A DNA stretch of 25,321 nucleotides from a bacterium (GTDB lineage Bacteria; Krumholzibacteriota; Krumholzibacteriia; G020349025). Below, one piece after another: positions 1-25,321 of the stretch (position 1 is the first letter of the stretch; each line of letters starts with the position of its first letter). The stretch is taken from positions 1-25,321 of the forward strand of contig JANLSU010000129.1 in assembly GCA_031362565.1 (NCBI GenBank), in the 5' to 3' direction. Made by a program: the position numbers and the translations under genes. Under the pieces are notes generated by a model. That model was not told the origin of the DNA, did no database searches, and saw only the letters and a program-made list of their open reading frames with translations.

Positions 1-85
1 CAGCCGCCACACCGCCAAGCGTCAACACCGCCAGGCTGAACGCCAAAGCACGCCGGTGCTGGAGCACGAAGCGTGCGGCGTTCAT
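1..85 (-). CDS. RND efflux transporter permease subunit (AcrB/CusA family), N-terminal fragment, runs off the left edge
   Basis: ATG at 85-83 overlaps the MFP stop (ATGA). It translates as MNAARFVLQHRRALAFSLAVLTLGGVAA, a typical RND N-terminal amphipathic helix plus TM1, and is third in a tolC-MFP-RND order. Confidence 0.75.
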   Translation of the reverse strand, partial: MNAARFVLQHRRALAFSLAVLTLGGVAA

Positions 86-1065
86 GGCGCGTCCGTGACG
101 CGGAGCCGCGTCGAGTCGGGCAACCCGTGCGCGCCGACGCCTACAAGACGCATGCCGCGCCGCACCGTGGGGCCGGTGATCTGAATCAGACTGTCCGTCT
201 CGACGCCCGCCGTAACGGCGCGCACGACGCCAAGCGAGTCACCGACGGCTTCGACGACGGTACAGGCGCCGGTTTCGTCGTCCCGGCGCAACGCGCGGCG
301 CGGTACGCACAGGACATTCGCATGCACGTCGACCACGACGTCGGCGGCACCGAAGAGATCGACCCGCAGCGGCGTCGCGCGATCCACGAACCGCAGCCGC
401 ACTTCCACGGCCTGCGACGCCAGGTCGACGGCCGGCGCCGCACTCTCGACCCGCGCCCGGAAGGCGCGGCCCGGCCAGGCCGGAAAACGGATGTCGGCGT
501 CCTGGGGCGGATGAATGCGCGACAAGAAGCGCGGCGGAACTCGCGCCACGAACACCAAGGAGCCGAGGTCCACGACGGTCACGAGTGGTGCACCCGCCGC
601 CACCCACTCCCCTTCGTGCAAATGTCGAACCGCTACGACGCCATCGAACGGAGCGCGCACATCGAGCAAGGTGCGCAGCGTGCGGGCGCGTTCCACGTCG
701 GCGCCGGCGCGGACGCGTTCTTCTTCGGTCGTCGCGTCACCCACGAGGCGCTCGGCGCCCCGCACGGCCGCCGCCGACTCCTCGGTCTCCACCTGGGCGA
801 CGAGCGCACCGGCTTGGACGACGTCGCCCTCGAGCGCGGCGAGATGGGCGACGCGTCCGGCGACCGGCGCGCCGATGGTCTCTTGTCGGAGCGCCCGCGT
901 CGAACCCGTCACCTGGACCCGTTCGCGCAAGGTCGCAACGCGCACCGTGTCGACCTGGACGTCGACGACCGGTTGCACGCTACCGGGATCGTCTTCCTCG
1001 GCGGCGTGGCGGCACCCGGCTACGAGCCCACCGAGTACGACAGCCACCATACAGAGACGTTTCAC
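82..1065 (-). CDS. RND efflux periplasmic adaptor (membrane fusion protein), lipoprotein
   Basis: GTG at 1065 overlaps the tolC stop (GTGA) and follows GGAGG. Lipobox LVAGC; lipoyl half motifs IGAPVAGRVAHL..EGDVV and VRAPFDGVV; C-terminal LCVPRRAL and G.RLV segments typical of HlyD/CusB family. Confidence 0.9.
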   Translation of the reverse strand: MKRLCMVAVVLGGLVAGCRHAAEEDDPGSVQPVVDVQVDTVRVATLRERVQVTGSTRALRQETIGAPVAGRVAHLAALEGDVVQAGALVAQVETEESAAAVRGAERLVGDATTEEERVRAGADVERARTLRTLLDVRAPFDGVVAVRHLHEGEWVAAGAPLVTVVDLGSLVFVARVPPRFLSRIHPPQDADIRFPAWPGRAFRARVESAAPAVDLASQAVEVRLRFVDRATPLRVDLFGAADVVVDVHANVLCVPRRALRRDDETGACTVVEAVGDSLGVVRAVTAGVETDSLIQITGPTVRRGMRLVGVGAHGLPDSTRLRVTDAP

Positions 1066-2348
1066 GGCGTTCCTCCCAAGCGCAACAAACGCGCTTGGGC
1101 GCGCGCCGCAGCCGCCTCCGAGTCGATCCGCGTCAAAGCAATTTCGACGTACGCCCGGTGCGCCTCCAAGACCTCGAAGCCGCTTGCCGCGCCACCGGCC
1201 CAACGCTCGCGAACCAGTCCGGCGACGCGACGCGCGCCGTCAAGAGCCAGCGCCAGTCGGTCGGCGTGCGCCCGCGCCGTTTCGAAAGCGCTGCGTTCGG
1301 CGGCATCTTGGGCGGTGAGTTGCTGCTCGACAGCGCGCCGATCCGCGCGCCGCGCCATCACCATCGCCGCGTCGGCCTCGACACGCGCCGCGCCGGCACC
1401 GGAATCCCATAGCGGCATCACCACATCGACACCGACTCGGTAGCCCAGCACGTGATTGCGTCCGGGCTCGATCAACTGATTGCGCCCGGTCCAGGCGCCG
1501 GCTTCACCGGCAAGGGTGACGCGCGGCCGGCGCTCGGCACGGCGCGTTGCCTGTTCGACCATCGCCGCTTGCGTCTCGATCTCGGTTTGCCGGCTGTCCG
1601 GCGCAACGGCCGCACTCCACTGTGGATCGGGTGTCGCAAGGCGCAGCGTGTCTTCGAGCACGATGGGGGCTTCGGACGTACCGCCGATGACGCCGCGCAG
1701 ATGCAGTTCGGCGCCGCGCGCCTCGCCCTGGGCGGCGTCGAGTGCCGCGCCCTCGAACTCGAGCTGCGTGTCGAGCCGCAGTGCGTCGGTCCGCAGTGCC
1801 GTGCCGCCGCGCGCTAGACGCTCGACTGTTTCTTGTTCACGGCGCAGATCTTCGACACTGCGCGTGAGGACTTCGACCCGGCGCGCCGCCGACCAGAGAT
1901 CGATGCACGCGAGCCGGGTGTCGAGAGCCACGTCCGCGGCGGTGACAGCGCGCGCGGCGCGCGCTTTTTCCACCCCGATGACCGCGGCGCGTTGTCCGAG
2001 ATGCGCGATCCCGCCGTCGTACAACGGCTGCTCGACGCTGAGGAGCGCCGCGAGTTCGCCACCCTCGGTGAGCGCCGGATCGAACCCGTCGATCGGTGCG
2101 AAGGCGGCGCCGCCGCGCGCTTGCACGACGGGACGGAGCGCGCCAGCGGCAACTTTGACGTGGGCCGTGGCCGCACGCACTTCGGCATCGCCCGCCTCCA
2201 TGCGTCCGTGTCTGGAAAGCGCCTGCTTGACGCAGTCTTCTACACCAAGCGCGTCAGCGGCCGGCGCCGAGCGCGGTACCGCGACAAGAAACATCGTGTT
2301 GAACGCTAGAGCGCAGAACACGGTCGAAGTGCGGCGTCGGTCGGACAA
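1062..2348 (-). CDS. TolC-family outer membrane efflux protein
   Basis: TTG start after GAGGA; signal peptide; two OEP repeats (VEQPLYDGG and VVMPLWDSG; GTALRTDAL and GAASGFEVLEA); first gene of the efflux operon. Confidence 0.9.
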   Translation of the reverse strand: MSDRRRTSTVFCALAFNTMFLVAVPRSAPAADALGVEDCVKQALSRHGRMEAGDAEVRAATAHVKVAAGALRPVVQARGGAAFAPIDGFDPALTEGGELAALLSVEQPLYDGGIAHLGQRAAVIGVEKARAARAVTAADVALDTRLACIDLWSAARRVEVLTRSVEDLRREQETVERLARGGTALRTDALRLDTQLEFEGAALDAAQGEARGAELHLRGVIGGTSEAPIVLEDTLRLATPDPQWSAAVAPDSRQTEIETQAAMVEQATRRAERRPRVTLAGEAGAWTGRNQLIEPGRNHVLGYRVGVDVVMPLWDSGAGAARVEADAAMVMARRADRRAVEQQLTAQDAAERSAFETARAHADRLALALDGARRVAGLVRERWAGGAASGFEVLEAHRAYVEIALTRIDSEAAAARAQARLLRLGGTP

Positions 2349-2454
2349 GTTGGTTCCTCGGCTTACAGCGGAATGAAAAAGCGAAGCACGCGCCTGGGAA
2401 TAACACTAGCGCGCTTCATGCCGGGGGTTGTCGCGACGGAGTCGCGAGTCTGTC

Positions 2455-2483
2455 GCACGGACGTAAAAAGACCCTTCGGGGTA
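2455..2483 (-). terminator. possible weak intrinsic terminator after mutM
   Basis: Minus strand ACCC-CGAA-GGGT followed by CTTTTT just after the mutM stop; the stem is short. Confidence 0.35.
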
Positions 2484-2485
2484 AC

Positions 2486-3310
2486 TCAGTGCTGGCAGCC
2501 TGGACAATAGAACGTGCTGCGGCCCGCCTGGACGATGCGCCGAATTTCGTGGCCGCAGCGGCGGCAGGATTCCCCAGCACGTCCGTAGACTTCCAACTTG
2601 TTCTGAAACGCACCGTATTGGCCGTCGGCGTCCCGGAAGTCCTGCAGCGTCGTGCCGCCTTCCACGACCGCCTGTTGCAGGACGGCGAGCACTGCCGCAT
2701 GCAGACGCGTCCAGCGCGCCGTGCCTAGACGCCGCGCCGGTGTCATGGGATGTACGCTTGCTTGGTGCAGCGATTCGCACGCGTAGATGTTCCCAACCCC
2801 GACGACAACCGCTGCATCCATCAGCACGTTCTTGATGGGCTTGCGTGCCGCGCGCGCCCGTGCCTGCAGTACGGAGGGCGTGAACGCCGGATCGAAAGGT
2901 TCGGGCCCGAGGCGCGCGAAGCGCGGATGGCGCCGCAACTCGGCCTGCGGAACCACGAACAACATCCCGAACCGGCGCGGATCCTGGAAGCGCAGTTCGG
3001 ACGCATCATCGAGCCGGATCCGGACGTGGGTATGAGCCGCGAGCGGCGCGTCCACCGGCGCCAGGAGAAACCGGCCGCTCATCCCGAGGTGCAAGACGAG
3101 GACGTTGGCATCGTCGAGTTCGAGCAGTAGATACTTCGAACGCCGGCCCACCGCCACCACCCGCCGGCCGATGAGGGCTTTCTGCAACTGCCGCGGTACG
3201 AGGCGCATGCGCAGGCGCGTGTCACGGACGATGACGTGGGTCACCTGCCGGCCCGGCAGCGATCTGGAAAGGCCGCGGCGCAGCGTTTCGACTTCCGGCA
3301 GTTCAGGCAT
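2486..3310 (-). CDS. mutM: formamidopyrimidine-DNA glycosylase / AP lyase (Fpg)
   Basis: N-terminal MPELPEVET after GGGAGG; HLGMSG, DPRRFG, H2TH motif GVGNIYACESL; C-terminal zinc finger CRRC...RSTFYCPGCQ. Confidence 0.97.
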   Translation of the reverse strand: MPELPEVETLRRGLSRSLPGRQVTHVIVRDTRLRMRLVPRQLQKALIGRRVVAVGRRSKYLLLELDDANVLVLHLGMSGRFLLAPVDAPLAAHTHVRIRLDDASELRFQDPRRFGMLFVVPQAELRRHPRFARLGPEPFDPAFTPSVLQARARAARKPIKNVLMDAAVVVGVGNIYACESLHQASVHPMTPARRLGTARWTRLHAAVLAVLQQAVVEGGTTLQDFRDADGQYGAFQNKLEVYGRAGESCRRCGHEIRRIVQAGRSTFYCPGCQH

Positions 3311-3356
3311 CGGGCCTCCCTTGGCGCCATGGCGTCTTTCTTGCCCGACGACACCT

Positions 3357-3656
3357 ATGCGCCGTCCACCAATCTCGATCCTCGTTTTGGGCGCTCTGGC
3401 GCTCGGCCTGATCGCCACCCTGGGCATGCTCGCGATCCGCAATGCGGGCGAGCATCGCGCACCGATTGTGCGTGAAATCAATGACTTGGTGGCGGGATTC
3501 GAACCATCACCGCAAGTGGGGACCGCGGCAATCCAGAGTCGTCCCGACCCCGCGCGCCACCCCCAGCCGCTCGCCGCCGTGGCCGCCGTCGTAGCGGTCC
3601 TCGCAGTGTGGTACCGGCTGCACCGTCAGCACCGCTCGCGCAACAACCGTTCATAG
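3357..3656 (+). CDS. small hypothetical membrane protein (99 aa, two hydrophobic segments)
   Basis: MRRPPISILVLGALALGLIATLGMLAIR and LAAVAAVVAVLAVWYRLHR fill the gap between mutM and the GT4 gene; 31-nt convergent overlap with the GT4 3' end; no clear RBS. Confidence 0.55.
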   Translation: MRRPPISILVLGALALGLIATLGMLAIRNAGEHRAPIVREINDLVAGFEPSPQVGTAAIQSRPDPARHPQPLAAVAAVVAVLAVWYRLHRQHRSRNNRS

Positions 3657-4753
3657 TGCGCCTCGACTTGCGCCGCGATCCGCGGCCAAGCGAACTCCGC
3701 GGCACGCTTCCGGCCGCCGGCTCCGAGCGCCGTGCGCAGGCCGGCGTCGCTGACCATCCGCCGCAACACATCGCGCAGATCGCCAGCGTCGGCCGTGGCG
3801 TGCAGGAGCGCCTCTTGGCCCTCGCGCACCACGTCCGAATAGCCGGGGATGCGCGCCGCGACGATCGGCTTGCCGGCCGCCATCGCCTCCAAGAGTGTAA
3901 TCCCAAAACTCTCGTGGCCGATGGACGGGGCAACGAAGACATCGCACTTGCGGTAGAAACCCGCCAATTGATCGCCATGCGCCGAACCATGGAACGTGAC
4001 GCGCGACCGCGCCTCGGCCCCGAGTTGGCGCCGGCACGTGGCGCCGAGCGGCCCGTCGCCTACCACGTCGAGACGCAAACGCGGCAATTCCGCCGACAGG
4101 CCCTCGAACGCTTCGAGCAACACCGACAGCCCCTTCTTCGGCACCAGATGGCCGACAAAAAGCAGCCGCTGCTCGCCATTCGGCGCCGGCTGATGGCCGT
4201 TCGGTGCAAAGCGCTTCAGGTCGATGCCGTTCGGAACGATTTCGTAGTCGCGCTGGAAGTAACGTGCGAAAGAGGTCCGCGCCGCCGGTGACACGGCGAT
4301 GCAAAGCGGCAGGCGATCTTGGCGCGCGCGCAGCACCCACTGCCACCACCGCAGCATGCGCTCGGTAGGATGATAAGAATGAAACGTGCCGACATTGAGC
4401 GCCGGACTGCGGTCGAGCGCCAGGAGCGGCAGCATCGGCGTCATCGGGTTATGGATATGCACGACGTCGAAGCTCTCGCGTTTGAACACGGCGTCGAGGG
4501 CCTGCGGCAGGCCGGGCCGGTAGGTGACGCTCGCCATGCCGCCGTTGTACGGAAAACGAATATTGGGACCGAGCCGATAGGTGTAGGGTTCGAGAACGGG
4601 ATCGATCGGCGCGCCGCCTTCGACCCGAAAACGGCTCGTCAGAATTCGCACCTCGTGACCCCGGGCCCGCAGTTCGCGGGACAGACACGCCACGTGTTCA
4701 CCGATCCCTCCCGACCAAGGGGCGAAGAATTCGGTGACTTGCGCGATCTTCAC
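3626..4753 (-). CDS. GT4 glycosyltransferase, PimA (phosphatidylinositol alpha-mannosyltransferase)-like
   Basis: GTG at 4753 coupled to the upstream stop (GTGA). Motifs GGIGEHV, PYNGGMA, FDVVHIHNP, VGTFHS, KKG and ESFGITLLEAMAAG parallel those of PimA. Confidence 0.88.
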   Translation of the reverse strand: MKIAQVTEFFAPWSGGIGEHVACLSRELRARGHEVRILTSRFRVEGGAPIDPVLEPYTYRLGPNIRFPYNGGMASVTYRPGLPQALDAVFKRESFDVVHIHNPMTPMLPLLALDRSPALNVGTFHSYHPTERMLRWWQWVLRARQDRLPLCIAVSPAARTSFARYFQRDYEIVPNGIDLKRFAPNGHQPAPNGEQRLLFVGHLVPKKGLSVLLEAFEGLSAELPRLRLDVVGDGPLGATCRRQLGAEARSRVTFHGSAHGDQLAGFYRKCDVFVAPSIGHESFGITLLEAMAAGKPIVAARIPGYSDVVREGQEALLHATADAGDLRDVLRRMVSDAGLRTALGAGGRKRAAEFAWPRIAAQVEAHYERLLRERC

Positions 4754-5631
4754 GCCGCTCTCCCCAGTGCCGTGGCGGCGCCAGCCGCCGGCGCGAGCGG
4801 CGCGAACAGACACCACTGGCCGGGATACCGGCAAACCCGCTCCTGTAACGCGGCCGCGAACTCGGTGGCGATGAACCGGACGCGCGTCGCTTCGTCCGGC
4901 AGCGACCGAGCAGCAGCCGCCCAGTTTTCGCTGCACTGCAGTTCGAACCCCGCCGCGGTGCGCACCGCGAAAACGGCGTGAATCGCTGCGCCATGCCGCA
5001 GTGCCAAGCGCACCCCGCCGACGGGGATTTCGAGCCGCGCGGTCCCGGCGTCGACCGCTTCACGCCGCGCCCCGAATGGCCGGTCGGCGGCAAGTGCCAG
5101 CACACCATTGCCACGCAGCGTCGCGATCGGCACGCGGCCCGGGTCCCCCACCGGCACCGTGCGCACCCCGTGTTGCGCCCGCACCCGGCGGTAAAACTCG
5201 CCGAGCAGCGGCGGCTCGAGCGGCTCGACGAAGACGCAAACGTCGGTGCCACGGGCAGCGATCGCAAAGCCCACGAGATCCCAGTGCCCGAAGTGAGCGC
5301 TCAGCACCAATGCGCCGCGGCCGCGGCCGAGACTGGCCTGCAGCCGGTCGGCGTGGCGCCAGTCATAGGCGCCGATCGAATCGGCGAGTGACCGGTGCCG
5401 CAACCTCATCATCGACAGGTAGTAACGCGCATAAGTTCGGAATGTTTCGCAGCTCTGTTCGGGCCCCTCGACGGCGCCAAGCGCGGTGGCATTCGCGGCC
5501 GCAATCCGCCGGCCGCGACGCGACAGGAACCACGCGGCCCGGCCCACGTGGTCCGCGACGGCTTGTGTGAACCCAAGCGGCAGCGAGGCCGCGGGACGGC
5601 TCCCTGCGGGCAGCAGGCACTGCGGATTCAA
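4750..5631 (-). CDS. lipid A/PIM acyltransferase family protein (HtrB/PatA-like)
   Basis: TTG at 5631 preceded by GAGGAG; GALVLSAHFGHWD (HX4D catalytic motif), LAADRP, and C-terminal YPGQW. The start codon is inferred. Confidence 0.85.
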   Translation of the reverse strand: MNPQCLLPAGSRPAASLPLGFTQAVADHVGRAAWFLSRRGRRIAAANATALGAVEGPEQSCETFRTYARYYLSMMRLRHRSLADSIGAYDWRHADRLQASLGRGRGALVLSAHFGHWDLVGFAIAARGTDVCVFVEPLEPPLLGEFYRRVRAQHGVRTVPVGDPGRVPIATLRGNGVLALAADRPFGARREAVDAGTARLEIPVGGVRLALRHGAAIHAVFAVRTAAGFELQCSENWAAAARSLPDEATRVRFIATEFAAALQERVCRYPGQWCLFAPLAPAAGAATALGRAA

Positions 5632-5779
5632 ACGTGCTCCTCGAGGATCGGGCCAAGGACGGCCCATGGAGTGGCCGATCGCAAGGTAGCACGCGCGCCG
5701 GTCCGCAGCCACCAGCGAGCGTGCGGTCCCGTCACGAAGGCGGTAGAATGCCGCGAGCGTCAACGGCGCGTGGAGGTCT

Positions 5780-7912
5780 GTGGAACCCGTCACCGAATCG
5801 CAGCTCGAGCCGGCCGATCCCGCAACTTGGCCGCGCCGGTGGTCGTTCGCGACGCCGCCCGGCGGACCGCGCCGTCGGACCCGTGAAGTGCGCGTTGGCG
5901 ACGTCGGCATCGGCGGCGCGAATCCGATCCGCATCCAGTCCATGACGATCGCCGACACCCTCGACACCGACGCGGTGGTGCGGGAAATCGAACAACTGCA
6001 TGCCGCTGGGAGCGAAATCGTCCGCGTCACCGCTCCGAACCGTTCCGCGGCTGAAAACCTGAGCGTGATTCGCGCCGAACTCGCGCGCCGCGGCGTGCGC
6101 GTGCCGCTCGTGGCCGACATTCATTTCACGCCGCAAGCCGCCCTCATCGCCACCGAGAGCGTCGAAAAGGTCCGCATCAATCCCGGCAACTACGCCGACC
6201 GGAAGCACTTCGAGAAATGGGAGTACACCGACGCGGAGTACAGCGCCGAACTCGAGCGCCTGGAAGCAGCATTCCGGCCGCTCGTCGTGAAGTGCAAGGA
6301 GCGCGGCGTGGCGATGCGGATCGGCACCAACCACGGCTCGCTCTCCGACCGCATCCTGAACCGGTACGGCGACACGCCGCGCGGCATGGTGGAATCAGCC
6401 CTCGAGTTCGTGCGCATTTGCGAGCATCACGGCTATCGCGACCTCGTTCTCTCGATGAAGGCCTCGGACGTCAAAGTCATGGTGCAAGCGTACCGGCTGC
6501 TCGCGCTCCGCATGCAGGAACTCGGCATGGACTACCCGTTTCATCTCGGGGTCACCGAAGCGGGAGCCGGCCTGGCGGCGCGCATCAAATCGGCGATCGG
6601 CATCGGCAGCCTGCTCCGCGACGGGCTGGGTGACACGGTGCGCGTCTCGCTGACCGAGGACTCGGTGTACGAGCTCCCGGTGGCGCGCGCCATCGCCGCG
6701 CTCGCGCCCACGAACGGATCCGTACGGCGCGGGCCTGACGGCGGGGCCGCGGCCACCAGTTGGGCACCACGCATCGATCCGTTCCGTTTTCAACGGCGCG
6801 CGGTCCGAGCGGCCGACCCGACCGGACTCGGCACGCATCAAGCGCCGCGGATCGAAGTCATCGCGCGCCCCGCGCCGGCGCTCCGGGACGATGCCCGCCT
6901 CGCGGTCCGCGCCCTGCAGGGTCTCGCGCATCGCATGAAGCCGGACCCTGATCTCATTGTAATTGCGTTTGATCCGACTGCGGACAGCGCTCTATGGAAA
7001 CCGGTCCTCGAGGTCTGGCGCGAGGCACTCGCGCGGCCCGAATCGCGCCCGGGACTGGCCTGCGGAATCGAGGTTCCGAGCCGCTGGCTCGCCGAGGCCG
7101 GGTTCGGCGCGATCGCCGGCGCCGGGTGGGAGCGTGTCTCGGTCCGGATCGAAGCCTCCGACGTGGCGCGGTTCGATGCCGGCGGGCTCGCGGCCTGCTG
7201 CGCGCTGCAGTACGTCATCGCTGCCGAGAGTTCCGAGGCCGCCGCCGAAGGTACGCTGCAGCTCATCGCGCGCCTGCAATCCGGCGCCATCCCACGCGGC
7301 GCCCTCGGTCTCGATCTCGGGCCATCCGCCGTCGCCGACTATGCGCCGGCGTGGCGCCAAATCCTCGCCGCGGCCCCAGCCTGGGACGGTCCGGTGGTGC
7401 TGCGATGCACCTTGGCGGATCGAACGGCGGTCGATGCACATGCCAGCTACGACGAAATTCGCGTCGCGACGGCGGTTGGGGCGTTGCTCGTCGATGGGAT
7501 CGGGGATGCGCTGCAGGTCGAATGTATCGACGCGGCCCGCGGCGCCGAGTGGGCCGCCGAAGTCTTGCAATCGACTCGGGCGCGCTTGAGCAAGGCCGAC
7601 TTTATCGCCTGCCCGTCGTGCGGCCGGACGCAGTTCGACCTCCAGACGACTTCACGGCAGATCACGGCGCGGATGCAGCACTTGGTGGGTCTCAAGATTG
7701 CGGTCATGGGTTGCGTCGTCAACGGACCAGGCGAAATGGCCGACGCCGATTTCGGGTACGTGGGCAGCGGTCCCGGCAAGATCGATCTCTACGTCGGACA
7801 CGAACGCGTCATGCGCGGCGTCGCGCAGGCCGACGCCGTCGAACGCTTGATCGACCTGATCCGCGACCGCGGCCGCTGGGTGGATCCCCCTGCCGGACCG
7901 GCGGCCACTTGA
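5780..7912 (+). CDS. ispG: (E)-4-hydroxy-3-methylbut-2-enyl-diphosphate synthase IspG, long (three-domain) form
   Basis: GTG after GGAGG; IRIQSMT, PLVADIHF, KVRINPGN, RIGTNHGSL, YPFHLGVTEAG, GDTVRVSL; 4Fe-4S ligands CPSCGR and GCVVNGPGE; large central insertion. Confidence 0.97.
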   Translation: MEPVTESQLEPADPATWPRRWSFATPPGGPRRRTREVRVGDVGIGGANPIRIQSMTIADTLDTDAVVREIEQLHAAGSEIVRVTAPNRSAAENLSVIRAELARRGVRVPLVADIHFTPQAALIATESVEKVRINPGNYADRKHFEKWEYTDAEYSAELERLEAAFRPLVVKCKERGVAMRIGTNHGSLSDRILNRYGDTPRGMVESALEFVRICEHHGYRDLVLSMKASDVKVMVQAYRLLALRMQELGMDYPFHLGVTEAGAGLAARIKSAIGIGSLLRDGLGDTVRVSLTEDSVYELPVARAIAALAPTNGSVRRGPDGGAAATSWAPRIDPFRFQRRAVRAADPTGLGTHQAPRIEVIARPAPALRDDARLAVRALQGLAHRMKPDPDLIVIAFDPTADSALWKPVLEVWREALARPESRPGLACGIEVPSRWLAEAGFGAIAGAGWERVSVRIEASDVARFDAGGLAACCALQYVIAAESSEAAAEGTLQLIARLQSGAIPRGALGLDLGPSAVADYAPAWRQILAAAPAWDGPVVLRCTLADRTAVDAHASYDEIRVATAVGALLVDGIGDALQVECIDAARGAEWAAEVLQSTRARLSKADFIACPSCGRTQFDLQTTSRQITARMQHLVGLKIAVMGCVVNGPGEMADADFGYVGSGPGKIDLYVGHERVMRGVAQADAVERLIDLIRDRGRWVDPPAGPAAT

Positions 7913-8129
7913 AGGGCCGGCGACAGTCCGCGCGCGCGGTCTGGACGATTCTGGCGCCCGCCGAAGCATTTCAGCTGCCGAATCCCATCCCGTATGCCAT
8001 CCTGCACGGCGCGCGCGGCAAGCCGGTCCGGCGCGTCGCGGGACGAGTCTCGGAACAAGACAGCCGTGCCGTAGTCGGTGCCGCACCGGGCTTGATGACG
8101 CACGAGGGGTGGAGCGGTTGACCAACCGA

Positions 8130-9242
8130 ATGCGTCACGGCACGGCAGGCGTGCTGATCGCCGCCGCGCTTTGCCTCGTGCCGGCGTCGTTCCGGCCATT
8201 CGGCGTCACCGGCCGCGCCGCGCTTGCGGCTGAAAAGGCCGAGCGCGTTTCGAATCCCGTCGATCCCGAACACATCATCCCGCCGCCGTGCGCGTTGTGT
8301 GCCAAAGACGACCTCGGCGTTCCCATCCACGAGCTGTCCGTGGCGGAAGTCGACGCTGTCGGCAAGGCGTACTCCGACACCAACATCGTCCGCATCGCGT
8401 TGGTCGATTCGCTGCTCGAAGCCGGCACCTTCGGGCCGCCCCAGTCCGGCAAGGCGCGCCAGCAGGCGCACATGCTGGTGCGCATGCTGACGCTCAACGC
8501 CTACTCGTACATGATCCGCTTCGGCACCGATCAGAGCACGGTGTGGCAATCCAACGAGGCGTCGATGACGCCGGCCTTCGCGAGCTTCTCGGATCCGGGC
8601 ATCGTGCCGCTCGCACATCTGACGCAGGCGCGCATGGGTCTGGGCCATATGTGTGCCCGGTACGACTTGAGCCAGAAGATGCGGACCGAAACCATCGTCG
8701 GCGGCCGCCACTTGGCCGTGCGGATCGACGATGTCAACATCCAAGGGCACGCGGTGCGCGTTCTCATCATGGATTTGCCGACGAGTTTGCACGATGTCGT
8801 GGAGGTGTGGCTCACCGAGCACGTCTCCATGGATGTCAGCCACCCGTTCAGCGACGGCCCGCCGGCGCCGTACGAGTCGTACATCATCGGCAACATGCAA
8901 GGCCTGTTCGTGCACAAGGGCGGCATCCACCGGCCGGATGCATTCGTGTTCTGGGTCACGCCGCGGGCGACGCTCGGTCCGATGCTGCCGCAACTGCCGC
9001 TCGTCGGAGCGCGAATCTATGTGCCGCACCTGCGCTTCCGGTTGCCGAGCATCATTCCGGATTTCACCTTCGAGGACCTGCGCGAAGTCGATTTGCCGCA
9101 GCCGGTGCTGTCGCTGGACTACTTGAAGGAGAACCGCTACCCGGGCTGGTTGGAGCCGGCGTACATGCGCGGTTTCAAAGGCTGGGAGGGCGCCGGTCCC
9201 CTGCCGCCCGGGCTCCGCAAGCAATTCCCCGACCTCAAGTAG
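8130..9242 (+). CDS. hypothetical exported protein
   Basis: Strong G/C third-position bias; Sec-type signal peptide ending in AALAA; CALC motif near the N-terminus; no family recognised. The start could also be 8109 or 8118. Confidence 0.8.
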   Translation: MRHGTAGVLIAAALCLVPASFRPFGVTGRAALAAEKAERVSNPVDPEHIIPPPCALCAKDDLGVPIHELSVAEVDAVGKAYSDTNIVRIALVDSLLEAGTFGPPQSGKARQQAHMLVRMLTLNAYSYMIRFGTDQSTVWQSNEASMTPAFASFSDPGIVPLAHLTQARMGLGHMCARYDLSQKMRTETIVGGRHLAVRIDDVNIQGHAVRVLIMDLPTSLHDVVEVWLTEHVSMDVSHPFSDGPPAPYESYIIGNMQGLFVHKGGIHRPDAFVFWVTPRATLGPMLPQLPLVGARIYVPHLRFRLPSIIPDFTFEDLREVDLPQPVLSLDYLKENRYPGWLEPAYMRGFKGWEGAGPLPPGLRKQFPDLK

Positions 9243-9251
9243 TGCTGTTCC

Positions 9252-10106
9252 TCAGGCATGGCGTAGGCGCGGATCGAGTCGGTCGCGAATGCCGTCCGCC
9301 ACGGCTTGCAGCGCCAGTGTCGTCAGGCACAGCATGCCGCCCGGGAACAACGCCACCCACGGGGCGTCGAACACATGCTCCTGAGCGTCGCGCAGCATGA
9401 CGCCCCAGCTCGCGGTCGGCGGCCGTAGACCCATTCCCAGGAAACCGAGCGCCGCCTCGATGAGAATCGCTTGGGATGCCGCGAGTGCCGCAGCCACCAA
9501 GATCGGCGCCGCCGCGTTAGGCAGCACATGGCGGAGCAGAATGCGCCGGGTCGTGTAACCGAGCGCCCGGCCCGCTTCCACGAAAGCCCGGTCACGGAGC
9601 GACTGCGTCGCCGCCCGCACGAGCCGCGCCACCGGCATCCAGTTCGTCAACCCAATGACCAAACAGAGGGTCGCGAAACCCGCTCCCCAGTACGAGCCCA
9701 GCACGAGCAGCACGAAAAACATCGGCATCGAAAGCACGACGTCCGTCGAGTGCGAAACGAGTGCATCGACACGTCCACCGCGATAGCCCGCCACGAGCCC
9801 GAGACTGGTGCCGATCAAAAGCGAGACAAGCGTCGACAGCAACGCCACCGCCAGCGACACGCGCCCACCCAACAGCACACGCAACAACGTGTCGCGGCCC
9901 AGATCGTCGGTGCCGAACCAGTGTTGCCACGACGGGCCAAGGCGGCGTATCTCCAAGTGAACCGCGTCACGTCCGGCGCCGGCGAACAGCGGCGCGAACA
10001 CCGAGATCGCGACCAAAACGCCGAGCAAGCCCAGTCCCCAGACCAGCCCCGCCGGCGCCCGGCGCCCGGCAACGTGCGGTGGCCGTGACTCCACAGCCGG
10101 CATCAT
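9252..10106 (-). CDS. oppC: peptide/nickel ABC transporter permease (OppC/DppC)
   Basis: HWFGTDDLGRD, GGRVSL, EAA loop FVEAGRALG, RHVLPN, FLGMGL.PPTASWG; ATG overlaps the oppB stop. Confidence 0.93.
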   Translation of the reverse strand: MMPAVESRPPHVAGRRAPAGLVWGLGLLGVLVAISVFAPLFAGAGRDAVHLEIRRLGPSWQHWFGTDDLGRDTLLRVLLGGRVSLAVALLSTLVSLLIGTSLGLVAGYRGGRVDALVSHSTDVVLSMPMFFVLLVLGSYWGAGFATLCLVIGLTNWMPVARLVRAATQSLRDRAFVEAGRALGYTTRRILLRHVLPNAAAPILVAAALAASQAILIEAALGFLGMGLRPPTASWGVMLRDAQEHVFDAPWVALFPGGMLCLTTLALQAVADGIRDRLDPRLRHA

Positions 10107-11059
10107 TGCTTCCCTTGGAATCGAATGCGTGGATCGAGGCGCGCATTCGTGAGATCCGCGGCGAGATTTCCGCCCACCACCAGCACCGACGCCACCAGCA
10201 ACAGCCCCATCAAGCGCCAATAGTCGAAGCGCAGCGCGCCTTCGTAGAACAGCCGTCCGATGCCGGGCCACGCGAAGACGGTTTCGGTGATCGCGGCCCC
10301 GGTGAAGACGACCGGCACCTGCAATCCGAGCAGCGTGATGACCGGCACAAGGGCCGGCGGCAGCGCGTGGCGCAAGATGATCCGCGCTTCGCTCAGACCT
10401 CGGGCCCGCGCCGCGCGGACATGTTCATCGCCGAGCACGTCGAGGAGGCTGGCGCGCATCGTGCGGCTCCATTGTGGAATCTGCACGAAGGTCAGCACGA
10501 GGACCGGCAGGAGGAGGTGTAACAAATAATCGCCGGGCGAGAACTTCTCTCCGGGCGTTCCGCGCCCGCCGGTCGGCAGCCAACCGAGCCGGGCCGCAAA
10601 GACCGCGATCGCCACGACCCCGAGCCAAAAGACGGGCACCGACTGAGCGAGCACCGATGTGGCGCCAACGACGCGGTCGACGAGGCGGCCGCGGTGCAGC
10701 GCCGCAATCACCCCGAGCGCCACGCCGGCAACGAGCGACAGAACGAGAGACGTGCCGAGTAACTCGACCGTCGCCGGCAAACGGGCGCGAATCATCGTGT
10801 CGACGCGTTCGCCCGTCACCAGGCTGGTTCCCAAGTCACCGCGCAAGGTGCGCCCGAGCCATTTCAAGTACTGCACCGGCAGCGGATCGTCGAGCCCCAT
10901 CATCCGCCGCAGACGTTCGACGTCTTCCGGATGAACGTTGGGACCGATCCGGTCGAAGGGTCCGCCCGGCGCCAGATGCAAGAGCCCGAAACACAGGATC
11001 GAGATCACGAGGAGAAGCGGCACCGAGGCCGCGAGGCGCTGCAATGCGTACCGAGTCAT
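10103..11059 (-). CDS. oppB: peptide/nickel ABC transporter permease (OppB/DppB)
   Basis: GLDDPLPVQY..WL, GDLGTS, RLPATVEL, ARARGLSE, ITETVFAWPGIG. The start is ATG 11059 or GTG 11065. Confidence 0.94.
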   Translation of the reverse strand: MTRYALQRLAASVPLLLVISILCFGLLHLAPGGPFDRIGPNVHPEDVERLRRMMGLDDPLPVQYLKWLGRTLRGDLGTSLVTGERVDTMIRARLPATVELLGTSLVLSLVAGVALGVIAALHRGRLVDRVVGATSVLAQSVPVFWLGVVAIAVFAARLGWLPTGGRGTPGEKFSPGDYLLHLLLPVLVLTFVQIPQWSRTMRASLLDVLGDEHVRAARARGLSEARIILRHALPPALVPVITLLGLQVPVVFTGAAITETVFAWPGIGRLFYEGALRFDYWRLMGLLLVASVLVVGGNLAADLTNARLDPRIRFQGKQ

Positions 11060-11075
11060 CCGCACCGCACTTCAT

Positions 11076-12710
11076 TCATTGCGAGCGTTCGAGCCGCCAG
11101 GCAGGCACGTTCCACGTATCGGGCGCCGAGGTCGGACTGGGACGGAAACCGCGCAGTTCGGCTGGTACGACATCGTTCTCGGTCAACCACACGAGCGGCA
11201 AAGCCGGGACCTCGCGCGCCAGGATGCCTTCCACCTCACGATAGATGCGGTTGCGCAATACGGGCGCCGATTGGCGCTTCCCGAGCGCGGTCAGCGAATC
11301 GAGCCGCGCATCCCGGAAGCGTGCGAAGTTTTGACCGACCGGCGGCATCGAATGGCTGCCGTACACTTGATCCATGGGCGCAGGATCCGGTTCCTGCTGC
11401 CAGCCGAAGAGGGCAATCTGGAACTGGCCGTTGGTCAAAATCTCGAAGAACTCCGGCCCCGAGTAGTTATGGATCTGCAAGTCGATACCGGCGGCGCGCC
11501 ACGCCTGCTGCAGCACGACTTGGACGCGTTCACGCGCCGGCCGGCCGGCGATCGTCGAGATCTCGAGCCGGAGCGGCTTGCCACCGCGGTCGCGAATTCC
11601 GTCGCCATTCGTGTCGCGCCATCCCGCGCCTTCCAGCAACCGGGCAGCGCGCTTGACGTCGTACACGTTGGCGGTGTCGGCCGCCGGATCGTACCAGGGC
11701 ATGAGCGGCGAGGCGTCGGAAAGCGCCGGTGTCGCACATCCCTCGCCATACACCTGGGTCGCGAGCGCACCGCGGTCGGTCAGTGCGGCGAGCGCCTGGC
11801 GAACGCGCCCGTCGCGCAGCACCGGACCGCTGCAATTGAAGGTCAACTGGTCGAACGACAGAGACACGGTGCGTAGCACCCGCAAGCGCGGCTGCGACGC
11901 GAAGGCCGCCACTTGGGAGCATTCGGCGCCGTTCACCACATCGACATCGCCGGCTTGGGCTTGCAGCGCGAGGGCGCTCGCCTCGGGCACGATCTTGAAG
12001 ACGATTTCATCGAGCCCCGGAGCGCCCTTGTAGTAGGCCTCGTTGCGCACCAACGCGATGTGCGACCCCGGCACCCACTCCTTGAAGCGAAATGGACCCG
12101 AGCCGACCGGTGCCCGCTGGTAGGCGGCACTCCGGAAGCCGGCGCCGGTCAGTTTTTCGAGCACGTGTTTCGGCAGCACATCCTCTTCGTTGAATGCCGC
12201 ACTCACGAACGCCGCGTACGGTTCCTTGAGGCGGAAGACGACCGTGAAGGAGTCGGGCGCCTCCGCATGGTCGACTTCATCGAAGGGCGAGGGGTCGACC
12301 GCACCATTCGCGGTATCCACCATGGCTTGGTAGGTGAACAGGACATCAGCGCTGGTCAGCGGCACGCCGTCGTGCCAGCGCGCGTCGTGCCGCAAGTGGT
12401 AGGTATAGGTCAGGTCGTCCGGCGAAATACCGCCGTTGGTCTGCGATGGGATCACGGTCAACAGGTCGGGCACCAAATGCATGCTGTCGTCCCAGCAGAC
12501 GAAGCGGCTGTAGATGCAATGGTTCACCAGGCGCGACGACTTGGACTGCGCGAACATATCGTTCAGCATGTCGGGCTCGTCGGTGATGCCAACGACGAGA
12601 CGCGCCGGACGCGGCACGGGCTTGGAGCGTGAGCAGCCGCCGGCCAATGCCACGAGCACGAGCAGTGCAACCACCGTGCGCAAGGCGTGCTTGGCGGGTC
12701 CGTGGCGCAT
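11076..12710 (-). CDS. oppA: peptide ABC transporter substrate-binding lipoprotein (SBP family 5, OppA/AppA-like)
   Basis: ATG after GGGAGAGG; lipobox LAGGC; YTYHLRHDARWHDGVPLTSADVLFT, PVGSGPF, LLEGAGWRDTNGDGIR. Confidence 0.93.
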   Translation of the reverse strand: MRHGPAKHALRTVVALLVLVALAGGCSRSKPVPRPARLVVGITDEPDMLNDMFAQSKSSRLVNHCIYSRFVCWDDSMHLVPDLLTVIPSQTNGGISPDDLTYTYHLRHDARWHDGVPLTSADVLFTYQAMVDTANGAVDPSPFDEVDHAEAPDSFTVVFRLKEPYAAFVSAAFNEEDVLPKHVLEKLTGAGFRSAAYQRAPVGSGPFRFKEWVPGSHIALVRNEAYYKGAPGLDEIVFKIVPEASALALQAQAGDVDVVNGAECSQVAAFASQPRLRVLRTVSLSFDQLTFNCSGPVLRDGRVRQALAALTDRGALATQVYGEGCATPALSDASPLMPWYDPAADTANVYDVKRAARLLEGAGWRDTNGDGIRDRGGKPLRLEISTIAGRPARERVQVVLQQAWRAAGIDLQIHNYSGPEFFEILTNGQFQIALFGWQQEPDPAPMDQVYGSHSMPPVGQNFARFRDARLDSLTALGKRQSAPVLRNRIYREVEGILAREVPALPLVWLTENDVVPAELRGFRPSPTSAPDTWNVPAWRLERSQ

Positions 12711-12927
12711 GAAGACCTCTCCCGCAGTTCTCCGGTGGTGCCGATGCGAGCGCCGCCCACAATAGGCACCGGCGGCAAGCGGCTCAAGATCATTCCGGGG
12801 CCCAGGGCGAATGCCTGCTTGGAGGACTGCCGGTTGCCCGCACGCCGGGGCTCGGATACCCTTCAGGCTTCGGCGTCCGATCCTGCGGACGCCATTCGTC
12901 CTGATTCTTGCTTGAAGGAGTTTCGCG

Positions 12928-14457
12928 ATGGACGCCCCCGCACGCCAGGCGCTGCTCGCACGTCTCGGCATCGAGGCAACGAATCCAGGCGCCTGCACCG
13001 GCGAGTGGATCCAGACCCACGGCGAGAGCATCGTTTCGCTCTGTCCCGCCGACGAAACGCCGATCGCCGCGGTACGCGCCGCGAGCGCGGCCGACTACGA
13101 AACGGTCGTGGCGGCAGCCCAGCGCGCCTTCCTCGACTGGCGCCTCGTGCCGGCGCCGCGCCGCGGTGAAATCGTCCGCCAGCTCGGCTCTCTCTTCCGT
13201 GAACACAAGAGCGATCTCGGCGCGCTGGTCGCATACGAGATGGGCAAGATTCAGAGCGAAGGCGAAGGCGAGATTCAGGAGATGATCGATATCGTCGACT
13301 TCGCTGTCGGCCTGTCGCGCCAGCTCTACGGCAACTCGATGCATAGCGAACGGCCCATGCACCGGATGTACGAGCAATGGCACCCGCTCGGCATCTGCGG
13401 CATCATCACGGCATTCAACTTTCCCGGTGCCGTTTGGGCCTGGAACGCCGCGCTCGCGGCTGTTTGCGGCGACACGATGATCTGGAAGCCGTCGCCGCTC
13501 ACACCCTTGACCGCGGTCGCTATCCAGCATCTCTGCAATCGCGTCATGCGCGACAACGGCATCACCGGGGTGTTCAATCTCATCATCGGCGACAACGAAA
13601 CCGTCGGGGAGCGCCTGACGGCGGACCGCCGTATTCCGCTCATTTCGGCGACCGGCAGTTGCCGGATGGGACGCCGGGTCGGCGAGGTGGTCGCGAAGCG
13701 CTTCGGCCGCGCCCTCCTCGAACTGGGCGGCAACAACGGCATCATCATTCTCGCCGATGCGGACCTGGATCTGGCACTCCGCGCCGTGGCGTTTGGGGCG
13801 GTCGGCACGGCCGGCCAGCGTTGCACCAGCACGCGCCGCGTCTTCATCGAGCGCCCGATCGCCGCGCAGTTCACCGAGCAGCTCGTCCGGGCCTATGGTT
13901 CGGTGCGCATCGGCGACCCACTCGACTCCGAAACGCTGATGGGGCCGCTCATCAGCGCCACGGCCGTCGCCGGCTATCTGGCGGCGCTCGAGCAAGTGCG
14001 GGCCGCAGGCGGCGAAATTCTCTGCGGCGGCAAGCGGCTCGACCGCAAGGGCTACTTCGTCGAGCCAACGATCGTCCGTGCGCCGCTCGACCTGCCGGTG
14101 GCGCGTGAAGAGACCTTCGCGCCGATCGTCTACTTGTTCACGATCGATTCGCTCGACGACGCCCTCGTGGCGCACAACGGCGTCGACCAAGGCCTGTCCT
14201 CGGCGATTTTCACGTCCGATCTGCGGGCCGCCGAGACGTTCCTGTCGGCGCGCGGCAGTGACTGCGGCATTGCCAACGTCAACATCGGCACGAGCGGCGC
14301 TGAAATCGGCGGTGCCTTCGGCGGCGAGAAGGATACGGGCGGCGGCCGCGAGTCGGGCTCCGACTCGTGGAAGCAGTACATGCGGCGCCAGACGAATACG
14401 ATCAACTGGAGCCGCGAGCTGCCGCTGGCGCAAGGCGTGAAGTTCGACGTGAGCTGA
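12928..14457 (+). CDS. aldehyde dehydrogenase, ALDH7/antiquitin (alpha-aminoadipic semialdehyde / piperideine-6-carboxylate dehydrogenase) family
   Basis: AAGGAG RBS; PAPRRGEIVRQ, ITAFNFP, SATGS, LELGGNN (catalytic Glu), GTAGQRCT (catalytic Cys), SGAEIGGAFGGEK.TGGGRESGSD. Confidence 0.93.
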   Translation: MDAPARQALLARLGIEATNPGACTGEWIQTHGESIVSLCPADETPIAAVRAASAADYETVVAAAQRAFLDWRLVPAPRRGEIVRQLGSLFREHKSDLGALVAYEMGKIQSEGEGEIQEMIDIVDFAVGLSRQLYGNSMHSERPMHRMYEQWHPLGICGIITAFNFPGAVWAWNAALAAVCGDTMIWKPSPLTPLTAVAIQHLCNRVMRDNGITGVFNLIIGDNETVGERLTADRRIPLISATGSCRMGRRVGEVVAKRFGRALLELGGNNGIIILADADLDLALRAVAFGAVGTAGQRCTSTRRVFIERPIAAQFTEQLVRAYGSVRIGDPLDSETLMGPLISATAVAGYLAALEQVRAAGGEILCGGKRLDRKGYFVEPTIVRAPLDLPVAREETFAPIVYLFTIDSLDDALVAHNGVDQGLSSAIFTSDLRAAETFLSARGSDCGIANVNIGTSGAEIGGAFGGEKDTGGGRESGSDSWKQYMRRQTNTINWSRELPLAQGVKFDVS

Positions 14458-14469
14458 CGCCGCGGCGCG

Positions 14470-14478
14470 TGTTATAAG
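14470..14478 (+). promoter_or_regulatory. possible extended -10 promoter for the transporter gene
   Basis: TG-T-TATAAG, an AT-rich element in a GC-rich spacer about 65 nt upstream of the transporter start. Confidence 0.35.
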
Positions 14479-14541
14479 TCGCGGTGCCAGCCTGGTGTAC
14501 CACGCGGGTGTGGGCCTTGGGGATTCTTGCGGGGAGGGGTC

Positions 14542-15825
14542 GTGGTCACCGCCATTCTGATTTTTGCCGTGACTTACCTCGCCATCGCCGGACAGCGGCT
14601 GCGCATTCTGCCGGTCGGGCGCCCGGCCGCGGGATTGTTCGGAGCCGTCGCGTGCGTCGTCGCCGGCGTGCTGACGCCCACGCAAGCCTACGCTTCGATC
14701 GACGGCGACACGATCATTCTGCTTTTGGCCATGATGATCCTGGCCGCGCACCTCGACCACGCCGGGTTCTTCGAATGGGGTGCGGCCCAGGCCTTGCGGC
14801 GGGCGCGCACGCCGCAGCGCCTGCTCACCTGGGTCGTGTTCGGCGCCGGGATCGCCTCGGCCTTCTTGGTCAACGACTCGGTGTGCCTGATGATGACGCC
14901 GCTCGTCGTGCGTCTCATTCGCCGCGGCCGGTTGGGGCCGATGCTCTTCCTCATGGCGACGGCAACCAGCGCCAACATCGGCAGCGTCATGACACTGGTC
15001 GGCAACCCGCAGAACATGATCGTCGGATCCATGTCGCATCTGTCGTTCAGCCGGTTCTTCTTCGTCTTGGCTCCGGTCGGATTGGTGAGCCTGCTCATCA
15101 ACCGGCTGCTTCTGACCCGCTTCTACCCGTTGCGCCCACGCGCCACCGCCGCCAACCTGCGCCAGTCGGAACTCCTCGAGACGCCGTTCGACGACGCCGA
15201 CGAGTTGCCGGCGGATTTTCGCCATACGATGATGCCGGCGGTGCGGCGCAGTTTGCTCGTCAAGTGCCTGGGGTGTATCGCGTTGGCGGTCGTCGGCTTC
15301 TTCGCCGGCTTCAACGTCGCCTGGACGGCGCTCTTCGCAGCGACGCTGTTGCTGTTGATCGCCGGCTGGGAACCGCGCCAGGCGTTCCGCCAAATCGACT
15401 GGCCGCTCTTGCTCTTCTTCTCGGGGCTGTTCATCGTCGTCGGTGGACTGCGCCAAGCCGGTGTCGTCGAGCGGCTGTTCGCACTCGTGTCCCCCAGCCT
15501 GGGCGTCGAATTCGTGCGCCAGTCATGGCTTTTCTCGGCATTGACCGTCGTCGGCAGCAACCTCTTCAGCAACGTGCCGTTCGTGCTCGTGGCCGGGGAC
15601 TGGGTGCGGGCCCTCGACCGGCCGGAAGTCGGCTGGCTCCTGCTCGGCATGGCGAGCACGTTCGCGGGCAATCTGACGCTCATCGGTTCGGTGGCCAACG
15701 TCCTCGTTGTCGAGGGCGGGCGCGATGTGGCGCGCATCGGCTTCCGTGACTACCTGCGCTACGGCCTCTTCATCACGTTGATCACGACGGCGCTCGGCAC
15801 GGCTTGGATTCTTCTCGTCACATGA
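14542..15825 (+). CDS. ArsB/NhaD/CitM superfamily anion transporter (YbiR/Lsi2-like)
   Basis: About 11-12 hydrophobic segments; SAFLVND, ANIGSVMTLVGNPQN, IDWPLLLFF, SNLFSNVP, STFAGNLTLIGSVAN; GTG after GGGAGG. Confidence 0.9.
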   Translation: MVTAILIFAVTYLAIAGQRLRILPVGRPAAGLFGAVACVVAGVLTPTQAYASIDGDTIILLLAMMILAAHLDHAGFFEWGAAQALRRARTPQRLLTWVVFGAGIASAFLVNDSVCLMMTPLVVRLIRRGRLGPMLFLMATATSANIGSVMTLVGNPQNMIVGSMSHLSFSRFFFVLAPVGLVSLLINRLLLTRFYPLRPRATAANLRQSELLETPFDDADELPADFRHTMMPAVRRSLLVKCLGCIALAVVGFFAGFNVAWTALFAATLLLLIAGWEPRQAFRQIDWPLLLFFSGLFIVVGGLRQAGVVERLFALVSPSLGVEFVRQSWLFSALTVVGSNLFSNVPFVLVAGDWVRALDRPEVGWLLLGMASTFAGNLTLIGSVANVLVVEGGRDVARIGFRDYLRYGLFITLITTALGTAWILLVT

Positions 15826-15859
15826 TGGGCCGGCGGGGAGCCGGAAGGCGGGCCTGGCG

Positions 15860-16267
15860 TCACACTGCGCCGCCATTGCGGGACGCGAGCGGCGACGCGT
15901 GGTGCACGATCAGTTGCCAGCGGCCTTGGCGCTTCTCATAGACATTGGTCGCCAGTGCCTTGACGCTCGACGAGCCGTCGAGGGTGAACTGCGTGATGTT
16001 CTCGTTGCAGGTCACGATCGCCATCAGGCCATGCACCGTGACTTCTTCGTCCTCGGGTTCGACCGTCATACAGATGGCGCCTCGGAACACGTCGCGCCAG
16101 CTGTCGCGAATCGAATCCCAGCCACGCAAAAGCGACGCGCCGGGATGCACGCAGCGCACGTGTGTCGCGTGCGACCAGATCGCTTCCATCTCGAGAAGAT
16201 TCTGCGCCGACAAGGCGCGATAGAATCGCACGTTGAGAGCCTGCACGCTCTCGGCGTCGGCCTGCAT
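15860..16267 (-). CDS. NTF2/SnoaL-like domain protein
   Basis: N.RFYRAL...MEAIW, CVHPG..LLRGW..IRDSW, ATNVYE....WQLIVHHAS pattern. Confidence 0.85.
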   Translation of the reverse strand: MQADAESVQALNVRFYRALSAQNLLEMEAIWSHATHVRCVHPGASLLRGWDSIRDSWRDVFRGAICMTVEPEDEEVTVHGLMAIVTCNENITQFTLDGSSSVKALATNVYEKRQGRWQLIVHHASPLASRNGGAV

Positions 16268-16353
16268 GCACCACGCTCCGGGAATCAGTGTAAGGCGATT
16301 CTGCCAGACCGGGGCGCGAGACCGCAAGCCTGCCATGCGCCCTCGAAACGGTC

Positions 16354-17748
16354 CTAGTGCAGGCCGGGGTCGGTCATCGCCCGGGCATCGAGCGCCTTGG
16401 CCAGTTCCGCCTCCGGCAACACCTTCCACTCGCGCGCCAAGTCGCGCACCGTGCGCCCGGTGCGCACCGCCTCCAACGCCAGCTGGGCCGCCTTCTCGTG
16501 CCCAATGCGTGGCGTGAGCGCGGTCACCAGCATGGTGTTGCGTTCGACCGTCTCCTGGCAACGCGCTTCGTCCGCCTCCAGGCCGCGCACACAGCTACGG
16601 TCGAAGTTGCGCGCCGCATTGCCCAAGAAGACGATGGATTCGAGCAGATTGCGAGCCAGGAGCGGCAAGAACGTGTTGAGCTCGAAATTCCCCGAGAGAC
16701 CCCCGAGGGCGATCGCCGCATCGTTGCCGACGACCTGGCACGCCACCATCATGAGAGATTCGCACATGACGGGATTCACTTTGCCGGGCATGATCGATGA
16801 ACCGGGCTGCACCGCCGGCAGCCGAATCTCGCCGAGGCCATTGCGCGGGCCGCTGCCCAGCCAGCGCACATCGTTGGCGATCTTGAACAGTGCAACCGCC
16901 GCCGTCTTCACCGCACCCGACGCGGCGACGCACTTGTCCATGCTGCCCTGCGCTTCGAAGTGATTCACCGCTTCGCGGAACCCGAGGCCGGTGCGCGCTG
17001 CGATGCGCTCGATGGTGCGGCGTGGAAATTCCGGGTGGGCGTTCAGCCCGGTGCCGACGGCGGTGCCGCCAAGCGCCAATTCCAGCAATTCGTCGCGCGC
17101 CGCTTCGGCACGCACCACACTCAGTTCCACCTGGCGCGCGTAGCCCGAGAATTCCTGGCCGAGGCGAATCGGCGCCGCGTCCTGCAGATGGGTGCGGCCG
17201 CTCTTCAGGATGGGATCGAATTCCCGCGCCTTGGCGGCGAGCGACGCGTGCAACGCACGAAGCGCCGGGATCAGGTCCTCGTGCAACGCACCCGCGGCGG
17301 CCACATGCACCGCGGTTGGAATGGTGTCGTTCGAGGACTGGCCAAAGTTGGCGTGGTCGTGCGCGTCGACGTAGTGCGACAAGGGCTCCTTGCCGAGGAT
17401 CTCGGTTGCCCGGTGCGCGAGAACTTCGTTCGAATTCATGTTCGTCGACGTTCCAGACCCCGTCTGGAAGATATCGACCGGAAACTGATCGTCGAGCACA
17501 CCCGCCGCCATCTCGTCCGCTGCCCGCACCAGTGCCGCGCCGCGTTCGCGGTCCAGCACTCCGAGTTCCATGTTGGTCTCGGCAGCCGCGGCCTTGATCA
17601 CCGCCAATGCTTGCAGGAAACGACGCGGCATCCTGAGGCCGCTCACCGGGAAATTGTCGACAGCGCGCTGCGTCTCGGCGGCCCACCGGGCGCTGGCGGG
17701 TACCCGCACCTCGCCCAGCGCATCATGTTCGATGCGATCCTGTGTCAT
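16354..17748 (-). CDS. fumC: class II fumarate hydratase
   Basis: AGGAGG RBS; FQTGSGTSTNMN, QSSND, GRTHLQDA, signature GSSIMPGKVNP. Confidence 0.93.
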   Translation of the reverse strand: MTQDRIEHDALGEVRVPASARWAAETQRAVDNFPVSGLRMPRRFLQALAVIKAAAAETNMELGVLDRERGAALVRAADEMAAGVLDDQFPVDIFQTGSGTSTNMNSNEVLAHRATEILGKEPLSHYVDAHDHANFGQSSNDTIPTAVHVAAAGALHEDLIPALRALHASLAAKAREFDPILKSGRTHLQDAAPIRLGQEFSGYARQVELSVVRAEAARDELLELALGGTAVGTGLNAHPEFPRRTIERIAARTGLGFREAVNHFEAQGSMDKCVAASGAVKTAAVALFKIANDVRWLGSGPRNGLGEIRLPAVQPGSSIMPGKVNPVMCESLMMVACQVVGNDAAIALGGLSGNFELNTFLPLLARNLLESIVFLGNAARNFDRSCVRGLEADEARCQETVERNTMLVTALTPRIGHEKAAQLALEAVRTGRTVRDLAREWKVLPEAELAKALDARAMTDPGLH

Positions 17749-18025
17749 GCGGTCCCTCCTGTGTGTCCGCCGAGCCGCATTTCCAAAGCCCGCCGGCGGC
17801 GCAGTCTAACGCATCGGCACGTGCGGCGTCCCAAGCACGCGCACCGCGGCGCGCCGGGCATTGCACATCGAAATTCACGCGCCGCATTTCAGCACTCGAA
17901 ACCAGACCGCGGCCGTTGGCGGCGTTCGCGCCTCCGGCGACGCGCGCGGTGCGCTGCCGCAAGGTGCCGCGTGCCGGCGCGGTGCGAGCCCCATTTGCAT
18001 CTGCCGGCCGGCGATCACGGCCGCG

Positions 18026-18041
18026 CGGCACGCGCCATGCT
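18026..18041 (+). promoter_or_regulatory. candidate sigma-54 (-24/-12) promoter
   Basis: CGGCACGCGCCATGCT versus consensus TGGCACG-N4-TTGCW, with exact GG-N10-GC spacing, about 60 nt upstream of ATG 18100 in a 350-nt intergenic region. Confidence 0.45.
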
Positions 18042-18099
18042 TTGCGCCAACCTGCGGGCACATCGCGGCTGGGGTGCGGCGGAGTTGTGGGAGGGTGCG

Positions 18100-19197
18100 A
18101 TGCGACAACGTGCGGTGGTCTTGATTCTCCTGTGCAGCGCGCTCACGGCGGGCTGCGACCCCAACAGTGGAGTCAGCGGACCACGCGACAGCACACCCGT
18201 AGGCCAGGGGCCGGGTGGGGCGGGCGCTGGCAGCAGCACTGCCGATGCCCTCCTCGCCCGGCACTGCGCGTGGTGCCACACGACCGCCGATCCGGCGGCG
18301 CACATCGACCTGCAGTCGATGCGTTTGACGAGCGCCGATTGGGATCAGATGGGCAACGGTGTCGCACTCGAGATGGCACCGGTCGTCATGCGCATGCCGT
18401 CCGCAGAAAAACGCACTCTCCTGACGTATATCGCCGCTCGCGGTGGACACATTCCCGCGGTCACGATTCCGGCCACGTATACCTGGCGGCTCGCCGACGC
18501 CATCGCCGACGTGCCGGACGGCAGCCTGGCGCCCGGATTTCCATTCGTGGTCGAGGATGGATTCATCGACCACCAAGCCTGGACGGTCGGTTCCTCGACC
18601 GACACACATGGCGTCACCTATCGCGCCGTTCAGTTGACCCAAAATCGCCGCGTCGACCGCAGCGTTTTTCCACCGAGCGCCAATCCTTCGTCGTATCTCG
18701 TCTTCAAGGCCATTCCGTGGCACGGCCGGTTCTACAACAGCCGTATCGAAGGCGACGTACGCGTCAGCCGCTGGATGTCGGTGGGATTGCAGGCCCGAAC
18801 CCTCGAACCACCCGGCCGTGACCACCGGGAATACGTGCGGCTGCAATTCGATCGGGATGCGATCTCGATCCGGTCGGCACCGACACCGCTCGAGACCTGG
18901 CCGTGGGGGAACCAGCCGGACCCGCGCCTGCAAGGCACGACCGATGTTTCGGGTTTCTATCTGACGGCGAGCGAGTGGCTGCATTTCGTGTTCGCAGCCC
19001 GTCAAACGGCCGAGGGTGTTCGATGGACCGCACGCGTCACGAATGCCGCGACCGGCAACGTGATCGCTGATCTCGCGGCGCTCGACACCGATCCGCGGCC
19101 GCTCGAAGGGGTGTTTTTCCTGCACGCCTACAGCACGGCCGACAAACGCACCTGGGCCAACTTGGTGTTCACAGCCGACGTCGACCAAAGCGATTGA
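18100..19197 (+). CDS. lipoprotein with a single c-type heme motif and a C-terminal beta-rich domain
   Basis: ATG after GGAGG; lipobox LTAGC; Gly/Ser/Pro linker; CAWCH (CxxCH); downstream Met-Pro candidates for the distal ligand. The 16960 start in the ORF track is a shadow of fumC. Confidence 0.82.
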   Translation: MRQRAVVLILLCSALTAGCDPNSGVSGPRDSTPVGQGPGGAGAGSSTADALLARHCAWCHTTADPAAHIDLQSMRLTSADWDQMGNGVALEMAPVVMRMPSAEKRTLLTYIAARGGHIPAVTIPATYTWRLADAIADVPDGSLAPGFPFVVEDGFIDHQAWTVGSSTDTHGVTYRAVQLTQNRRVDRSVFPPSANPSSYLVFKAIPWHGRFYNSRIEGDVRVSRWMSVGLQARTLEPPGRDHREYVRLQFDRDAISIRSAPTPLETWPWGNQPDPRLQGTTDVSGFYLTASEWLHFVFAARQTAEGVRWTARVTNAATGNVIADLAALDTDPRPLEGVFFLHAYSTADKRTWANLVFTADVDQSD

Positions 19198-19944
19198 TCA
19201 CGGATACCAGCGCAGCGTCGGCCGGGCGCCTTGCGGCCATCGACCGGCGCCGGTGACGGCACCGGCATCAGCACCAGCCGCCGGTGGATTCTTGCCCCGG
19301 CGTAACTCGGCAAAAACCGCCGCATCCCATTCATCGACGGAGCCGCCGGCTTTGGCCGGCACCAACACGACGAGCAAGCGCGATTGGATTGATTCGAGCT
19401 TCGGCAAGAACAATTCGCCTGCCTCGCCGGGCCCGACCTCCGGCGGTGTGCCGTCGGTTTGCGGCAGGATCCGGCGCAGCGTCGCATCGTGAATCTCGTA
19501 CACGTAGACCCGCGCCGTCCGGTCGGTGCGTACCACTAGAGCTTCGGGCGCCGGCTCGAGGTGCGGCGTCGCCAGGCTGTCGAGTGTCGCCGCACGCACG
19601 ACCGCAAAACGCCGCACCCGCACCATCTGGTCCTCGGGGCCGCGCCGGGCAATCCACACCACGAGTCCGCCGACCGCGACGACAATGAGAAAGAGCGGCA
19701 GCCACAAGTCCCGCAGGCGTTCCTGAATCCACAGATGGGGCTCGACACGTTGGCGACGTGACATGCGCCACGCGCGCAGCGCCAGTTCGTCGAACGCCCC
19801 CTCCTTCCCCAACGTCTGCTGCAGGAAGTCCCGGCACGCCGAACACTGCACCAAATGCGCATCGAGCTCGTGCTTCTCGGAGCTGTCCAAGAGGTCGTAG
19901 CTCAGCACCTTTTGGCCGAGTTCCAGATCGATGCACCGGTTCAT
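19198..19944 (-). CDS. zinc-finger (zf-HC2/ZAS) anti-sigma factor-like membrane protein
   Basis: ATG after GGAGG; HLVQCSAC (HxxxCxxC); single TM LWLPLFLIVVAVGGLVVWI; extracytoplasmic C-terminal domain. Confidence 0.8.
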   Translation of the reverse strand: MNRCIDLELGQKVLSYDLLDSSEKHELDAHLVQCSACRDFLQQTLGKEGAFDELALRAWRMSRRQRVEPHLWIQERLRDLWLPLFLIVVAVGGLVVWIARRGPEDQMVRVRRFAVVRAATLDSLATPHLEPAPEALVVRTDRTARVYVYEIHDATLRRILPQTDGTPPEVGPGEAGELFLPKLESIQSRLLVVLVPAKAGGSVDEWDAAVFAELRRGKNPPAAGADAGAVTGAGRWPQGARPTLRWYP

Positions 19945-20117
19945 GGACGGGCGTCCCTCCGTTGGTCGGCCGTGCGGCACCCTGGATGCGGTACCATGGC
20001 CGCGACGTTGCCTGGCGAGGAAGATGACAGAGCTTGCCACCAGGGGTCAACGTCACGCCCCGGGCGAGTCACAGCGCCTTGGTGTGGATCACGGCATCGT
20101 CGCCGAAAGGAATTCGC

Positions 20118-20510
20118 ATGAATCGCCTCTTCGTTCGTTGGCTCGTTTCGTCCGGCGCGATTGCGATCGTGGCGTGGCTCTTGCCCGGGATTCGCGCCGG
20201 CAGCGGCATGGTGGGTGCGGTGACCGTGTTGGTCACCGCAGCGTTCTTGGGTGCCGCGAATGCCGTCGTCAAACCCATTCTGACGCTGCTCAGTTGCCCG
20301 ATGATCTTGTTGACGCTGGGGCTGTTCTTGATCGTCATCAACGCCGCCATGCTGCAGCTCGCAGCCTGGGCGACGCGCGTTGCCGGCTATCCGCTCGAAG
20401 TCGACGGTTGGAGCACCGCGATCATTGGTTCGATCGCCATCAGCATCGTGACTTGGGTGCTGTCGCTATTTCTCGGCGATGACAAGAAGAGTTCGAAACG
20501 CGACTCTTGA
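20118..20510 (+). CDS. YvlD-like / 4-TMS phage holin family membrane protein
   Basis: AAAGGA RBS; RWLV, LPGI, NAVVKPIL..LSCP..LLTLGLF.IVINA.ML signature. Confidence 0.88.
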   Translation: MNRLFVRWLVSSGAIAIVAWLLPGIRAGSGMVGAVTVLVTAAFLGAANAVVKPILTLLSCPMILLTLGLFLIVINAAMLQLAAWATRVAGYPLEVDGWSTAIIGSIAISIVTWVLSLFLGDDKKSSKRDS

Positions 20511-20555
20511 GGTCGCCCGAGCGTCCAGCCGCGGGCGCTTGCCAAAGGAGCACCG

Positions 20556-20741
20556 ATGCCGTCGAGTCACTGGGTGGGAGTCGCGCTCCTGGGCGCGGGA
20601 TGCGCCGATGTATTGGTCGCCGTACTCCTCCGGCCGCGTGTTCCAGCGGCCAAGCGCGGCCTTCTCATGCTGGCGCTTGGGATGTCGTCGGTGACGATGA
20701 TCGGTCTCGGCGCGGCACTCTTGCTCGGGGTGATCGGCTGA
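20556..20741 (+). CDS. small 2-TM membrane protein (61 aa)
   Basis: Strong AAAGGAG RBS; two hydrophobic helices separated by RPRVPAAKR. Confidence 0.7.
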   Translation: MPSSHWVGVALLGAGCADVLVAVLLRPRVPAAKRGLLMLALGMSSVTMIGLGAALLLGVIG

Positions 20742-20780
20742 GCGTGGGCCGCCGGCGCGCGGCGCCGCATCGGGTGCGGT

Positions 20781-21563
20781 TCAGGCGCCGAGACCGCGGC
20801 CGAGATGCAGCGCGCCGTCGATGACCAAGATCTCGCCGTTCACGTAGTCGGCGTACGGTGACGCGAGATAGGTGATCGCATCGGCGATCTCCTCGGTGCG
20901 GCCGAAGCGCTTCACGGGGACGCTGTCGCGCAGTGCCTCACCGGCGGCCGGTGTCGGCCAGAGACGGGAGCGCGCCCCCTCACTGTCGAAAATGCCCGGG
21001 CAAACCGCGTTGACCCGCAGGCCGTACGGCGCCCACTCCACCGCCAGCGTTCGCGTCAGCGCGACAACACCCGCCTTGGCGGCGGCGCTATGCGCCGTGC
21101 CCGGTCCGCCGGTCCAGGCATACGCCGCGACGACGTTGACGATGTGGCCGCTACCGCGTTCGATCATGTGCAGGCCGACGGCGCGGCTGCAGTAGAAAAC
21201 GCCGTTCAGCGCGATGTCGATGACGACCTTCCAACCGCCGGGAGTCAATTTCTCGGTTGGACAAAGGAAGTTGCCGGCGGCGTTGTTGACGAGAACATCG
21301 ACGGCACCAAAACGCTCGAGCGCGGCGGCGAGCAAGGCATCCACCGCCGCCGGCCGGCGAACGTCGGTGGGTACCGCCAACACTTCGCAGCCGGCATCAC
21401 GGAGTGCCGCTGCCGCCGGCTCCAAGTGTTCGGTCTTGCGGCTCGCGATGACGATCCGCGCGCCGAGCGCACCGAACCGCCGCGCGGTCTCGAGGCCGAG
21501 CCCCGTGCCGCCGCCGGTGACCAGCACCGTCTTGCCGCGAAACGTTTCAACAGGCAACATCAT
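20781..21563 (-). CDS. SDR oxidoreductase, 2,4-dienoyl-CoA reductase-like
   Basis: TGGGTGLG, IASRK, NNAAGNF, YAWTGGPG.AHSAAAKAGV, LAVEW; the absence of the canonical YxxxK Tyr is typical of DECR-type SDRs. Confidence 0.9.
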   Translation of the reverse strand: MMLPVETFRGKTVLVTGGGTGLGLETARRFGALGARIVIASRKTEHLEPAAAALRDAGCEVLAVPTDVRRPAAVDALLAAALERFGAVDVLVNNAAGNFLCPTEKLTPGGWKVVIDIALNGVFYCSRAVGLHMIERGSGHIVNVVAAYAWTGGPGTAHSAAAKAGVVALTRTLAVEWAPYGLRVNAVCPGIFDSEGARSRLWPTPAAGEALRDSVPVKRFGRTEEIADAITYLASPYADYVNGEILVIDGALHLGRGLGA

Positions 21564-21581
21564 GGACTTTGGAGGATACGC

Positions 21582-22286
21582 ATGGTCGAGCGGACTCGCA
21601 AGGCACCGGATCACGGCAGCTTCGATGTCGAAAAGCAGCCGGTGAGCTGGGTGCGGGACGGCGCTGTAGATGCCGGCCAGCCGCTCGTCCTGCTGGCGCA
21701 CGGGGCCGGAGCGCCACTCACGAGCCCATTCATGGCAGCGGTCGCTGCCGGTCTTGCGGCGCGCGAACTTGCGGTGGTGCGATTTCATTTTCCGTACATG
21801 GAGCGCCGCGTGCGGCAGAATCGCTCCGGTGGCGCCCCCGACCGGCCGCCGCTCTTGCTCGCGACTTGGCGGCGCATGGCGAGCGAAGCTGAGTCGTGGT
21901 TCGCGACGCCACCGCGCCTCATCCTGGCGGGAAAATCGATGGGCGGACGCATCGCCTCGATGCTGCTCGCCAGCGATCCACCCGCTGCGGCGCGGGGTGC
22001 GGTCTACTTGGGATACCCGCTCTGCCCCGCCGGACGTCCGGAAGTCGAGCGTTCGAGCCACCTGCCGGCGGTGCGCGTGCCGCAGCTCTTTGTCAGTGGC
22101 ACGCGCGATCCACTCGGCCCACTCGAGCGCCTGCGCCCCGTCGTGACCTCGCTCGGCGCGAACGCCCGCCTGCATGTCGTCGACAAGGGAGATCACTCCC
22201 TCGCCACGAGTCGCAAGGATCCGCTCGCCGGCTCCGATGCGTGGCTCGACGAAGTCGCACAATTCGTCCGCGAAGTCTGTGCCTAG
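21582..22286 (+). CDS. alpha/beta hydrolase (KANSL3-like bacterial family)
   Basis: GGAGG RBS; LAHGAGA, F.FPYM, nucleophile GKSMGGR, LGYPL, GTRDPLG (Asp), GDHS (His). Confidence 0.9.
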   Translation: MVERTRKAPDHGSFDVEKQPVSWVRDGAVDAGQPLVLLAHGAGAPLTSPFMAAVAAGLAARELAVVRFHFPYMERRVRQNRSGGAPDRPPLLLATWRRMASEAESWFATPPRLILAGKSMGGRIASMLLASDPPAAARGAVYLGYPLCPAGRPEVERSSHLPAVRVPQLFVSGTRDPLGPLERLRPVVTSLGANARLHVVDKGDHSLATSRKDPLAGSDAWLDEVAQFVREVCA

Positions 22287-22289
22287 GAT

Positions 22290-22778
22290 TCAGAGAGCCT
22301 CGCGGCTCCACAACACGAAATCCGTACTGGCGGGGGTTGCGCTCATCGATCGCAGGCGGGAAGCGATCTGGCCACGGTGATACCAAGAGTGACCGTAGAG
22401 CTGGGCGAGAATGTCATCGACACTGCTGCGGAATCGGCCCGCGTCGAGGCTCTGATACTCGAACACGCGCCCGAGTTCGGCGGCGTCCAAGCGGGCGAAA
22501 TATTCCGACCACACGCCGTGCACCGCCGCCATCTCACTCGCCAGATCCTCGACCGTGACCCCGGCGGGAAAAATCTCCCGCGGCCGTTCGGCAAGAACGC
22601 CGAAACGGTACAGCCACATCCGGCGCGCCGCGAACAGATGAGCGAATAGGTCGACCGCGGCACCGAAGGCGGGATCGACACGCTCGACAGGCGCGACCGC
22701 CCGGAGCGACGCCAAGACCTTGGCGTGCGCATCCTTTTCGTACTCGAACCAGCGCCTGTAGCGAGCTGCCGACTCCAT
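22290..22778 (-). CDS. DinB/YfiT family protein
   Basis: GGAG RBS; metal-binding His triad in AHLFAARRMWL and QLYGHSWYHRGQI; C-terminal P..TDF. Confidence 0.88.
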   Translation of the reverse strand: MESAARYRRWFEYEKDAHAKVLASLRAVAPVERVDPAFGAAVDLFAHLFAARRMWLYRFGVLAERPREIFPAGVTVEDLASEMAAVHGVWSEYFARLDAAELGRVFEYQSLDAGRFRSSVDDILAQLYGHSWYHRGQIASRLRSMSATPASTDFVLWSREAL

Positions 22779-22807
22779 CGCGTTCTCCGAAACTCAGGCG
22801 CCAAAAA

Positions 22808-22885
22808 TGGCGCCCCCAACGGGATTCGAACCCGTGTCGCTAGATTGAAAATCTAGTGTCCTAGGCCAGACTAGACGATGGGGAC
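22808..22885 (-). tRNA. tRNA-Glu(UUC)
   Basis: Minus strand GTCCCCATCGTCTAGTCTGGCCTAGGACACTAGATTTTCAATCTAGCGACACGGGTTCGAATCCCGTTGGGGGCGCCA: 7-bp acceptor stem, anticodon arm CTAGA-TT TTC AA-TCTAG, GTTCGAA T-loop, encoded CCA. Confidence 0.97.
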
Positions 22886-22924
22886 GCCGAAGACCAACGC
22901 GCGACCGTACGGACGGCGCGCCGG

Positions 22925-22954
22925 AACCTACCAGCTTTGCGGGAATCCTGTCAA
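22925..22954 (-). promoter_or_regulatory. sigma-70 promoter for tRNA-Glu
   Basis: TTGACA (overlapping the lexA TGA), 18-nt spacer ending in TGG, then TAGGTT, followed by a GC-rich discriminator typical of stable-RNA promoters. Confidence 0.7.
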
Positions 22955-23595
22955 CGCGCCGCTCGGCGCGGCCGCCCCCCGGGGAGAGAGCGCAGGACCG
23001 CCACTACCAGGCCCAGGACTCGAAACGGGACGTCCGGAGGCACGAGAATCGCCTGCATCGAGTCGTTCTCCGGCTCGAGACGCACACCGTCGCCGTCTCG
23101 GTAGAAGCGCTTCACGGTGGCCTCGTCGTCCACCAACGCCGCGACGATCTCGCCATCGTCGGCGGTGTCCTGTGGGCGCACGAGAACCAGGTCACCATCG
23201 CAGATGTGCGCCTGGATCATGCTCTGGCCCTGCACACGGAGCAGGAAATTGCGCTCGCCGTGCACCAGCGATCGGTCCACGACCAGGCTCGTTTCGACGT
23301 TCTCCGCCGCCAAGAGCGGCGCCCCGGCGGCGATCCGACCCAGAACCGGAATCATCGCCGAATCCGCATGCTGGACTGGGAGGTCCACGACCTCGATCGC
23401 CCGCGACAGATCCTTCTGGCGGCGAATCTTACCCTTACGCTCCAGCGCTTGCAGATGATCGCTGACACCCTTGGTGGACATGATGCCGAAGTCGGCCCCG
23501 ATCTCCCGCAGAGTCGGCGCAAAACCACGCGTCCGAATGGTCGTGACGATGAAATCCAGAATCAACTGCTGACGCTCCGTAAGGGGTCGCGTCAT
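22951..23595 (-). CDS. lexA: SOS transcriptional repressor LexA
   Basis: GGAGG RBS; LTERQ..ILDFI, PTLREIG, HLQALERKG winged HTH; IPVLGRIAAG cleavage site; GQSM (Ser) and ATVKR (Lys) of peptidase S24. Confidence 0.97.
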   Translation of the reverse strand: MTRPLTERQQLILDFIVTTIRTRGFAPTLREIGADFGIMSTKGVSDHLQALERKGKIRRQKDLSRAIEVVDLPVQHADSAMIPVLGRIAAGAPLLAAENVETSLVVDRSLVHGERNFLLRVQGQSMIQAHICDGDLVLVRPQDTADDGEIVAALVDDEATVKRFYRDGDGVRLEPENDSMQAILVPPDVPFRVLGLVVAVLRSLPGGRPRRAAR

Positions 23596-23620
23596 GTTGG
23601 CCTCCAAGATCTAGCGATGA

Positions 23621-23648
23621 GAACTCCGCCACCATACACACCGTTCGC
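23621..23648 (-). promoter_or_regulatory. candidate lexA promoter/operator region
   Basis: Minus strand GAACGGTGTGTATGGTGGCGGAGTTC contains an extended -10-like TG-TG-TATGGT, flanked by GAAC and GTTC half-sites. Confidence 0.35.
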
Positions 23649-23672
23649 TGGAGCCGCCAGCCCCCTCGCCGC

Positions 23673-25321
23673 TCACGAGGCTTGACGCCCCGGCGCGTTC
23701 ACCCCGCCGCTCCGGCGCGTGGCGCTTCCCCGCCGCGCTCGCGTCTTCGCAGCGTCAGCCTCGCTCAACGCGGCCCCACGATTCGCCGCGTGCGCGGCAA
23801 TCGGCACCACGCGTTGCGGCGTCTCGCCGGCGATTTCAATCCGCTCCGCAACGACGCGTGTCGCACGTCCTTCGCGTTCCACGCGTCCATTCACGACCAC
23901 GAGGCGATCCGCGTCGTCCGAGTCCCACACCTCGCGCCGGGTTTCGGAAAACGGCCCCGGAAACACGACCACCTCGAACACACCCCACGGATCCTCGATC
24001 TCCAGAAACGCCATGCGCTCGCCTTGCCGCGTGCGGGTTTCGCGATGGCGACGCACGCGGCCCCCGGCCCGTACCGCAGCGCGTGGTGCCTCATCCGCCA
24101 AGTCGACCGAGCGCTGCATCCCGAGTGTCGTCCAGGTCGAACTCCGATGGAGCAAAGGATCCGAATGCAGCGCCACCCCGAGCGCTTCGCGTTCGAGCTC
24201 AATACGCTCGGCCAACGGCAGCTCCGCATCCGCCGCTTCGTGCTGCGGTTGCGGCACGAAATCGAACGCGAGCTGAGGCGATGTGGTGCGGGTCGCCTGC
24301 TCTGCGCGTTGCGCCACAGCTTCCAGGGCTTGGCGGACCGAAAGCCCTGCGCTGGCCAACGCCCCGGCCTTCGCCAGCGAGCCGAGCGCCAAATCGCTGA
24401 GACTTGCAACCCGCCGGCACAGATCCGCGACGGACCGGAACACACCGTTCTGTTCGCGGTCGCGAATCAGGCGTTCAGCGGCCGGCACCGTCATGCCATG
24501 CACGAGTCCAAGCCCGATGCGCACTCCTTTGCCTTCAACCGCGTGTGCCCACGCACTGTGGTTGACGTCCGCAGGCCAGAGCGGCACCCCGTGCGCCGTC
24601 GCATCCGCAACGATTTCGCGCAGCCACTCGTTACGGTCGCTGCGCGCGTTCAGCAGCGCCGCGGTGAAGGCCGGGCGATCCTGGGCGCGGACATATGCAC
24701 TCCAATAGGCAACGAGCGCCATACCCGTGGCATGAGCCCTGTCGAAGTCGAAATTCCTGAACCGCAGCAGCGCGTCGAAGACACCCTCCGCCTCCGCGAG
24801 TTCGAGACCGGTTTCGAGCGCCCCGCCCAGGAAACGCGACCGCTGGCGAGCCAGATCCCCGATCCGGCGCCGCTGCAACGTCTCCAGGAAGACCGCCGCA
24901 TCCTCGGCGGAATAGCCACCGATTTCGACCGCCACGCGCAGCACTTGCTCGGGATACAGGAGCAGGCCGCGCGATTGCGCCAGAAGCGGCGCGACCCGCA
25001 CCCGCAGCGTTTCACTGGCACCATCCGGCAGCGTCCAGACGCGGTCGAGGGCGGTCTCTTCGCGCGCACCGGCGCGTACCAGGCAAAGCACCGTCACCAG
25101 ATCCGCGAAGTTCGTGGGTCGCATGGCGCGCAGTGCCGATTGGGTGACGGCGCCATCGAACTGCGGAATACCCACCGTGTCGCCGTCGCCAAAGGCTTCC
25201 AGGGTCGCTGGGTCGTCGAGTGGCACATCGCGCAGGTCGAACGTGCCGGTGTGGTGCGCCGCGCGCCGGACGGAGTCCCCCACCACCGGTACGGCTCGCG
25301 TCGCAGCCAACACGGGACGCA
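23673..25321 (-). CDS. dnaE: DNA polymerase III alpha (DnaE)-like protein, C-terminal part, with degenerate catalytic motifs; 5' end outside the window
   Basis: DLRDVPLDD, GDTVGIPQF, RPTNFADL, LLLYPEQV, AY..AY, PADVNHS, VRIGLGLV.G (HhH), ERIELEREALG..LHSDPL, and OB fold GERMAFLEIEDPWG.FEVVVFP are colinear with DnaE; the frame is open to the window edge. Confidence 0.88.
   Translation of the reverse strand, partial: RPVLAATRAVPVVGDSVRRAAHHTGTFDLRDVPLDDPATLEAFGDGDTVGIPQFDGAVTQSALRAMRPTNFADLVTVLCLVRAGAREETALDRVWTLPDGASETLRVRVAPLLAQSRGLLLYPEQVLRVAVEIGGYSAEDAAVFLETLQRRRIGDLARQRSRFLGGALETGLELAEAEGVFDALLRFRNFDFDRAHATGMALVAYWSAYVRAQDRPAFTAALLNARSDRNEWLREIVADATAHGVPLWPADVNHSAWAHAVEGKGVRIGLGLVHGMTVPAAERLIRDREQNGVFRSVADLCRRVASLSDLALGSLAKAGALASAGLSVRQALEAVAQRAEQATRTTSPQLAFDFVPQPQHEAADAELPLAERIELEREALGVALHSDPLLHRSSTWTTLGMQRSVDLADEAPRAAVRAGGRVRRHRETRTRQGERMAFLEIEDPWGVFEVVVFPGPFSETRREVWDSDDADRLVVVNGRVEREGRATRVVAERIEIAGETPQRVVPIAAHAANRGAALSEADAAKTRARRGSATRRSGGVNAPGRQAS

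Follow-up and report, generated by a model that had tools for sequence, protein, structure and literature searches.

In section 14 and other passages of a 2026 survey, DNA polymerases with inactivated sites are recorded in three families (Y, X, and B), and inactivated proofreading domains in the C family (PMC12926913). A 2014 survey gives the three catalytic aspartates of the C family as absolutely conserved (PMC3919608), and in these passages neither survey describes a dead C-family polymerase site (PMC3919608, PMC12926913). In eukaryotic Pol epsilon, which is of the B family, an inactive polymerase-exonuclease module provides a precedent for polymerase folds with non-synthetic roles (PMC2669801, title and abstract). 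Bacterial PolX, an X-family enzyme, likewise has a dead polymerase site, but its PHP domain is active (PMC12926913), whereas the PHP ligands are lost in the protein described here.

Here, we describe a DnaE paralogue from a Krumholzibacteriota genome that is probably a non-catalytic, clamp-binding pseudo-polymerase of the SOS response, analogous to ImuB and encoded first in an operon with lexA. Its closest analogue in terms of how it would work is probably ImuB: both are polymerase homologues with a disrupted active site, a retained beta-clamp motif, and a link to the LexA damage response, going by the passages on ImuB in PMC6511836 and PMC12926913. The two differ in that ImuB belongs to the Y family and has another fold, that the DnaE paralogue precedes lexA while ImuB genes are placed after it or elsewhere, and that this genome has its own imuB on a separate contig. 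ImuB proper is marked by a Y-family fold, a RecA-NT motif, and an ImuB-C domain that binds DnaE2; since the paralogue has a Pol III alpha fold and not a Y-family one, it is an analogue of ImuB and not a member of that group. It combines the two features of the ImuB-like functional class, a disrupted active site and a retained clamp motif, and for this reason the comparison with ImuB drawn in an earlier note on this DNA, which proposed a C-family counterpart of that protein, is apt in the functional sense.

An open DnaE-like gene spanning two contigs

The window, i.e., the whole stretch of DNA that was analysed (25,321 nt), is the complete contig C78 (JANLSU010000129.1) of assembly GCA_031362565.1, a 133-contig genome (100% complete, 1.85% contamination). 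An ORF scan identified a minus-strand frame (23673..25319) with 548 open codons that continues past the end of the contig. Its Pfam domains, DNA_pol3_finger (1e-25), HHH_6 (7.8e-20), and an OB fold (1.1e-07), are ordered as in DnaE, in agreement with the earlier description of a frame of more than 540 codons colinear with DnaE. The 5' half, which the earlier note had suggested retrieving, was found on contig C5 of the same assembly as an open frame of 566 codons with PHP and DNA_pol3_alpha domains, and joining the halves yields a DnaE-like protein of ~1093 aa (Table 1).

Table 1 Features of the DnaE paralogue and its surroundings (positions in the window unless a contig is named)
Feature	Position	Strand	Remarks
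DnaE paralogue, N-terminal 566 codons	C5:2-1699	-	Other contig of the same assembly; 63-nt overlap with the window end
Degenerate DnaE paralogue, C-terminal 548 codons	23673..25321	-	Covers fingers, tandem HhH, clamp motif, OB fold, and basic tail, up to the stop
Last 63 nt of the contig	25259..25321	.	55/63 bases identical to C5 positions 1-63; 8 differences
RPVLAATR for KMDFLGLR	25296-25319	-	From alignment; within the unreliable last 63 nt
GIPQFDG for GVFQLES	25152..25172	-	Alignment with own DnaE1/DnaE2
CLVRAGA for ALFRPGP	25065..25085	-	From alignment; LFRPGP in own DnaE1/DnaE2
SRGLLLYPEQ, with YPEQ for YQEQ	24945-24974	-	Alignment with own DnaE1/DnaE2
AAVFLETLQRR for ADLLR[RK]AMGKK	24867..24899	-	Contains Leu145-Glu146; ADLLRKAMGKK in the genome's DnaE1/DnaE2
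FRNFDFDRAH for FAGYGFNKSH	24732..24761	-	Alignment with own DnaE1/DnaE2
QLAFDF, internal beta-clamp-binding-type motif	24258..24275	-	Residues 349-354, between HhH and OB domains
Spacer between DnaE paralogue and lexA, 65 nt	23608..23672	-	Without promoter-like or terminator-like site
lexA	22951..23607	-	TIGR00498 score 228 bits (cut-off 111)
tRNA-Glu (UUC)	22808..22885	-	Directly after lexA
DinB/YfiT-superfamily protein, not polymerase DinB	22290..22778	-	Downstream, same strand

Because the two halves of the gene are on separate contigs, with 8 mismatches in the 63 bases shared by their ends, the full-length protein is only a reconstruction, backed by a single contig that bridges them and comes from what is probably the source run. 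This Logan contig of run X1 (4851 bases) aligns without gaps over 24000-25321 and continues for 1021 bases past the window. It differs from the window at 8 letters of the overlap, and the 5 of these that are listed are the letters of C5; run X1 may be the source sample, and its contig is therefore not fully independent support. The last 63 nt of the window are a contig-end artefact or a minor strain variant. An assembly chimera, to which two strains or two paralogues contributed one half each while no single cell has the gene intact, would fit a window that ends within the gene and an imperfect contig-end overlap, but is exceedingly improbable in view of the bridging contig, the presence of just one N-terminal and one C-terminal half of this paralogue in the genome, and the colinearity of 10 full-length relatives across the junction.

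Eroded catalytic motifs in a polymerase fold

Substitutions at D401 or D403 abolish the activity of E. coli Pol III. Residues were mapped by HMMER alignment to E. coli (2hnh) and T. aquaticus Pol III alpha, and the former places Ala396 at D401, Glu398 at D403, Asp400 at D405, and Glu549 at D555, so that the paralogue lacks the three catalytic aspartates of active C-family polymerases (D401, D403, D555). The PDIDxD motif, singled out for checking in the earlier note together with the PHP metal ligands, reads P-A-F-E-F-D in the C5 half, with Ala and Glu for its first two catalytic aspartates, and the PHP His-x-His is replaced by Gly-x-Arg when aligned with the genome's own DnaE1 and DnaE2. In the fingers, the T. 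aquaticus pair R766/R767, whose role we take to be triphosphate binding, corresponds to Leu145-Glu146, and the RPGP, YQEQ, and GYGFNKSH motifs of active C-family polymerases are all altered as well. Every motif string quoted in the earlier note lies where that note had placed it; its reading of the third catalytic aspartate as Val held insofar as the residue is not Asp, but the E. coli D555-aligned codon specifies Val only within the window's last 63 nt and Glu in the better-supported version given by C5 and run X1.

This degenerate gene coexists with two intact ones, which answers the earlier question of whether the genome has a separate canonical dnaE. DnaE1 (contig C85, 1178 aa) has intact motifs, as does DnaE2, encoded on contig C89 in a lexA2-imuA-imuB-dnaE2 cassette (with a RecA-like ImuA and an IMS-family ImuB) and scoring 1343.9 bits on PRK05672 (cut-off 939). 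Relatives of the DnaE paralogue exceed the cut-off of the Pol III alpha superfamily model TIGR00594 (554 bits for P0151 and 726 for P0158 against 434) and remain below those of both narrower models: full-length relatives score 631.8 and 772.7 bits on the DnaE1 equivalog PRK05673 (cut-off 1002; 250 bits for the window half), and 480.6 and 555.6 bits on the DnaE2 model PRK05672 (cut-off 939; 211 bits for the window half).

The paralogue shares its domain order and fold with DnaE1, has DnaE1 proteins as the closest solved structures, and carries an internal clamp motif in the same place, but its catalytic triad, finger Arg pair, RPGP, YQEQ, and GYGFNKSH are degenerate. It also stops in a basic tail of ~50 aa, whereas the genome's own DnaE1 continues there for ~130 aa; in DnaE1, the C-terminal domain after the OB fold binds tau. 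With DnaE2/ImuC, it shares an accessory, non-replicative character, an inactive PHP domain, the lack of a tau-binding C-terminal domain, and a link to lexA. DnaE2, however, retains all catalytic aspartates and finger motifs, and its gene is linked to imuA and imuB or to a PolY/ImuB-C variant, whereas no imuA or imuB adjoins the DnaE paralogue; similarly, no ImuA or ImuB matches were found in five orthologous loci.

Distribution, selection, and residual acidic residues

The gene is present in 6 of the 7 genomes from the window's GTDB family and order, the seventh being 71% complete, and in 10 full-length metagenome clusters. An alignment-based search of genome contigs (alignment A1) returned 80 loci, four of them orthologues (L027, L028, L029, L044) and the others ordinary DnaE1, while a search of genome contigs with the N-terminal half alone recovered no relative. 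One further candidate, P0089, was rejected as an orthologue, as all its motifs are intact and it represents a different, active DnaE.

Among the 15 rows covering each motif, the D401 position is Asp in one, Glu in 7, Ala in 3, Gly in 2, and His and Val in one each, and the D555 position is evenly divided between Asp, Glu, and His (5 each). The second finger Arg is kept in none of the 15, and the PHP His-x-His in none of 14 rows. This shared degeneration is what the earlier note had proposed to look for in orthologues, along with a dN/dS below 1. Conversely, the D403 and D405 positions are acidic in all 15 members, and one relative, P0157, keeps all three catalytic aspartates plus RPGP. Hence "dead" is a status we infer from sequence, for proteins in which acidic residues remain at two of four motif positions in every member; those with a fully acidic set, P0154 and P0157, may retain metal binding or weak activity.

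These acidic residues raise the question of a still-working, perhaps highly error-prone polymerase, in which Glu398, Asp400, and Glu549 bind metal. Such an enzyme would account for the acidic D403 and D405 positions, for a D555 position that is Glu or Asp in 10 of 15 members, for the GPG-x-G..GSLV palm loop that is almost invariant across relatives, for P0157, and for purifying selection that includes the palm (dN/dS 0.09-0.30 in palm windows). It is nonetheless very unlikely, as D401 is Ala in the window's protein and has been replaced in 14 of 15 members, by five different residues, five members have His at D555, and the second finger Arg is lost throughout, with both lost in the window's protein; all active C-family groups, by contrast, keep the three aspartates without exception according to the 2014 survey (PMC3919608).

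The DnaE paralogue is under purifying selection. For the pair G001-G006, dN/dS is 0.227 overall (dS 0.52) and 0.09-0.54 in 100-codon windows, compared to 0.124 for DnaE1, 0.185 for RecA (443-codon frame, ATG to stop), and 0.045 for LexA. With a dN of 0.117 versus 0.043 in the same pair, it evolves faster than DnaE1. Sequence identity is 44-69% in the N-terminal half, the most conserved part, and 31-54% in the C-terminal half, and all 15 relatives have open frames, 957-1190 codons long. Structure modelling, also suggested in the earlier note, was applied to the close relative P0151 (69% and 54% identical to the two halves), which is predicted with confidence to adopt a complete Pol III alpha fold (pLDDT 86.2, pTM 0.84), the best PDB matches of the model being the Pol III alpha structures of M. 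tuberculosis, T. aquaticus, and E. coli (TM 0.63-0.85).

A functionless leftover of a dnaE duplication, now decaying and with its frame preserved by chance or through polarity on lexA expression, would fit the faster evolution relative to DnaE1, the drift of catalytic positions, and the loss of the OB domain in five relatives. We consider such a relic highly improbable: no 100-codon window reaches a dN/dS of 0.55, the fold is modelled with confidence, the clamp motif does not vary, and open frames extend to 6 of 6 genes from a second degenerate clade (see below), with the degenerate gene persisting in at least three families of the class. Stops or frameshifts in the 5' half without conserved orthologues, named earlier as the mark of a decaying pseudogene, were not encountered, the C5 half being open and its orthologues conserved. 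Degenerate motifs, intact frames, purifying selection, and the fold model instead support the earlier proposal of a pseudo-polymerase that would be kept for a non-catalytic role.

A conserved place ahead of lexA

The gene following the paralogue on the same strand encodes LexA, with an A-G in GRIAAGAP that is presumably the cleavage site, and a Ser in GQSM and a Lys in TVKRF that we take to be the catalytic dyad; its real start is likely the ATG of MTRPLTERQ, located 12 nt into the listed ORF. The DnaE-like gene is followed by lexA on the same strand, at a distance of 65-115 nt, in 6 of 6 loci, and the nature of the spacer in the window (Table 1) fits co-transcription. A TTGACA-17-TACTAT promoter is found ~146 nt upstream of the start and conserved in all 6 loci, and the gene upstream on C5 encodes a PMT_2-family membrane glycosyltransferase. 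A Rfam search at gathering thresholds (L004, L016, L019) returned tRNAs only, the conserved ~146-nt leader, longer in relatives, matching no family. A tRNA also follows lexA in both relatives scanned (L016, L019).

When the 6 orthologous loci and 5 recA genes were aligned over their upstream regions, no shared dyad or repeat that could serve as a LexA operator was apparent, and an exhaustive search found no exact dyads or direct repeats common to at least 4 of the 6 loci and at least 3 of the 5 recA upstream regions. A 13-mer, G[CT]TG[AG]CGTCGA[TG], was considered as an operator and discarded: it has the opposite orientation in the recA leaders and 50 matches in the genome, mostly coding. As no LexA operator was identified, it is the operon itself that points to SOS control of the DnaE paralogue, and an operon with lexA may mean co-regulation only.

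The same gene order recurs in a second, more degenerate clade (families f4 and f8; 28 of 208 genomes of the class), in which the first aspartate is lost in 6 of 6 genes and lexA comes next in 5 of 6 loci fetched. There, the DnaE-like and lexA frames overlap, which suggests translational coupling. In "quick" LG+G4 tree searches, the two degenerate clades form one side of a branch separating them from 28 active DnaEs (SH-aLRT 99.3), a grouping that could be due to long-branch attraction, and with DnaE1 as outgroup they branch beside DnaE2-type sequences (SH-aLRT 91). Together with the one relative that has all three aspartates, the tree suggests an accessory DnaE that was linked to lexA and active in the ancestor, with repeated losses of catalysis since then.

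A DnaE-like gene followed by lexA is an order shared by clades that are <30% identical, and this, along with the overlapping frames and the higher conservation of an N-terminal half devoid of obvious remaining activity, would be in line with a mainly regulatory protein that binds LexA or RecA filaments, for example to tether or modulate the repressor at stalled forks, and uses its clamp motif for localisation only. We find this distinctly unlikely. Two of the four f8 genomes have the second-clade gene away from any lexA match, and lexA operons often encode proteins that are not known to bind LexA, as in lexA-dinF and lexA-sulA. A further scenario would treat the lexA-linked degenerate DnaE as an ancient part of the SOS response in this uncultured class, which would bind the clamp at stalled primer ends, act as a sensor or brake there, and associate physically with LexA or RecA; by this means the repressor might be brought to RecA-filament sites, or forks held until LexA re-accumulates, catalysis having then decayed independently in several lineages. 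We regard this scenario as unlikely too.

A putative contact with the sliding clamp

The internal motif QLAFDF (Table 1) is of the Q-x-x-L/M-F type found internally in DnaE1 and DnaE2, and takes the form Q-L-x-x-x-F with Q349 and L350 invariant in 12 of 12 aligned rows. Modelled in complex with two copies of the genome's DnaN, the protein scored 0.64, while the best control scored 0.01. Of 157 solved complexes, 116 attain that mark, as do 2 of 215 mismatched pairs. Three runs share at least 95% of contacts, the partner pLDDT is 76, and residues 347-356 form the interface in the clamp pocket. Since a clamp-peptide pair is of a textbook type, this result may mirror likeness to solved clamp-peptide complexes. 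The model suggests that QLAFDF could dock into the genome's own beta clamp.

Proposed role and implications

A mechanism consistent with these observations would start from a protein that keeps the Pol III alpha fold in full, from PHP, palm, and thumb to fingers, HhH, and OB, as well as the internal clamp-binding motif and the DNA-binding modules, and whose polymerase active site, dNTP-binding finger residues, and PHP metal site have degenerated. As its gene opens an operon in which the main SOS repressor LexA is encoded second, it would probably be made from a LexA-autoregulated transcript that rises with DNA damage. It could then sit on clamp-loaded primer ends without extending them and, as a guess, either act as a placeholder or brake that restrains replication, or serve the genome's active accessory polymerases as an adaptor.

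Where source databases name DnaE-like relatives, they use "DNA polymerase III subunit alpha" and, once, "PHP domain-containing protein", and such annotation can inflate polymerase counts and mislead replisome reconstructions in these phyla. Going by the survey passages cited above, the C family is the only bacterial polymerase family with no inactivated members on record. If the reading proposed here is true, the replicase fold too would be recruitable as a non-catalytic scaffold, as the Y-family fold was for ImuB, and the fixed place of the DnaE paralogue before lexA would tie it to the core of the SOS circuit and not to an optional mutagenesis cassette.

A degenerate dnaE gene split between two contigs

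The gene running off the window's end encodes a folded Pol III alpha homologue maintained by selection, in which the polymerase site, the finger residues and the PHP site have degenerated; its clamp-type motif is invariant, and its linkage to lexA is fixed. The window is the whole of contig C78, in an assembly of 133 contigs (5.4 Mb, completeness 100%, contamination 1.85%), and its half of the gene encodes, in Pfam order, a Pol III alpha finger domain, a tandem HhH domain, and an OB fold; against the NCBIfam DnaE1 model this half aligns colinearly over positions 579-1068. When the genome's own DnaE1 and DnaE2 were compared with the whole genome by tblastn, one further N-terminal DnaE-like half was found, at C5:98-1693 (minus strand), running off the start of C5, another contig of the same assembly; the 5' half that the earlier note had wanted checked is an open frame.

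Window positions 25259-25321 overlap C5 positions 1-63 (55/63 bases identical), and a 4851-base Logan contig from the public sequencing run X1 spans window 24000-25321 in one gapless piece and extends 1021 bases past the window end. Because of this bridging contig and the overlap, we treat C78 and C5 as carrying one gene of 1093 codons (566 + 548 - 21), and ten full-length relatives are colinear through the junction. Eight letters differ between the Logan contig and the window, and the five listed (25264, 25269, 25281, 25289, and 25290) match C5; the window's final 63 bases either represent an artefact of the contig end or belong to a minor variant. Support for the full-length protein in this genome comes from a single bridging contig, independent as an assembly and possibly derived from the source sample.

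The remaining window genes are housekeeping genes (fpg, glycosyltransferases, ispG, a peptide ABC transporter, aldehyde dehydrogenase, fumarase, and SDR). The Fpg/MutM gene has an ordinary repair function and no evident connection with the degenerate DnaE, and the DinB/YfiT family takes its name from a damage-inducible Bacillus gene.

Coordinates of the features discussed (L, fetched loci)
Feature	Location	Strand	Remarks
Degenerate DnaE, C-terminal half	window 25319 (contig end) to stop 23673	-	open frame, 548 residues
Low-complexity basic tail	window 23673-23830	-	also at C-termini of relatives P0001, P0002, P0003, P0004, P0151
lexA	window 22951-23607	-	TIGR00498, 228 bits (cut-off 111); 65 bases 3' of DnaE-like gene
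tRNA-Glu	window 22808-22885		after lexA
DinB/YfiT-superfamily protein, not the polymerase	window 22290-22778	-	Pfam DinB_2 2e-08, DinB 3.5e-06; just past lexA and tRNA-Glu
Fpg/MutM formamidopyrimidine-DNA glycosylase	window 2486-3481	-	three Pfam domains
Degenerate DnaE, N-terminal half	C5:2-1699	-	566 codons from GTG; PHP and DNA_pol3_alpha domains
Promoter and leader	L004 (C5) 1700-1873	-	also upstream regions of L016-L020
Other active accessory DnaE (G001/G005)	L113 3484-7035	+	~1170-1220 aa
Other active accessory DnaE (G001/G005)	L114 3022-6684	-	~1170-1220 aa
Second-clade gene	L107 2425-5529	+
Second-clade gene	L108 2516-5674	-
Second-clade gene	L109 1885-5451	+
Second-clade gene	L110 2468-5695	-
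Second-clade gene	L111 1996-5340	+
Second-clade gene	L112 2643-5675	-

Active-site degeneration across the clade

When the C5 half was aligned by HMMER with E. coli Pol III alpha (2hnh), Ala396, Glu398, Asp400, and Glu549 fell at the positions of D401, D403, D405, and D555, respectively. A 2014 survey of the C family (Timinskas et al., PMC3919608) reports D401, D403, and D555 as absolutely conserved. In the window half, aligned to T. aquaticus Pol III alpha (2hpi), the finger pair R766/R767 is replaced by Leu145-Glu146, and the PHP His-x-His reads Gly-x-Arg. The earlier note had proposed a catalytically dead DnaE paralogue, and the observation is real: every motif string quoted was located at its coordinates, and the note's interpretation is supported. 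Its third catalytic position is indeed not Asp, but the Val that it reported there occurs only in the window's end variant.

The N-terminal half detected orthologues (44-49% identity) in five of the six other genomes of the same GTDB family, which makes up the whole order; the sixth, with no orthologue match, is 71% complete, and in the rest of the class (201 genomes) no match reached the orthologue score with this query. A HMMER comparison of the window half with 1.84 billion cluster representatives returned four close clusters (41-52% identity) before scores dropped to the level of generic DnaE (from 256 to 217 bits), and a word-indexed search of 5.8 billion clusters returned ten full-length members (1005-1190 aa) before a drop from 485 to 315 bits. 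Where the source gives clade members a name, it is 'DNA polymerase III subunit alpha'.

The degenerate motifs are common to the clade, as an alignment of all members, with 15 rows covering each motif, demonstrated. The D401 position holds Glu in seven rows, Ala in three, Gly in two, and His, Val, and Asp (P0157) in one each, while D555 is represented by Asp, Glu, and His in five rows each. The second finger Arg is absent from 15/15 rows and the PHP HxH from 14/14 rows reaching that site; the palm loop GPG-x-G..GSLV is nearly invariant, and the clamp-type motif Q-L is invariant, including in 12/12 rows of a separate alignment. Counting against a loss of catalysis are the D403 and D405 positions, acidic (Asp or Glu) in every one of the 15 members, the frequent Glu at the first Asp position, and a fully acidic catalytic set in a few relatives, to be weighed against the loss of the second finger Arg in all 15. 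One metagenome cluster, P0157 (1063 aa), retains all three Asp together with RPGP and GFNKAH, a near-canonical motif, but not the second finger Arg, and may be a still-active or transitional form.

The C-termini are of two kinds: five family relatives have no OB fold and share a PRLW[VI]VG.IRS motif, and proteins of the window's subclade, which retain the OB fold, terminate in R-x-x-[AV]-S-COOH (variants RQAS, RNAS, SRAS, and RRVS). Both motifs may be docking or degradation signals.

Selection, fold, and predicted clamp binding

Nei-Gojobori estimates (own script) for the closest pair of genomes, G001 and G006 (81% identical), gave dN 0.117, dS 0.516, and a dN/dS of 0.227, below the value of 1 set as a test in the earlier note; across 100-codon windows the ratio was 0.09-0.34 in folded domains and 0.54 in the C-terminal tail. 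Control ratios for this pair were 0.045 (LexA), 0.124 (DnaE1), and 0.185 (RecA). More distant pairs gave 0.28-0.39, but with dS of 1.07-1.40, near saturation. At non-synonymous sites the degenerate DnaE changes about 2.7 times as fast as DnaE1, yet it is clearly constrained.

An AlphaFold2 model of P0151, a close relative 69% and 54% identical to the two halves, built from a 50-row alignment, reached a mean pLDDT of 86.2 and a pTM of 0.84, with low confidence only in the N-terminal 41 residues (probably mis-called), the clamp-motif linker (939-953), and the tail. The model matches the Pol III alpha fold: Foldseek ranked M. tuberculosis DnaE1 and T. aquaticus and E. coli Pol III alpha first (E 1e-57 to 1e-67, TM 0.63-0.85), followed by PolC. 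For the clamp, a complex of two copies of the genome's own DnaN (5-row alignment) with residues 245-500 of the window protein (12-row alignment) scored 0.64 (median of three runs), against 0.01 for the best control, a level attained by 116/157 solved complexes and 2/215 mismatched pairs. Runs agreed on at least 95% of contacts (partner pLDDT 76), and the confident interface joins partner residues 347-356 (SPQLAFDFVP) to residues 170-175, 240-245, 276-278, 318, 342-344, and 361-368 of one clamp protomer. Since clamp-peptide complexes have been solved many times, this result indicates likeness to a known binding mode rather than proof for the window copy.

An operon with lexA beside canonical polymerases

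In 6/6 loci the degenerate dnaE is followed by lexA on the same strand, with gaps of ~65-115 nt, and the window's spacer holds neither a promoter-like nor a terminator-like site. A promoter, TTGACA-17-TACTAT at C5:1873-1845 (minus strand; 10/12 consensus matches, 0.0 expected), is kept in all six loci, and 3' of it lies a conserved leader of ~146 nt in the window genome, longer in relatives. This leader holds G[CT]TG[AG]CGTCGA[TG], found in reverse orientation in the conserved recA leaders of five genomes, which might serve as LexA operator or as an RNA element; the upstream regions of the operon loci and recA genes yielded no LexA operator, and Rfam gave no match on the operon leader.

Identity of the operon LexA is 64-67% within the family and 50-54% to the only LexA present in another family of the class, so it is the primary repressor; a second LexA (36-38% identical) is encoded in the dnaE2 cassette. 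This cassette, on contig C89, comprises the second LexA, a RecA-like ImuA, an IMS-family ImuB, and a 1050-aa DnaE2 (1343.9 bits on the error-prone polymerase model, cut-off 939). The separate canonical dnaE expected of a paralogue lies on contig C85, encoding an intact 1178-aa DnaE1 with HxH, PDIDIDF, KMDFLGLR, GVFQLES, RPGP, YQEQ, LRKAMGKKK, and GYGFNKSH. Active accessory polymerases vary by genome: imuA-imuB-dnaE2 occurs in the window genome and G003, and is replaced in G001 and G005 by another active DnaE type (PDFDIDF, KIDILGQ, GCFYIES, RPGV), which branches with DnaE2-type sequences on a long branch.

Among 41 genomes with both DnaE-like and LexA positions, degenerate dnaE precedes lexA in 6/7 of the window's family (f1), 3/3 of f4, 2/4 of f8, and 0/27 of the other five families, where lexA, if beside a DnaE-like gene, stands upstream. 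Known operons of lexA with polymerases have lexA first, as in the Geobacter lexA-imuB-C-polY operon (PMC6511836), whereas lexA comes second in the degenerate dnaE operon.

A second degenerate clade

Other families gave weak third matches, which are DnaE-like frames of 1011-1189 codons and form a second clade. Here PDIDID is changed to [VIA][LFI][DE][VLI]Q[VIL], with the first Asp lost in 6/6 and Gln at D405; the third Asp is retained, GPGRGS becomes GPA[ST]G[LM], RPGP becomes R-x-R, GYGFNKSH is gone, and one full-length member falls below the superfamily cut-off (348.5 vs 434). This clade is more degenerate than the window's. The members from genomes G024 and G034 retain the PHP His-x-His, and their PHP domain might be active. 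The clade occurs in 28/208 genomes of the class (16/23 in f4, 12/13 in f8), with lexA directly 3' in overlapping frames at 5/6 fetched loci. Twenty clusters of the 5.8-billion-cluster collection belong to this clade, and these are annotated as 'DNA polymerase-3 subunit alpha' or 'PHP domain-containing protein'.

Maximum-likelihood analysis of 43 rows (IQ-TREE, LG+G4, quick search) recovered each degenerate clade as one group (SH-aLRT 99 and 100), both on one side of a branch separating them from 28 active DnaEs (99.3). A second tree of 45 rows, omitting deadA_own_C, E1_Gamma1, E1_Woese, E1_Latesci, and E1_Alpha, adding seven metagenome members, and rooted on DnaE1, joined the two clades (98) next to DnaE2-type sequences (91), with P0157 at the base of the window's clade in an unresolved trichotomy. 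Long branches and heterogeneous amino-acid composition mean that the union of the two clades could be an attraction artefact; the lexA synteny that they share independently supports a common origin. On this tree, if it is correct, catalytic residues disappeared on at least two occasions.

Possible roles of the degenerate DnaE

Searches of a literature collection returned no account of a catalytically inactive C-family polymerase, and 'DnaE4' gave only dnaE486-type alleles. A 2026 survey of >3000 complete genomes names inactive Y- and X-family members and inactive C-family proofreading domains, and its section 14 and other main-text passages name no inactive C-family polymerase site, a point on which its supplements may bear (PMC12926913). 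The fixed partnership of this putative C-family pseudo-polymerase with lexA is unreported.

Taken together, the degenerate DnaE is probably a non-catalytic, clamp-binding, SOS-linked protein. It would be co-produced with LexA from an autoregulated promoter, bind the clamp, as well as DNA through its HhH and OB modules, and occupy primer ends without extending them. Although any single role is much less probable than this general reading, it may serve as a damage-induced brake or placeholder, or as an adaptor for the active accessory polymerases.
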